From positions 2,080,001 to 2,144,000 of the forward strand of contig CAVXRD010000002.1 of the NCBI GenBank assembly GCA_963764165.1: a stretch of 64,000 bases of DNA. Reading direction: 5' to 3'. This document shows, piece by piece, positions 1 through 64,000 of this stretch (positions are counted from its first letter, which is position 1; each line of letters begins with the position of its first letter). Made by a program: the position numbers and the translations under genes. This DNA is from an uncultured Verrucomicrobiae bacterium (GTDB lineage Bacteria > Verrucomicrobiota > Verrucomicrobiia > Limisphaerales > Palsa-1400). Under the pieces are notes generated by a model, which was not told the origin of the DNA, did not search any database, and saw nothing but the letters and a program-made list of their open reading frames with translations.

Positions 1-801
1 GAATTTCTCGATGCCAAGTTCGATTCTCGCCGCTTCGCGCACCGATTTGCTCCGCTTGCCGCCTTTCTTCAGATCGTCGGCCATTTCGTAACTGGCTTCG
101 TAAGTTTTGCAAAGAGCGTCCACTTCCTTTTCCGCAACCGCATTCACAACCTGGACAAGGTCACCCACACCGTAAGTGTTTACGCTGAAGCCGAATTTCA
201 TCTGCGCGGCCACCTTGTCACCTTCGGTCACCGCTACTTCGCGCATGTTATCGCCGAATCGAACAAACTTCGCGCCCTGCCAATCGGCCCAGGCGGCCGC
301 CGCGCGAGTCCACGCGCCAATTTTTTCCTGGGTGTCCGCTTCCTGCCAGAAACCGACCACCACCTTTCGGCTGCGGCGCATGCGGCTCATAATGAAGCCA
401 TGCTCGCGATCACCATGCGCCGCCTGGTTCATGTTCATGAAATCCATGTCGATCTCCGTCCACGGCAAGTCGCGATTGTATTGAGTGTGCAAATGGCAAA
501 TCGGCTTGCGCAGCAGCATGAGGCCGTTAATCCACATCTTGGACGGCGAGAAAGTGTGACACCACGTAATCAAACCAATGCATTTGGGGGCGTTATTGGC
601 CGCCTGGCAGAGAGCCGTCACCGCCTCGGTCGATTCCATCACGGGCTTGAAGATGACCTTGACTGGGATGGCTCGCGCTGCATTCAGCGCCTTGGCGATT
701 TCCTGAGAATGTGCGGCGACTTTCCTGAGAGTTTCCGGCCCGTAGAGATGCTGGCTGCCGGTGACAAACCAGACTTCGTGGAGCTTCAGGTTCATGCTCA
801 T
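1..801 (-). CDS. araA: L-arabinose isomerase (5' part; gene runs off the left edge)
   Basis: Not in the ORF track. Manual translation from ATG 801 gives [25 protein letters not shown]...[18 protein letters not shown], the AraA N-terminal signature. Confidence 0.93.
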
Positions 802-1215
802 AAATTAAACAGGAGAAAAACCGAGAGAACAGAGAAAAATGCCCCTTTTTGATCTCAAGCATGGCGCGAACGTGATCGGCCTTCCCAGCCGCACGCGTGT
901 AAAACACCATGGCTGGTGAGTGCCGTTGGGCACGCCATTTTCATCTCGGGGGGAAATGAGTGGGCGGGGGCGCATGGCACCGCCCCACCTTAATTGGATC
1001 GTTTCCTGGGTCCGGCTGTTCCAAGGCCCCGAAATTGCAACAGGAAATCATGGAAGAGCCAGCAGAAAGACACAAAGCACACGACGGAGGGCGAACCGCC
1101 CGAAACCGATGATTTGCCCCCCTTCGCGGTCTCCATGTCCTTCTGTCAAGACTTTCCCGCAAATTGATTATCGCTGGCTTGTATATTTGACTCCAACGGC
1201 ACGGATGCAGCATTG

Positions 1216-2091
1216 TCACATGGCGGGCACGAACTCGGTCCAGATTTCTGTTCCGAACTTCGCTTTGAATTTTTCGAGAATCGATTGCGCTGAAGGCTGA
1301 TTGGCAACCAGGGCGAAGGTGGCCGAGCCGCTGCCGGACATCAGTGTGCCGAGGGCGCCTTGCTCGCGGAAAAATTCCTGGAATAATTCCAGCAGCGGAT
1401 ACTTCCACAAGGCAGGCGCTTCAAGGGAATTGTAGAGACCCTTGGCCGCCGAGGGGAGATCCTTCCGCAATAGATCAGCCAATTGCCGGGCCCGCCCCGG
1501 CTTGCCGTTCACCACTTCCGGGAATTTGGCGAGTTGCTGGTAAGCCCATGGCGTCGAAATGCCGAATCCAGGATGTACAAGGATAAACCAAGCGCCGCGC
1601 ATCGTCTCGAACGGATTTAACGGCTCTATGAACTCGCCCCTGCCTGTGGCGATCGCGGGGGCGTTCTGCAAAAAGAAAGGAACATCCGAGCCCAGCCCCC
1701 CCGCCAATTCCCAAACCTTCTGCGCCGGCAGCGGTTGGCCAAATAATTCGTTCATGGCCAGAAAAGTCGCCGCCGCGTTGCCGCTTCCGCCGCCAATGCC
1801 GGCCGCCACGGGCAGTTTCTTTTCCAGATGGATGCGCACGCCATCGCTGGCGCCGATTCCCGCCGCCTTGGCAAACAGGTCGGCGGCTCGCACGATCAAA
1901 TTCCTGCCGTCGGTTGGGAGGGTAGGGTCGCTGCAACTGAGTTGAATGCCAGTGCCCGCACGCTCGAATGAAAGCTGGTCGAACAAGGGAACCGGATGCA
2001 TGAGCGTTTCAAGTTCATGGAAGCCGTCGGCGCGTTTGCCGAGGATATTGAGCAAAAGGTTGACCTTGCAGCCTGAAGCTTTCGTCAACAT
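1216..2091 (-). CDS. ispE: 4-diphosphocytidyl-2-C-methyl-D-erythritol kinase
   Basis: KVNLLL..GKRADGFHELET, PVAAGIGGGSGNAA (GHMP ATP loop), LGSDVPFF, MSGSGS. Confidence 0.95.
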   Translation of the reverse strand: MLTKASGCKVNLLLNILGKRADGFHELETLMHPVPLFDQLSFERAGTGIQLSCSDPTLPTDGRNLIVRAADLFAKAAGIGASDGVRIHLEKKLPVAAGIGGGSGNAAATFLAMNELFGQPLPAQKVWELAGGLGSDVPFFLQNAPAIATGRGEFIEPLNPFETMRGAWFILVHPGFGISTPWAYQQLAKFPEVVNGKPGRARQLADLLRKDLPSAAKGLYNSLEAPALWKYPLLELFQEFFREQGALGTLMSGSGSATFALVANQPSAQSILEKFKAKFGTEIWTEFVPAM

Positions 2092-2133
2092 GGGAAATCT
2101 CCGCCCACTTGGCGGACACCGCCGAGCTTCGAC

Positions 2134-2586
2134 TTAGTTGTCGAAGATATGGAAACGGGAACCTGGGATGATCGGGGCGACATCGCCACCGGCAAATCCA
2201 AGGTTCGTATCCGGTGCCGTGATCGAATCAGCCAGCCAGTTCGGCTTGTAGCTTTCCGGATAAACGGGATCGGTCGGGCGCAGGATGGGGCCGTAATCGT
2301 TGCGGCCGTGATTGGGAATGGGGAAAGTGATGACTTCGTAAAGTCCTGCAAAGGTGCGTTCAAAACTCTTGTCGACGCCACGAGCCAAGCCGGTAGTGTA
2401 AGATTGGTCGGGCGAGCCAAAGATCGCGGTTTGCTCGAACGAGCGGCGGATTTCCCCGCCGCGCGCAAATTCAGTCATGTTGTTAATGCCGCGCCCCAGT
2501 TTTTGTTCAGGGCCAGCACAGCCAACGGCGATGCAGGAGACGGCAACGATAGGCAGCAAAACGCAAATCTTGTTTAGCATATTCAC
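2134..2586 (-). CDS. Lipoprotein, TIGR04073-like (exosortase-system-associated) family
   Basis: Lipobox AVGC followed by KLGRGINN...R...GLYEVITFP. Confidence 0.6.
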   Translation of the reverse strand: MNMLNKICVLLPIVAVSCIAVGCAGPEQKLGRGINNMTEFARGGEIRRSFEQTAIFGSPDQSYTTGLARGVDKSFERTFAGLYEVITFPIPNHGRNDYGPILRPTDPVYPESYKPNWLADSITAPDTNLGFAGGDVAPIIPGSRFHIFDN

Positions 2587-2690
2587 ACTCTTTAATGGAC
2601 TTTACAGTGCCGCCGCGGGACCTGTCCAGTATTTTTTTGCGGGAAAAAACCTGCTTTTGACCTACTGTTGCGGCCGGTGGGAATGGATTC

Positions 2691-4901
2691 ATGAAGGAAC
2701 GACTTTGGAATCGAATTGGGAGAGCTAAACGCATGTCTGCGTCAATGAGCGTTCGCGTGGCTGCCATGGCAGTGGCCGCTATGTCCGCCATCCCTGCCGC
2801 ATCCCAGGAAACCAATTCGCCCGCTAGCACCAACGGCACTCCCGTCTTGCCCGCCATCGAGGTGCGAGGGAGCGATTACGGCGCGCTGACCGCGCCTTCC
2901 CGGTCGGAGGCCGAGCAACTCAAGACTCAGGTTCCCGGCGCCTTCACCATTCGCGGCTCGGCCAAAATGGATGAAGGGCGCGCCTCCAACTTTGAGGATT
3001 TTCTCGGCGGCATTCCAGGTGTCACGCTGCAATCGGAAAATGAAATGGAAGCCAGCAAAATATCCATTCGCGGCTCCGGCATTCTTTCGGAGGATGAGCC
3101 ACTGGGCGTCAATTTCCTGCTGGATGGGTTTACCTTCAACCAAGGGGACGGCGAAGTCATCCTCGAAGATTTCGACGTCAACAGCATTGATTACGCGGAA
3201 GTCTATCGCGGGGCCAGCGCGTTCAAATACGGCGCATTGACGCTCGGTGGGGCGGTAAACCTCGTTTCCAGGACAGGATACACGTCGGACCCGCTGAGCG
3301 TGCGCATCGAAGGCGGCAGTTACGGTTACGTCCACAGCGAGATGAGTTCCGGCGGCGTGTCCGGGCCGCTGGATTATTTCGTTTCCATTTCCGCCCGCAC
3401 CCGCGACGGCTACCGCGAACACAGCTACGAAGACACGGAAATCCTCACTGCCAACATTGGCTACCGTTTCGCCACCAATGTGGAAAACAGGTTCTTCTTG
3501 ACAGCGGATCAGACCGACCGCCTTCTGCCGGGCGGATTGACCAAGGATGAAATGTATTCCAATCCGCGCCAGACCGATCCAGACGCGCCAGCCCCGGGCG
3601 CGGCGCCGTACGCAATATCGCAGGATTACAACAAGCAATGGTATTATTTGCGCCTGGCCGACAAGGTCAGCGTCAAGACAGACACGCTGCAAGCCGACGC
3701 GGGCGGCTTTTGGTGGCATCGCAACATCCAGGAAAAAGGCCCTTACAACGACGAATCCGACGAGGGCATCCAAAATTTCTTCGCGGACAATGTCGGCATC
3801 ATTCTTAATGCGACGATCCATTTGGAAGTCTTCGGGCAGAAAAGCACCATCACGGCAGGCTTCGATCCCAACATCGAACGCGAGGTCGACGCGAATTACG
3901 TGAACGTCGGCGGCCAGCTCGGGCCAACGACCGCCCACGACCAGGAGTTTTCCGTCAACGGTCCGCTCTTCTTTGAAGACCAGCAATACCTGACCGAGCG
4001 GCTTTCGCTGGTGGCGGGATTGCAGGCGACCTACGCCCAGCGCCATTTCAGCGATTTTTATTTTCAGCCCGACGCCTCGATGAACGTCGTCTACCGCGGC
4101 CTGAACCCGAAATTCGGCGCCATTTATGAATTCAACAAGACAAACCAGATTTTCGCCAACATCAGCAAATCCTGGCAAGCGCCCTCTTTCGACAATATGA
4201 TTGACTTCGACAGCGCGCCGGAGGTGGACGCCACCATCCTGAGTCCGCAGAGCGCCCGGACCGCCGAAATCGGGACGCGCGGCGAATGGGGGCGCGCGCA
4301 ATGGGATCTGGCGCTTTATCATTCCTGGGTGCATAGCGAGCTTCTGGAAATCAACAACTCCGCCGGCGTTGATATCGGCGCCGTGAACATAAATCGCTCC
4401 ATGCATCAAGGCATCGAAGCAGGATTGGATCTGGATTTGCTCGATTCCATGATCACCAAACCCAAGGGAAGCCGCGGAGGCGACAAGCTGGCGCTGGATC
4501 AATCGTTCACACTGAATGATTTTCATTTCCAGGATGATCCCACCTACGGCAACAACCGCATCGGGGGCTTGCCCATTTACGTTTACCAAGCCGGTTTGAT
4601 GTACACATCGCCGTTCGGCTTTTACGCCGGGCCGACGGTCACGTGGAACATCACGAAATATCCGGCCGACCATGAAAATAGTCTTTACGCGGATTCGTAT
4701 GCCTTGCTCGGCTTCAAAATGGGATATCAAATGAAAAAGGGATTTTCCGTTTTCTTCGAGGCCAAAAATTTGACCGACGTCACTTACGCATCGTCCGTGG
4801 ATCCGATTCCGTCCGCCCGCAATCCAGCCAACGGGCCTTACAGCGTTTTCCATCCGGGCGACGGCATTTCGTTTTACGGCGGTGTGAGCTACGTGTGGTG
4901 A
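2691..4901 (+). CDS. TonB-dependent receptor (start may be a later Met)
   Basis: Signal peptide, plug motifs ISIRGSG and EVYRG...YG..TLGGAVNLVS, beta-barrel ending in an aromatic residue (VSYVW). Confidence 0.9.
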   Translation: MKERLWNRIGRAKRMSASMSVRVAAMAVAAMSAIPAASQETNSPASTNGTPVLPAIEVRGSDYGALTAPSRSEAEQLKTQVPGAFTIRGSAKMDEGRASNFEDFLGGIPGVTLQSENEMEASKISIRGSGILSEDEPLGVNFLLDGFTFNQGDGEVILEDFDVNSIDYAEVYRGASAFKYGALTLGGAVNLVSRTGYTSDPLSVRIEGGSYGYVHSEMSSGGVSGPLDYFVSISARTRDGYREHSYEDTEILTANIGYRFATNVENRFFLTADQTDRLLPGGLTKDEMYSNPRQTDPDAPAPGAAPYAISQDYNKQWYYLRLADKVSVKTDTLQADAGGFWWHRNIQEKGPYNDESDEGIQNFFADNVGIILNATIHLEVFGQKSTITAGFDPNIEREVDANYVNVGGQLGPTTAHDQEFSVNGPLFFEDQQYLTERLSLVAGLQATYAQRHFSDFYFQPDASMNVVYRGLNPKFGAIYEFNKTNQIFANISKSWQAPSFDNMIDFDSAPEVDATILSPQSARTAEIGTRGEWGRAQWDLALYHSWVHSELLEINNSAGVDIGAVNINRSMHQGIEAGLDLDLLDSMITKPKGSRGGDKLALDQSFTLNDFHFQDDPTYGNNRIGGLPIYVYQAGLMYTSPFGFYAGPTVTWNITKYPADHENSLYADSYALLGFKMGYQMKKGFSVFFEAKNLTDVTYASSVDPIPSARNPANGPYSVFHPGDGISFYGGVSYVW

Positions 4902-4926
4902 GTTTTTAAGGTAGGGACGCCTCGCC

Positions 4927-6609
4927 AAGATTGTCTCAAAACTTCTGTTTTTTGAGGAATGTATTTGACAATATGTGAGCCTTTAGTTGACAATGCCGTT
5001 CAACAAATATGGCTCAACCGATTGCCCCTGATTACGGACAGCAGTTCCTCCTCCCGCCCGCCCTGGAGGACTGGGTGTCCGCCGACCATCCCGCCCGCTT
5101 CCTGCGCGAATTTGTCGACCAGTTGGATCTGCCCCAGCTTGGGTTTGTCATTCCCGCCGCCGCCGAAGGCCGTCCGCCCTATGCCCCCAGCCTCCTGCTC
5201 AAGATTTGGCTTTACGGTTATTTCCACCGCATTCGCTCCACCCGCAAGCTGGAAACCGCCTGCACGGAGCATGTCTCGCTGCTGTGGCTGACGGGGCTCA
5301 ACGCCCCCGACCACAACAGCCTCTGGCGGTTCTGGGACGGAAACAAAAAGGCCCTGCGCCAGGTTTTCAAGCAAACCGTGCAGCTGGCCCTCCGCACCGG
5401 GGCGGTGGGATTTGCCTTGCAAGCGTTGGACGGCACCAAGATTCAAGCCGCCTGCAGCGGGCCGCAGGGCTGGAGCAAGGTTTACATGGAGAAGCTCCTG
5501 GCCCAGCTGGATGGCGCCTTGGAGGAAATCGAGCTCAAAGTCGTGGCGGAGAACCAGGATTCCAGCGCACCGGGCTGCCGGCTGCCCGCCGGGTTGGCCC
5601 AGCGCCAGGCCCTGCGCGAGGAAATCAAAAAAGGCCTGGCCCAGCTGCAGGCCGACGGGCGCCACCATTACCATCCAGCCGAACCGGAGGCGCGCCGGAT
5701 GAAAGTCGGCGACACCAACCGCTTTGCCTACAACGCCCAGGCGGTGGCCGACAGCCAGGAGGGCATCATGGTCGCCTGTCAAGCCACCCGCCAGGAAACC
5801 GACGCCGGCCAGCTGGTCCCCATGATTGAAGAAGCGAGGCAAAACCTCGGTCCGGCGGCCATTCCAACCCTCACCGCCGCCGACGCCGGCTATGGGGGCG
5901 GGGCCGACTTGAAAGCGGCCGTGGAACAGCAGATGAATGTGCTGGCCCCGCCGGCGGAGGGCAAGCCAGCCCACGACAACGCCTACGCGACGCAGCATTT
6001 TCATTATGACGAGGCGGCCCACACCGTCACCTGCCCGCAAGAGCGCCTTCTGGACCACGAAGGCCAGACCACCAAGAAAGGCCAGACCGTTGAGCGCTTC
6101 CGCTGCCATCACCGAGACTGTCCCGTGCGCGCCCTCTGCAGCCGCGATCCCAAAGGGCGGCAAGTCGAAGTGTGGCCGCACACCACGCTGGTGCAAGCCA
6201 TGCGGGCCCGGCTGCAAGAGCCAGGACCCGCCGCGCTTTATGGAAAGCGCAAAGAGATCATCGAACGCCGGTTTGGGCAGCTCAAGCAACACGACGGCTT
6301 TCGGCGTTGGACAGTTTGGGGTCTGGAAGCCGTGCAAGCCCAATGGGCCTTGTTATGCGCCACCTTGAACCTGCGAATCCTCTATAAAAAGTGGCAGGCC
6401 CGGGTCCAGACGCCGAAAATGGAAGTCAAAACCGCCGCGGTTGAAGGAAATTTGGCGATGGCGGCCTAAAAAAGGAGGGAAAGGGAAGCTTGGCGTCATC
6501 GCTGACGCCAGCCACGCTCTGACAACTAAAAGTTGACACCCGTTTCCACAGCCCCTATTGGTGCCCATATAACCAGATCGGCCAGACTAAAACGTTTTGA
6601 GACAGTCTC
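4927..6609 (+). mobile_element. IS1182-family insertion sequence, copy 1 (1,683 bp)
   Basis: Terminal IRs AAGATTGTCTCAAAAC / GTTTTGAGACAGTCTC, 4-bp DR CGCC (4923-4926, 6610-6613), near-identical to copy 2. Confidence 0.92.
5009..6469 (+). CDS. IS1182-family DDE transposase
   Basis: N-terminal LPP.LEDWV..DHPARF, GRPPYAP.LLLK..LYGY (DUF772-like), LDGTKIQA, ADAGY, Cys cluster, RKEIIERRFGQLK. Confidence 0.92.
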   Translation: MAQPIAPDYGQQFLLPPALEDWVSADHPARFLREFVDQLDLPQLGFVIPAAAEGRPPYAPSLLLKIWLYGYFHRIRSTRKLETACTEHVSLLWLTGLNAPDHNSLWRFWDGNKKALRQVFKQTVQLALRTGAVGFALQALDGTKIQAACSGPQGWSKVYMEKLLAQLDGALEEIELKVVAENQDSSAPGCRLPAGLAQRQALREEIKKGLAQLQADGRHHYHPAEPEARRMKVGDTNRFAYNAQAVADSQEGIMVACQATRQETDAGQLVPMIEEARQNLGPAAIPTLTAADAGYGGGADLKAAVEQQMNVLAPPAEGKPAHDNAYATQHFHYDEAAHTVTCPQERLLDHEGQTTKKGQTVERFRCHHRDCPVRALCSRDPKGRQVEVWPHTTLVQAMRARLQEPGPAALYGKRKEIIERRFGQLKQHDGFRRWTVWGLEAVQAQWALLCATLNLRILYKKWQARVQTPKMEVKTAAVEGNLAMAA

Positions 6610-6694
6610 CGCCGAGGCGTCCGGTTGCGCGGGAATAAATGCCGCGGCCTGCGCGAAAATAACACCCCGCTCCGGACGCCTCGGCGACGCGTCC

Positions 6695-7441
6695 CTACCA
6701 TTGACCGCGCAATTTGCGGACGGCCTCCGCGTCGGTCACGGTAAAGTCTTCTTCGGATTGCTTGACAGTGCCGCCGAAGGAAACTTGAGGCCGCGCCGCA
6801 GCCGAGCGGTCCTTGCTGGTGGTGCTGAGCGACGCGTGAATTTGGTCGCAGCCGGTGCGGGCAATGACATCCGCCACGGTAAATCGATTGAGTCCGCCCG
6901 CCGGCAAAATTTCGATGCGTCCCGCCGCTTGTTTGATGTAAGCCGCAATCGCAGCCGCGCCGTTGTAAGCGCTCGCCTCCTGCCCGGAGGTCATGACGCG
7001 GGTGACACCCAGATCAATCAATTGCTCCAGGACTTCCGAGGGATTCCGCACCACGTCGAAGGCGCGATGAAACACCGCCTGTTTTCCGGCGGCCAATTTC
7101 ATCATCTGCCGGCAGCGGTCAACATCCAGCGCGCCGGCCTCGGTGAGAAAGCCGAACGCGATGCCATCTGCCCCTTCCGCGAGCGCCAATTCGGCGTCGC
7201 GCTGCATGACGGAAAATTCGGAACGGCTGTAGAAAAACCCAGCCGCGCGCGGCCGGACCATCGAAATGATCGGCAGCCGCACCGCGGCCCGGGCCTCGCG
7301 CAGTGTCCCAAGGGAAGGCGTCAGCCCTCCCAGCAACAGCGCGCAATTGAGTTCAACACGATCCGCGCCGCCGGCTTCGGCTTTGACGCAGTCGTCGACC
7401 GAGGCGGTGCAAATTTCAAGTTTGATCGCGCTCACGGCCAA
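6695..7441 (-). CDS. cutC: Copper homeostasis protein CutC
   Basis: LEIC...GADRVELN.AL..GGLTPS, MVRPR, FHRAFD, TSGQ. Confidence 0.93.
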   Translation of the reverse strand: MAVSAIKLEICTASVDDCVKAEAGGADRVELNCALLLGGLTPSLGTLREARAAVRLPIISMVRPRAAGFFYSRSEFSVMQRDAELALAEGADGIAFGFLTEAGALDVDRCRQMMKLAAGKQAVFHRAFDVVRNPSEVLEQLIDLGVTRVMTSGQEASAYNGAAAIAAYIKQAAGRIEILPAGGLNRFTVADVIARTGCDQIHASLSTTSKDRSAAARPQVSFGGTVKQSEEDFTVTDAEAVRKLRGQW

Positions 7442-7481
7442 TAAAAAGAGAGGCGGGGCCAGCCCGCCTCGTTGCCCGCCC

Positions 7482-7766
7482 TTACTTCTTCAAGTGACCG
7501 GAGACCAGCTTGGTCATCTCGAACATGCTGACTTGCTTCTTGCCGTTGAAAACGGCTTTGAGAGCGTCATCAGCATTGATGAGGGTCTTCTTTTTCGCGT
7601 CCTGCAGTCCGTTTTTGCGGATGTAGACCCAGAGCTTTTTGGTCAGCTCCGTGCGGGGAAGAGGTTTCTCGCCCACAACTTTGGCCAGCGCTTCATCCGG
7701 GGTCACCGGTTTCATGAACGCCGCGTTGGGTTTTCTTTTAGCAGCCTTAGGTGTTTTAGTAGCCAT
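7482..7766 (-). CDS. SWIB/MDM2-domain protein
   Basis: NAAFMKP...LAKVVG..PLPRTELTKKLWVYIRKNGLQD...INAD..L..VF.GK.QVSMFEMTK. ATG 7766 is preceded by a GGAGAGG RBS. Confidence 0.9.
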   Translation of the reverse strand: MATKTPKAAKRKPNAAFMKPVTPDEALAKVVGEKPLPRTELTKKLWVYIRKNGLQDAKKKTLINADDALKAVFNGKKQVSMFEMTKLVSGHLKK

Positions 7767-7862
7767 GCCTCTCCATTTGCCCGTAGACATCGGGGAACGC
7801 AACATCAAAATTTGACATGAATTTTGCGAACTTTCCCGCGGCTGCCCCGGGAAGGGGCGCTT

Positions 7863-7887
7863 TTGTCAATATAAATACAATTGACAA
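7863..7887. promoter_or_regulatory. Back-to-back TTGACA hexamers (palindrome TTGTCAAT-N9-ATTGACAA) between divergent genes
   Basis: Perfect 8-bp inverted repeat, each arm containing a consensus -35. Confidence 0.45.
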
Positions 7888-7926
7888 GTGTCGCCCTGGC
7901 GGCATCGTGAGCTGACATGCCCCATT

Positions 7927-7990
7927 ATTCGCATAATTCCCATAACTTCCCTCTGTTGCGAATAATGGGAAGAATGGGAATTATGCGAAT
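7927..7990. repeat. 17-bp perfect inverted repeat with ~9-bp periodic subunits
   Basis: ATTCGCATAATTCCCAT (7927-7943) / ATGGGAATTATGCGAAT (7974-7990). Confidence 0.75.
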
Positions 7991-8034
7991 GGCCAAATAT
8001 TGTCCCCCCGCGCCTTTCGTGCCATGCTCACCGC

Positions 8035-9666
8035 ATGGGTTCTCATTTGATCGGTGAGTATTTAATCGAACGGCTGCGCGGGCTTGGCGTGCGCCATGTC
8101 TTTGGCATCCCGGGCGACTACGTCCTGGGCTTCTACGACCTGCTGCAAAAGCGCGGGCTGCAGACTGTCAATACTTGCGATGAGCAGGGCGCCGGTTTCG
8201 CCGCCGATGCCTACGCCCGCGTGCGCGGCCTCGGCGTCGTGTGCGTGACATATTGCGTGGGCGGCTTGAAAATCGCCAACACCACCGCGCAGGCCTTCGC
8301 GGAGAAATCTCCCGTCGTCGTCATCAGCGGCGCGCCCGGCGCGCACGAGTGGGAAAAAAATCCGCTGCTTCACCACAAGGTGCGCGAGTTCGACACGCAG
8401 AAGCGCGTCTTCGAGCAACTGACCGTTGCCTCCACCGTGTTGAATGATCCGCAAACCGCGTTGCAGGAAATCGACCGGGTGCTGCACGCCGCGCTGCGCT
8501 ACAAAAAGCCCGTGTATATTGAATTGCCGCGCGACATGGTTTCTGTTCCCGGCCTCGCCAGCTATGTGCCTTCCGAGCTTCACGAAAAAAGCGATCCGAT
8601 TTCTCTCCGCCATTCCATCGATGAAGCCGTCGATATGATCAACAAGGCGAAGCGCCCCGCGATTTTGGCCGACGTCGAATTGCATCGCTTCGGCCTGCAA
8701 GCTGACCTTGTCAAGCTGATGCAGAAATCGAATATTCCCGCCGCGACAACCATCATGGGAAAATCCGTCATCGGCGAAAATGATCCGTTGTATTTGGGCG
8801 TTTACGGCGGCTTGATGGGCCGCGAGGAAGTGCGCCGCTACATCGAGCAAAGCGATTGCCTGCTCATGCTCGGCGTGTTTATGACGGACATCGACCAGGG
8901 CATTCGCACCGCGCGCCTCGACCCGGCGAATTGCATTTCCGCCACGAGCGAGAAATTGAGCATTCGCTACCATCACTTTGACAACGTTCGCTTCAAGGAT
9001 TTTCTGCGCGCGCTGGTCAAATCGCCGATTCGCCGCCGAGCGATTGCGAAGATTCCGCATCCGCCGGCCATGCCGCCTTACAAGGCGGCGGCCAAAAAGA
9101 AAATGACTGTCAAGCGTTTGTTCCAGCGGCTGAACTCGTTTCTGCGCGAGGACACGATTGTGATTTCTGATGTCGGCGACGCGCTGTTTGGCGCGGCGGA
9201 ATTGAACATCCACCAGCACACGGAATTTCTCGGAACGGCATATTACGCCTCGATGGGATTTGCGCTTCCCGCCGCCGTCGGCGCGCAGATCGCGCATCCA
9301 GAGCGCCGGCCGCTGGTGCTGGTGGGCGATGGCGCATTTTTGATGACAGGATTGGAATTGGCGACGATTGCGCGGAACAATTTGAATCCGATCATTATCG
9401 TTTTGAACAACAAGGGTTACGGCACCGAACGGCACATTCAGGACGGACCTTACAACGACGTGGCCCCGCTGAATTATCATTTGCTGCCCGGCATCGTCGG
9501 CAAGGGAATCGGCTTCTCCGTTGAAACGGAAGACCAGCTTGAGCAAGCGCTCGAAACCTCGGAAAAGAACAAGGAAAGTTTCAGCTTGATCGAAGTGCAT
9601 CTCGAACCGCTTGACCGTTCACCCGCCCTTCATCGCCTCGCCCGCAGCCTGGCAGAACGCCTTTAA
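8035..9666 (+). CDS. ThDP-dependent alpha-keto acid decarboxylase (indolepyruvate/pyruvate decarboxylase family)
   Basis: VFGIPGDY, CDEQGAGFAADAYAR, LLHH, ThDP motif GDGAF...NNKGY. Confidence 0.9.
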   Translation: MGSHLIGEYLIERLRGLGVRHVFGIPGDYVLGFYDLLQKRGLQTVNTCDEQGAGFAADAYARVRGLGVVCVTYCVGGLKIANTTAQAFAEKSPVVVISGAPGAHEWEKNPLLHHKVREFDTQKRVFEQLTVASTVLNDPQTALQEIDRVLHAALRYKKPVYIELPRDMVSVPGLASYVPSELHEKSDPISLRHSIDEAVDMINKAKRPAILADVELHRFGLQADLVKLMQKSNIPAATTIMGKSVIGENDPLYLGVYGGLMGREEVRRYIEQSDCLLMLGVFMTDIDQGIRTARLDPANCISATSEKLSIRYHHFDNVRFKDFLRALVKSPIRRRAIAKIPHPPAMPPYKAAAKKKMTVKRLFQRLNSFLREDTIVISDVGDALFGAAELNIHQHTEFLGTAYYASMGFALPAAVGAQIAHPERRPLVLVGDGAFLMTGLELATIARNNLNPIIIVLNNKGYGTERHIQDGPYNDVAPLNYHLLPGIVGKGIGFSVETEDQLEQALETSEKNKESFSLIEVHLEPLDRSPALHRLARSLAERL

Positions 9667-9669
9667 TTT

Positions 9670-10872
9670 ATGGAGTCATTGCCAAGTGTTTTGCTCAAGC
9701 CGGGGGCGGCGGACCGTATTGTCGCGGGGCATCCGTGGATTTACGGCGGGTCGATTGTGCGCCTGACCCAGCCCGCCGAAGATGGCGCCGTTGTTCAGAT
9801 CAAGGATCATCGCCAGCGTTTTTTGGGCGTGGGATTTTTTAACTCCAAGTCAAAAATCCAAGTGCGCGTGCTCGACCCCGAGCGCGTCGAAATTAATGCC
9901 GCTTTTTTCGAAGAGCGCATTCGCGCCGCGCTCGCCATTCGCAAAAGGCATTTGCCGGGCGCGGAATCATTTCGCGTCGTCAACGCGGAAAGTGATTTCC
10001 TCAGCGGATTGATCATTGACAAGTATGCGGGCGTGCTCGTCCTGCAAATTTCCTCACTCGGCATGGACCAGCGCAAGGCGATGATCGTTGAGGCGCTGCA
10101 AAAGATATTTTCGCCGCGTGCCGTCGTGGAGAAAAGCGACGCCGCCTTCCGAAAATTCGAGGGGCTTCCAGAAACCAACGGCATCATCAGCGGAACGCTG
10201 GACGGACCGGAGCGCATTGATCTCAATGGATTGAAATTCGATGTGGACATCGCGGGCGGCCACAAGACAGGAATGTATTTGGATCAGCAGCGCAATTATC
10301 AGGCCGTCGCGGCTCTGGCCAATCATGGGCAGGTGCTGGACTGCTTCACGTTTCTCGGTGGATTCGGGCTGCATTGCGCGCGCGCTGGCGCCGCCCATGT
10401 CCACGCGCTCGACCAAAGCGCCGACGCCTGCGCCGCCGCCACGCGCCACGCGGAGCTCAATGGCGTGGCCGATCGTTTCAGCGTCGAGAATATAAATGTG
10501 TTTGACTGGATGAAGGCGCGCACGGCGGTGAACCCGCACGAGCGGGTCGTTCCGATTTTCGACGGCATCATTCTCGACCCGCCGTCCTTCACGCGCACGC
10601 GCGCGGCCGTGCCGGACGCGATGCGCGGCTACAAGGAAATCCATTTGCGCGCGCTGAAACTGTTGAAGCCCGGCGGCACGCTCGCCACGTTTTGCTGCTC
10701 GCACCATGTCGATGCGCTGTTGTTTGAAAGCGTGATTCTCGAAGCCGCCTTCGACGCCCGCCGCGTTCTCCGACGCGTAGCCACCTACAGCCAGTCGCCC
10801 GACCACCCGATTCTGCCGTCCGTGCCAGAGACGGAATACTTGAAAGGGTTTGCGTTCGAGGCCGCTCGGTGA
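9670..10872 (+). CDS. Class I SAM-dependent rRNA methyltransferase, RlmI-like
   Basis: PUA domain GHPWIY, ESD.LSGLIIDKY, GHKTGMYLDQ, ILDPPSF, ETEYLKG. Confidence 0.88.
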   Translation: MESLPSVLLKPGAADRIVAGHPWIYGGSIVRLTQPAEDGAVVQIKDHRQRFLGVGFFNSKSKIQVRVLDPERVEINAAFFEERIRAALAIRKRHLPGAESFRVVNAESDFLSGLIIDKYAGVLVLQISSLGMDQRKAMIVEALQKIFSPRAVVEKSDAAFRKFEGLPETNGIISGTLDGPERIDLNGLKFDVDIAGGHKTGMYLDQQRNYQAVAALANHGQVLDCFTFLGGFGLHCARAGAAHVHALDQSADACAAATRHAELNGVADRFSVENINVFDWMKARTAVNPHERVVPIFDGIILDPPSFTRTRAAVPDAMRGYKEIHLRALKLLKPGGTLATFCCSHHVDALLFESVILEAAFDARRVLRRVATYSQSPDHPILPSVPETEYLKGFAFEAAR

Positions 10873-10966
10873 AGGCTGGGAAATTATTTAATCTGGAATA
10901 AGGATCGGAAGGCGCGGTTCAATTCAAAAATATGCAGGCGAAGGGCGAAAAGCCAAATGAGCCTGA

Positions 10967-11260
10967 TTAGAGCCGGGTGCGCCAATAGCCGGGCCATCGT
11001 TTGGCGTGCATCACCGCCACGATCCACACGCGGTCTGGTTCATCAAGATAGACCACCGAATAAGGGAACTTGCGCGCAAGCGCGCGCCGGACGCCTGGAC
11101 TGACGCGGAAGAAGGTGTCGGGACGCTGGCGCGCCTGGTCGATGAGCCGTTCGATTTCGTTGCAAAAACGCACACCCAATTCGGGCGACATGGCCGCGTA
11201 GTATTCAGCGGCCTGCGCATATTCCTCCCCGGCTTCGGGGTGAAAGGCGTAAGGCTTCAC
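10967..11260 (-). CDS. RelE/ParE-family toxin
   Basis: FHPEA.EE..QA..YY...LG.RF, RR....FPYSVVY....IVAVMH.KR.PGYW. Confidence 0.85.
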   Translation of the reverse strand: MKPYAFHPEAGEEYAQAAEYYAAMSPELGVRFCNEIERLIDQARQRPDTFFRVSPGVRRALARKFPYSVVYLDEPDRVWIVAVMHAKRWPGYWRTRL

Positions 11261-11481
11261 CGTCCGACAATCTTGCGTATGCGAGCGGACACTTCCTCGC
11301 CGGGAATGCCTTGCACCTTGCCGGACTGGATTTTGTCGACACGGCGGGCGATCTCAGTCTGCCAAGCGGCTTCGATCTCCGGGTTGCCGCTGTGCAGGTC
11401 TTCACTCAACCGCGCCATCAATTCGCTGACCTTCTCACACGGCCAGTGGCGGGTTTCTTCAACGATTTGCTCCAATGTCAT
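11257..11481 (-). CDS. Addiction-module antitoxin (TIGR02574-like)
   Basis: IEAAWQTEIARRVDKIQSGKVQGIPGEEV; 4-bp overlap with the toxin gene. Confidence 0.82.
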   Translation of the reverse strand: MTLEQIVEETRHWPCEKVSELMARLSEDLHSGNPEIEAAWQTEIARRVDKIQSGKVQGIPGEEVSARIRKIVGR

Positions 11482-11665
11482 CGGCACACTGCGTACTCTA
11501 CGCGATTTCGGGATGGGGTTCAACGGGTAAAACGGCCGGAAGGGCTTTCTGAGTCGGCTTATGCAGCGCCAAGCGCCTCCATTCCTGCGTTTGGTCGTTC
11601 CTGATTAAAAAATTTCCCCTCCAAATCTTCTTGCCTCCACCCATCAATGGTGACTACCTATTTCA

Positions 11666-13207
11666 ATGACGGAGCAAATTCTTATTCTCGATTTCGGGGC
11701 GCAATACACGCAAGTCATCGCCCGGCGTGTTCGCGAGTGCAAAGTCTATTCCACCATCGTGCCGTTTGACATGCCGGCGGCCAAAATCGCGGAACTCAAA
11801 CCCAAGGGCCTGATTTTCTCCGGCGGCCCCTCCAGCGTTTATTCGCCAAAAGCGCCGAAGCCCGATCGCGCCATTTTTAAGCTCGGCATTCCCATTCTCG
11901 GCATTTGCTACGGCGTCCAATTGATGGCCCACATGCTCGGCGGAAAAGTCGCGCGCGGCATGAAGCGGGAATATGGCAAAGGCACCCTGCTTGTCGCTGA
12001 TCCGACCTCCGCGATTTTCGCCAACCTTCCGGATGCGCTTCAAGTGTGGAATTCGCACGGGGATAAATTGGTTGCGCCGCCTGCGGGCTTCAAATCCGTC
12101 GCCACCTCGGACAACACGGAGTTCGCCGCCATCGAAGATCGCGACCGGAAATTTTTCGGACTCCAATTTCATCCGGAAGTGGCGCACACGCCGCAGGGGC
12201 GCGAGATCATTTCCAATTTCGTCCACGGCGCTTGCGGTTGCGGCAAGGATTGGACGATGAGCCATTACATTGACCAAGCCGTGGAGCAAATCAAGGCCGA
12301 CGTCGGCAAGGAGCGCGTGATTCTCGGCTTGAGCGGCGGCGTCGATTCGAGCGTGGCGGCGGCGCTCTTGCACAAAGCCATCGGCAATCAATTGACCTGC
12401 ATTTTTGTCAACAATGGTTTGCTGCGCGGCGGCGAAGCGAAGGTCGTGCGCGAAGTCTTTGGCCGGCACTTCCACATCAAACTGCAATACGAAGACGCCT
12501 CAGCGCTTTTCCTTCGGAGACTCAAGGGAGTGACCGACCCGGAGCGCAAACGCAAAATCATCGGCAAGACGTTCATCGAAGTTTTTCAGTCCGCGACCAA
12601 GCGCGCCGGAGCGGCCAGGTTTCTTGGGCAAGGCACGTTGTATCCCGATGTGATCGAATCCGTGCCCATCGGCGGAAATCCAGCCGCGCTGATCAAGAGC
12701 CACCACAATGTTGGGGGACTTCCCAAGAACATGAAGTTCAAGCTGGTCGAGCCATTGCGCTGCCTGTTCAAGGACGAAGTGCGCCAGCTTGGTTTGGAAC
12801 TCGGTTTGCCGCACGAAATTGTCATGCGCCAGCCGTTCCCCGGTCCTGGCCTGGCCGTGCGCATCCTCGGCGAAGTCACGCCGAAACGCTGCGAGATCCT
12901 GCGCGAGGCCGACACCATCGTGGTTGAGGAAATGAAAGCGACCGGGTGGTATTACAAAATTTGGCAAAGCTTTGCCGTGCTGCTGCCGGTGCGCAGTGTT
13001 GGCGTGATGGGCGATGAGCGCACTTACGATTACACCGTGGCCATCCGCGCAGTCGAATCGCAAGACGGCATGACCGCCGATTGGGTCAAGCTGCCTTACG
13101 AGATTCTCGAGAACCTTTCGCGGCGCATCACAAACGAGGTGAAAGGCGTGAATCGCGTTTGCTTTGATATTTCGAGCAAACCACCGGCGACGATTGAATG
13201 GGAGTGA
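11666..13207 (+). CDS. guaA: GMP synthase (glutamine-hydrolysing)
   Basis: [48 protein letters not shown]. Confidence 0.98.
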
Positions 13208-13208
13208 G

Positions 13209-13308
13209 GTAGGGACGCCTCGCCGAGGCGTCCGGTTGCGCGGGATTAATTTCGCGGTCTGCGCGTGAGCCACGCCTCACCCCGGACGCCTCGGCGAGGC
13301 GTCCCTGC
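13209..13308. repeat. Intact REPIN-like element (inverted GTAG-family REP pair)
   Basis: GTAGGGACGCCTCGCCGAGGCGTCC ... GGACGCCTCGGCGAGGCGTCCCTGC. Confidence 0.85.
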
Positions 13309-13364
13309 CTTGCTTCACGATAATCGCGCTTTTAACCGACGCGCGAAAGCGGTATGGTGGACGC

Positions 13365-13844
13365 ATGGCAGTTGACCGATGCATGGCCAAGAAGAAGTTC
13401 CTGGATTTCCTCCAGCACAAAAAATTGCGCATCACCGCGCAGCGCCGCGCCATTATCGAGAGCGCGTTTGAAACCGAGGAGCATTTCAGCGCGGAACAGC
13501 TTCTTGAATGGTCGCGCCGGCGGGACAAATCCGTTTCCCGCGCCACCGTTTATCGCACGCTGCCTCTGCTGACCGAGAGCGGGTTGGTGCGCGAAATGGA
13601 TTTCGGAAGCGACCACAAGTTTTACGATCCCAATTACGCCGACAATCCGAACCACAGCCACATCATCTGCCAGGAATGCAACACGATTGTGGAATTCGAC
13701 AACGACCAGATGAAACAAATTGAAGGCGAGATGTGCCGCAAGCTGGGTTTTTCCGTCAAGACGCACCGCCTGCAAATCACCGGCAGTTGCGACCAATTCA
13801 AACGCGTCGGCGTTTGTGCGCGGAAAAAGGATGGCGCGAGTTAG
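13365..13844 (+). CDS. Fur-family transcriptional regulator
   Basis: LRITAQRRAI, HFSAEQL, SRATVYRTL, HSHIICQEC..IVEF. Confidence 0.92.
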   Translation: MAVDRCMAKKKFLDFLQHKKLRITAQRRAIIESAFETEEHFSAEQLLEWSRRRDKSVSRATVYRTLPLLTESGLVREMDFGSDHKFYDPNYADNPNHSHIICQECNTIVEFDNDQMKQIEGEMCRKLGFSVKTHRLQITGSCDQFKRVGVCARKKDGAS

Positions 13845-13873
13845 ACACGCTGCCGGAATCCTTCGCAAAGCAC

Positions 13874-13960
13874 GATAGGGCGAGGCTCCTGCCGAGCCCT
13901 CCTATCGCCGGGAGAATAGGACTTGGAGGACAAATACGACTTATGGGCGGCTCCCTCGCC
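13874..13960. repeat. Degenerate REP-like palindrome between convergent genes
   Basis: GATAGGGCGAGGCTCCTGCCGAGCC with a partial inverted copy GGCTCCCTCGCCC. Confidence 0.5.
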
Positions 13961-13979
13961 CACATTCTCGTGCTTTGAG

Positions 13980-15407
13980 TTACTTCGCGGCGATGGCGGG
14001 TTGCGGCGCTGACTTGAAGCCGAATAAATTCCGCTCGTGGACGATTCTGGCCACCGTTTCCGGCACCAACTGTTCCCAGGAACTGTCGCCAGCGCGAATC
14101 TTGTCCAGGACATCCCGCGAGAAAATCGGCAGCACCTTTTCGTCGTAATCACGCAAGCTTTCGATGTAGCGATTCTCGACCAGATACGCGTGCAAGTGCC
14201 GGAGGTTCGGCGCAACACGCAAATTCCCCGCTGTGATGAGGGCGCCGGTCTTCTTCTCCAGGAGCGGGTAAACATAAAGCTTGAGATCGTTTTTGAACAT
14301 GCGCCCGAACGATTCCAAAATGCCGCCGCTTAGGTCAGTATAATATTTCTCGTCGAACAACTCTTTCAATGTCGGCACGCCCATCGCGACGCCGATCATT
14401 TTTTTGGTGTATCGGAAAAAATACGCGGCCAGCCGGTGGTATTCGCCGAAGTTTGAAATCAGCACGGTCTTTCCAAGCGCGCCGAGAATATCCACTCGCG
14501 CCAAAAAATCCTGATGATCGATCTTGTCGTCTTCGGTGAGATTTTTTAGCGTCATTTCCATCAGTGTCAGGACATCTTCCCCTTGAACATTCGGCTCCTG
14601 GACGAACATCGCCTGCGCGCAGCGGAGCATGTCCAGCGTGACTTTCGTAACCGGCCGGAAACTGCCGCGCTCGACCAAAATGCACTTTTTGTAAAACGCG
14701 TCGGAGGGCTGCACGACTTGTCCGTCGGCAGTGAAAAGGGCGGCGTTGGTCAATCCGCCCTGGACGAGGCGCAACGCCATCACGCGATTATCGATGTGCG
14801 CGAACGCCGGCCCGCAAAATTGAATCATGTCCACTTCAACACGAACCGTGCCGATGTTGTCGGCCAGGGAATCAATGAGCGCCGCCGGATCGTGATGCAA
14901 ATACATGCAGCCGTGGACGAGGTTGACGCCAACGATGCCGAGCGCTTCCTGTTCGGCCAGGTTTTCCTTATCCCACAAGCGGACATGAACAATAATCTGC
15001 GACGGCTCCGCGCCGGGCTCCGGTTGGAAACGCAGGCCAAGCCAGCCATGCGCGTCGTCCTGGCGGGAATAACTTCGCGCCACCACCGTGTCCGCAAACA
15101 CGAAAAACCGGGTCGTCGCGCCGCGCTTGTGGTTCAAGCGATCCACCAAGCGGGCGTATTCGTGATCCAGCATCGTATCGAGGCGCTGGCGGCTGACGTA
15201 GCGATCCGCGTGGCCGTAGATCGCGTCGCTGATGGTCATGTCGTAGGCGGAGATCGTTTTGGCGATCGTGCCCGCGGCGCCGCCCACGCGGAAAAACCAG
15301 CGCGCCACTTCCTGCCCTGCGCCGATTTCCGCAAAAGTGCCGTATTTTGAAGGGTCCAGGTTGATCTGGAGCGCCTTTTGATGTGTGCTAAGGATTTCGC
15401 GTTCCAT
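13980..15407 (-). CDS. Conserved hypothetical protein (often annotated nicotinate-nucleotide adenylyltransferase-like)
   Basis: YGTFAEIGAGQEVARWFF..GGAAGTIAK..SAYDM..SDAIYG, ERGSFRPVT. Cytoplasmic; function unverified. Confidence 0.65.
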   Translation of the reverse strand: MEREILSTHQKALQINLDPSKYGTFAEIGAGQEVARWFFRVGGAAGTIAKTISAYDMTISDAIYGHADRYVSRQRLDTMLDHEYARLVDRLNHKRGATTRFFVFADTVVARSYSRQDDAHGWLGLRFQPEPGAEPSQIIVHVRLWDKENLAEQEALGIVGVNLVHGCMYLHHDPAALIDSLADNIGTVRVEVDMIQFCGPAFAHIDNRVMALRLVQGGLTNAALFTADGQVVQPSDAFYKKCILVERGSFRPVTKVTLDMLRCAQAMFVQEPNVQGEDVLTLMEMTLKNLTEDDKIDHQDFLARVDILGALGKTVLISNFGEYHRLAAYFFRYTKKMIGVAMGVPTLKELFDEKYYTDLSGGILESFGRMFKNDLKLYVYPLLEKKTGALITAGNLRVAPNLRHLHAYLVENRYIESLRDYDEKVLPIFSRDVLDKIRAGDSSWEQLVPETVARIVHERNLFGFKSAPQPAIAAK

Positions 15408-15495
15408 CTTGATAAGGTTCCGAAAAAACAGATGCCGAATTCATAGTGGCCCAAAACCGGGTTCTTGCAAGTCGATTTGCCCGGTTGCCGCGCCC

Positions 15496-15825
15496 TCACC
15501 CTTTCGGTTCGTAATGAACGGCGATCATCCGGCGATCCAATTCAATGACCGAATATCCCCACGGCAAATAACGGTCCGACCCTTTCGCGTTTGGATGCTC
15601 GACCCGCCACGCGACGACTTCCCAGCCGTCCTTTCCATTATCAATCACTTCCCACTCGGCGCGATCCGCCCAGCTTTCCTTTTGGGCCAACACCCGGCGG
15701 GCGGCCGCAATCTGCTCGTGGTAACGCCCTTGCGGATCCTCGGGATGGTCCATGCGCCCGCTGGCGCCCTTTCCGCACCCAGCGAAAAGGCAAAAGCATA
15801 GAGCCATGATCGGAAATCGGATCAT
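15496..15825 (-). CDS. Hypothetical lipoprotein
   Basis: Lipobox LFAGC. Confidence 0.6.
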   Translation of the reverse strand: MIRFPIMALCFCLFAGCGKGASGRMDHPEDPQGRYHEQIAAARRVLAQKESWADRAEWEVIDNGKDGWEVVAWRVEHPNAKGSDRYLPWGYSVIELDRRMIAVHYEPKG

Positions 15826-16015
15826 TCCCCAGCCATATCGGCGCAGGAAGAGGCGCAGTTAAGCCGCAATGCAATCGCTCCCCTTTGCGGCCTGATTAAA
15901 ATGCAGGCTGTCCGTTAGGGATGCGCCCCATGGCAGCCGGCCCGCCCGCGGCATATTTTAGTGGAGCGGTTGTAAACTGAATAAGTGGCATGGCAATAAG
16001 TGGCATGGCAACACG

Positions 16016-17329
16016 ATGGTGAGGGAAAATATGAAAACTGCAAGCAATCCAATTGAGGCGGCTTATCTGGCCCGGATCAGGAAGTTTGGGCTCATTCTCG
16101 CCTTGGCCTTTTTGCCGCTGCCGGGCTTTGCTTCTGGCGCGAAGGTCTCCGACACAAGCATCAGCTTTAATCCGCCTGCCATCGTTAACGGCTCGAACGG
16201 GCCGGAATTGTTATTGGTGCTCAATAACTGGAAAGGCGGCACGCTCGTCTACGCCACCAACTTGACCGGCCCGTGGTACGCCGCGGCGCCGACTGGAACT
16301 AATAACGAGTTCCTTGTGCCCATCTATCCGACGGGATCGCAGTATTATTACCGGGCGGAAGGATCAAATCTGGCTCCCGCCGCACCGTCTCCCAAGGCTG
16401 ACATTACCCCCCCTCTTGTGCCAAACACCAATTACATTCGCTTCTATGCAACGACTAGTTTTTGGAACACTCCGATTGCAACGAACCCTGTCATTGATCC
16501 CAATTCCGCCGCGATCGTGCAAGCTTCGCTGACGCCATACGCATCAAATGCCGTCTTTGGCAATAGCAAATACGGGGTTGCGATGGCGTATGGCACCTTG
16601 ACCAACCCTCTCTACCGGGTGACTGCTACGCTTTACTCCAGCCCTTCGACCGCTCCCGGAAAGCAGGGCGTTCTTTTCCCAATTCCCCTGGGGACGGCGG
16701 CTGCGCTCGGAACGGACGGACACCTCGCCGTGGCTTATCAGACTTTTGATGGAAGTCCTTATGCTGGGATGGAGTTGGATATGTGGCAGGCTCGTTTCAA
16801 CCCGACGAACAAGACTTGGTCCGCTTCCACTGTAGTGCTGTCACCCTTGTTTGGCTGGGGGGCGGTATGCCCACCTGGAAAGGGATTCTGCGGGGGCGCT
16901 GACGCCGCCGGATTCTGCCTGCTGGGTGGCGCGGTGAGGCCTGAGGACATATCGCGAGGACATATATATCACGCCCTGGCGATGGCCACCCCCCACAACC
17001 TTAGTAATTACGTCGCTTGTCCCGCGACCGCGACAGACGGCACGGCGTCCGCGCCCGCATTGCCCGAAGGCGCGCTCATCCAACTGGATCCCACCTACAA
17101 CGTAGACGCGCAGAATTGGCCTCAGTGGGTGAAGCTTATCGCCCACGCCTTGCAAGAATACGGAGCTTATAACCGTGACACTTGCTCAACTCTATCCATC
17201 TACGGCGTAACTGACCAAAACGCCGGCGTGCCAACATGGACTTCGGTGGGAGTGCCGGAATCAGGTGGCATGCTTAATATGCTGCCTTGGTCGAGCATGC
17301 GAGTGATTAAGATTGTCAAGTGCAACTGA
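16016..17329 (+). CDS. Secreted hypothetical protein
   Basis: Signal peptide, ATNL.GPW...YYYR module, then FWNTPI...DPNS...GGAVRPE...HALA...IAHALQEYG. Confidence 0.7.
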   Translation: MVRENMKTASNPIEAAYLARIRKFGLILALAFLPLPGFASGAKVSDTSISFNPPAIVNGSNGPELLLVLNNWKGGTLVYATNLTGPWYAAAPTGTNNEFLVPIYPTGSQYYYRAEGSNLAPAAPSPKADITPPLVPNTNYIRFYATTSFWNTPIATNPVIDPNSAAIVQASLTPYASNAVFGNSKYGVAMAYGTLTNPLYRVTATLYSSPSTAPGKQGVLFPIPLGTAAALGTDGHLAVAYQTFDGSPYAGMELDMWQARFNPTNKTWSASTVVLSPLFGWGAVCPPGKGFCGGADAAGFCLLGGAVRPEDISRGHIYHALAMATPHNLSNYVACPATATDGTASAPALPEGALIQLDPTYNVDAQNWPQWVKLIAHALQEYGAYNRDTCSTLSIYGVTDQNAGVPTWTSVGVPESGGMLNMLPWSSMRVIKIVKCN

Positions 17330-17389
17330 GTTCCGATCGCCCTGTTGCCTTGTGACGCCAGGGGGATCGTTTCAATCAGTGTTCCCGTT

Positions 17390-19207
17390 TCAATTTCTCG
17401 GATAATCTGGCAGCAACAATGCGCCTGGCAGGCAGAGCCGGCCGGCTGCTTCGGGATCGACTTTCCAGATGGCCAGGGCCGCTTCTGGCGTTGGCCGGCT
17501 GGGGCCGCCATATTGGTCGTGATAGCATCGGTATATCAACTCCGCAGACCACGCCCTCGCCAACGGCCCCAAATCTCCCAACAGTTCCAAGTCGCCGCCG
17601 CCGCGATAGTCGATTTGTGGAATCAGGGTTGAAGAAGGTGGATTTATGGCGGCTCCGATTCTATAAAGTGTTAGTTTCGCTCGGCACAAACTGCTGCTTG
17701 AAACTCGGGTGAGGTTGGTGATATCGGTTCGGGAGCAAAGCTCTTTGAGGAACGAAACAGCGTTAGCCGATTGCGGGTCAATCAAACAAAGAGCGCACGC
17801 AATTTCGATGCGTTGATCCAGTCTCTGGGCGGAGTAATAGCACCGCTCAATTCTTCCCTGGTCCTGCTGGTTGGTAGCCAGCAATTTGGTCAAAATCGGG
17901 ATTGCGCGCTTCGCAGCGGGGCCGATGGCGCCCAATGCCCTGCAATACTGGTGCGTCCGCAATTGGTCCTGCCGGAGGAAATCTGAAAGAAAATCGGTGG
18001 CGGGCTCGGACGCGGGGCCAATTTCCGCCAGCGCACTCACGGCTGCCAGCGCCACATTGTCATGGCTTGACTTGGTCAGGCTGCGGGTGCCCGTGATTTT
18101 CGTCACGGGGCACTGCCAATCTCCCAAGATTTCGACCAGCGCGGGGACCGCATCCTTCGCGAGCGGCCCGAGCAGGCAGAGCTTTTGCATGGCCAGGCGC
18201 CTCTCTGCGTCCGTGCCGCACAGGATCTTTTTGACAAGAGTTCGAACGACCGGCTGCGAATCCTCCCAGCTAAGGCGCGCAACGGTCTTCCAGTGAATCG
18301 GATCAATACGCATTAGCAGATCTTCTGCCTCCATCTGATAGTCGAGCCGTTGTGAATCCAACATGTGCTCAAGCGCCGGGACAACGAGTCTGGCGGCATC
18401 CGGTTCGTCCTTGAGCAGTTTGAGGGATTCCCACTGGTCCACCGAGCTTCCGTGGCGAAGATTGTATGAAAGGACGTCGGAAAGAGTATTGGTGCGGCCA
18501 TCAATCTTCCATAAGGCGACCGCCGCCGAACGCCCCACAGCGCCCGCATCCGCAGCCGCGTTCGTCAAGGCTGGAATCGCCGTTCTGGCTTTGGGCCCGA
18601 GCGAAGCCAGAACGGAAATGCAGTAAACGCGGTTGGCCCGGTTGGTGTCGCGAATGTCATCAGCCAACTGCGGAACCACGCGCTCCGTCTCAGCCGGAAG
18701 CGCCGTTAAAATCGCGGCCAGCCAGCGATTTGCCGAATCGTCCGCGCGGTCACTATGAAGGATGCTCCACACGGCCCCGAAAGCTGGCGCCGCATTGGAG
18801 CCAAGTTTAAGCAGAAGGTCACCGGCGCTCGAACGCCTTTGCCCGTTCAGATCATCGTAGGGCAGAGGATGGAGCGCCTGTGTCCATTCAGGCAGGGAGT
18901 GTTTTCGCCGGAAATCATACCAGCTTTTGGCCGCCGCGAAATCGGGATTCTCCAATTGCGAAGCCAGATAACGCGCGCCATCCGGCCCCATGGCTTGAAA
19001 CGCTTTGCAAACCTCCTTATCAGATGCCGATCCACCCTCGTAAGTACCCAACCATTCACTCGCTGATCGGTCTTCATAGCTCGGCCCGCCTTGATGCACG
19101 CAAAGAAACCACGCCATTCCCGTCCCGAACAAGACGGAAGTGCCGATCAGGAAATGTGATTTCCTCCAGGATCGAGCGGAAGTTTTCAGCGATTCATGGA
19201 ATTTCAC
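17390..19207 (-). CDS. HEAT-repeat protein with N-terminal membrane anchor
   Basis: Repeated LG.IGP.A..AIP.L motifs and A.ALWKID. Confidence 0.8.
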   Translation of the reverse strand: MKFHESLKTSARSWRKSHFLIGTSVLFGTGMAWFLCVHQGGPSYEDRSASEWLGTYEGGSASDKEVCKAFQAMGPDGARYLASQLENPDFAAAKSWYDFRRKHSLPEWTQALHPLPYDDLNGQRRSSAGDLLLKLGSNAAPAFGAVWSILHSDRADDSANRWLAAILTALPAETERVVPQLADDIRDTNRANRVYCISVLASLGPKARTAIPALTNAAADAGAVGRSAAVALWKIDGRTNTLSDVLSYNLRHGSSVDQWESLKLLKDEPDAARLVVPALEHMLDSQRLDYQMEAEDLLMRIDPIHWKTVARLSWEDSQPVVRTLVKKILCGTDAERRLAMQKLCLLGPLAKDAVPALVEILGDWQCPVTKITGTRSLTKSSHDNVALAAVSALAEIGPASEPATDFLSDFLRQDQLRTHQYCRALGAIGPAAKRAIPILTKLLATNQQDQGRIERCYYSAQRLDQRIEIACALCLIDPQSANAVSFLKELCSRTDITNLTRVSSSSLCRAKLTLYRIGAAINPPSSTLIPQIDYRGGGDLELLGDLGPLARAWSAELIYRCYHDQYGGPSRPTPEAALAIWKVDPEAAGRLCLPGALLLPDYPRN

Positions 19208-19318
19208 TCATCTCTTCTGACAAACCAAAACGCTTTTCGTTATTCTTGCCCTGCATGTGTGATGATGTGGTTAGAACCCATCTCGTAAATAGGGGCGAGT
19301 TCTAACCCTTTTCTGCTT

Positions 19319-20050
19319 TTACCCGGCTTCCCCTATCTTCCCGGAAAGCATTTCCCGAATCCAACCGCTCTTGGCGCAATCCACTACCGATTTTCCTCGT
19401 CCGTCCTGCAGCGCCGGGCTTAGTCCAAGCGTCAGAAATCTTTGGATGATTTCGCGTTGCGCGGCTGCGGCTTGTTTAGAGCCGCTTCCGCCGCGTCCCG
19501 TATTTTGCACCGCCAAGTGAAAGGGAGTTGAGCCGGGTTTGTTGCGGAGCATCGGATTGCTGCCGCTGTCGAGAAGAGACTTCACAGCCGCGGCGCACCG
19601 CGTCCGGACGGCGCGGTGCAAGGGAGTGGCGCCGTTTTTGTCAGGAGCGTTAATCTCCGCCCCAGCGTCCAGCAAGCATTGGATCGTCTCCACCTGCCTC
19701 TGCGCATTCCAGTCCGGCCCGTTAATGGAGCCATCGGCCGCGTAGTGCAACGGGCCGCTTTGGCGATGGTTCTTGTTCGAGTTTGGGTCGGCACCTGCTG
19801 CCAGCAATAATCGAACAAGTTCGACGCGATGCCCGGCGGCAGCCAAATGCAGCGCGGTATCTCCACAGTAAATCCAATGCACAATTTTCGATTCGTAAAG
19901 CCGCGCCTCGCCGACAAGCTGCGTCGCGAGACCGGAATCCGCTTTCAGCAATTCAGCGGCTCTCTTCCGATCGTCATCAAGGATGGCTGTAAGAATTGCT
20001 TCCATAGGCACAGTTTCGTCGGCCCCATAATAACACAATATAATCTCCAA
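19319..20050 (-). CDS. Ankyrin-repeat protein (start may be at MEAIL)
   Basis: GDTALHLAA, GPLHYAA, GATPLHRAV, GSTPFHLAV. Confidence 0.85.
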   Translation of the reverse strand: MEIILCYYGADETVPMEAILTAILDDDRKRAAELLKADSGLATQLVGEARLYESKIVHWIYCGDTALHLAAAGHRVELVRLLLAAGADPNSNKNHRQSGPLHYAADGSINGPDWNAQRQVETIQCLLDAGAEINAPDKNGATPLHRAVRTRCAAAVKSLLDSGSNPMLRNKPGSTPFHLAVQNTGRGGSGSKQAAAAQREIIQRFLTLGLSPALQDGRGKSVVDCAKSGWIREMLSGKIGEAG

Positions 20051-20146
20051 AAACCCGCTACACCCGCTACATCGTTGATTATCAACCAGATAACCCGCTA
20101 CAAACCCGCTACAAACCCGCTACAAACCCGCTACAAACCCGCTACA
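20044..20146 (+). repeat. Iteron-like element copy A: 2x9-bp + 22-bp IHF-like core + 5x11-bp (CCCGCTACAAA)
   Basis: Perfect tandem repeats read directly; aligns without gaps to 58790-58882 (- strand). Confidence 0.85.
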
Positions 20147-20582
20147 TTTGTTCAGGCTGGAGCCAATTGAATGAAAGACGGTGCTTTCCATGGCATCAAG
20201 GCTTTCATCGCGGGAAGCGTTGGCAAATGGTTCATTCCAAAAAACCAAGGGTGCAATAAGGTGCAATAGCGTGCAACGCCCAGATCACGATTTATTCAGT
20301 TGCCCTTCCTGACAGCCCGTTAAAAAACAACTGCTCCCCTGGCGCGGGAATCCGCAAAAATATCAAAGAACACGCCCTGATGGCGACAGGGAGAAAAATA
20401 AGGCCGAGAATAATATTTGTCAATTAAGGATGTAATTGCACGCTTATGTGGTATTGCGGGACATGACAAACGAAACATCGATTGTTCAGGCGGGATCGGA
20501 AGCAAAACATCGACGGGGATGCGGAGCCAGGAGCCTTGCGGGCGGATGGTTGAGGAACCAATAATATTGGGGCGGCGACGCA

Positions 20583-22265
20583 GAGACTGTCTCAAAACGT
20601 TTTAGTCTGGCCGATCTGGTTATATGGGCACCAATAGGGGCTGTGGAAACGGGTGTCAACTTTTAGTTGTCAGAGCGTGGCTGGCGTCAGCGATGACGCC
20701 AAGCTTCCCTTTCCCTCCTTTTTTAGGCCGCCATCGCCAAATTTCCTTCAACCGCGGCGGTTTTGACTTCCATTTTCGGCGTCTGGACCCGGGCCTGCCA
20801 CTTTTTATAGAGGATTCGCAGGTTCAAGGTGGCGCATAACAAGGCCCATTGGGCTTGCACGGCTTCCAGACCCCAAACTGTCCAACGCCGAAAGCCGTCG
20901 TGTTGCTTGAGCTGCCCAAACCGGCGTTCGATGATCTCTTTGCGCTTTCCATAAAGCGCGGCGGGTCCTGGCTCTTGCAGCCGGGCCCGCATGGCTTGCA
21001 CCAGCGTGGTGTGCGGCCACACTTCGACTTGCCGCCCTTTGGGATCGCGGCTGCAGAGGGCGCGCACGGGACAGTCTCGGTGATGGCAGCGGAAGCGCTC
21101 AACGGTCTGGCCTTTCTTGGTGGTCTGGCCTTCGTGGTCCAGAAGGCGCTCTTGCGGGCAGGTGACGGTGTGGGCCGCCTCGTCATAATGAAAATGCTGC
21201 GTCGCGTAGGCGTTGTCGTGGGCTGGCTTGCCCTCCGCCGGCGGGGCCAGCACATTCATCTGCTGTTCCACGGCCGCTTTCAAGTCGGCCCCGCCCCCAT
21301 AGCCGGCGTCGGCGGCGGTGAGGGTTGGAATGGCCGCCGGACCGAGGTTTTGCCTCGCTTCTTCAATCATGGGGACCAGCTGGCCGGCGTCGGTTTCCTG
21401 GCGGGTGGCTTGACAGGCGACCATGATGCCCTCCTGGCTGTCGGCCACCGCCTGGGCGTTGTAGGCAAAGCGGTTGGTGTCGCCGACTTTCATCCGGCGC
21501 GCCTCCGGTTCGGCTGGATGGTAATGGTGGCGCCCGTCGGCCTGCAGCTGGGCCAGGCCTTTTTTGATTTCCTCGCGCAGGGCCTGGCGCTGGGCCAACC
21601 CGGCGGGCAGCCGGCAGCCCGGTGCGCTGGAATCCTGGTTCTCCGCCACGACTTTGAGCTCGATTTCCTCCAAGGCGCCATCCAGCTGGGCCAGGAGCTT
21701 CTCCATGTAAACCTTGCTCCAGCCCTGCGGCCCGCTGCAGGCGGCTTGAATCTTGGTGCCGTCCAACGCTTGCAAGGCAAATCCCACCGCCCCGGTGCGG
21801 AGGGCCAGCTGCACGGTTTGCTTGAAAACCTGGCGCAGGGCCTTTTTGTTTCCGTCCCAGAACCGCCAGAGGCTGTTGTGGTCGGGGGCGTTGAGCCCCG
21901 TCAGCCACAGCAGCGAGACATGCTCCGTGCAGGCGGTTTCCAGCTTGCGGGTGGAGCGAATGCGGTGGAAATAACCGTAAAGCCAAATCTTGAGCAGGAG
22001 GCTGGGGGCATAGGGCGGACGGCCTTCGGCGGCGGCGGGAATGACAAACCCAAGCTGGGGCAGATCCAACTGGTCGACAAATTCGCGCAGGAAGCGGGCG
22101 GGATGGTCGGCGGACACCCAGTCCTCCAGGGCGGGCGGGAGGAGGAACTGCTGTCCGTAATCAGGGGCAATCGGTTGAGCCATATTTGTTGAACGGCATT
22201 GTCAACTAAAGGCTCACATATTGTCAAATACATTCCTCAAAAAACAGAAGTTTTGAGACAATCTC
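20583..22265 (-). mobile_element. IS1182-family insertion sequence, copy 2 (1,683 bp)
   Basis: Same IRs as copy 1, 4-bp DR CGCA (20579-20582, 22266-22269), identical transposase protein. Confidence 0.92.
20723..22183 (-). CDS. IS1182-family DDE transposase
   Basis: Identical 486-aa translation to 5009..6469. Confidence 0.92.
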   Translation of the reverse strand: MAQPIAPDYGQQFLLPPALEDWVSADHPARFLREFVDQLDLPQLGFVIPAAAEGRPPYAPSLLLKIWLYGYFHRIRSTRKLETACTEHVSLLWLTGLNAPDHNSLWRFWDGNKKALRQVFKQTVQLALRTGAVGFALQALDGTKIQAACSGPQGWSKVYMEKLLAQLDGALEEIELKVVAENQDSSAPGCRLPAGLAQRQALREEIKKGLAQLQADGRHHYHPAEPEARRMKVGDTNRFAYNAQAVADSQEGIMVACQATRQETDAGQLVPMIEEARQNLGPAAIPTLTAADAGYGGGADLKAAVEQQMNVLAPPAEGKPAHDNAYATQHFHYDEAAHTVTCPQERLLDHEGQTTKKGQTVERFRCHHRDCPVRALCSRDPKGRQVEVWPHTTLVQAMRARLQEPGPAALYGKRKEIIERRFGQLKQHDGFRRWTVWGLEAVQAQWALLCATLNLRILYKKWQARVQTPKMEVKTAAVEGNLAMAA

Positions 22266-22405
22266 CGCAGCGCCGCCCTACTTCAATTTGGCAGGGCGGA
22301 CCTGCGTGTCCGCCCCAATATTCTCCCACTATCAATCTCGCGCCCCGCCGGTGGAAATGCGTTTTGGCGTTTGAGAAACGCCTCAATCAAGGCCAATGTG
22401 ATCGA

Positions 22406-22609
22406 GTGAAAATGATAAGCGGACATTATTGATGGCAAGGTTGTCGTCCTGGACGAACCAACGACTATGAAAGCCAACACGAAGGTCAAGATCGTCACCC
22501 CTACGGGGGACGATTCCTCCGCTTTAGCCGCTGATTGTGCCATTTTGTCGGAGCCCGTATTCGAAAAATATGGGACAACCCTCTCGATGCCGACTACGAC
22601 ACAATATAA
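22406..22609 (+). pseudogene. Frameshifted small antitoxin-like gene (DUF104/AF2212-like)
   Basis: Correcting two single-base indels gives MKMISGHYDGKVVVLDEP..MKANTKVKI...LSEPVFEKIWDNPLDADYDTI. No partner toxin follows. Confidence 0.55.
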
Positions 22610-22648
22610 TTGCGGCGCCATTTGCGTCGTGCGGCCTGCATCCTTGCA

Positions 22649-24356
22649 GTGCTATTTCGGAAAACTCTTCATTTTTGGCAAAGTTTTAGGCGGCGAGTTT
22701 GGTCAATTTGTCCACGTCCGCTTTGCGGGCGGTCAAGAGCGCAGTAATGGTGGTGCGCCCTTTCTCGGTGACAACATAGCGGTGGGTGCCGCTGACTTTG
22801 GCGATCAAGCCATGCGCTCGCAGGAGCCGCAGTCGGCGTCCAATCCAGCCCATTCTGCGTTTGAGTTCGCGGTCATCGCACCGGCTGGGAAAATAGGCCT
22901 GCCGAATGTCTCGACTGCGAAAGCCGTTGAGGGCGTACTCTCCCTGGCTGACCATTTCCAAAAGGCGTCCGTCCTCCGGGGCCCAAGGATTGAGGGCGCG
23001 GTAGCGCCGCCCCGCCTGCCGCAGGGGCTTGCAGCATTTTTCAACCCATTGGAACAGCGGCACCGTTCCGCTGACGGATCCCAACGCCTGCAAATAACGT
23101 TCATTGGCCCGGTGAGAGATTTCTTTGCGCCGTTTCAGGTCGGCCAGCCCCCGGCGCAATGTCAGCCAGCGTTTGGCCTCCTTGGGCCGGCCTTCCGGTT
23201 TGCGATAAACTTTAAATTCCTCCGGGTGCGTCACCGTCGTTTCGATCCGCAAAACCGAGCCCTGCTTGTCGTAAAATTTGATCGAGTTGCCGTTAAGACT
23301 GTGCTTGACCCGCACGCCCTCCGGCCGCCGTTTGGTGTCGCTGGTGATTTCGCCCTCAAACTGGCCGTACACCCTGCCCGTGCTGATGGGAACGTATCGG
23401 CCCAAAAACCTCATCACGTCCGCGCTGGAAAAGGAACTGATGGCATGGTGAACCAGGCTGGGATAAAGCCGGGCCAGGCTCTCGGGCTCCTTGAAAATGA
23501 CATCGGTGGCATATTCGGTGTCCGAAGCGCTCCAATAGTATTTGAGGTTCAGCGGCTGGCAAATCGACCGGTGCAGGGGATGAACCTCATTGAGCAGCCG
23601 GCCCAGCTCCTTGGGCCAGTCAGTTTGCAGTTGCTGGTCCAGCAGGCCTTGAGCGCGCCCCATATCGGCCACCCGCAAAAAGGTGTTCTCCTTCTTTTGA
23701 TAGGCAATGCCTGCCTGATCCAACTGCTTTCCCAGCCAATGCCGGCCATTGAGGCAGATATTAATCTGGAAGGGAAACCAGGTTTGCAGGCGCAGGTGCA
23801 TGAAGCCAAACTTGGAATGCTCGAAATAGAAATAAAGATGGCTGCACTTGCGCTGCTGAACCTTCACCTCAATGTGTTTGGTTTGGGGGTTTCCGACGAC
23901 TTGAAAGGACATGCAGGGTTCCGTGCAATTGAGAATGGCGATCAGTCCCTCGGTGATTTTATCGCGGGCGGCAATCTTGCGCGCCACCTCCTCCTTGCTG
24001 GTTTGGCTGGAGGGGACGAAAAGAAAAGGCCGCCCGGCTGTTTGTGCCAGGGCCCTGGCTTTGTCTTTGACCGCTTTGGTGGTCCGTTCGACCAACTGGC
24101 TGAAATCCTTGATCAGAATGTGGCAGGCGTTCAAGTAGGCCTCCATCACCTGGGGGCCGTACAACTGGCGCAGCGTCCCGCGCAATCGCAGGCGATCAAA
24201 GCCCGAAAGAACTCCTAGAATTGAGGAAGCATGTTTGTGTACAAAAGAGTTGGAAGCGCCGTCATGGGTAAGCGGTTTGTTTTGCATACATCCAATCTTA
24301 CCCAGACCGGACGGCGCTTTCCTCTTATTTTTGGTTGCGGCTTTGCCGCGCTGTGC
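22649..24356 (-). mobile_element. Candidate unclassified single-ORF mobile element (~1.7 kb)
   Basis: GCAC at both junctions (24353-24356, 22649-22652), GCGGC-AAA-GCCGC hairpin at the 5' end, no terminal IRs, ORF fills the element. Confidence 0.6.
22686..24287 (-). CDS. Putative transposase/nickase with Rep_trans-like motifs and C-terminal winged helix (533 aa)
   Basis: GVLSGFDRLR.RG, LYFY....FG.MHLRLQTWFPF, SIKFYDKQGSVLRIETT, C-terminal LRLLRAHGLIAKV..THRY.VT..G. No DDE or HUH motif seen. Confidence 0.65.
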   Translation of the reverse strand: MQNKPLTHDGASNSFVHKHASSILGVLSGFDRLRLRGTLRQLYGPQVMEAYLNACHILIKDFSQLVERTTKAVKDKARALAQTAGRPFLFVPSSQTSKEEVARKIAARDKITEGLIAILNCTEPCMSFQVVGNPQTKHIEVKVQQRKCSHLYFYFEHSKFGFMHLRLQTWFPFQINICLNGRHWLGKQLDQAGIAYQKKENTFLRVADMGRAQGLLDQQLQTDWPKELGRLLNEVHPLHRSICQPLNLKYYWSASDTEYATDVIFKEPESLARLYPSLVHHAISSFSSADVMRFLGRYVPISTGRVYGQFEGEITSDTKRRPEGVRVKHSLNGNSIKFYDKQGSVLRIETTVTHPEEFKVYRKPEGRPKEAKRWLTLRRGLADLKRRKEISHRANERYLQALGSVSGTVPLFQWVEKCCKPLRQAGRRYRALNPWAPEDGRLLEMVSQGEYALNGFRSRDIRQAYFPSRCDDRELKRRMGWIGRRLRLLRAHGLIAKVSGTHRYVVTEKGRTTITALLTARKADVDKLTKLAA

Positions 24357-24669
24357 CTCTGCGCCTCCGCGCCCTTGCGTTAAAATGCCCCTGCGGCGGT
24401 GACCGAAAACGAAAACAGAACGGGACATGAACGCCAAGACGCCGAGGCCCAAAGGCGTAAAGATTTTGCCGATTCGTTCACATTCCTCGTCTTGTCCATG
24501 GCGAACAATGTGTGATTACCTTGGTTTGACACTTTCTGTTCTCCGGTGCGCAGTTGTGTTTGCTTTCATTGTTGTTGGGGGACAATTGTTGATTTTGCGA
24601 CTTTATGTCGTCATCGGTAAATAGGATTAATGGTGTTGGTTGTAAATCTTTCGAAATGGGCAAAGCTTT

Positions 24670-26016
24670 CTACGCTCTCGAAAGCGCCGCATCCAAAACA
24701 TCCAATAGAAATTGCGCGTCGGCTTGATTGATAATCATTGGTGGGGCCATGCGGATGGTTTGGCCCCACAAACCGCCTTTGCCTAGCAGCAATCCAAGGT
24801 CGCGGCAGGTTTCGACGACTTGGGCGCATTCGGCTTTGGCGGGTTCCTTGGTCGCGCGGTCTTTGACCAATTCCATTCCCAGCAGCAGGCCTTTGCCGCG
24901 GACATCGCCGATGATGTTGTGCTTGGCTTTTAGCTTTTCCATACCCGCCAAGATGAAGCTGCCGATGTATTGCGAATTGGCCTGCAAGTTCTCGCGTTCG
25001 ATGACTTCCAGGACGGCTTTGCCCTGGGCGGAGACGACGGGGTTGCCGCCGAAGGTGTTAAAGTGGATGCGCTGCGTCAGGGTCGCGGCGATTTGCGGGG
25101 TGGTGACGACCGCCGCCAAGGGGCAGCCGTTGCCGATGCCTTTGGCCATCGTGACGATGTCGGGGATGACGCCCTGCGTCTCAAATCCCCAGAAATGCGA
25201 GCCGGTGCGGCCGAAACCGGCCTGCACTTCGTCCGCGATGCACACGCCGCCCGCGGCGCGGACGTGCTCGTAGGCGTGCTTCAAATAACCGTCGGGAAAC
25301 ACGATGCAGCCGCCGACGCCCTGGATCGATTCCGCGATGAATCCAGCCACGCGACCGGAAGTGGCGTAGTCAATAACACTTTTCACATCCGCCGCGTAAT
25401 TTTTCCCGGCCTCGGGATCGTTGCGGCCCCAATGGCCGCGAAACGGATCGGGCGCGATGGCGTGATGCACGCCGAAGCTGTGCGGCACGTTGAACTTCCA
25501 GGTGCTGTGGGCCGTCAGGCCCATCGCGGATTGATTGCCGCCGTGGTAACAATTGCGGAGCGCGACGAGATCGTAATTTCCTGTGTAAGCGCGCGCCATC
25601 AGGATGGCCAAATCGGTCGCTTCGGAACCGGAATTCACGAAGTAGCAAATCTTCAGATCGCCCGGCATTTTCGAGGCGAGCTTGGCGGCGTATTCGCCGA
25701 CGTTGGGATTGAGATAAATCGTGGTGGAATGCTGGAGAAGCTCGTTCTGTTTGCGCGCCGCTTCGACCACATGCGGGTGGCAATGGCCGACGCTCACCGT
25801 GACGATGCCGCCCAGCCCATCCAGATATCGCCGCCCTTTTTCATCGAAGAGATACTGCCCTTTGCCTTCGACGAGCATCATTGGCTTTTTGTAATAGAGG
25901 AAAAGGCCGGGATTGAGAAATTCGCGGCGCAGTTTCAAAACTTCATCCGCGGACGGGCCGGTGTAGGGCTTCGGCTGGTAGTCGAACTTGGGCAGAACTG
26001 GATTATTCATAGTCAC
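24670..26016 (-). CDS. Class-III PLP aminotransferase, AGXT2 / beta-alanine-pyruvate aminotransferase-like
   Basis: YLDG.GGIVTVSVGHCHP, FVNSGSEA, ESIQGVGG, DEVQAGFGRTG, TMAKGIGNG, HFNTFGGNP. Confidence 0.9.
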   Translation of the reverse strand: MTMNNPVLPKFDYQPKPYTGPSADEVLKLRREFLNPGLFLYYKKPMMLVEGKGQYLFDEKGRRYLDGLGGIVTVSVGHCHPHVVEAARKQNELLQHSTTIYLNPNVGEYAAKLASKMPGDLKICYFVNSGSEATDLAILMARAYTGNYDLVALRNCYHGGNQSAMGLTAHSTWKFNVPHSFGVHHAIAPDPFRGHWGRNDPEAGKNYAADVKSVIDYATSGRVAGFIAESIQGVGGCIVFPDGYLKHAYEHVRAAGGVCIADEVQAGFGRTGSHFWGFETQGVIPDIVTMAKGIGNGCPLAAVVTTPQIAATLTQRIHFNTFGGNPVVSAQGKAVLEVIERENLQANSQYIGSFILAGMEKLKAKHNIIGDVRGKGLLLGMELVKDRATKEPAKAECAQVVETCRDLGLLLGKGGLWGQTIRMAPPMIINQADAQFLLDVLDAALSRA

Positions 26017-27521
26017 TATTTAATTTTCAGCAGGCGCGCCAGGAGATACACCACGAATGCCACGGCAAAGCCCACAAACCAAGCGTAATTATAGATCGAC
26101 ATGAAGATTGGCGCGACTTTTTCCGGTGCGATCACGTGAATGGTCGCAAGGAAACCGGGAATGTTTGGCAGAACCGCCAGCGTCAGCGCCGCCAATCCCG
26201 CCAGGCTGAACCCGCCCGATTGATGATATTCGCCATCCGGTTGGTAAAGAGCCGCCACGTCCAGCGTCCGATGGCGATAAACGAAATAGTCCGCGATCAA
26301 AATTCCGCCAATCGGCCCCAGCAGCGCGCTGTAGCCAATCAGCCAGGTGAAAATGTAACCGGTCGGGTCCGCCACCAGCCGCCACGGCATCATCACAATG
26401 CCGATGATTCCCGTGATAAAGCCCGCCATGCGAAACGAAATTCTCTTTGGCGCGAGATGGGCAAAATCGTTGGCCGGGCTGACGACGTTTGCCGCAATGT
26501 TCGTTGCCAGGGTCGCGATGCATAGCGAGAGCATCGCCAGGACCAGCACGGCGGGATTTTTGAAGCGCGTCAAAACATCCGTCGGATCCCAAATGGCTTT
26601 GCCGTAAATAATTGTCGTCGCGGAGGTCACGGCCACGCCGATGAATGAATAAAGCGCCATCGTTGGCGGCAGCCCGACCGCCTGGCCGATGATTTGGTCC
26701 TTTTGCGATTTGGCGTAGCGCGAGAAATCTGGGATGTTCAGGGAAAGCGTCGCCCAAAATCCGATCATTCCGGTCAGTGCGGCTGGAAAATAACTCCAGA
26801 ATTTTCCGGCCTTGGGCTGGCCCGGCTCGAAGGCGGACGGCTGCGACAGGATTGGTCCCAGCCCGTGCGCTTCTTTGCACGCCCAAGCCAGCAGGGCGAG
26901 CCCAAGCGCAATGAGCAGCGGGGCCTTGATGTTCAGCAGCACGCGAATCGAATCGATGCCCTTGTAAATAACAAACATATTGACAGACCAGAACGCCATG
27001 AAGCAGAGAAATTGCGGCAGCGTGACTCCCAGCCACGCCGCGTGCGGCCCGCCCAGCGCTGGGAAAAAGACGGCGAGAATTTTGTGGATGGCCTCGCCGC
27101 CAATCCACGTTTGAATGCCGAACCACCCGCACGCCACCAGCGCGCGCAGCATCGCTGGGACATTGGCGCCGAGCGGCCCGAACGACGGGCGGCAATAAAC
27201 AGGGAACGGGATGCCGTATTTTGTCCCCGCGTGGGCGTTGAGTATCATCGGAATGAGCACGATGAGATTGGCGAGAAAGATCGTCAGCACCGCCTCCCAC
27301 CAATTCATCCCGCCGTCGATCAGCGATGATGCAATCATGTAAGTGGGAATGCATGCCGACATGGAAATCCATAGCGCGGCGAAGTTCCACCAGCGCCATT
27401 TGCGCTGTTCGGGCCGTGTGGGGGCGAGATCGTCGTTGAAAAGCGGGCTGCTGGCCAGCGATTCACGTTGTCCGTCAGTGAGCAAGGTGGCACTCATCCG
27501 GCGCGAGAGCGTAACGGACAC
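26016..27521 (-). CDS. NCS1-family nucleobase:cation symporter
   Basis: NDDLAP, GTKYGIPFPV..R.SFG, WATLSLNIPDFSRYA, NIAANVVSPANDF; about 12 TM segments. Confidence 0.92.
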   Translation of the reverse strand: MSVTLSRRMSATLLTDGQRESLASSPLFNDDLAPTRPEQRKWRWWNFAALWISMSACIPTYMIASSLIDGGMNWWEAVLTIFLANLIVLIPMILNAHAGTKYGIPFPVYCRPSFGPLGANVPAMLRALVACGWFGIQTWIGGEAIHKILAVFFPALGGPHAAWLGVTLPQFLCFMAFWSVNMFVIYKGIDSIRVLLNIKAPLLIALGLALLAWACKEAHGLGPILSQPSAFEPGQPKAGKFWSYFPAALTGMIGFWATLSLNIPDFSRYAKSQKDQIIGQAVGLPPTMALYSFIGVAVTSATTIIYGKAIWDPTDVLTRFKNPAVLVLAMLSLCIATLATNIAANVVSPANDFAHLAPKRISFRMAGFITGIIGIVMMPWRLVADPTGYIFTWLIGYSALLGPIGGILIADYFVYRHRTLDVAALYQPDGEYHQSGGFSLAGLAALTLAVLPNIPGFLATIHVIAPEKVAPIFMSIYNYAWFVGFAVAFVVYLLARLLKIK

Positions 27522-27604
27522 GGCCTGTGGTTTACAATAGGAAACGCAGGAAGAGACGCCTCGCGGGTGTGATTAGAAGTGGGTGATGCGCACACGCGTT
27601 TAAA

Positions 27605-27705
27605 GGAACGCGGCTGTGTCGAAGACCAGCCGCTGCAACGTGGAACTGACCGGCGCGCACGGCGCTGCGACGCGCTGCGGCTGGTCTTCGACACTGCCGC
27701 GCTCC
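27605..27705. repeat. REP-like inverted-repeat element
   Basis: GGAACGCGGCTGTGTCGAAGACCAGCCGC / GCGGCTGGTCTTCGACACTGCCGCGCTCC. Confidence 0.7.
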
Positions 27706-27717
27706 GCGTGCTCTCGA

Positions 27718-28848
27718 TCATCGACACCCGGCATCGCGCATCACGCGCAAAATATTTTCTCCCGCCACCTTCTTCAAATCGCCGTCGCTGTAACCGCGCG
27801 TTTGCAATTCTTCCAGCAGCGCGGGGAAACACGAAACGTCTTCAAGTCCCAATGGCGGCGGATTCTTGAATCCGTCGAAATCCGAGCCGATTCCAACGTG
27901 ATCCATTCCCATCACCTCGCGCATGTGGTCGATGTGATCCGCCACGTCTTTCAACGTGGGCCGCGGAAATTCCGGCTGCGCCCGCTGCCATTCGGCCAGC
28001 GCGGCGGATTGGCGCGCAGTGTCGCCAGGATAAAGTTTCGCCAAGCGTGATTCCTCCGCGCCTGTCGCTTCGCCCGCGAGGCGCGCTGATTCGGTTACAT
28101 ACTCCGGCAGAAAAACCGCCATCACGATGCCGCCGCTTTTGGCGATGCCTTTGAGCAACTCATCCGGCACGTTGCGCGGATGGTTGCAAATCGCGCGAGC
28201 GCCGGAGTGCGAACAAATCACCGGCGACGCGCTCACGCGCAGCGCGGCCGCGACGGTTTCGTCGGACGTGTGCGAGAGATCGACCATCATGCCGAGGCGG
28301 TTCATCTCCTTCACCACTTGCTCGCCGAATGCGGTCAGGCCGTGATGCGCTGGCTTGTCGGTGCTGGCGTCCGCCCACTCGTTATTCTTGACGTGCGTCA
28401 GCGTCATATAGCGCGCTCCCAGCGCGTGGCAAATCCGCAGCACTCCCAGCGATGCGCCAATTCCATGCCCGCCTTCCATTCCGATGAGCGAGGCCAGTTT
28501 CCCTTTCGCGTGAATTCGCAGGACGTCGTCCGCACTCAGCGCGAGTTCCGTTTCATTGGAATGGCGCGCAACGAATTGACGAATGCAATCCATCTGCTCC
28601 ATCAACACTGCCACCGCTGGCGGGCCTGAAAGAGTGAACGGAACATAGGCGGCCCAAAATTGCGCGCCGACGCCTCCGATTTTCAGCCGCTTCAAATCCG
28701 TGGCCAGCGGCGGTGAAAATCGCGTGGTGTCCGCCGCCCAATCCATCGCGTCAAATCCCTCTTTTGACAGCTTGCGAAATTGGTAGGGCAGATCGTTGTG
28801 GCCGTCGACCAGCGGCACGGATTTGAGAATGGCGCCGATGGCGCTCAT
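27718..28848 (-). CDS. Membrane dipeptidase family (peptidase M19)
   Basis: [47 protein letters not shown]. Confidence 0.92.
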
Positions 28849-30857
28849 TCTTCGGCGGAGCCAATTTTGGCCAGCACGCTCAAATCTTCCAGAGTCGTGA
28901 CGTCGCCTTTGATTTCGCCACCGGCAGCCACTTGCTTGAGCAAGCGCCGCATGATTTTTCCAGAGCGCGTTTTTGGCAGGGCGTCGGCGAAACGAATGTC
29001 ATCCGGCTTGGCCACGGGCCCAATTTCCTTGGCAACGTGCTGGCGCAATTCGTCGCGAATTCCGGAGGCCGCGATGATGCCCGTCTTGAGCGTGATGAAC
29101 GCCACGAGGGCCTGGCCTTTCAGATCGTCATGGCGTCCCACCACGGCGGCTTCGGCGACGGACGGATGGCTGACCAGCGCGCTTTCCACTTCCGCCGTGC
29201 CGATGCGGTGGCCCGCGACGTTCAGCACGTCGTCGATGCGGCCCACGATCCAAAAATATCCGTCCTCATCCTGGCGGCAGCCGTCGCCGGTGAAATAGCA
29301 GCCTTTGACCTCGCTCCAATAGGTTTCAATAAAGCGTTGGGGATCGCCCCAAATGCCGCGCAGCATTCCCGGCCACGGTTTGCGGATGACAAGTTTGCCG
29401 CCAGAATTTTTCGGAACGGCTTTGCCTTCGTTATCCACGACTTCCGGCAGGATGCCGAAGAACGGAAGAGTGGCGGTGCCCGGCTTCACCGGCGTCGCGC
29501 CCGGGAGCGGCGTAATCATGATCCCGCCGGTTTCCGTCTGCCACCACGTGTCAACAATGGGGCAGCGCTTGCCGCCGATGACTTCGTAAAACCACATCCA
29601 CGCTTCCGGATTGATCGGCTCACCGACGGTTCCCAGCAGGCGCAGTGAGGAAAGATCGTGTTTGTCCGGCCATTGGCGTCCCCATTTCATGAAGGCGCGG
29701 ATCGCCGTCGGCGCGGTGTACATGATGGTCACGCCGTATTTGGCGACGATGCGCCAGAAGCGGTCCGGCTCGGGATGATTCGGCGCGCCTTCGTACATGA
29801 CGGTCGTCGCGCCATTGGCCAGCGGGCCGTAAACCACATAGCTGTGGCCCGTCACCCAGCCGATGTCCGCTGTGCACCAGTAAACATCCTCGGGATGCAG
29901 GTCGAAGATGTATTTGCTCGTCATCTTGGCGTGCAAAAGATATCCGGCGGTGGTGTGCAGAATTCCCTTGGGCTTGCCGGTAGAGCCGCTGGTGTAAAGA
30001 ATAAAGAGCGGCGCTTCGCTGTCCATTTTTTCGGCGGGGAAATGGGCGTCAACGTATTGCAATTCGCGGTGCCACCAGACATCGCGCCCTTCCTCGATGT
30101 AAATTTCCTGGTTCGTCCGGCGCAGCACGATGACTTTTTCGATTGTCTTCGCGAGAAGATGCCCGGCAGCGTCCCGCAAGGTGAGCGCTTCATCCACGCT
30201 CTTTTTCAACGGCACGATGCTGCCGCGCCGAAAACCGCCGTCCGCCGTGATGACCATCTTGGCCTGCGAATCAGAAATGCGGTCCGCCACCGATTGAGCG
30301 CTGAAGCCGCCGAACACCACCGAATGCACCGCCCCGATGCGCGTGCAAGCCAGCATGGCAATGGCGGCTTCGGGCGTCATCGGCAAATAAATCAGGACGC
30401 GGTCGCCTTTTTTAATGCCGTTTCGTTTCAGGACGTTGGCGAAAAGGCAGACTTCGCGGTGAAGCTGCTTGAAGGTGTAAGTGCGCTCCTCTCCCGGTGT
30501 CCCGGGGCCGGCAGGCTCGCCTTCCCAAATGATGGCGGCCTTGTTCGCCATCGGCGTATTGAGATGCCGGTCAAGGCAGTTGGAACTGACGTTTAACTTG
30601 CCGCCGACGAACCATTTCGCGCTGGGCAATTTCCATTGCAGCACTTTTTTCCACGGCTTGAACCAGACCAATTCCTCCTTGGCCAGCCGCGCCCAAAACG
30701 TCTCCGGCTTGTCGATGGATTCGCGGTAAAGTTTTTTGTATTGGGCCATTGATTTGATCCACGCGTTCTTGGAGAACTCCGCCTTGGGCGGAAACACGCG
30801 TTTCTCGTGCATCATGGACGTAATATTAGCGGACGGCGCCGGCGTGGTGATGGCCAT
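28845..30857 (-). CDS. acs: Acetyl-CoA synthetase
   Basis: [49 protein letters not shown]. Confidence 0.97.
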
Positions 30858-30943
30858 AGTGTTTCTTGTATTTCTGCCGAGATACTAATGATTGCGCGAA
30901 GGCCGTCAATGCCGCACCAAAATGAACCCAATGTTGGATTCGA

Positions 30944-31204
30944 TTACGGAATCACTTTCTTTACGTCCACCACGCGCAGTTCGAGGACCGGGTCGTCCGG
31001 CCAAAACGTGACAAGCCACCGGCCACATCGCTTCACTTGGTATTCGCGCCCGGAACGCCCCTTCTGAATCCAGTCGCCCGGTTGATGAGGTGAGTCGGCC
31101 AAAGACCGGAAAATGTGGAGAAGATCTTCTCGCTCGCGATGGCTGCATCGGGAGAAGAATTCGACAACGGAGTCGTCTGCCGCGAACAGATAACGCGAAA
31201 TCAT
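30944..31204 (-). CDS. Small RelE-like putative toxin
   Basis: L...P...GDW...GREYQV...WLVTFW.D..V.ELRVVDV; 4-bp overlap with the upstream small gene. Confidence 0.55.
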   Translation of the reverse strand: MISRYLFAADDSVVEFFSRCSHREREDLLHIFRSLADSPHQPGDWIQKGRSGREYQVKRCGRWLVTFWPDDPVLELRVVDVKKVIP

Positions 31205-31413
31205 TCGCCGCGATTGCTCAGAGTGCGATGTTGCCGCTCCAGTTCGTCCAGAGTTGTTTTCTTGCCGGCATCCATCTCGGCCGCGCGATGATCCAGGACG
31301 GATTGGTATTCCGCGTCATCAGCCCGATTGAGGTGGGCAATCAAGGCGGCCAAGTCAAGGCGCTCCTCAACCGTCAACCCTGCAATTTGCTCCCTGATTT
31401 CAGCCATGCTCAT
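31201..31413 (-). CDS. Putative antitoxin
   Basis: MSMAEIREQIAGLTVEERLDLAA...EMDAGKK, an addiction-module-like helical protein. Confidence 0.55.
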   Translation of the reverse strand: MSMAEIREQIAGLTVEERLDLAALIAHLNRADDAEYQSVLDHRAAEMDAGKKTTLDELERQHRTLSNRGE

Positions 31414-31490
31414 AGCGCAAATTAAACAGAATCGCCATCGTTTGCAAGGTTCCCCATCTCAGCCGCCCTAACTGGTTCTGTCTTCCAATT

Positions 31491-31607
31491 TCCGCCTTGG
31501 GCGGAAACACGCGTTTCTCGTGCGGCATGGATGTGATATTGGCGGACGGCGCGGGAGGTAGTGGTGGCCACAATGATTGGAAGAATGCCGCCAATGCCGC
31601 ACAAAAT
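31491..31607 (-). pseudogene. Degenerate duplicate of the acs upstream motif and first ~27 codons
   Basis: 33 bp identical to 30778-30810; GTG start at 31571 then a +1 frameshift; [22 protein letters not shown]. Confidence 0.85.
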
Positions 31608-31652
31608 CAGGAATCTTCAACATGCGCCGACGAGCATGCGCCACCAACCTGC

Positions 31653-32087
31653 CTATTTTGCCTTTGGCTTTTGAAGCGAGGCGAGCGGATACACCCGAAT
31701 ATTCTTACGGCTAATGATTCCCTTATCAAACGAGGCGAGTTCATCCTGTGTTTTGCCGGCGGTTGCCATCAGGTAGGCATCTCCAAAGGAATCCTTGTTT
31801 GCCGTGATTTGTTTCAGTGCGTCCAAGACGACCTCAAGATCGATGCAGGCGAGAAGATCGGAAGACAGCAGCGCATGAAGAATGCTCGCGGTCTCTGGCC
31901 GCGGCAGATTGTAGACGGAAGCGAGCACATAAAAAACCTCGGCCACGGTCACGGCTGAAACCAGCAGTTTTAGATGGCCGCTTTGAGCACGATCAAAGAG
32001 CGCGGCGGCCATGGGCGACTGCTCGGCGTCATCATTGCGCAGGAAGCGCAAGATGACATTTGCGTCCACATGAACGCGCTGGCTCAC
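31653..32087 (-). CDS. vapC: VapC-family PIN-domain toxin
   Basis: VDANVILRFL..DD..Q, AEVFYVL, SFGDAYL, ASFDK. Confidence 0.88.
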   Translation of the reverse strand: MSQRVHVDANVILRFLRNDDAEQSPMAAALFDRAQSGHLKLLVSAVTVAEVFYVLASVYNLPRPETASILHALLSSDLLACIDLEVVLDALKQITANKDSFGDAYLMATAGKTQDELASFDKGIISRKNIRVYPLASLQKPKAK

Positions 32088-32329
32088 GCTGAAGGCCCCT
32101 CCTGAGCCGCGTCATCGGCCATCGCCTTTCGTCCCTTCTCCATTTCCCGGGGGTCCCTCCCCTTTCTGGTGCTGGCGACGCCAAAGAGACTGGCGACGGT
32201 TGGGACTGGGCGGACAACAGCGGAGCCATCTGGATTGCTTTGCCAAAGAATTTTGGACGTCTTCCATCTCTTTCGAATGTGGGAAGGAACACTGGTTTGC
32301 CCTTTACTTGAGATCAATGTCTTTACCAT
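32084..32329 (-). CDS. AbrB/MazE-type antitoxin
   Basis: ISSKGQTSVPSHIRK; overlaps vapC. Confidence 0.85.
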   Translation of the reverse strand: MVKTLISSKGQTSVPSHIRKRWKTSKILWQSNPDGSAVVRPVPTVASLFGVASTRKGRDPREMEKGRKAMADDAAQEGPSA

Positions 32330-32445
32330 AAATAAAGGTAAAGCATTTCACGGCATTTTGTCAAAACGATTAGTCCTTTGGCTGGGGGAATTGGTTTTTT
32401 CTTCCAATTCTCCCCGCTCCCGCTAAAAATTAACCGCACTCCGCT

Positions 32446-32991
32446 ATGGCGAAGAACATTGTTTATTTCGATCTGGAAACCCAAAAATCCGCCGACGAGG
32501 TCGGCGGCTGGGACAAAATTCGCGAGATGCGCATGAGCGTCGGCGTGACTTACAGCACGGCGCGCGGCGGCTACCGGATTTATCCGGAAGCCGAGGTGAA
32601 CCTTCTTATTGACGAGCTTCGCCGGGCGGATCTCGTGGTGGGTTTCAACAGCCTGCGCTTCGATTACGAAGTGCTGGTGGGCCACAATCCATTCTTCGAC
32701 GTGGATCAAATTCCGACCATGGACATGCTGGTGGAATTGCAGAAGACGCTGCAGCACCGTTTGTCCCTCGACTCCATCGCCTCCGCCACGCTCGGTGTTG
32801 AAAAGACGAGCGAAGGCTTGCAAGCCATCCGCTGGTTCAAAGAGGGCAAGATGATGGAGATTGCGGAGTATTGCTGCTACGACGTGAAAATCACGCGCAT
32901 GGTTCACGAGTACGCGATGTCCTACAAGCAACTGCATTACGTCAACCGCTTCGGCAAGAAATTGACCGTGCCGGTGGCGTGGAACGGTTGA
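32446..32991 (+). CDS. RNase H-like exonuclease domain protein (YprB-like)
   Basis: VYFDLETQ, VVGFN..RFD, SLDS....TLG..K...GL.A..W, YC..DV. Confidence 0.85.
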   Translation: MAKNIVYFDLETQKSADEVGGWDKIREMRMSVGVTYSTARGGYRIYPEAEVNLLIDELRRADLVVGFNSLRFDYEVLVGHNPFFDVDQIPTMDMLVELQKTLQHRLSLDSIASATLGVEKTSEGLQAIRWFKEGKMMEIAEYCCYDVKITRMVHEYAMSYKQLHYVNRFGKKLTVPVAWNG

Positions 32992-33025
32992 CCGCGCATT
33001 CCGCCGGAAGCGAATCCCCTTCGCG

Positions 33026-34120
33026 ATGAACACGCTCACCCGGCAAATCCACGACGAAATTCGCGAACGCGGGCCAATCTCGTTTGCGCGGTTCATGGAA
33101 TTGGCGCTTTACCAGCCGGGCCTCGGCTATTACGAGCGCCCCCAAGTCGTCGGGCGCGACGGGGATTTTTTCACCAGCGTCAGCGTTGGGCCGCTGTTCG
33201 GGCGGCTGCTCGCGTTTCAGTTTGCGCTTTGGATGGATTCTCTTTGTCCAGCGGGCGACGTTGATTTAGTCGAGGCCGGCGCACACCAGGGAGCGCTGGC
33301 GGCGGATATTCTTTCGTGGCTGTGCGAATTTCGCCCGAGTTTGTTCGACCGCGTCCATTACACAATTCTCGAGCCGTCGACAACAAGACGAACGTGGCAG
33401 GAGGAAACGCTGCTCGAATGGCGCACCCGCGTAAAGTGGGCGCCCGGCATTTCCGCCCTTGAGCCGGTAAATGGCGTTATTTTCTCCAACGAATTCCTCG
33501 ATGCTATTCCCGTCCATGTATTCGCCTGGAGCGCCGGCAATCAGAAGTGGGTCCAGGGTTGCGTGGCCAGCGCCGGCGAGAATTTTGCCTGGATATGGCG
33601 CCCGCCCGAGGAGTCACTGCGAACATATCTGCCGTTGATTCCGCCCGAGCTGGCCGAAGTGCTGCCCGACGGATTTGAGATCGAGATTTGCCCGCTGGCA
33701 TCGGAGTGGTGGGGAGTGGCCGCTTCGAAATTGCGCCGCGGGAAATTGCTGACGTTCGATTACGGACTGACTTCCGACGAGCGCCTCCATCCCCAGCGCG
33801 CCCGGGGAACGCTCCGCGCCTATGCCAAACATCACGCGACGGCGGACGTGCTCAATCAGCCCGGCAGCCAGGATCTCACCTCGCACATTGATTTTTCGGC
33901 GTTGAAAACCGCTGGCGAAGCCGCCGGTCTGCGGACAGAAACGTTCGTGCGCCAGTCTACTTTCCTCACCGAGATCATGGTGCAAACGCAAAAATCCCCC
34001 GGGCTCTTTGCGGCATGGGACGAAAAAATCACACGCCAGTTTCACACCTTGACGCACCCGGAGCATCTCGGCCGAAAATTCCGCGTGCTGGTGCAATCAC
34101 GCGATGTTCCTCCGGGCTAA
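33026..34120 (+). CDS. SAM-dependent methyltransferase, MidA/NDUFAF7 family
   Basis: GPISFARFMELALYQP..GYY, GDFFTS, EAGA..G.LA.D, SNEFLDA.P, DYG, QDLTSHIDF. Confidence 0.9.
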   Translation: MNTLTRQIHDEIRERGPISFARFMELALYQPGLGYYERPQVVGRDGDFFTSVSVGPLFGRLLAFQFALWMDSLCPAGDVDLVEAGAHQGALAADILSWLCEFRPSLFDRVHYTILEPSTTRRTWQEETLLEWRTRVKWAPGISALEPVNGVIFSNEFLDAIPVHVFAWSAGNQKWVQGCVASAGENFAWIWRPPEESLRTYLPLIPPELAEVLPDGFEIEICPLASEWWGVAASKLRRGKLLTFDYGLTSDERLHPQRARGTLRAYAKHHATADVLNQPGSQDLTSHIDFSALKTAGEAAGLRTETFVRQSTFLTEIMVQTQKSPGLFAAWDEKITRQFHTLTHPEHLGRKFRVLVQSRDVPPG

Positions 34121-34386
34121 CCCGGCGGCCAATGGCGATCCTCCGTTGAAGGTGGCAGAGGCGTCTCGCCTCTGCCGGGCTGACTCAGCGGGGATTCCCT
34201 GCCACTCCGTTCGTGAAGAATTATGTCACACACCTCGCGCGGAAATTCCGCACCAATGCAGGTTGACAGGCAGTCGTGAATTTGAGAGGCTCTCCGGCCT
34301 AGGATCGCACGCGTTCATGAGCAATGGGCAACGTAGAGCATTGTCCATCAGGGCGGATTGGCTTTCAAACAAAACCACGAAATACA

Positions 34387-37300
34387 ATGTACAACTCACT
34401 GCGCACTTCCACGATCCTGACGCGACGCCTTCCGGCATGGGCGGTCATTATTTCCGTTCTGATGATTTGGCCTGCGGCCTTGCGAGCGCAGTCCACTTAC
34501 GTATGGGCTGATAACGCGCAGGGCCAGGCTTATTTATACTGTCCAAATTGCGGATTCTCCGATTGCAACAGCTATTGGCCCAGCAATAATCTTTGGACCC
34601 AAACCTATCAAACCAACCAAGGCTGCAATCGCCAGGGAACGGTGGAATCAGAGCCAAGCAATTGGAATCCTTACACCACAAACGATCCTGCGCTTGGCGT
34701 GGGTGTGTATCCCGGCGGCCCGGGCGGCGAAGGGTTGTCTGTCGTGCTTGGGGCGCCTGCGAACACTTACCTGAATGCCAATGCGTATATCGATCAGCTC
34801 ACCATTCTGCCCAGCGGACAATTGACGCTCGGCGGCGGAACTCTGACCGTGCTCAGCGCCGTCATTGAAGGAGACGGCGCGCTCGTCCAGGCGGGGAATG
34901 ATTTGATCTCGGTGCCGCAGAACGGCGTGTTTGAAAAAGTGGCCGGGACAAACACCTACACGGTGCAACCGGCGGTTCTTTTTAACAACGCCTTCGCAAT
35001 ATCTTCGAGCGGGACGCTCGTTCTCAACGGCCAAAACGGCACTCCAAGCCTCAATGGGTCCTTCGAGACGTGGCCTGGCTGCGTCATTGACCTAACCGGG
35101 GGTTCCTCCTCGCTTTGGTCCGGAACGATGACCGGCCTGAACGCTTTCGGCGCTCTTTCCGCCGCCGATTGCGGGCAAGTGCAACTGAATAGTGGCAGCA
35201 TTGATAGTGAGAGCGGCGAATTGGTGACGTTGAATTTTCCAACCAATCACTTGTGGTGGAATGGCGGCAGCCTGTCGGGAACATTCGATAACACCGGCGG
35301 CATCATTGTTGATTCCGCGGGAGGACCCACCTTGGGAGGCACCCTTTATAACGACGGTTCCATCTACGAAACCAACGCGGGCCAATTAAACGACGGAATC
35401 TTTTTCAACGATGCAAACGGAATTTTCAAGTTTGTAGGAGATGGCTCCATTGGGTCGGGAATGACCTTTGTCAATTCGGGCCTCGTGGAGAAGTCCGAAG
35501 GCGCCAGCAACTCGACCATTAACAACGTCCAGGGTGAGGGCGGCACATTCAAAGTGGACACCGGCACACTGACGCTGGCGGGTGATAATCTGAGTTCGAA
35601 CGGCATATTTTCCGTGGCGTCCGGGACCGTGCTGGATTTAACCGGCGGCAGCCGTCCCACCTGGGCCGGCGCGATGAGCGGCAGCGGTGGTGGCACGGTC
35701 CTGCTGGCCGACGGTCGTCTTTACAGCGCGGAGTCTGGATTGACGCTGGCGTTTGCGCCGAACACATTTTTGTGGACGGGCGGCCAGATATGGGGCGGTG
35801 GCGGCCCCGTCACAAATAACATGTCGATCCAGATTGCCGCCAGCAATGCGCCGGGGCTCGCCTACTGCGGTTTCTACAATAACGACGCGATCATTCAAAC
35901 GAATGGTGGGAACTTTGATGTCGGCCAGTACGCATTCGTGAATGAGCCGCAAGCTCACTATTTCTTTGCCGGTGATGGCGGCAGCCTCAGCGGCGGGCTT
36001 TTTATCAATTATGGCCTCATCGACAAAACTTCCGGCACCGGCAGCTCCACCATTACCTGCCAACTCGACAACTTGGGGGGAACCATCGAGGCCGACTCCG
36101 GGACGCTTGCCCTGGCGAGCGGAGGAACGAGTTCAAACGCGACATTTATCCCCGAACTAAATGCGGTGATTGACCTTACCGGCGGAAACAATGGCGCGAC
36201 TTGGACGGGGACTTTGACAGGCTCCGGCGATGGCAGAGTTTTGCTAACGAACGGCGTCTTCAGTTTCCCTTCGAACGGGTTGAATCTCAACTTTCCTCCC
36301 GGTCTTTTTTGGTGGATGGGCGGGGCCATTGAAGCGGAGCAAACCGGCGCCCCCTATACCAACATTGGTTCGATCACGATTTCGCCGGCTAATGCGCCTG
36401 CGAATGCATACGGCGCCTTCTATAACTTCGGGATCATCCACGAAACCAACGCCGGGAATTTCAACGTCGGCGCCATCGCGCTCGTGAATCAAGCAGGCGG
36501 GGTCTATGACTTTGATGGCAATGGCGGCATCGTCGGGAATCAATTCCTCAATTACGGCCTCCTCGACAAGAAATTCGGCGCCGGAATCTCCACGATCAAC
36601 TGCCAATTCATAAATCTGGGCGGAACGATCGAAGCTGACTCGGGCACGCTCGCGCTGGCGAATGGAGGGTTAAGCTCAAACGCGACTTTTGTGGCAGGAC
36701 CAAATGCGGTGATCGACCTCACCGGAGGAAACAATTCCGGCGCGTGGACTGGAACATTGACGGGGTCAGGCCAGGGCGAGATCACCCTTGCCAGTGGCTC
36801 CATCACTTTCCCTTCGAACGGATTGAACCTGAATTTCGCTCCCGGGCTTTTTTTGTGGACCGGCGGCGGCATTTACGCCGAGCAAACCGGCGCAGGTTAT
36901 ACCAATTTCGGTTCGATCACGATTTCGCCGGTCAATGCGCCGGCTAACGCCTATGGAACTCTTTTTAATAACAGCATCATCCACCAGACGAACACGGGGA
37001 ATTTCAACGTCGGCGCCATCTCGCTCGTAAACCAACTTGGCGGAATCTATGAATTCGATGGCGACGGCGGCATCACCGGAAATCAATTTGTCAACTACGG
37101 CCTGTTAAAGAAACGCTGCGGCACGAATGTATCGGCCATGAACAATTCCCAAACAATCAACTACGGCGGAATTGAAGTGGATTCCGGCGCGATTTCCGTG
37201 CCTGGTGGATTCTCGATGGGCGGCGGAAATTTGACCGTCGCTCTCGGCGGCGATGGCCCTGGCCAAGTCGGGCGACTGGCCGTGCAAGGCTCCGTGGCCC

Positions 37301-37707
37301 TGAGCGGCGGATTGCAGGTTGTGCTCACGAACGGTTTCTTTCCCGCCGTCAGCAACACATATCAAATCGTCTCGTGCAGCAGCCTGAGCGGAACGTTCAC
37401 CAATTTCAGCCTGCCCAAAGGCTTGTCACTCGCCTATAGCAATAGCGGTGTGTATGTGGTGGTAGGAACCTTGCCAGTGACCATCCAGTCGCCGTCACTG
37501 ACCAACGGCGCATTCTCCTTCGGCTTTCAAACCCAGAGCAACCAAAGCTACCTCATTCAAGAAGCTACCAACCTGGCCCCGGCGCTGTGGAGCCCCTACT
37601 CGAACTTCAGCGGAAGCGGCGCATGGATGCAATTCACGGTGCCAACCACGAATCTGTTGCAGCAATATTTCCGAGTCAGCGAGCCCACGAACGGCAGCGG
37701 GAATTGA
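34387..37707 (+). CDS. Large secreted beta-helical/adhesin-like protein with 181-aa internal repeats
   Basis: Signal peptide, G/N/T-rich repeats with 543-nt period (36007, 36550, 37093), C-terminal ATNL...W...YFR module. Confidence 0.8.
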   Translation: MYNSLRTSTILTRRLPAWAVIISVLMIWPAALRAQSTYVWADNAQGQAYLYCPNCGFSDCNSYWPSNNLWTQTYQTNQGCNRQGTVESEPSNWNPYTTNDPALGVGVYPGGPGGEGLSVVLGAPANTYLNANAYIDQLTILPSGQLTLGGGTLTVLSAVIEGDGALVQAGNDLISVPQNGVFEKVAGTNTYTVQPAVLFNNAFAISSSGTLVLNGQNGTPSLNGSFETWPGCVIDLTGGSSSLWSGTMTGLNAFGALSAADCGQVQLNSGSIDSESGELVTLNFPTNHLWWNGGSLSGTFDNTGGIIVDSAGGPTLGGTLYNDGSIYETNAGQLNDGIFFNDANGIFKFVGDGSIGSGMTFVNSGLVEKSEGASNSTINNVQGEGGTFKVDTGTLTLAGDNLSSNGIFSVASGTVLDLTGGSRPTWAGAMSGSGGGTVLLADGRLYSAESGLTLAFAPNTFLWTGGQIWGGGGPVTNNMSIQIAASNAPGLAYCGFYNNDAIIQTNGGNFDVGQYAFVNEPQAHYFFAGDGGSLSGGLFINYGLIDKTSGTGSSTITCQLDNLGGTIEADSGTLALASGGTSSNATFIPELNAVIDLTGGNNGATWTGTLTGSGDGRVLLTNGVFSFPSNGLNLNFPPGLFWWMGGAIEAEQTGAPYTNIGSITISPANAPANAYGAFYNFGIIHETNAGNFNVGAIALVNQAGGVYDFDGNGGIVGNQFLNYGLLDKKFGAGISTINCQFINLGGTIEADSGTLALANGGLSSNATFVAGPNAVIDLTGGNNSGAWTGTLTGSGQGEITLASGSITFPSNGLNLNFAPGLFLWTGGGIYAEQTGAGYTNFGSITISPVNAPANAYGTLFNNSIIHQTNTGNFNVGAISLVNQLGGIYEFDGDGGITGNQFVNYGLLKKRCGTNVSAMNNSQTINYGGIEVDSGAISVPGGFSMGGGNLTVALGGDGPGQVGRLAVQGSVALSGGLQVVLTNGFFPAVSNTYQIVSCSSLSGTFTNFSLPKGLSLAYSNSGVYVVVGTLPVTIQSPSLTNGAFSFGFQTQSNQSYLIQEATNLAPALWSPYSNFSGSGAWMQFTVPTTNLLQQYFRVSEPTNGSGN

Positions 37708-37811
37708 CGAATTTGTGAAAACTCGCAATCTGGCGAGAGAGTTCTAGATGCTCGCATTTGCGCATCTAGTTTTGGCTTGAATTTGAAAGAATAGGGATCA
37801 GAGTTCAAATC

Positions 37812-39836
37812 GTGTCCTTGGCAATACGATCTCGATCCTCCTTCCTGGCGGCTATTGCGCTTTTGACGATTTTTAGTCTTTCCCCCGCGGCTTGGGCATC
37901 CGGTGTGGTATCCAACGCCACCGAAAGCTCACTGGTGGCCGCGATGGCTGGCGGCGGCAGCGTGACCTTTGCCATCAACGGGACGATTTACCTTTCCAAC
38001 ACTATTGTCATCTCCGATAACACCGTGCTCGACGCCACCGGCCACAACGTGGCAATCAGCGGCAGCAATGCTGTGCAAATATTCGTCATCAATTCCAGAA
38101 CGACCGTGTCGATGACAAATTTGAGCCTTATTAACGGTTATGTCCGAGGTGCCTTTTTTACAGACGGAACTGGAGGGGCGATTTCGAATTCCGGCACACT
38201 TCAAATCACGGCCTGCTCTTTCATAAGCAACAACGTAGTCGGCATAAGCGAGCCAACAGCCTACGCGAGCGGGGGCGCCGGCGGGGCCATATTTAATTCC
38301 GGCATTGTGGCTGCTCAATCCTGCTTGTTTTTTGGAAATTCCGCCACCGGAGGCGGTGGCGGCCTTGGCACGACCTTCCAAGAGATTGCCGCGCCGGGCG
38401 GAGCTGCTGCTGGCGGCGCTTTTCTTAATGCAGGTCAGGCAACATTCATCAACTGCGTCTTTTCCAATAACGCAGCCGTTGGCGGAGTTGGAGGCACGCC
38501 CTATCCGAATGGCGATCCGGGCTACGGCGGGCAAACCGGCGGCGAAGCTTGGGGAGGCGCCATCTTCAGCGAGGGGACTCTGATGGCGTCGAACAGCGCC
38601 TTTGTCGGAAACGTGGCTGCTGGGGGAAACGGGGGATTCGGCACCGCTGCGGCAGCACAAGGCGCGGACTACGCATATTCAGGAGGCGCCGGCGGAAGCG
38701 GGGGCAACGGCAATGGGGGAGCCATCTGCGTCGGGGGAGGATTCTCTGTGGTTGTGAATGACACATTTTGGGGCAACAGCGCCACTGGCGGCACGGCGGG
38801 TCCAGGTGGCGCGGGTGAGGCTGCAGATGTCCCACGCGGGCCGGGCGGAAACGGCGGAAACGGTGGGGCAGGCGGCACCGGTTCGGGCGGCGGACTTGGC
38901 ATACAGTCCGGTGCGATCCTAGCTTGGAATATAACGTTGGCCTCGAATTCCGTCGCTGCCGGGGCGGGAGGGGCCGGAGGGGCTGGCGGCACTGGCCTCG
39001 AAGCAACTACCGGTGCGCCGGGAGCAGCCGGTTCGGCCGGCACCGCTGGAGGGGATTGCATCGGCAATCTTGGTGGCACGATGACTTTGAAAAATTCCAT
39101 CCTCAGCCCGAACGCTGCCGCCGACACGAACATCTTCGGTCCGGTTGTCGATGCAGGGTATAACCTCAGTTCCGACCAGCAAGACACGTTAACGAACGCA
39201 ACCAGCCTCAACGGCGTCGATCCCGTTCTGGCCCCCTTTGGCAATTACGGCGGGCCGACCCCCACCATGGCGCTGCTGCCCGGCAGCCCCGCCATCGATG
39301 GAGCCGATCCCGCCGATTTCCCCGCCACCGATCAACGCGGAGTCCCCCGGCCCTTCGGCCCCGCGCCGGACATAGGTGCATTTGAGAGCACCTCTTCCGT
39401 CACCGTTTCCGGCCAGATCACCGGCTTGTGGTCGAATGATCAGGCAACAGTCATTGCAGGCCATGGTCTAACGCTGACCACCAACCAAGGCACTTATTCG
39501 TTCACGGTGGATGATGGCCCCTTTTCCATATCGCCCAGCAACGCCAACTACGTTTTCGTCCCACCTTCGCGAACCGTCAGCCTGACTTCCAACCAAACCG
39601 GAGTCAATTTTCAAGCCTACAGGAAGAATGCGGTCACGTTGGGAACTCCCTCACCCGTTGCCTTCAATCTCATCTTTGCGGGTAGCAACGGCCAAGTGTT
39701 CAGGATAGAGGCCTCCATCGATCTTACAAGCTGGACGCCCATCGCCACAAACACCATTGGCGGCACGGGTTATTTGAATGATTCATTCCCCAAGAGCAAC
39801 GCGGGCGGCCAATTCTACCGGCTCGTTTCGCCATAA
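37812..39836 (+). CDS. Secreted Gly-rich protein with choice-of-anchor-Q-like domain
   Basis: GGAI.N repeats, N.A.GG.GG repeats, NYGGPTPTMALLPGSPAIDG...DQRG...DIGAFE, C-terminal SIDL..W...FYR module. Confidence 0.8.
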   Translation: MSLAIRSRSSFLAAIALLTIFSLSPAAWASGVVSNATESSLVAAMAGGGSVTFAINGTIYLSNTIVISDNTVLDATGHNVAISGSNAVQIFVINSRTTVSMTNLSLINGYVRGAFFTDGTGGAISNSGTLQITACSFISNNVVGISEPTAYASGGAGGAIFNSGIVAAQSCLFFGNSATGGGGGLGTTFQEIAAPGGAAAGGAFLNAGQATFINCVFSNNAAVGGVGGTPYPNGDPGYGGQTGGEAWGGAIFSEGTLMASNSAFVGNVAAGGNGGFGTAAAAQGADYAYSGGAGGSGGNGNGGAICVGGGFSVVVNDTFWGNSATGGTAGPGGAGEAADVPRGPGGNGGNGGAGGTGSGGGLGIQSGAILAWNITLASNSVAAGAGGAGGAGGTGLEATTGAPGAAGSAGTAGGDCIGNLGGTMTLKNSILSPNAAADTNIFGPVVDAGYNLSSDQQDTLTNATSLNGVDPVLAPFGNYGGPTPTMALLPGSPAIDGADPADFPATDQRGVPRPFGPAPDIGAFESTSSVTVSGQITGLWSNDQATVIAGHGLTLTTNQGTYSFTVDDGPFSISPSNANYVFVPPSRTVSLTSNQTGVNFQAYRKNAVTLGTPSPVAFNLIFAGSNGQVFRIEASIDLTSWTPIATNTIGGTGYLNDSFPKSNAGGQFYRLVSP

Positions 39837-39847
39837 TTTGATCGCTT

Positions 39848-42800
39848 ATGATCTCGAAGATTAAATTAGGCCGCGCCAATATCACGGGGTTCCTGATCTT
39901 CGCACTTGGCTGGCTGGCTATGAGCCTCGCACACGCACAAATCACCAATTATGCGCTTGGAACCACCAATCTCGTCGTAGGGCCGGCCTCAGGAACCAAC
40001 AGCGTGCTGCTCGGAGTAACACCCGCGACAGCCACTTGGACTGCCAGCGCCACCGTGAGTTGGCTGCATCTAAGCCTCGAAAATCAGAGCGGAACTGGCA
40101 GTACTAATTTGGTTTTTACTTTTGATGCGAATCCTGGTGAAACACGCGGTGGCGCGCTGACTATCTCCGGCTTGACGCTCATCGTCACCCAAGCCGGCTC
40201 AACGTATGTTGCGGCTGGGGTGGTGACCGCGCTGCCGATCGGAGGCGTTGAATGTGTGGCTGTGGACAGGGCGGGCGATGTCTATGCTGGATCTTGTTAT
40301 GCGGGTGGACAAGCTTACGGGTGGCCGTATGGCGCGATTTACGAATGGCGGCCCACCGATAACGCTGTAAGCACATTGTTCAATGCGGAACTTTATGGTG
40401 TTTATGGTCTCGCTGTTGACGGCCCAGGCAATGTTTATTTCTCGTACGACAACTATTATTCTTCGGGCGGCGTCATCGATAAACTGACGGCGTCTAACAG
40501 CGCGATATCCGGTTTTGAATCTGGAATGAATATGCCAATCGGCGTGGCGCTGGACGCCACAGGGAACTTGTTCGTGGCCGACAGTGGCAATAACGCCATT
40601 AAGGAATGGGCCGCCGTGAACAACACGGCCATGACCCTGGTTTCTTCCGGATTAAAAACTCCGCAAGGCGTGGCCGTGGACGCCGCAGACAATGTCTATA
40701 TCGCCGATACCGGCAATAACGCCATCAAGGAATGGTTGGCGGCAGACAACACGATCATCACTTTGGTGTCGTCTAATCTTAACGGGCCCGAAAGCGTGGC
40801 AGTGGACGGGGCCGGGAACGTGTACATCGCCGATACCGGCAACTACGCGATCAAGAAATGGTCGGCAGCAAACAGTCAGGTGAGCACTTTGGCCTCGGGA
40901 CTGAGCTATCCGGGAGGAATTGCAGTTGACATACAAGGCAACATCTATATTGCCGACAATACGCTGCCCTATTATGAGCTCGAATGGGAATTCGGCACCC
41001 CAACTTCCAGCGGCGTCGTTAAAGAATTACCGCGTGCCTTTGTGGATCCTAACCTTAGGCTGGAGAGTCTGGCCGCGGGCAACGATTCTCTGCCCGCCGT
41101 GTTGCCTGCCACCGAGAATCTTCAGGGCCCGTTCGCCCCCATCAGTCACGAGGCATGGCTGACCATCACCGGCATCACCAACGGCATAGTGAGTTTTTCT
41201 TTTACTGCCAGCTCCTCCAACCGCACGGGCTTCATTACTTTGCTGGGGCAAACTATTCCAGTTGCGCAAGGTGCTGAGACATTCGTGTATTCTCTGGGCA
41301 CACACGCACTGCTGGAAGGACCAAGTGCTGGCAGCGATAGCGTCGCTCTGGCGGTAAGCCCCTATTTTGGGCCACTGAATGCCACCGCCAATGCCACTTG
41401 GTTGCATCTGAGCATGGCGAATGAAACCTGCGACGGCAGCACAAACGTGGCTTTCAGTTACGATGCCAATCCAGGCGCGACCCGTTCCGGCACCCTGACC
41501 ATTGCCGGACAAACGGTCACGGTGACCCAGGCAGGCTCAACTTACGTCGCGGCCGGCACGGTAACATTGGTGTCCTCCGGACTTGGCCAACCCAAGGGAA
41601 TGGCGGTGGACCCGGCGGGTAACCTTTATATTGCGGACAACGTCAGCAATGCGGTTTGCAAATGGTCTCCGGCTGACAACAGCCTGACTACGTTGATCTC
41701 TTCGGGTTTATCGGAGCCGGCTGGCTTGGCGCTGGATAGCTCGGAAAATCTTTACATCGCCGATTACGGTGACAACGCGATCAAGGAGTGGAACCAATCC
41801 AGCCAAAGCCTGACCCCCCTATTGACCTCGGGAATCTACGCGCCCCTTGGCGTCGGCCTGGACAGCGCGAACAATGTCTACACTTTCTATGAGATATATT
41901 ATGGAGCATATGCACTCAAAGAATGGATTCCCGGCACCGGCACCCTAAACACGCTGATACCCAGTGTGCTGTCGAATCCTTTCGACCTGGCATTCGATGT
42001 TGCAGGCAATGCCTATATCTCCAGCTCAGGCAACTACGCGATCTATAAGTGGACTGCCATTAACAGTAATTTGACGACGGTGTACTCATCCGCTTCAGCG
42101 AATTTTTCAGGCATAGTAGTGGACGGATCGGGAAATGTTTATGTCGGCGATGGGGCCAGCAATGTCGTCTGGAAGTGGTCGGCGGCGCAGAACGCGGCCT
42201 CCCCGTTAGTATCATCGGGCCTAAATATTCCTCTGGGCCTGGCAATGGATAGTGCAGAAAACCTTTACATAGCCGACAGCCTCAATGCAGCCATCAAAGA
42301 ACTGCCGCATGCCTTCGTGGACCCAACGGTCAGATTGGAGGGTGCCACCGCCGGTGCGGATGCTTTGCCAGTCGTGCTGCCAGCCACCCAGAATTTGCTC
42401 CCACCATTAGCTCCCGCCAGCGATCGGAGTTGGTTAACCATTAGCGGCATCACCAATGGCGTGGTTAGCTATTCCTTTTCCGCCACCACTTCCAATCGGA
42501 CAGCCCATATCCTTTTGCTCGGCCAGAGCATTCCTGTCACACAGACAACCAATACTTATGCTTTCGCAACAAATCTCATAAGGGAGAGTCCGATCGCAGG
42601 AAGCGATAGCGTTTTGTTGGAGGTAAACCCGGGCACCGTTGCCTGGACAGCTGCGGCTAATGTCGGTTGGTTGCATTTGAGTTCGGCGAGTCAAAGCGGT
42701 ATTGGCAGCACATATCTGGTTTTCAGTTTCGATGCCAATCCGGGCACGACGCGCACGGGTACCATTACCGTCGCCGGCCAGACTCTGACTGTCATTCAGT

Positions 42801-45800
42801 CTCCTTCCACCGCCGTCCTCGGCACAACCAACTTGCTGGAAGGACCCAGCGAGGGAAGCGATAGTGTTGTTCTTGCTGCAAGCCCGCCAACGGTCGTTTG
42901 GACGGCCACGGCGAATGCCGACTGGCTCCATCTGAGCGCCGCCAATCAAAGCGGCGTAGGCAGCACGAACCTGGTTTTTAGCTTCGATGCCAATCCTGTC
43001 GCGACGCGGACTGGCACTATCGGCATAGAAGGCCAAACACTCACTGTTACCCAAGCCGGGGCAACGTATGTTAAGGCTGGCACTGTGACAGAGTTAGTTT
43101 CTTCGGGGTTGGATGCGCCGTACGGGGTTGCGGTGGGCGGGACGGGTGCTGTCTATATCGCCGATACTTTCAACAGCGCCATCAAATTGTGGACGTCAGC
43201 CAGCAACTCCGTTACCACGCTAATCTCATCCGGACTAAACGAACCCTCTGGCGTGGCGGTGAGCGGTGCGGGCGACGTCTATTTTTCCGATACTTACAAT
43301 CAGGATGTCAAAGAATGGAGGGCGGGCAACAATACTGTGATTCTCTTGGTTTCCTCCGGCTTGGACTATCCTATTGGCACGGCGGTGGATCGCTCGGGCA
43401 ATGTTTTCTTCTCCGATTCCGGCCATGGCTCGGTCAAAGAGTGGTCAGCTATCAATAGCAATGTGACCACGTTAATTTCCTCGGGCTTGGATTATCCGGC
43501 AGGAGTGGCGGTGGACGCCGCGGGCAACATCTATATCGCTGACATTTATAACGGCGCGATCAAGGAATGGAACGCTGGCGGCGGCAACGTGGTTCCGCTG
43601 GTGGTTTCTGGCTTGTCGGATCCGTTCGGCGTGGCGGTGGACGGGTCGGGCAACGTCTATTTTGCTGACACCGGCAATCAGGCAATCAAGGAATGGTCGC
43701 CTGCCAACAATAGCGTAACCAATCTGATTTCCACGGGATTGTCTTTTCCTTATGGCGTGGCGGTGGATGGCGCGGGCAATGTTTATATCGCTGATACCGA
43801 TAATCAGGCGATCAAGGAACTGCCGCGCGCCTTTGTGGATCCGACGCCGAGATTAGAAACCCTTGCCGCTGGCAGCGACGTTTTGCCGCAAGTGCTGCCG
43901 GCCTGCGCAAATCTTCTCGCGCCCTTCGCCCCGACGAGCGACCAACCGTGGCTGACGATCACCGGCGTAACCAACGGCGTGGTTGGTTTTTCTTTTGCCC
44001 CTACCGATGCCAGCCGCACGGCTCATATCACCTTGCTGGGGCAAAGCATTCCCATCGTGCAGTCGACTGGCACCCCGCCAATTCTGGGCAGCGTCCAAGT
44101 CACCATCAGCCCCCTGGCAGCGATCGCCGCCGGAGCACAGTGGCAAGTGGATGGCGGAGCATCGCAAGCCAGCGGAGCTACAGTGTCCAATTTGTCCGTC
44201 GGAAGCCATACCATAAGCTTCAGCGGCATCAGCGGCTGGACGACGCCCGCCAGTGAAACGGTTTCCATTAGCTCGAAATCAACAGTCACCGCCAGCGGCA
44301 TCTATGTTCAGCAATTCGGCTCGTTGCAAGTTACTATCAGCCCTCCGGCAGCGATCACCGCCGGGGCGCAGTGGCAGGTGGATGGGGGAGCATTGCAAAA
44401 TAGCGGAACAACAATGACCAATTTGCCCCTGGGGAACCACACCGTAGGTTTCAGCGCCATCAGCGGCTGGACGTCGCCCGCCAGTGAAACGGTTTCCCTC
44501 AGCGCGAATTCAACCGTCACCGCCAATGGCATCTATGTTCAGCAATTCGGCTCATTGCAAGTTACTATCAGCCCTCCGGCAGCGATCACCGCCGGGGCGC
44601 AGTGGCAGGTGGATGGGGGAGCGTTTCAGAATAGCGGAGCAACAATGACCAATTTGTCCCTGGGGAACCACACCGTAGGTTTCAGCGCCACCAGCGGCTG
44701 GACGACGCCCGCCAATGAAACGGTTTCCCTCAGCGCGAATTCAACCGTCACCGCCAATGGCATCTACGTTCAGCAATTCGGCTCGTTGCAAGTCACTATC
44801 GGCCCTCCGGCAGCAATCTCCGCTGGGGCGCAATGGCAGGTGGATGGGGGAGCAGCGCAAAACAGCGGAGCGACAGTGTCCAACTTATCCGCGGGAAACC
44901 ATGCCATAAGCTTCAGCGCCATCAGCGGCTGGACAACGCCCGCCGATCAAATGGTTTCGATAAGATCTAATTTGCAAACCACAGCCACCGGAACCTATGT
45001 GCAGGAGGTCGGGACGTTGAGCGTGAGCATCGACCCGGCGGCGGCTATTAGTGCCGGCGCACGATGGCAAGTGGATGCGGGAACGCCCCAGAGCAGTGGC
45101 GCCACAGTGTCCAATTTAGCTGTGGGAAGCCACATTGTATCGTTTACGTCGGTGGGCGCATGGGACACTCCGTCCAATCAAATTGTCGCAATCGTTGATG
45201 GGCAGACCCACACTGCGAGCGGCGTTTACACACCTGCTTATGGATCATCCAATGGAGTGACTCTGCTGACGAACGGCTATGGAACCATTGAACTTCCGAA
45301 GAAACTGGTAATCGGCAAAAAATACACGGCAACGGCCGTTCCCAAGCCCAAAAATGTTTTCAGCAGCTGGACGGGAGGGACGTTTCCGCCCTACATCCAA
45401 CTGAGCACATCAGCCAGCTACACGTTTACGAACGAGGCGAACCTGGTCTTGGAAGCCAGCTTCATGACCAATGTTTACCTGGAAGCTCAGGGCTCGTATC
45501 GAGGCCTTTTCGCCCCGGCGAACTCCCCGCGGCAGCAGACCAATTCCGGATCGTTCTTGTTCAGCATGGCAAGCAGCGGCGCGCTCTCCGGCAAACTTAA
45601 TCTAGCTGGCCAAACTGTATCACTCTCTGGAAAGCTCGGACGGGACGGCGCGATAAACATCGTTTCCAAACGCGCTCACGGTGAGCCTTCGTTGACCACG
45701 GCCCTGCAATGGGATTTCTCTGGCCAGACCGTCAGTGGCACCATCAGTGACGGCGGCTTCACCGCCCAATTAAACGGCAACCGGGCCACCTTCAGCAGCG

Positions 45801-46609
45801 CAAATAAAGCGACCATGATTAAAGGCCAATACACAGTTATCATTCCTGGCGCCAACAATCCCACTGTCGGCCCCGGCGGCGTTAGTTATGGAACAGTCAA
45901 AGTAGACGATTTGGGCAACATTACGCTATTGGGCAGCCTGGCGGATGGAACGGCGCTCAGCCAATCGAGCGGGGTGACGCAGGACGGCTTTTGGCCATTG
46001 TACGTGAACCTCTATGGTGGCAAAGGATCATTGTGGGGCTGGGGTTGCTTCACCAATGGCGCCGTGGTCAGCGCTTATCCCTTCAGTTGGATCAACGCGA
46101 CCAATTCCTCCAAAACGGCGGCGAATCGATCGGGATTTACCAATCCAGCGGCGATGCTCGAAGGTGGAATCTACGCTTCGACCAACCCGTGGCCGGGCAA
46201 TCTGACAGCGATTTTGGACGGAGGCGGATTGATGGTCGGAATTACCAACGGAATCACGAATTCAACCGCAGACAGGATCAGCCTTACGAACAAATTTAGC
46301 GAAACCAACAAATTGAAGTTGACGATCACCAAGGCCACTCGGCCTGTTGCCTTGTTGCCACCGCACAATTCGCCATATTCGCACAACAACATCACTCCAT
46401 TTCACGCAGATGCGGAATTACCCCGTGAACCCAAAAACCCTCGGAGAACATCTTCGCAAAAAGCGAATAGACCTGCATCTTTCCATGTCGCAACTGGCTT
46501 CCATGCTTGGAGTTGGAATTACCGTAACTGCAATCGAGAAATGGGAGAAGAACCTGAACCGACCGACGAACGAACACAAAAACCAAATCATCCAATTCAT
46601 CGGATTTGA
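39848..46609 (+). CDS. Giant secreted protein (BACON-like domains, three NHL beta-propellers, 77-aa repeats); native C-terminus probably replaced after ~46338
   Basis: WTA.A...WLHLS...NPG.TR.G (BACON-like), P.GVAVD..GNVYIAD..N.AIKEW (NHL), GSLQVTISP.AA..AGAQWQVDGG repeats at 231-nt period; composition shifts abruptly after LTITKAT. Confidence 0.8.
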   Translation: MISKIKLGRANITGFLIFALGWLAMSLAHAQITNYALGTTNLVVGPASGTNSVLLGVTPATATWTASATVSWLHLSLENQSGTGSTNLVFTFDANPGETRGGALTISGLTLIVTQAGSTYVAAGVVTALPIGGVECVAVDRAGDVYAGSCYAGGQAYGWPYGAIYEWRPTDNAVSTLFNAELYGVYGLAVDGPGNVYFSYDNYYSSGGVIDKLTASNSAISGFESGMNMPIGVALDATGNLFVADSGNNAIKEWAAVNNTAMTLVSSGLKTPQGVAVDAADNVYIADTGNNAIKEWLAADNTIITLVSSNLNGPESVAVDGAGNVYIADTGNYAIKKWSAANSQVSTLASGLSYPGGIAVDIQGNIYIADNTLPYYELEWEFGTPTSSGVVKELPRAFVDPNLRLESLAAGNDSLPAVLPATENLQGPFAPISHEAWLTITGITNGIVSFSFTASSSNRTGFITLLGQTIPVAQGAETFVYSLGTHALLEGPSAGSDSVALAVSPYFGPLNATANATWLHLSMANETCDGSTNVAFSYDANPGATRSGTLTIAGQTVTVTQAGSTYVAAGTVTLVSSGLGQPKGMAVDPAGNLYIADNVSNAVCKWSPADNSLTTLISSGLSEPAGLALDSSENLYIADYGDNAIKEWNQSSQSLTPLLTSGIYAPLGVGLDSANNVYTFYEIYYGAYALKEWIPGTGTLNTLIPSVLSNPFDLAFDVAGNAYISSSGNYAIYKWTAINSNLTTVYSSASANFSGIVVDGSGNVYVGDGASNVVWKWSAAQNAASPLVSSGLNIPLGLAMDSAENLYIADSLNAAIKELPHAFVDPTVRLEGATAGADALPVVLPATQNLLPPLAPASDRSWLTISGITNGVVSYSFSATTSNRTAHILLLGQSIPVTQTTNTYAFATNLIRESPIAGSDSVLLEVNPGTVAWTAAANVGWLHLSSASQSGIGSTYLVFSFDANPGTTRTGTITVAGQTLTVIQSPSTAVLGTTNLLEGPSEGSDSVVLAASPPTVVWTATANADWLHLSAANQSGVGSTNLVFSFDANPVATRTGTIGIEGQTLTVTQAGATYVKAGTVTELVSSGLDAPYGVAVGGTGAVYIADTFNSAIKLWTSASNSVTTLISSGLNEPSGVAVSGAGDVYFSDTYNQDVKEWRAGNNTVILLVSSGLDYPIGTAVDRSGNVFFSDSGHGSVKEWSAINSNVTTLISSGLDYPAGVAVDAAGNIYIADIYNGAIKEWNAGGGNVVPLVVSGLSDPFGVAVDGSGNVYFADTGNQAIKEWSPANNSVTNLISTGLSFPYGVAVDGAGNVYIADTDNQAIKELPRAFVDPTPRLETLAAGSDVLPQVLPACANLLAPFAPTSDQPWLTITGVTNGVVGFSFAPTDASRTAHITLLGQSIPIVQSTGTPPILGSVQVTISPLAAIAAGAQWQVDGGASQASGATVSNLSVGSHTISFSGISGWTTPASETVSISSKSTVTASGIYVQQFGSLQVTISPPAAITAGAQWQVDGGALQNSGTTMTNLPLGNHTVGFSAISGWTSPASETVSLSANSTVTANGIYVQQFGSLQVTISPPAAITAGAQWQVDGGAFQNSGATMTNLSLGNHTVGFSATSGWTTPANETVSLSANSTVTANGIYVQQFGSLQVTIGPPAAISAGAQWQVDGGAAQNSGATVSNLSAGNHAISFSAISGWTTPADQMVSIRSNLQTTATGTYVQEVGTLSVSIDPAAAISAGARWQVDAGTPQSSGATVSNLAVGSHIVSFTSVGAWDTPSNQIVAIVDGQTHTASGVYTPAYGSSNGVTLLTNGYGTIELPKKLVIGKKYTATAVPKPKNVFSSWTGGTFPPYIQLSTSASYTFTNEANLVLEASFMTNVYLEAQGSYRGLFAPANSPRQQTNSGSFLFSMASSGALSGKLNLAGQTVSLSGKLGRDGAINIVSKRAHGEPSLTTALQWDFSGQTVSGTISDGGFTAQLNGNRATFSSANKATMIKGQYTVIIPGANNPTVGPGGVSYGTVKVDDLGNITLLGSLADGTALSQSSGVTQDGFWPLYVNLYGGKGSLWGWGCFTNGAVVSAYPFSWINATNSSKTAANRSGFTNPAAMLEGGIYASTNPWPGNLTAILDGGGLMVGITNGITNSTADRISLTNKFSETNKLKLTITKATRPVALLPPHNSPYSHNNITPFHADAELPREPKNPRRTSSQKANRPASFHVATGFHAWSWNYRNCNREMGEEPEPTDERTQKPNHPIHRI

Positions 46610-46646
46610 CCCGGCGACCGCAAAATCGACAGGCGCATCACGTTGA
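46347..46646 (+). pseudogene. XRE-family HTH fragment from a mobile element
   Basis: YP.NPKTLGEHLRKKRIDL.LS..QLA..LGV......KWEKN..RP, in a different frame from the giant ORF. Confidence 0.65.
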
Positions 46647-46694
46647 TTTACCCGTTGGGATTTTGCCAAAGCTGTCTCCTTTGATGACCCTGAG

Positions 46695-46723
46695 TACGAG
46701 CGTTCGATTCCCTTCACCCTCCA
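46695..46723 (+). other. Degenerate tRNA-Gly 3' fragment (att-site relic)
   Basis: TACGAGCGTTCGATTCCCTTCACCCTCCA vs a typical tRNA-Gly 3' end TACGAGGGTTCGATTCCCTTCACCCGCTCCA; no 5' half present. Confidence 0.65.
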
Positions 46724-47138
46724 TTCTCACCTCTATTGCTGATAATTAAGCACTTGCAACAATTCAACCGCTTGCGAGGCTCACGAAAGTGAGAACAAAA
46801 GTGAGAATGTTGCGTTCGATATTATGGGGATAATCAGTTGGAATTCTCTGCTTTTAAATAGCTTCCCTCATCTCAAAATGTTTTCAAAATGAGAATGAAG
46901 GGAGATGTATTCTGCTCGATAACAGCGAGAAAGAAACCAATAGTGGAAGCATTCGTTTTCTGTCGCCGACACACAATCAGGATTGCAACGGCTATGGAAA
47001 TCTTATCCAAACCAGGCAATCCGTCCTGAAACCGCCTGACCAGATCTCGCCCCTTTACCGGGACTTTTGAGAGTATTTCGTGGCGCAGTCGCAAACAACG
47101 GACTATTTTCCACGAAATTCACACGCCGAACGAAAAAT

Positions 47139-48350
47139 ATGAATAACGTCACGCACAATTCCGAACCATCTGCCGGATGCGAATTGAAGGTTCTCCTGGT
47201 GGATGACGATCATGGCATGCTGACGACATGCGAGCGCAGCCTGCGGTCCCAGTTTTGCGTCGAAACTGCCGAGAGCGGCCTGGCTGCGCTGACCAAAATG
47301 GCCGAATCCGGCCCTTATGCGGTAGTGCTGGCCGACCGGGACATGCCAGGAATGGATGGAGTGGAGTTGCTGCGAAAAGTGCGAGACCGCTGGCCAGAGA
47401 CTGTGCGCATGATGCTGACAGGAAACGCCGACCTTGACTTGGTCATCCGCTTGGTGAACGAAAACAACATCTTCCGTTTTCTCACCAAACCATGTCCGAC
47501 CCAGTTCATTGTCAAGGCGCTGAACGACTCGCTGAAGCTCTATCAACTTGCTGTGGCAGAGAAGGAACTTCTTAACAAAACGCTCAGCGGCAGCATCAAG
47601 CTCTTGACAGACATATTGTCCATGGTGGAATCGCCGTTTTTCAGCCAGCCGCAGTACTTGCGGGATGCCATAACGGGCTCCATCCAAAGGATCGGGTTGG
47701 AGAATGCCTGGGAAGTGAACCTGGCCGTAATGCTGGCCTCGATAGGAAACATCACCATTCCGGCAGAAACGCTGGTGCGGGCGCGGACGGGACAGCCCCT
47801 TTCAAATGCAGAGCAGGGAATGCTGTCGAATCTCCCCGAAACATCAAGCCGACTGCTGGCAAACATTCCAAGGCTGGAGGGTGTGGCAAGGATTGTGCGC
47901 TTTCAAAACAAATGTTTCGACGGGACGGGGGTTCCATCGGAAGGGGGCGCGGGCAACGACATCCCGGCAGGGGCCCGGCTGCTGAAAATCATCCTCGACT
48001 TTATGGATTTACATCGGGCCACGTCGCAAGACGATTCAGCCTTCGGCATCCTGCGCGGACGGCAAGGGGTCTATGATCCTGCGCTCCTGGCGGCGTTCCA
48101 AGAGGCTTTTGAGCACAAGTCGAGAGGTTCTGCACCACCGGTTCTTGTAACACTTTCGGTGTCCGTCAAAGAGTTGGAGGTGGGTATGCGACTCCGCTCC
48201 AATGTCGAAACGAAGAACGGGATGCTTGTTTTGGCATCAGACCATCAGATCACCCCAATGATATTGGAAAAGATCCGCAATTTCGAAAGTGTCGTTGGCC
48301 TCAAGGGGCCAATCCTGGTTGAACGTCTTAAAACGCCGAACGACGGCTAA
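47139..48350 (+). CDS. Response regulator with degenerate HD-GYP-like output domain
   Basis: VLLVDDD...LADRDMPGMDG...FLTKP. LASIG stands where HDIGK is expected and FDGTGVP where DGSGYP is expected. Confidence 0.85.
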   Translation: MNNVTHNSEPSAGCELKVLLVDDDHGMLTTCERSLRSQFCVETAESGLAALTKMAESGPYAVVLADRDMPGMDGVELLRKVRDRWPETVRMMLTGNADLDLVIRLVNENNIFRFLTKPCPTQFIVKALNDSLKLYQLAVAEKELLNKTLSGSIKLLTDILSMVESPFFSQPQYLRDAITGSIQRIGLENAWEVNLAVMLASIGNITIPAETLVRARTGQPLSNAEQGMLSNLPETSSRLLANIPRLEGVARIVRFQNKCFDGTGVPSEGGAGNDIPAGARLLKIILDFMDLHRATSQDDSAFGILRGRQGVYDPALLAAFQEAFEHKSRGSAPPVLVTLSVSVKELEVGMRLRSNVETKNGMLVLASDHQITPMILEKIRNFESVVGLKGPILVERLKTPNDG

Positions 48351-48382
48351 GGGGGACCGCTCAAAGGTGCAAAGCGAGAGTC

Positions 48383-51300
48383 CTAACTTTCATCCAGGAG
48401 GTCGCGGAGCGCTTTTAGCATAGTTTCTGCTGTGTAGGGCTTGGGTATGAAATGGCGGAGGCCGGCGCTAACTGCCTTCGCATTTCCTCCCTTGGTAGAA
48501 AGCCCGCTGGAACCGATGACGCGAACGGCGGGGTTGATTGCTTTTAGCGCCACAATAAGGGCTGGGCCATCCATCACCGGCATAGCCATATCCGTTAAAA
48601 CGAGGGCAATTTTGCCTCGAAGCTGGGCGTATAAGGCAATCGCTTCCGCGCCGTTGGCTGCGACAATGACCGAGTATCCGAACGCTTCAAGCGTGGATTT
48701 CGCGACCTCCCGAATGCTCTCCTCGTCGTCGACCACCAGAATTAACTCGCCTTTGCCCCGGGGCAAACAAGCGTCCTGGTCAAATTTTTCGTCGCGCGCC
48801 GCCCCGGAAGGATCGGCAGGAAGGTACACCTCGAACTTGGTGCCGTCTCCGAGTTTGCTGTCAAGACTGATAAAGCCGCCGTGGCTCTTTACGATGGCCA
48901 TGGTGGTGGAGAGACCAAGTCCGGTTCCCTTGCCCACTTCTTTCGTCGTAAAGAAAGGCTCAAAAATGCGCTCTTTAATCTCAAATGGTATGCCAAGTCC
49001 GGTGTCCTTCACTATTATGACCACGTAGGGTCCCGGAGAAGAGCCGGGTTGCAGTCCCGCAAAAGTGTTGTCAACCACAGTGTTTTCCGCGCCCAGCGTG
49101 AGCTTTCCTCCGTTGGGCATGGCATCCCGGGCATTGACTGCCAAGTTCAAAATCACTTGATGAATTTGGGTCGGATCTCCCTTGACGCTCCATATTGAGG
49201 CCGGCCGAATGTAATTAATGCTAATATCCTTGGGGAAGGTTTCTTGCATAACCTTCGCAAGGTCACCCATCAAATGCGAGACGTTCACTCTGATCCGCGC
49301 TCCCTGAATTCCACGCGCAAATGAAAGCACTTGTTTGACTAAATCGGCCCCGCGCTGTGCGCTGTTCATCAGCGTCTCGAGCAGTTTCTGATCTTCCCTC
49401 GTTGTGGCGACGCTCTTCAGAATTTCGATCGACATCAGTATCGGAGCCAGCACATTGTTGAGGTCGTGGGCGATGCCGCCGGCCAGGGTTCCGATGCTCT
49501 CCATCCGCTGGGAGCGGAGGAACTGGGCCTCCAATTTCTTCTTCTCGGTGATGTCCGAGTTGATTCCAAGAATGGACTTGGGTCGGCCGTCGGGATCACA
49601 AACGAGGGTCCAACTCACTTGCACGTCGATTTCCTTGCCGTCCTTCCGCAATTTTTGCAACTCGCCCTCCCAGTTCCCTTTCTTTATCACCTCCGCTCGG
49701 GCTCTTTCGTATTGGGCCGTATCGAGATAAATAAAGCTAGTTGAGTCGCGCCCGATCACTTCGTCGGCTGACCAGCCGTAAAGCCGCTCCGCGCCCTTGT
49801 TCCAATACGAAATTTTCCCGTCGAGATCGCGGACAATAATTGCTTCATGAGCCGCATCCAGCAGGGCTGCCTGCTCGCGCATCTGGCGGTCAGCCTTTTG
49901 ACGTTCCAATTCAGAGGACGCCCTTGCGGCAAAAATTTGCAAAGTGGACAGAGTAAATTGCTCTCCCACCGCCGGTTTTTGAAAAAAGACGCCGATCAAG
50001 CCAATGACGGCGCCTTGCGCGTCGAAAAGCGGTGTTCCCGCGTAGGCCTGAAGGTCGCGCGCAGCCAGCATTGGGTCATTTGGAAATTGCGCCTGCAGAT
50101 TTTGTGGAATCAAACACGCCCGTCCGCGCGCCACTTGTTCACTCGGCGTGCCAGCCAGCGTGTAATCGAAGTTGTCGATTCCTCCACTTTGCATCATCAC
50201 TGACACAGTCCGCGCGACGGCGCCTTGCGGGGATTCCAAGGTGGCAATCAATGCGGCGTCCGCGTCGAGAGCTTGAATGATGTGTCGATTCAGACTGGTG
50301 AAGAATGCGCGGCCCATCGAAGCGGATACACCTCGCGCAATCGCCAGCACAGCCTCTTGTAGCTTTTGCTTTTCGGCCCCAGAGCGCAATGTCTGAATGC
50401 CGAATGCGAGGTCTTCGGCCAGTTCTCGCAATAATTGCAATTCTTCGGGCGGGGGCTGAATAATTTCGCTGGAATAGAGCGCGAGCAGGCCGGTGGTTTG
50501 TTCATTCACCTTCAACGGCAGACAAATAAGGCCGCGATAACCTCTCTTTTTGGCTGCTTCAACCCAGAAGAATCCGGGATCGGCCTCCACATCTTCGCAT
50601 CTGACAATTTGATTTCCGCGAATCGTTCGACCGGCAGGCCCTTGGCCGGACGGATGGTCGGTTCGCCACGAAAGGTTTATTTCCGACAGGTAGCCATCTT
50701 CAACTCCAGCCCACGCAACGGGCCGGATCGATCGCATTTCATCGTGTTCGGCGTAGCCGACCCATGCCATGCGATAGCCGCCCTCCTCGACCGCAATTTG
50801 GCAAATCCGCTTAAGCAAGGAATCCTCTGCCTCGGCATGAATGAGCGCCTCATTGCAGGCACTGAGCATTTTCAGGGACCTGTTTGTCCGCCGGATTTGA
50901 ATCTCCGCGCTCTTTAGGTCGTCGATATCGGTGCATGTGCCGAACCATTTCAACACCTTGCCGTCGGCATCCCTTTGGGCTTCGCCTCGGATGAGCCACC
51001 ACCTGTAAACGCCATCCGCGCGGCGGAGGCGGCATTCGAGACCGTACTTGCCAATGGTGGCTGTGGCGTGCTGCCACGCATCCCACGCCCTTTGGCGGTC
51101 TTCTGGATGGAACGGTTTGATCCATCCATGGCCCAAGCTCTCTTCCAAGGTTAAACCGGTGTAATCTATCCATTGCTGGTTAAAATAGATATTGGAGCCG
51201 TCCGGCCGGGTGGCCCAAACGATTTGCGGCATAACCGCCGCCAAGGAGCGGAATTCCGCATCGCTCGCACGCTGTGCCGCTTCCGCTCGTTTCCGCTCGG

Positions 51301-53009
51301 TTACGTCAAGCGACATCACCAGCCTAGCTGCCCTGCCGTCGAAAACGATGCGGTCGGACGTGACTTCGACGTCTATGATCGTGCCGTCCTTTTTGCGGTG
51401 TCGCCACGTCCCAAGGTCCTTGCCTTTCCCTGCTGATTGGAGCAAGTCCCGTTCTAAGGCGGGGACATCTTCTGCGGGCCGAATGCTCTTGATGGTGGTG
51501 GCCAAAAACTCTTGCTCCGAATAGCCGTAACCGATCACTGCCGCGTCGTTGACTGCCAGAAAACGGAGCGTCTCCAGATCATAAACCCACATAGGCTGGG
51601 GGTTGTTTTGAAAAAGGATTCGGGTACTGCGCCTCGGAGACGCGGAGCTGATCCACGGCGCGCTGCCGTTCCGTTTCCAATCGCATGTGCTGGGTCAGGT
51701 CGATGAATGCCACCACCGCGCCTGAGATCGCGCCCGAGTCACCTTGCATCGGCGAAGATACAAAGGCGACGGGGAAGCTGGTTCCATTCTTTCGAAAAAA
51801 AAGTTCCTCATTGCTGTAACGCACCTGGCCATCCGCGAGGGTGCGGGACATTGGACATTCCTCGTCGGGATAAATACTGCCGCTGGCTCTATGATGGTGA
51901 ATGGTTGAATGGGCGTGTAGGCCAATAAGCTCCTTTTCCAAGTAACCCAGCATCGTGCGCGCCGCGCGATTTTCAAATGTGATCCTGCCGTCCTGATCCA
52001 CGCCGAGAATCCCTTCGCCAATGGATGCGAGGATCAACTCCCGCTGGCGTTGAACCGCCGCCAGCGCGGCATCGGCATGCTTGCGTTCGGTGATGTCGTG
52101 CATCACCGCAACGGCGCCTAGCAGATTATGTTGGGCGTCAAAAAACGGGCGGCAATCCCCCAGAATGTGCCGCGGCGGCCATCCTTTTTTCACGATGGTC
52201 ATTTCTGCGGCGCGGACAGTTTCACCGCGATAGGCTCGGTTCAGCGGAATCAAATCCGGTGTCAAAGGCGTGACCCCGTCGGGACCATACAGACTGTAAT
52301 AGCCGGCCCATTTCTCAGCGGGTATGTCAGTCGGATCCAAGCCATGCCAGTTCCTGGCCACCTCGTTGAATAGCACGAGCTTCCCGCTGGCGTCGCAGGC
52401 CACCACTCCATCGGCGATGTTGTTCAAGACCGCCTGCGAAAACTCATGTTCCATCTGAAGCGCCGCCTCCGCTCGTTTCTGCTCTGTGATGTTAATGTGC
52501 ATCACCACTGCGCCCGTCTCCGGCTTTTCCGACAAGGCCGTGATCATCAGTCGAAACCAACGTTTTTCGCTGAGGGAATGGCACGGATACTCCAGCGCAA
52601 ACTCCTTCGCCTGGCGCCTTAAAATACGGCGCAACGCAGCGGCCACGGCTCTTGCTTCCTCTGCACCTTCGCCCTGCGCCTTTTCGCAGACTTCGGCATA
52701 GTTCTGGCCAACAAAGAAATCCGTACTGTTCAAAATGTTGGCACTGGCGAAGGTCTTCCAAGCCTCATTGACCGACAAAATGACGCCATCGGAATCCAAA
52801 ATTGCGATATGCGCGGGCAGCGCGTTCAGTATGTCCGATTGAATTTCCGCCGGCGCGCGATGCGCATGCTCGTTGTTGCTCGAAGCGAAAAGGGTGTTGG
52901 GCTTGCCGCGGTCCAATGCTTGCAGCTCCTGCTCCGCCGCACGGATGACGCGCCGCAGTTCGGCGATTCGTGCCTCTCGGGGGGCGTCAGGTGGCTGGCT
53001 GCTGCTCAT
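48383..53009 (-). pseudogene. Hybrid sensor kinase (5 PAS-2 GAF-PAS-HisKA-HATPase-REC), split by a +1 frameshift at ~51622
   Basis: ORFs 53009-51579 and 51592-48383 fuse (EAQYRILFQNNPQPMWVYD) if one C is removed; GGIAHDLNN, FFTTK..GKGTGLGL, REC TDMAMP. Confidence 0.85.
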
Positions 53010-53299
53010 TCTTCTTCGCGTCGCAAGATTCCCAAGGCGCTTAGAACAACGTCGAGGTCGCTCAGGTTTCCCAGAATCCGGACAACAGGCGCCGGCGCGC
53101 ACTTGATGAGGGTGGGAGTGACCAGAATGCGGTCCTTATTCGCGCGTCCGGGTTGGGCGAGCACATCGATGACCTCGATACTGTGTTTGGACGCCAAATA
53201 TTGCTGGCATAAATCGCGCAGGTTGCCAATGGCCTTGGCCGAATTTGGCGCGCCTTTTGCCACATACAGCTTGAAATCAAAAATTTCTAATTGACTCAT
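53006..53299 (-). CDS. kaiB: KaiB-family protein
   Basis: FKLYVA...PNS.KAI.NL..LC...L.....IEVID....P..A..D.IL.TPTLIK..P.P..RILGNLS. AGGAAAGGA RBS; ATGA overlap with the kinase gene. Confidence 0.92.
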   Translation of the reverse strand: MSQLEIFDFKLYVAKGAPNSAKAIGNLRDLCQQYLASKHSIEVIDVLAQPGRANKDRILVTPTLIKCAPAPVVRILGNLSDLDVVLSALGILRREEE

Positions 53300-53312
53300 T
53301 CCTTTCCTGTTT

Positions 53313-55139
53313 TTATATGCCTCCGGCATCGCCACCCCGCAAAGTCTGCACTTCGGATTGCCTTGCTTGGGCACTTTGCTCGCTTTCCTTTTCGATTCTC
53401 TGGACTTCGCGCCGCTCCCTTTGTTTTGCCTTTAGGGCGCTCTGCATCTTCTTTATTTCGGACGACAAGTGCGACTCTTCGGATTCCAAAATGGCGGCTC
53501 TGCGGGCGAATTCTTTATTCAGCTTCTTCTGCTCCGCTCTCATCTGGCCCTCCTTTTCCCACCGCAAGGTTCCCATCAGGACCGCGCCGCCGGCCGTATA
53601 AACATCCGCCAAAGTGATGCCCCGGTGGCTGAGGATCAGCTCCCTGACTTGATTGGAGTGGGAAGTGCCCCTTGACTTGATAATCGTGAGGGAGCGGTTT
53701 CGCTCTCCAGCGTGAACCAGATAGCTGAGGTGAATCCAAGTGTCCGCGATGGTCGAAATCTGTATTGCCGTTTCCTCGCGGTCTGGCTTGGCGTCCGCAA
53801 GCAGGCTGGTGAACACCATGGTTATCCCTTCGGATTTGCCCCAGTCGACCAACCGTTCAACGACGCTATGGGCCGTCAACTGGTTTCCCTGCTTGGCCAG
53901 CGCCGAGACCGGATCGATGACCAGGCAACGGGCCCCAAATTCCCGGACATGGCGCTTGATGGTAAGAAAGTGCGCCTCGGCGCTGCCTTCCCCTGAGCGG
54001 GCGGCCGTGACCCGTAACACGCCACTCTTCTCGTGCTTCCTCAAGGGCAGGCTGATTGAGGCAAGATTCCTCACCAATTCCTTGGGGTCCGAATCGAAAC
54101 TCACAAAAAGGGAACGCTCGCCCCTCTGGCAGGCGGCTGCCACAAAAGCTCCGCACAGGGTTGTCTTGGAGGTGCCGGGCGAACCGGTTACCAGCACGCT
54201 GGCACCCCGGAAATATCCTCCTCCAAGCATTGAATCCAAACGCTCCACGCCGGAAGAAACTCGCTCGGAGAAGACACGCGCCAGCGGCTTCAGCCTGCGT
54301 GATCCCGCAACTTCCAACCCTTCAGGCCCGATCATGAATGGAGACGCGTTCTCCGAAAAAGAGGAGCCGCGATACTTGATCACCTGAAGGCTTCGCTGTG
54401 AAACCCCCTGCGAAAGTTCATGATTTAGAGCAATGGCGCAATCCACCATGAACTGCATGAACCCCCAGGAACCTTGCCCGTCAGGATCCGCTTTTCCGCC
54501 GACGACTTTTGACGTGATCAACGCGGTCAATCCGTTCCTGAGCAGCCATTCGTGGAGGCGCAACGCTTCCCGCCGCTTGGCGGATTCGTCGCCCAACATG
54601 TCAAGCAAAACATCAAGCGAGTCAAACACAATCCTTTTGGCTCGCAAAGAGCGACATTTGGCGTCCAAATTGGCCAGAAGCCCCAAAAGATCGAATGCGC
54701 CGGAGTTTACCAGCTCCGTCGTAGGCTGCGCGTCCAGGAAAAAAAGACGCCGTTTTTGCAATTCGGGGATATTCCATCCAAATTTGGACGCATTTTCTAT
54801 GAGCCGCCGCGAATCCTCCTCGAACGCAACAAAAACCCCTGGTTCGCCGAATTGACGCGCCCCGTTCACCAAGGTTTGCAGCGCCAGCAGCGTCTTGCCG
54901 CACCCGGGCCCCCCGACTAACAACGAAACCCGCCCTCGGGGCAGCCCGCCGGACATAATATCATCAAGGCCTTCTATTCCAGTGGGAGTTTTGGCTTCAC
55001 GATTTGGGTCGATGTGGCTCACAAACAGAGAATGGGGCCATGGCCCAATCCGAGTCAATTGTTTCATTGCTTGGTTCGGTATCGGGAATTTTGGGCGCAT
55101 TCCTGTTGCGGACGGGCGTTGGGTGGGGTTTCGAATCAT
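53313..55139 (-). CDS. kaiC: KaiC-family double-domain ATPase with C-terminal coiled coil (true start probably ~55023-55067)
   Basis: TPTGIEGLD...GGLP.GR..L..GGPGCGKT, VAFEE, KYRGS, SSGVERLD.MLGGG, ISTIADTW, KSRG..HSNQVRE. Confidence 0.93.
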   Translation of the reverse strand: MIRNPTQRPSATGMRPKFPIPNQAMKQLTRIGPWPHSLFVSHIDPNREAKTPTGIEGLDDIMSGGLPRGRVSLLVGGPGCGKTLLALQTLVNGARQFGEPGVFVAFEEDSRRLIENASKFGWNIPELQKRRLFFLDAQPTTELVNSGAFDLLGLLANLDAKCRSLRAKRIVFDSLDVLLDMLGDESAKRREALRLHEWLLRNGLTALITSKVVGGKADPDGQGSWGFMQFMVDCAIALNHELSQGVSQRSLQVIKYRGSSFSENASPFMIGPEGLEVAGSRRLKPLARVFSERVSSGVERLDSMLGGGYFRGASVLVTGSPGTSKTTLCGAFVAAACQRGERSLFVSFDSDPKELVRNLASISLPLRKHEKSGVLRVTAARSGEGSAEAHFLTIKRHVREFGARCLVIDPVSALAKQGNQLTAHSVVERLVDWGKSEGITMVFTSLLADAKPDREETAIQISTIADTWIHLSYLVHAGERNRSLTIIKSRGTSHSNQVRELILSHRGITLADVYTAGGAVLMGTLRWEKEGQMRAEQKKLNKEFARRAAILESEESHLSSEIKKMQSALKAKQRERREVQRIEKESEQSAQARQSEVQTLRGGDAGGI

Positions 55140-55381
55140 TGGAGACGAACCGTGCGGGTTTGTCCTGCTGCTCTAATCAGGTTCGCCCCGGTTGATTTCC
55201 ACGGTCTAGCCCCTAAACTCCAAACAGGCAATGAAGGAAATAAAGAAGACAACAGGGACTGTGCTCCTTGCGGAGAGTGACGAGAAGGCGGTCATTCCGG
55301 CTCGCCTCGGGCTGCTTGACCTGTTTCCGCACTTGTCAATACAGCCTGTGAATTCGGGGCAAGAGTGTTTGGAATACCTAA

Positions 55382-55777
55382 AAGGCTCAGCCCACCGCTA
55401 ACTTCGAGGCCCTATCTCGCGAAGTCTCGGTCTTCAACACGCCATTGCCTGATGCTGACGGAGACGGCATTGACGACGTTTATGAGGCAAACCACGGAAT
55501 TCCGCCCGGCGGCGCCAACCAACCGTCCGGCTTCACGGATGATTTTCCCAACAATACCGGAAACCCGCTTACATGGCTCCAGTTGTATCGTCTGACCTTC
55601 GGGCAAAACAGGAATCTCTACGACACCGTCAGCCGCGAGGTCTCTGTTTTCAACTTTGGCCAGCCGACCGCCAATTACGAGGCCATTTCACGCGAAGTGT
55701 CCGTTTTCAACTTCGGCCAGCCCACTGCGACTTACGAAGCCATTTCCAGAGAAGTTTCCGTCTTCAACGAACCTTGA
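55382..55777 (+). pseudogene. 5'-truncated secreted-protein fragment with 19-aa repeats
   Basis: Four (Y/F)EAxSREVSVFN-type units and a DADGDGIDD Ca-binding-like motif; frame is open back to TAA 55379-55381 with no start or signal peptide. Confidence 0.65.
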
Positions 55778-55802
55778 ACTAGCAACGATTCCAAAAGACC
55801 AT

Positions 55803-56972
55803 ATGAAAAACATGATTCGATTCCTTGTCGTCGCCGCATTGTATTTTGCGGCGCATACTTCGTCAGTATTCGCGCAGCTCAACGTTCCAAGCGACGGCTC
55901 AGATGGCGCGCTCAACGTCACAACGAACACAGTGATAGATCTCAGCGAGGCAAGCTACGGGACGTGGAGTGATGACAACTCCGCAAACATCGGCAATGGA
56001 GTCTATGATCCGGAGAAGTGGGCAGTGGTTTTTAAATATTCTTCCGTTACCATCGCTCCAGGCGCGACGGTATCGTTTCTCAACCATCCGAGCCATGCTC
56101 CGGTAGTATGGTTGGTGCAAAGCAATGTAGTAGTTAATGGCGCCGTCAGTTTGGATGGGCAAGGAATTGTATACGCCTATCCAAACTATCTATTGCCAAA
56201 CGAGCCGGGCCCGGGGGGGTTCCGAGGCGGAGCTGCGTCCGCCACCGGTTATGGTGACGGATATGGACCTGGCGGTGGGCGTCATGCCGGAAGCTACGGA
56301 AGCACCTACGGGAACCCTGAAATTCTGCCGTTGTTAGGCGGATCAGGCGGCCCGGCATACAATTGCGGTAGCGCTTTTTCCGGACCGTCACCCGGGGGTG
56401 CAGTCTTAATCGCCGCGTCCGGGAGTATCACCGTGAATGGACAGATAACAGCCCTGGGTAATGGTTATGGGTTCCAGTTTTGCTATGATGGTAGTTCTGG
56501 AGACGGAGCCATCCGAATTATTGCCGATCAAGTTCTGGGAACTGGAGCGGTTAATGCAAACGGTGGACGAACCCGCGTGGAGGCAAATTCAATTTCATCC
56601 AACCTCGTAATTACACCCAACACGGTGACGGTTCCCCCAGGGGCGACTCCCGCGATTTGGCCGGCAACCAACGCGCCCACGATTACGGTAGTAAGCGTGA
56701 ACAACGTCACCGCGCCCGCAGATCCACTTGCCGCTGTGGCCACTTCGTCTGACGTCAATATCGCTGCGAACTACGCAGTAAACATCATCATCCAATCTCA
56801 GTATTTTCCCCCAGACGGCACCATTTCGGTGCGCATAGCCCCGAAATATGGCGGAGCCTCTACGGTCAACGCCGTTAACACAGGAGGGACATTTACTAAC
56901 GCCACCTGGTTAGCCTCCACCGTTCTGCCCCAAGGCTTTTGTGTCATCCAAGCCCACGCCACATCGCCATAA
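55803..56972 (+). CDS. Secreted Gly-rich hypothetical protein
   Basis: Signal peptide MKNMIRFLVVAALYFAAHTSSVFAQ, SDGSDGAL, GPGGFRGG, LLGGSGG. Confidence 0.75.
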   Translation: MKNMIRFLVVAALYFAAHTSSVFAQLNVPSDGSDGALNVTTNTVIDLSEASYGTWSDDNSANIGNGVYDPEKWAVVFKYSSVTIAPGATVSFLNHPSHAPVVWLVQSNVVVNGAVSLDGQGIVYAYPNYLLPNEPGPGGFRGGAASATGYGDGYGPGGGRHAGSYGSTYGNPEILPLLGGSGGPAYNCGSAFSGPSPGGAVLIAASGSITVNGQITALGNGYGFQFCYDGSSGDGAIRIIADQVLGTGAVNANGGRTRVEANSISSNLVITPNTVTVPPGATPAIWPATNAPTITVVSVNNVTAPADPLAAVATSSDVNIAANYAVNIIIQSQYFPPDGTISVRIAPKYGGASTVNAVNTGGTFTNATWLASTVLPQGFCVIQAHATSP

Positions 56973-57479
56973 CGTAGGCAAAGCCACATCCAAATCGCGG
57001 CTCTGTCATCAATTCGTTCCAATTTACGCTGCGAACGCAATTCCCCGCGCGAGAAATCCTAAATACGAATCCCCGGCGAGGCGGGACGGGTCAAGGTGGA
57101 GGCGACGGGAAAACAGGGCGCACAACCTTGACGCGGAACGCCGCGCCATACAATCGCCACACCGGATTTTCGCGCCCACGCCCCTGATTCGGGAGGCAGG
57201 AATCATCAGTGGAAATGACCGCATTCACGTTCCGCGTGTCTGACCTTGTCCCTTTTTTTCCGCGAATGCTGACCGGCCTTCTTGTGAAAGCGCTCCGAAG
57301 CTTGCTCGGATTCAGCACGTTCACGTTGCTGTTCCTGCCATTTTAACATGCGGCTGGCGGCCTCCTCGTGCGCGTAAAAGCGCACACGGGCATGCTCATT
57401 CAGTTTCTTCATGGCCGCCATTTCCCGCTCGTAATCATTTCCCTCGTAAAGAACGAAGGCGCGGCGCACGTCGGCTTCC

Positions 57480-57963
57480 CGAGTCGGCTGCGCAAATCCT
57501 TAATGTAAACCTCACTCAGGCCATCCGCCTTTTTGGCCGCCAACAATTGGGTCACGACTTCCGTGGACAGTTTGCGGGGAAGATTCGCCGGGTGGTGTTT
57601 TGCAAATAACCGGGCGGCGTCAAGAATCGACCCGCCCGCCAAAATCTTCGTCGCTTCGGCAAATTGAATCGCAGCGAGTTCAAGAGGAACGCCAGTCGGT
57701 TTCAGAGACTCAACGGCGCGCACATACGCCAGACGGTCATGGCTGTTCAAAGTGAGCGCGTCAAGTTCGCCAATCGAAAGTTTGCTCGCCGTGACCTCGG
57801 CTTCGGTGATTGCCAATTCCAAATCGGCAAAGGCTTTACGCTGGCGCTTTTCGCCAAGGTAATGAACCACGGTGAACGACTCGCAACCGTTGGTTGGGGT
57901 TTTTTAGATTTTGACCGTGGTGTGGCCCCGCTTTATTACCATGGGAAACTTTGGCTTCGACAT
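57480..57963 (-). pseudogene. Truncated tyrosine-integrase-like gene (N-terminal part) next to the tmRNA 3' end
   Basis: MSKPKFPMVIKRGHTTVKI*KTP...GEKRQRKAFADLE.A..EA...LL.AKKADGLS..YIKDLRSRL. TAA at codon 20 (57904-57906); no catalytic domain follows. Confidence 0.6.
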
Positions 57964-58012
57964 GGGAAATTGTCAGGAATTGCAGCAAAATACTGAAAAC
58001 ACGAGGAAAAAA

Positions 58013-58365
58013 TGGTGGAGGCGGCGGGAGTTGAACCCGCGTCCCTGCCAAACAAACCGGCCGCGACTACATGCTTAGTCAGAAGAGAGTCTTAGCATCT
58101 GGATGCCGTTCTGACGCGAATCCAACTGCCCAGCCTGCATGAAATTATTTCGGCGAACCGCGCGCAGACTCCGCGTTCCGCCTAACCTGCTGTCGCGTCC
58201 ATCTCCCGTAGCAGGTGTCCAGGAGCGGACGTCGCAGCGCATTAGGCCGCGAGGGCTAATTCTTCGTTAGCTATTAATTTTTGGTGCGATTTTTTACGAG
58301 GCCAACGTACCATCCTCGGCATGCCGCCTCCAGCGTATTTCTCAGGTCGAAACCAGTACGCCCCC
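58013..58365 (-). ncRNA. ssrA: tmRNA
   Basis: 5' GGGGGCGTACTGGTTTCGAC, 3' GACGCGGGTTCAACTCCCGCCGCCTCCACCA with G3-U pair, tag reading frame ANEELALAA*. Confidence 0.96.
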
Positions 58366-58475
58366 ATAAGTGGCATTCGCAGTATCGGTCCGAGGGAGCG
58401 CGATGTCAAGCCAGCCACCAATCCCGTCCCCGACCTAAAATAATGACTGAGACGCGAGGACCGAGGAGTGAACGG

Positions 58476-58788
58476 CTAGTGTAGTGTCTCTTAAATAACT
58501 GGAGATTCGTTGCGCCGCCTTTGGCCTGTGGCTAGGCAGCCCGCCTGGGGCGGGCAGCGCATCTCTGTTCTGACTCGACGAAGGAGCATCCCCTCATGGG
58601 GCTGTGACTGAGGAGCAACGACGCCACAGGCCAAAGGCGGCGCAAACCGCAGGGCGGCAGGTCTTTTTGACGCAGGCCGCGTTGCTCGCTCCTCACAGAT
58701 CCTTTGAGATATGCTCGTCGTTCGCGCCTTGCCTGCGTCAAAAATCCCTTGCCGCGAATCTCCAGCTATTTAAGAGACACTACACTAG
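58476..58788. mobile_element. MITE-like non-autonomous element (313 bp)
   Basis: 34-bp terminal IRs (1 mismatch) CTAGTGTAGTGTCTCTTAAATA(A/G)CTGGAGATTCG, with nested internal inverted repeats. Confidence 0.85.
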
Positions 58789-58789
58789 A

Positions 58790-58882
58790 AACATTACCTT
58801 TTGTTACCGGCGTGTTACCAATTTGTAGCGGCGTAACTGCCTTGCAATCAACGATGTAACCGATGTTACCGCTTTTTGGAGA
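58790..58882 (-). repeat. Iteron-like element copy B (degenerate)
   Basis: TCTCCAAAAA-GCGGTAACA-TCGGTTACA-TCGTTGATTGCAAGGCAGTTAC-GCCGCTACAAA-TTGGTAACACG-CCGGTAACAAA, co-linear with copy A. Confidence 0.75.
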
Positions 58883-59001
58883 CGATATCATTATTCGCAT
58901 TTGAGGATATTTGGGCGGAAATACAAGTCCGCCCTTCCAAATTACGGCAAGGCTGCGCTGCGGCGCCGACCTAATATTAGTGAGAGCCTCCGAGAATTTC
59001 A

Positions 59002-59022
59002 TAGTTGACTATTTGGTCTAAT
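59002..59022. promoter_or_regulatory. Putative TetR (NemR-like) operator overlapping a TTGACT -35
   Basis: TTGACTATTTGGTCTA, an imperfect palindrome resembling TAGACC-N4-GGTCTA. Confidence 0.6.
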
Positions 59023-59128
59023 TGGCTACGTTATAGGGCTGGCAACGGCGGAAAATCGTTGGCTGCGAAGGATATGAATTGGAAAAGCAGAGCAGGATTT
59101 TAATTTTCATGCGGATGCCAAAAGCGTT

Positions 59129-59761
59129 ATGGGCCGAGTAAGCGATGCAAAAGAGCGATTGATGCAAGCGGTGTTGGAACTGATCTGGACCGGTTCCTAC
59201 TGCAGCACCACGATTGACCAAATCTGCGAGAAGGCGGAGGTCAAGAAGGGCAGTTTTTACTATTTTTTTGATTCCAAGGCGGATTTGGCGGTGGCTGCGT
59301 TTGACGCCAATTGGGAGGTGAAACGCGCCGAGCTGGACAGTATTTTTTCCGCGTCCATTCCCCCGCTGGAACGACTGCAAAAGTATTGCGATTTCAATTA
59401 TCGAAATCAGAGCGCCTTGAAGGAGAAATACGGGCGGGTTTTGGGGTGCATTCACTTCGCCCTCGGGTGCGAAGTTTCGTCGCTGGAAGATCAGTTGCGC
59501 CAGAAGGTGGAGGACATGCTTGCACATAAGCGCAAGTATCTGGAATCCGCCATTCGAGACGCTCACGCCAGCGGCGTCATCAATGTACCCGATGCCGAAT
59601 GCAAAGCGAAAATCATTCAGGCATATTTCGAAGGTGTTCTGACCCAGGCGCGCATTCAGAATGACGTTTCCGTTCTTCGGGACGCGCCGCGCGGCATCTT
59701 TACCATCCTCGGCATCAAGCAGTTACCGGCCTTGGCCGCTCCGGCGAATTACGCTATTTAA
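59129..59761 (+). CDS. TetR/AcrR-family regulator, NemR-like
   Basis: HTH TTIDQICEKAEVKKGSFYYFFDSKADL, GC motif in the C-domain, six Cys. Confidence 0.88.
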   Translation: MGRVSDAKERLMQAVLELIWTGSYCSTTIDQICEKAEVKKGSFYYFFDSKADLAVAAFDANWEVKRAELDSIFSASIPPLERLQKYCDFNYRNQSALKEKYGRVLGCIHFALGCEVSSLEDQLRQKVEDMLAHKRKYLESAIRDAHASGVINVPDAECKAKIIQAYFEGVLTQARIQNDVSVLRDAPRGIFTILGIKQLPALAAPANYAI

Positions 59762-59800
59762 GTGGTCACTAACTATTTTTTGCGATTTTTTGAACATTTT

Positions 59801-59821
59801 ATTAGACTAAATAGTCAACTA
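59801..59821. promoter_or_regulatory. Second putative TetR operator, upstream of the sigma factor gene
   Basis: ATTAGACTAAATAGTCAACTA is an inverted copy of 59002-59022 with 1 mismatch. Confidence 0.6.
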
Positions 59822-59932
59822 GTATGGTGACGAAGCGATTTCGATCCAAACGCAGAGAGGGTTCTGAGGGCCAAACGACTAGGAACGCGCGCGGCGCGGG
59901 TGTATCGAAGGTTCGCCACTAAGAAAGACTTT

Positions 59933-60976
59933 ATGGTCAGCATCTCATTCAAACGAAATCGGAGTCAGGTTCAAAAACCCCGCAATCCCAAGGCAGGCAG
60001 CGGTTCGCGCCTGGCGCGGCATCGCCGCACTGCGGTGGCGGACACCGTTGAGGTTGAGCCCCTCCCAATGGTTGCGCCGAAAATTGTGGTCGAGCGCGCT
60101 GCATCCGCGACGGAAGCGGAGCCGGTTCCCCAACCTCGCGGCGATACCCTGCAATTGTATCTCAACGAAATCGGGAGGGTCAAACTGCTGACGCGCGAAG
60201 AGGAAATCGTGCTCGCCAAGCGCATCAAGAAGGGCGACAAACGCGCGCGCGAACAAATGATCACCGCCAATTTGCGCTTGGTGGTCAAGATTGCCCGCGA
60301 TTACGAAGGCCTTGGCCTGCCGCTGCTCGATTTGATCAACGAAGGCAACATCGGCCTGATGAAGGGCGTGGAGCGTTTCGACCCGAAGAAAGGGGCCAAG
60401 CTCTCGACTTACGCCGCCTGGTGGATCAAGCAGGCGATCATGGCCGCGCTGGCCAATCAATCCAAGACGATTCGCCTTCCGGCGCACGTCGTAGAGCGCC
60501 TGGCCAAAATGCGCAAGGCGGAAGTCTTATTGCGCGACACCTTTGACCGCGAACCGACCGACCAGGAATTGGCGGATCATTTGGGTTTGGATACGCGCCG
60601 GGTCCGGCAATATCGGCAGGCGGCCAAAGCGCCGGTTTCGCTGGACGCGCCGCTGGGCGAAGACGAGCCGAACCGGATTTCAGACGTCGTGGCGGACCCG
60701 AACGCGGCCGCGCCCTTCGACCGCATCGTGCAGGAGAATGACGCTGGCCTAGTGCGGGACGCCTTGGCGCGCCTGACGGAACGCGAGACGGCGATTCTCG
60801 GATTGCGATTCGGATTGGACGGGCAGAAGCCCAAGACGCTGGAGGAAATCGGCGCGCAATTCAAATTATCGCGCGAGCGCATCCGGCAAATCCAGGACGA
60901 AGCGCTGATCAAAATGCGCGCGCAAATCGAAGAGAGCGACGCGCCGATGCTCGAAGCGGATGCGCTGGCTGCGTAA
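59933..60976 (+). CDS. Sigma-70 family factor (RpoD/RpoS-like, lacks region 1.1)
   Basis: LQLYLNEIG...[44 protein letters not shown]...LSRERIRQI. Confidence 0.92.
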
Positions 60977-61005
60977 GGCAAATTAGCTATAAGATTCTCA
61001 AAGAT

Positions 61006-61045
61006 CGCGCCGGAGGAATTAGCATTCCCCGGCGCGTTCGTGTTT
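61006..61045 (+). terminator. Probable intrinsic terminator
   Basis: CGCGCCGG(A)GGAAT-TAGC-ATTCCCCGGCGCG followed by a T-rich tail. Confidence 0.6.
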
Positions 61046-61166
61046 CGATTTCGATCCGGAATCATTGATCTCCGCTCTGATCGACAAGTGTTGGCTTACC
61101 CGCATAATAATGTCAGATTAGTCACGGCGTCGACGTCTTGAACATGCCTTGGGCAGAAGGCGAGAT

Positions 61167-61595
61167 ATGGAGCAGAAGGCAGACATACAGCGGAAGCGCA
61201 CAAATTACGCACGACGCACTTTCGGTGTCGTAATCGCGGCATTGCCGCTGGCGATTTCGTTGGCATCAGGAGTTTTTGGCCTCTTGCAGCATCGCCAGTC
61301 CAGCTTAGCCGGTCTTGGGTTCATGGTTCCAGCCGTTGTCGTCGCGGTTATCAACTTCTCCCTTTCTTTTATTCGGCCCATTTGGTTTCGTTTCCGGCAT
61401 GGATCAATGAGTGGCTACCGTCGCGTCTCGGGGATCCCGATGTTCGGCAGCATTTTAATTGCGCTTGGTTCATTGCTTTGTTTCGGAGCCCTCGGCGGTG
61501 CATTGATTGGCTGCGCATCTTTTTGCATTGATACTGGGGGTAGCGGTTGGTTCGTCGTCGCAACTTGGAAAGACCGATCACTCTGGGATTCGTGA
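61167..61595 (+). CDS. Hypothetical membrane protein
   Basis: Several hydrophobic segments; VSGIP..G and DTGG..W motifs. Confidence 0.6.
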   Translation: MEQKADIQRKRTNYARRTFGVVIAALPLAISLASGVFGLLQHRQSSLAGLGFMVPAVVVAVINFSLSFIRPIWFRFRHGSMSGYRRVSGIPMFGSILIALGSLLCFGALGGALIGCASFCIDTGGSGWFVVATWKDRSLWDS

Positions 61596-61625
61596 TCTGA
61601 AACTAATGGCTGACGGGCAGTCCGT

Positions 61626-62102
61626 TTATTGAAACAGCTCCCTCGATTCTCTCCGAAATGGGTTCAGGTCCACCACCCTTAAAACGGTGATGCGGCTGCA
61701 AGTGAACGAAACCTCATGCCGCAGACACGTGCCACCCCACGCCACTCGAAATCGGCGCTCCTTTCCGAATGGTTCAGCCAGCGTAATCGAGAGAGCCATG
61801 ATCGGATTCTGGTGATTAAATCCGTCGATGCGCAATTCATCCAGGCTCTCGAAAAGAAACTCCGCGGTACCCTGCTTCCGATCTCGGTCGGTCGGCGTCT
61901 TATTTGTGTCAAATATAAGGAAGATTGCCCGCAGGTCGACGATGGTTGCTGAGACAACGGCGCGGTCAAGGGTGATCGACAAAACTTCAAAATCGTGAAA
62001 TGTCGGCCAATAACCGAGATGTTCGATAAAGAGTTCGCGACCTGAAATCAGCGCGAGGGTTTCCGGGGAAATCGGAGTGTTGAATGATTGCTCGGGAGTC
62101 AT
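61626..62102 (-). CDS. Imm50-like immunity protein
   Basis: GYWPTFHDFEVLSI.L...F.F....L..DGFNHQNPI..L.I. Confidence 0.7.
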   Translation of the reverse strand: MTPEQSFNTPISPETLALISGRELFIEHLGYWPTFHDFEVLSITLDRAVVSATIVDLRAIFLIFDTNKTPTDRDRKQGTAEFLFESLDELRIDGFNHQNPIMALSITLAEPFGKERRFRVAWGGTCLRHEVSFTCSRITVLRVVDLNPFRRESRELFQ

Positions 62103-62130
62103 TTGTTTGTTGAACTAGGTCCCGTCCAAA

Positions 62131-62313
62131 TCATTTCAGCCAGCGCGACATGTGTTTTCTGGCATTCTTATGCGAAACCACTCGCCCTTCCTCGATGGCT
62201 TGTTCAGCGCGGTCAATTTTTTCCAGGATAAGGATTGGGTCTCTGTCCTTGACCGCAGCGGCATTAATGTCCTTAGCCCTGCGTTTCAAAGTTGTTACCA
62301 ATTCCATCTTCAT
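62131..62313 (-). pseudogene. Phd/YefM-family antitoxin with an internal deletion
   Basis: MKMELVTTLKRRA...PILI joined directly to LE.I.R.E.AI.EGRVVSH..A...MSRWLK; the usual TxHGxPxA segment is missing and no toxin follows. Confidence 0.6.
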
Positions 62314-62397
62314 GATTGATACGTTTGTGACACTTCTCTCATAAAGGCAAGCTATCTGAGCGTGCTCCGGCGTGGGATGGCGCATTTCGGGTTTAGC

Positions 62398-62558
62398 AGC
62401 GCCAGAGGCGCGACATATTTGTAGTCGTCGTTCCCCCTGAAATCAAAGCCTCGTAGAGGTGACACCTGCTCTTCAGGCACTTGGGATGTGCCGCTCCTAC
62501 GGAGCTGGTTGTTCATTGGACTTGGTTGATCTACAAAGATTTCGCTCCTAGCGGAGCT
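62398..62558. repeat. Four-hairpin palindromic element (PATE/REP-like)
   Basis: AGCGCCAGAGGCGCGACATATTTGTAG ... CTACAAAGATTTCGCTCCTAGCGGAGCT with an inner pair of GCTCC/GGAGC-type hairpins. Confidence 0.65.
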
Positions 62559-62642
62559 AATGAGTCAAAGGAACCTCGCGAGAGGCCTGATGGGGCGCAA
62601 AACTTTCCTCTGAGTGCTAAAGCTCTGAATCCCTCACTCAAC

Positions 62643-63455
62643 TCAGTTTCGGACCTGTTCATAAATATTTTTCAAAGCGTAAACAAAAAATCGGTGGGCC
62701 TTGATGGGCCCAATGGCGGTGGGGATGGCTTGGATGAGCGGGCCGTCGTATCCGATGATGACGACTTTGCCTTTGATCACGCTGGCCGGAACTTTTCCAG
62801 ATAGAAAGTCGTCAAACGGAATGTAGGCAAGATCATCCTTCGAGGGCAATTTGGCCACGCAGTATTGTTTGTCCAGCCGGAGGGTGTTTGTGCCAAAGGT
62901 CACATTGCCGTCAGGAGAAATCGTCGCGCGAGTTCCTATTGCCATTTCCATGCAACAGACGACCAACGATTTCACCGTGTTGGATTGGTAGGTTTCCAAG
63001 AGCGGCACGCGTGTCGTGTTAAAATCTACAAAGCCGACGTCGCTGGCGTTGGAGCAGAACATCGGCAGAGGAATCCAACCGACCTCGCCGGAGATTTGCC
63101 TGAGCGCGCGGACACCGGGCAAGGTGAAGCGGGCGGGCAGCGGATTCGGATGCGCTTCCGAATCATCCAGGCGCGCCTGGAGCACGACAGGTAAGTTCGT
63201 CATCGCGGCCGCCAGTGCGAGATCGGCCGCCGGGTCTTTCGGCTGGTCAAAAAAGAATTTCATCACCACGCCCTTCGCGCCAAGATCCGCCGCTTCACGA
63301 ATTGCCTTCGCTTCGAGCGTGCGATCAATTGGGAACGCCCCGTATTTGGCCTCCGCAGCAGCATCAATGAAAACCACCACGAAGTCCTCGTGAAACGAAG
63401 CGCCGAGCAACGTATTTGACACGAGACTCAACAGAAGCATGATCCGCCAATTCAT
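62643..63455 (-). CDS. Stand-alone CHASE2-like extracytoplasmic protein
   Basis: Signal peptide, VVVFID.....YG.FP.DR...A..I......GAK.V...FFDQP....D..LA.A, KGKVVIIG. Confidence 0.7.
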   Translation of the reverse strand: MNWRIMLLLSLVSNTLLGASFHEDFVVVFIDAAAEAKYGAFPIDRTLEAKAIREAADLGAKGVVMKFFFDQPKDPAADLALAAAMTNLPVVLQARLDDSEAHPNPLPARFTLPGVRALRQISGEVGWIPLPMFCSNASDVGFVDFNTTRVPLLETYQSNTVKSLVVCCMEMAIGTRATISPDGNVTFGTNTLRLDKQYCVAKLPSKDDLAYIPFDDFLSGKVPASVIKGKVVIIGYDGPLIQAIPTAIGPIKAHRFFVYALKNIYEQVRN

Positions 63456-63706
63456 GAATGACGGTAAACAATGCCTTGAACGAGGATCATTAATCGCTTG
63501 GTTTCCTTCCTTTCGTCCTCGGTTATGTCATCCTTGGCAAATACCAGAATATCTTTCAGTGCAATTTCCAGCGCCCCATATCCGTCAGTCAGCCCATTTA
63601 GAGCGAAGTAACCCGGGAGAAAATGCGCCAACGGCCTAAGCGCGCGCCGGTCGCACCAACCATCAGCGAGCTTTTTCAGGTCACGGAAAAACTCATCGTT
63701 GTTCAT
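63452..63706 (-). CDS. Hypothetical protein
   Basis: 84-aa ORF with a 4-bp overlap to the next gene; WCDRRAL..L...LP.Y....GLTDG. Confidence 0.55.
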   Translation of the reverse strand: MNNDEFFRDLKKLADGWCDRRALRPLAHFLPGYFALNGLTDGYGALEIALKDILVFAKDDITEDERKETKRLMILVQGIVYRHS

Positions 63707-63715
63707 TCCGGGAAA

Positions 63716-64000
63716 TCATCGAGCCTTCCCAAATTTCGGATCGCCCGAAACGACCTGGCCACGATCTCTCCACGAAGGAATATTCGGAAGCGTCTGTTGT
63801 TCTCCCAAATGGCGGAAAAATTGAGCAACCGCTTCACGAACGCGCCGTTCAAATTCTAGTTGCAACGAGGCATTGGCGGCATTTTCGGTCTTTTGCAAGA
63901 ACTCGAGCGTGAACGGCTTTGGAATTTCCCGGCCCTCTTCCCTGGCCGTTTCCAGCCATTCTTGCATTACAATCTGTATATTCTTAAGGGCTTCATCAGG
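63716..64000 (-). CDS. HicB-like antitoxin (3' part; gene runs off the right edge)
   Basis: PDEALKNIQIVMQEWLETAREEGREIPKP. Confidence 0.7.
   Translation of the reverse strand, partial: PDEALKNIQIVMQEWLETAREEGREIPKPFTLEFLQKTENAANASLQLEFERRVREAVAQFFRHLGEQQTLPNIPSWRDRGQVVSGDPKFGKAR

Follow-up and report, generated by a model that had tools for sequence, protein, structure and literature searches.

The window, the 64,000-nucleotide stretch of DNA that was analysed, carries on its minus strand a unit of 1,707 bp (24354-22648) that starts with ACAGC and terminates in GCACT, as defined by comparison of eight copies and by the head-to-tail junctions of relatives. It encodes a single protein and nothing else. 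As the original prediction stated, one open reading frame of 533 residues (P0001; 22686-24287, minus strand) fills the unit, its product contains the stretch SIKFYDK..SVLRIE, and the protein ends in a winged helix, for which matches, one of them to MarR 3bj6, have now been obtained. The product is a putative transposase. A longer, TTG-started frame reaching 24452 was rejected, as it extends beyond the end of the element. On the same strand, the left (5′) end (24330-24354) is made up of 5 nt, a GCGGC-loop-GCCGC hairpin (24337-24349) and AACCAAA, a pattern recurring in relatives, and the right (3′) end (22648-22688) of the 41 nt from the stop codon to a terminal TAGCACT, for which the loci and tandem junctions of relatives give the family consensus TWGYANT. 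Junction comparison and rejoined sites place the two halves of the target on either side: upstream (24355-24385, minus strand) a 9-bp periodic repeat of the GCA(A/G)(G/A)GG type that ends in a conserved C, and downstream (22641-22647, minus strand) RCRRRG.

Eight copies of the unit were found by BLAST in the source genome (7.0 Mb, 5 contigs). They are 99.4-100% identical over the BLAST hits, with the exception of one hit that extends into a similar flank, and differ within the unit at three alignment columns, comprising one substitution and single-base insertions. The insertions break the frame in three of the eight copies, two of which have the same inserted base. All 16 flanks differ, and homology ends at the junctions. 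Any match to the element is confined to 7 of 60 genomes of relatives and is found in none of the four from the same genus, whereas the neighbouring aminotransferase gene is present in 5/5 close relatives of the source genome. Near-identical copies, differing flanks and a patchy distribution despite the retention of the neighbouring gene indicate that the unit is mobile and has recently been active; the gene is thus multicopy, not single-copy and syntenic, and its homology stops at the junctions, as the original prediction had supposed. Four further genomes, of five picked because several loci showed in each, hold sets of 5, 4, 6+3 and 4 near-identical copies with shared ends and differing flanks, and six more carrier genomes have one full-length close match (five genomes) or at least two (one genome). 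Copies that are near-identical, share exact ends and sit in unrelated flanks are the pattern by which insertion sequences are recognized, and they leave practically no doubt that the 1,707-bp unit is a transposable element.

The precise boundaries required some care. The tetramer at the left junction is GCAC in six of the eight copies, the two exceptions having ACAC and CCAC, while a T follows the right-end GCAC in all eight. Four boundary models were compared by counting how often the rejoined 12-mers occur elsewhere in the genome. With ACAGC...GCACT as the element and no duplication, rejoined sites recur for 7/8 sites (35 hits), compared with 1/8 (2 hits) for a GCAC core and 4/8 each (6 and 8 hits) for two variants shifted by one base. 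The rejoined site of the window copy is identical over 21/21 bases to an uninterrupted repeat at C3:217881, so the claim that excision rejoins a run of periodic repeats was correct. The boundary is settled by head-to-tail arrays in metagenomes, where each next unit starts immediately after the terminal T. GCAC, which had been proposed to be shared by both junctions, is therefore ruled out as a duplicated core by the junction variants, the rejoined-site counts and the tandem junctions. Since both the core and the unit boundaries had to be corrected, the circle junction proposed at the outset is also off by a few bases; the natural end-to-start joint is ...TWGYANT then NYAGC..., with nothing between. 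The GCGGC-AAA-GCCGC hairpin is where it was expected, but lies 5 bp and not 3 bp inside the end, the preceding GC belonging to the target. Terminal inverted repeats are absent, as claimed (4/20 terminal bases match), and so is a target duplication, as judged from the rejoined sites and the tandem junctions. The unit thus has neither of these hallmarks of DDE transposons, and their joint absence is a hallmark of IS91, IS200/IS605 and RAYT elements.

Insertion follows the rule C^RC, usually C^RCRRRG in the source genome, and takes place mostly in 9-bp periodic intergenic repeats. The motif C^RCRRRG alone is common, with 17,984 sites in the genome, and the bare sequence RRGNC-RCRRRG is not enriched there (949 versus 936 simulated). 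The used sites are distinguished by periodicity: a further repeat unit lies 9 or 18 bases away at 7/8 of them versus 10.9% of all sites, and two further units at 3/8 versus 1.0%, a contrast inflated by the fact that the unit pattern was drawn from the same used sites. Relatives are inserted in like periodic repeats of differing sequence. For three of the eight loci, sought in five relatives, no orthologous empty site was seen, one flanking gene being found and never both together. Genome G001 has two paralogous uninterrupted repeats that match one copy on both flanks, and one of them, read by eye, keeps the same length over the joint.

Conservation of the two ends spans many phyla. At the left, the pattern of 5 nt, GCGGC-loop-GCCGC and AACC occurs in 70 of 78 testable relatives, and the hairpin plus AACC has 16 hits in the 7.0-Mb genome versus none in an order-5 Markov simulation of 3.5 Mb scanned on both strands, and is therefore not due to chance. 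When the AAYC tail alone served as anchor and 12 near-duplicates were dropped, the stem was found in 58/68 loci, one of them spurious. Changes on both sides of the stem affect pair 1 in two loci and pair 5 in seven, counting the spurious locus, and six loci have a mismatch at pair 3; the loops vary across relatives and have no CTAA consensus. The right-end motif lies 34-57 nt (mostly 40-47) past the stop in 63/75 loci, two of them miscalled, with the search pattern itself fixing part of TWGYANT and part of the next two bases. The base preceding the element, a position left free in every pattern, is C in 51/52 loci. Forty nucleotides of the right end also precede 5′ ends at tandem junctions. 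Folding of end regions of 111-121 nt was no better than that of shuffles (z -0.06 to -1.21). In genome G065, the last 44-45 bases are duplicated in tandem in three of four copies.

The same ends also bound mini-elements of 80-415 bp, often arranged head-to-tail in up to 7 copies. A scan of metagenomes for a right end joined to a left end gave 119 loci with 105 distinct junctions, and with long flanks available for 80 of the 119, the family reading frame was absent beside 112, upstream of three, downstream of two and on both sides of two. The stretch of 33 bases ahead of the motif searched for, which lay outside the search pattern, outscored more than 99% of random positions in 101/118 cases when compared with a profile of autonomous right ends. 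Many of these loci are arrays of 81-296-bp units, that of L203 being 159 bp repeated 7.0 times at 96%, and the smallest natural element is 81-82 bp. The outer flanks of the arrays, also outside the search pattern, are C on the left in 34/35 and AC or GC on the right in 32/36. Several units (L209, L218, L232) contain periodic palindromes. The source genome has one complete mini-element of 415 bp (C3:324819-324405), four left ends that lack a right-end partner within 600 bp and a single isolated right end. The shared ends suggest that mini-elements are mobilized in trans by the family protein. Locus L206 is a tandem of two different full elements, which demonstrates insertion ahead of an existing left end; arrays can thus grow by repeated insertion too and need not be rolling-circle concatemers.

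At the level of sequence, the protein has no evident kin among named families. It matches no Pfam, NCBIfam, PHROG or PDB sequence family above threshold, and its Atlas clusters are unnamed, containing hypothetical proteins only. The profiles PF02486 and PF05144 match neither the protein nor 24 members of its alignment, and PF25227 (DUF7845) matches neither the protein nor the source genome. Profile-profile comparison by hhalign with two Rep_trans alignments, a pooled one including pT181 RepC and a 10-sequence Rep-Arvir alignment gave nothing significant, the best score (P 0.003, probability 9.9%) being equalled in 1 of 30 column shuffles. As a control, Rep_trans versus Rep-Arvir, which are structurally related, was likewise non-significant, whereas the two Rep_trans alignments found each other at 95.9%. 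Since the structurally related control pair also failed, the negative result means that any Rep_trans link is remote.

Conservation among 114 homologues, down to 20% identity, is sharply focused: P172, E258, Y339, R347 and E349 are invariant, and Y339 occupies the sole invariant tyrosine column. This putative nucleophile (23271-23273, minus strand) lies in K337-x-Y339-x-K341, with K337 kept in 113/114 and K341 in 106/114 sequences. The putative first and second metal ligands are D31 (24195-24197, minus strand; motif N'-like; 108/114 with five gaps) and E258 (23514-23516, minus strand; in a Q/E-x-E sequence in place of RxD), and R347-x-E349 (23241-23249, minus strand) resembles motif IV in the motif list available from PMC5714925. 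A histidine-hydrophobic-histidine triplet, as in HUH enzymes, occurs in 15/114 sequences and in no conserved column.

An AlphaFold2 model built from 104 sequences (pLDDT 93.1, pTM 0.79) places five of the conserved residues on long β-strands: D31 on 23-38, E258 on 251-265, Y339 on 334-341, and R347 and E349 on 345-352. Residues 12-407 (23067-24254, minus strand) are predicted to form a TBP-like saddle, the putative catalytic domain, and residues 410-533 (22689-23060, minus strand) a MarR-like winged helix (Z 8-9.6 to winged-helix chains; MarR 3bj6, E 0.049). TBP chains account for 24 of the best 50 matches and cover residues of about 12-407; the best, 1mp9_A, has Z 8.5 and rmsd 4.0 over 179/193 aligned residues, in a range (Z 7-8.5) that the search tool calls common. 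Among the best 50 of a wide fold search, TBP (Z 7.8) was the only whole-domain match for residues 12-407, the others being winged helices for 409-533 with Z up to 9.6. With Foldseek, the Rep_trans protein RepSTK1 (4cij), which the original prediction had named for comparison, was matched at probability 0.92, the highest among the matches listed, but the match is a middling one, with E 0.02 and rank 13 behind an unrelated aromatase at rank 1 in the PDB; its alignment has TM 0.19/0.34 and rmsd 12.9, and 4cij is not among the best 50 VIA matches. In the viral library, A0A345MNV4, an inoviral Rep_trans protein, ranked fourth (probability 0.96). The expectation that the fold is not of the RNase H/DDE type agrees with the full-length model, which matches TBP-fold and winged-helix proteins and no RNase H/DDE transposase among the matches listed by four fold searches; the only HUH-type match was the relaxosome 9f12 (probability 0.18).

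The accessible text of PMC13107129 describes Rep_trans as TBP-like and Rep-Arvir as a TBP-like domain with a MarR-like winged helix, and names A0A345MNV4 as the Rep_trans protein matched by RepSNJ2. Against these descriptions the modelled protein has the TBP-like catalytic fold of Rep_trans, with middling Z scores and whole-domain cover, and is predicted to share the two-domain architecture of Rep-Arvir. The Rep_trans site, as given in the available parts of PMC5714925 and PMC6499999, consists of D (motif N'), RxD (I), YxKxxE (III) and W/LxRxE (IV), with the tyrosine on a strand. In the element protein the order D31, Q/E-x-E258, Y339-x-K341, L-R347-x-E349 is found, also on strands; no counterpart was seen for RxD, for motif II or for the glutamate of motif III, and the spacing from tyrosine to glutamate is 10 residues, versus 20-28 in RepSNJ2, RepD and RelSt3. 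Fold, strand location and invariant residues thus support the Rep_trans-fold transposon that the original prediction put forward, with no significant sequence similarity behind it.

The explanation we favour, with a probability of about 0.8, is that this is an autonomous, recently active element and that its protein is a single-strand transposase of the Rep_trans/Rep-Arvir fold, acting by a rolling-circle or peel-and-paste route. The winged helix would bind one or both ends, with D31, E258 and E349 holding the metal, and Y339 would nick one strand at an end and remain on the 5′ phosphate, as Rep_trans enzymes do. One strand would be displaced by a rolling-circle copy, or peeled off, and then cut at the other end. 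The freed strand might close into a single-stranded circle with a T-N junction, and circle or strand would join a nicked C^RC target with no bases lost or gained, leaving the second strand to be made by host replication. Since the left junction, C^NYAGC, resembles a target, new copies can land before old ones, and arrays may be built either in this way or by rolling past the end. A search of sequencing runs for circles found no run with more than 14% of the words of the element; a go-back joint was found in none of four contig sets, a result that says nothing either way about circles.

Which end serves as the origin is finely balanced. The right end, on the bottom strand, where YYGY^ANTRCWA is conserved on both sides, is slightly favoured; a top-strand origin at the left end, with the nick followed by the hairpin, has a little less than an even chance. 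In IS91 the origin is at the right end. An origin downstream of rep, as described in the accessible part of PMC13107129, is another parallel for the right-end origin.

An enzyme of the same class could instead act on a double-stranded circle by conservative site-specific recombination, nicking both strands with an IS110-like outcome. The lack of duplication and the exact joints would fit equally well, the most frequent right junction, GT^AC, reads alike on the two strands, and no leading- or lagging-strand bias was seen, four of the eight copies facing each way relative to a weak GC skew, a comparison of low power. Against this, ends and target have no shared core, both-sided changes preserve the pairing of the left stem in some relatives, and known Rep_trans-fold enzymes nick one strand, as far as the available parts of PMC5714925 and PMC9371924 describe them. 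We regard this alternative as improbable. Rated marginally lower is a minimal integrated replicon or hitch-hiker, in which the Rep-like protein replicates an excised circle and a host enzyme, such as a REP-associated tyrosine transposase or an integrase, inserts it. The nearest fold relatives are indeed replication initiators, the targets are REP-like repeats, and mini-elements contain such palindromes, but the element encodes nothing else, its ends and target rule are constant across many phyla, mini-elements with no reading frame share both, and no relative was found among viral contigs or phages. Least likely of all, the protein would be a divergent member of a catalogued group (e.g. an unclassified ISfinder entry), either a DDE/RNase H-fold or an HUH transposase, with D31, E258 and E349 as its triad. 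This reading has in its favour the three conserved acids and the limitation of NCBIfam to curated families, and against it the lack of Pfam or NCBIfam transposase matches, the alignment of the N-terminal domain across the whole TBP saddle, the location of Y339 and E349 on strands, the scattered histidine triplets, and the absence of inverted termini and duplication.

In architecture, the closest counterpart of the protein is Rep-Arvir (DUF7845/PF25227; RepSNJ2, HRPV-3 ORF9). Judged by the account in PMC13107129, the modelled protein agrees with Rep-Arvir in having a MarR-like winged helix behind its TBP-like catalytic domain, three acids and K-x-Y on strands, and the same Foldseek neighbours (A0A345MNV4 and viral TBPs), and neither has a sequence-level link to Rep_trans. 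Unlike the element protein, which matches neither PF25227 nor the Rep-Arvir alignment in profile comparison, Rep-Arvir proteins are replication initiators of archaeal viruses and plasmids encoded beside other genes, and the accessible part of that paper does not report them as transposases. With Rep_trans initiators and MOB_T relaxases (PF02486: pT181 RepC, RepD, RepSTK1, NicK, RelSt3; phage CRI), the protein shares the TBP-like fold, the order acid-acid-YxK-RxE and the tyrosine on a strand. It differs from them in lacking a PF02486 match, in having Q/E-x-E for RxD, in its long insertions (227 residues from the first to the second acid) and in carrying a C-terminal winged helix. The junction of the element, TWGYANT^RC or ^NYAGC, is unlike the CT'AA nick site of Rep_trans in a GC-rich hairpin loop, and the gene stands alone between transposon ends and not on a plasmid, phage or ICE. 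RelSt3, a relaxase of the Rep_trans fold, has strand-transfer activity and requires its own HTH domain, according to the available part of PMC9371924. In the accessible portions of PMC5714925 and PMC13107129, Rep_trans-fold enzymes are listed for plasmids, phages, ICEs and archaeal viruses only.

The behaviour of the element, by comparison, is that of other systems. IS91/ISCR elements and Helitrons, in the account available from PMC5714925, likewise have one reading frame and asymmetric ends, with no inverted repeats or target duplication. They also share with the element a short target motif and a subterminal hairpin, but use HUH enzymes with their tyrosines on a helix, whereas the element protein has no HUH motif, has Y339 on a strand and adopts another fold. 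IS200/IS605 and REP/RAYT systems are characterized by a subterminal hairpin, no duplication, short non-autonomous units and palindromic intergenic repeats. The element resembles them in the hairpin, the lack of duplication, the short non-autonomous units and the association with palindromic repeats, and differs in that TnpA and RAYT are small HUH (Y1) proteins, whereas its own is a 533-residue TBP-fold protein, and in showing no lagging-strand bias in eight copies, a number of low power. To our knowledge, described rolling-circle and single-strand transposons all use HUH enzymes. The element is filed in no known group, since it is like IS91 and IS200/IS605 but fails the HUH test, and has the Rep_trans/Rep-Arvir fold but fails the profiles and the nick-site consensus. 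No description of such an element was found in a literature search, which ran outside most subscription journals and bioRxiv supplements. Judged against Pfam and NCBIfam profiles and the descriptions of known IS groups, this is probably a new class of transposase.

If so, it would add a new catalytic class to the classification of transposons and a second link between replication initiators and transposases. We consider it likely that a new and very large bacterial class on a TBP-like Rep_trans fold provides an HUH-independent single-strand or rolling-circle route that moves both autonomous elements and 80-bp units. The periodic palindromes inside mini-elements double as targets, so that the class may be seeding its own insertion sites and may account for part of the periodic REP-like repeats in PVC, Acidobacteriota and related genomes. 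The proposal is open to direct testing, given the exact ends, a natural minimal element of 81-82 bp, the short target rule and four residues that are candidates for catalysis, and scar-free insertion could serve as a tool.

The size of the family is considerable. At least 7,801 of 8,000 candidates are relatives of the protein, and there are 6,879 family clusters at 50% identity (within E 0.001). In a scan of GTDB, at least 592 of 600 candidate stretches were confirmed, and the 80 that were kept come from Verrucomicrobiota, Planctomycetota, Acidobacteriota, Proteobacteria, delta-proteobacterial groups, Chloroflexota, Spirochaetota and others, according to taxon labels that are titles and may err for metagenome-assembled genomes on short contigs. 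No family members were found among viral contigs or phages. Distant relatives occur on 14 plasmid records, annotated as hypothetical protein or ArsR regulator, and it is behind names such as these that a large family is hidden. In four of nine distant members of the family, CTAG was observed at most 70 bases past the stop codon.

Three of the four copies of the element in another genome, G065 (loci L106, L113 and L121), carry a tandem duplication of the last 44-45 bases of the element, with the duplicate starting at a target-like GCAG that lies within the final codons of the ORF. These right-end duplicates may bear on which of the two element ends serves as the origin.

Within the source genome, the copies at C2:2226044 and C2:843370 (minus strand) have in common the same inserted base, which breaks the reading frame. 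Either a dead copy was moved in trans, or an assembly error is common to both. At C2:837993-843370, a gap of about 2 kb separates two copies that share one orientation, and this pair is possibly a composite unit.

Units that retain both element ends and lack the family ORF also occur. The source genome has one of 415 bp (C3:324819-324405, minus strand), together with four related left ends on C1, at 1632550, 1070221 and 351177 on the minus strand and at 738276 on the plus strand. The interiors of three of these hold, on the opposite strand, the target repeat of the element copy at C2:839699. Longer non-autonomous units from other sources (L243, L257 and L246; 533-707 bp) have mixed repeats in their interiors, in which no convincing ORF and no gene cargo were seen.

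A distant branch of the family is represented by loci L144, L102, L103 and L104, the proteins of which carry the motif QY(F/H/L)K..ALR(T/I)E. The GCGGC hairpin is absent from the stretch examined in these loci, and CTAG is found 27-56 bases past the stop codon. L104, a mycobacterial plasmid record, contains two such members in tandem (2194-5656), with 20% identity to P0001, the protein of the element; the DNA separating the two members includes a short CTAG-like stretch that is duplicated. Of 301 genomes from the source bacterium's phylum, only 3 have ordinary Rep_trans genes (L147, L148 and L149).

In the window, the element is separated by about 380 bp from an IS1182-family transposase gene (20723-22183, minus strand; NCBIfam score of 346.7 bits against a cut-off of 270). 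In BLAST searches of the source genome, the end of this IS1182 unit matched more than 20 places, and a short palindromic intergenic repeat lying between it and the element (22250-22345) returned dozens of partial copies.
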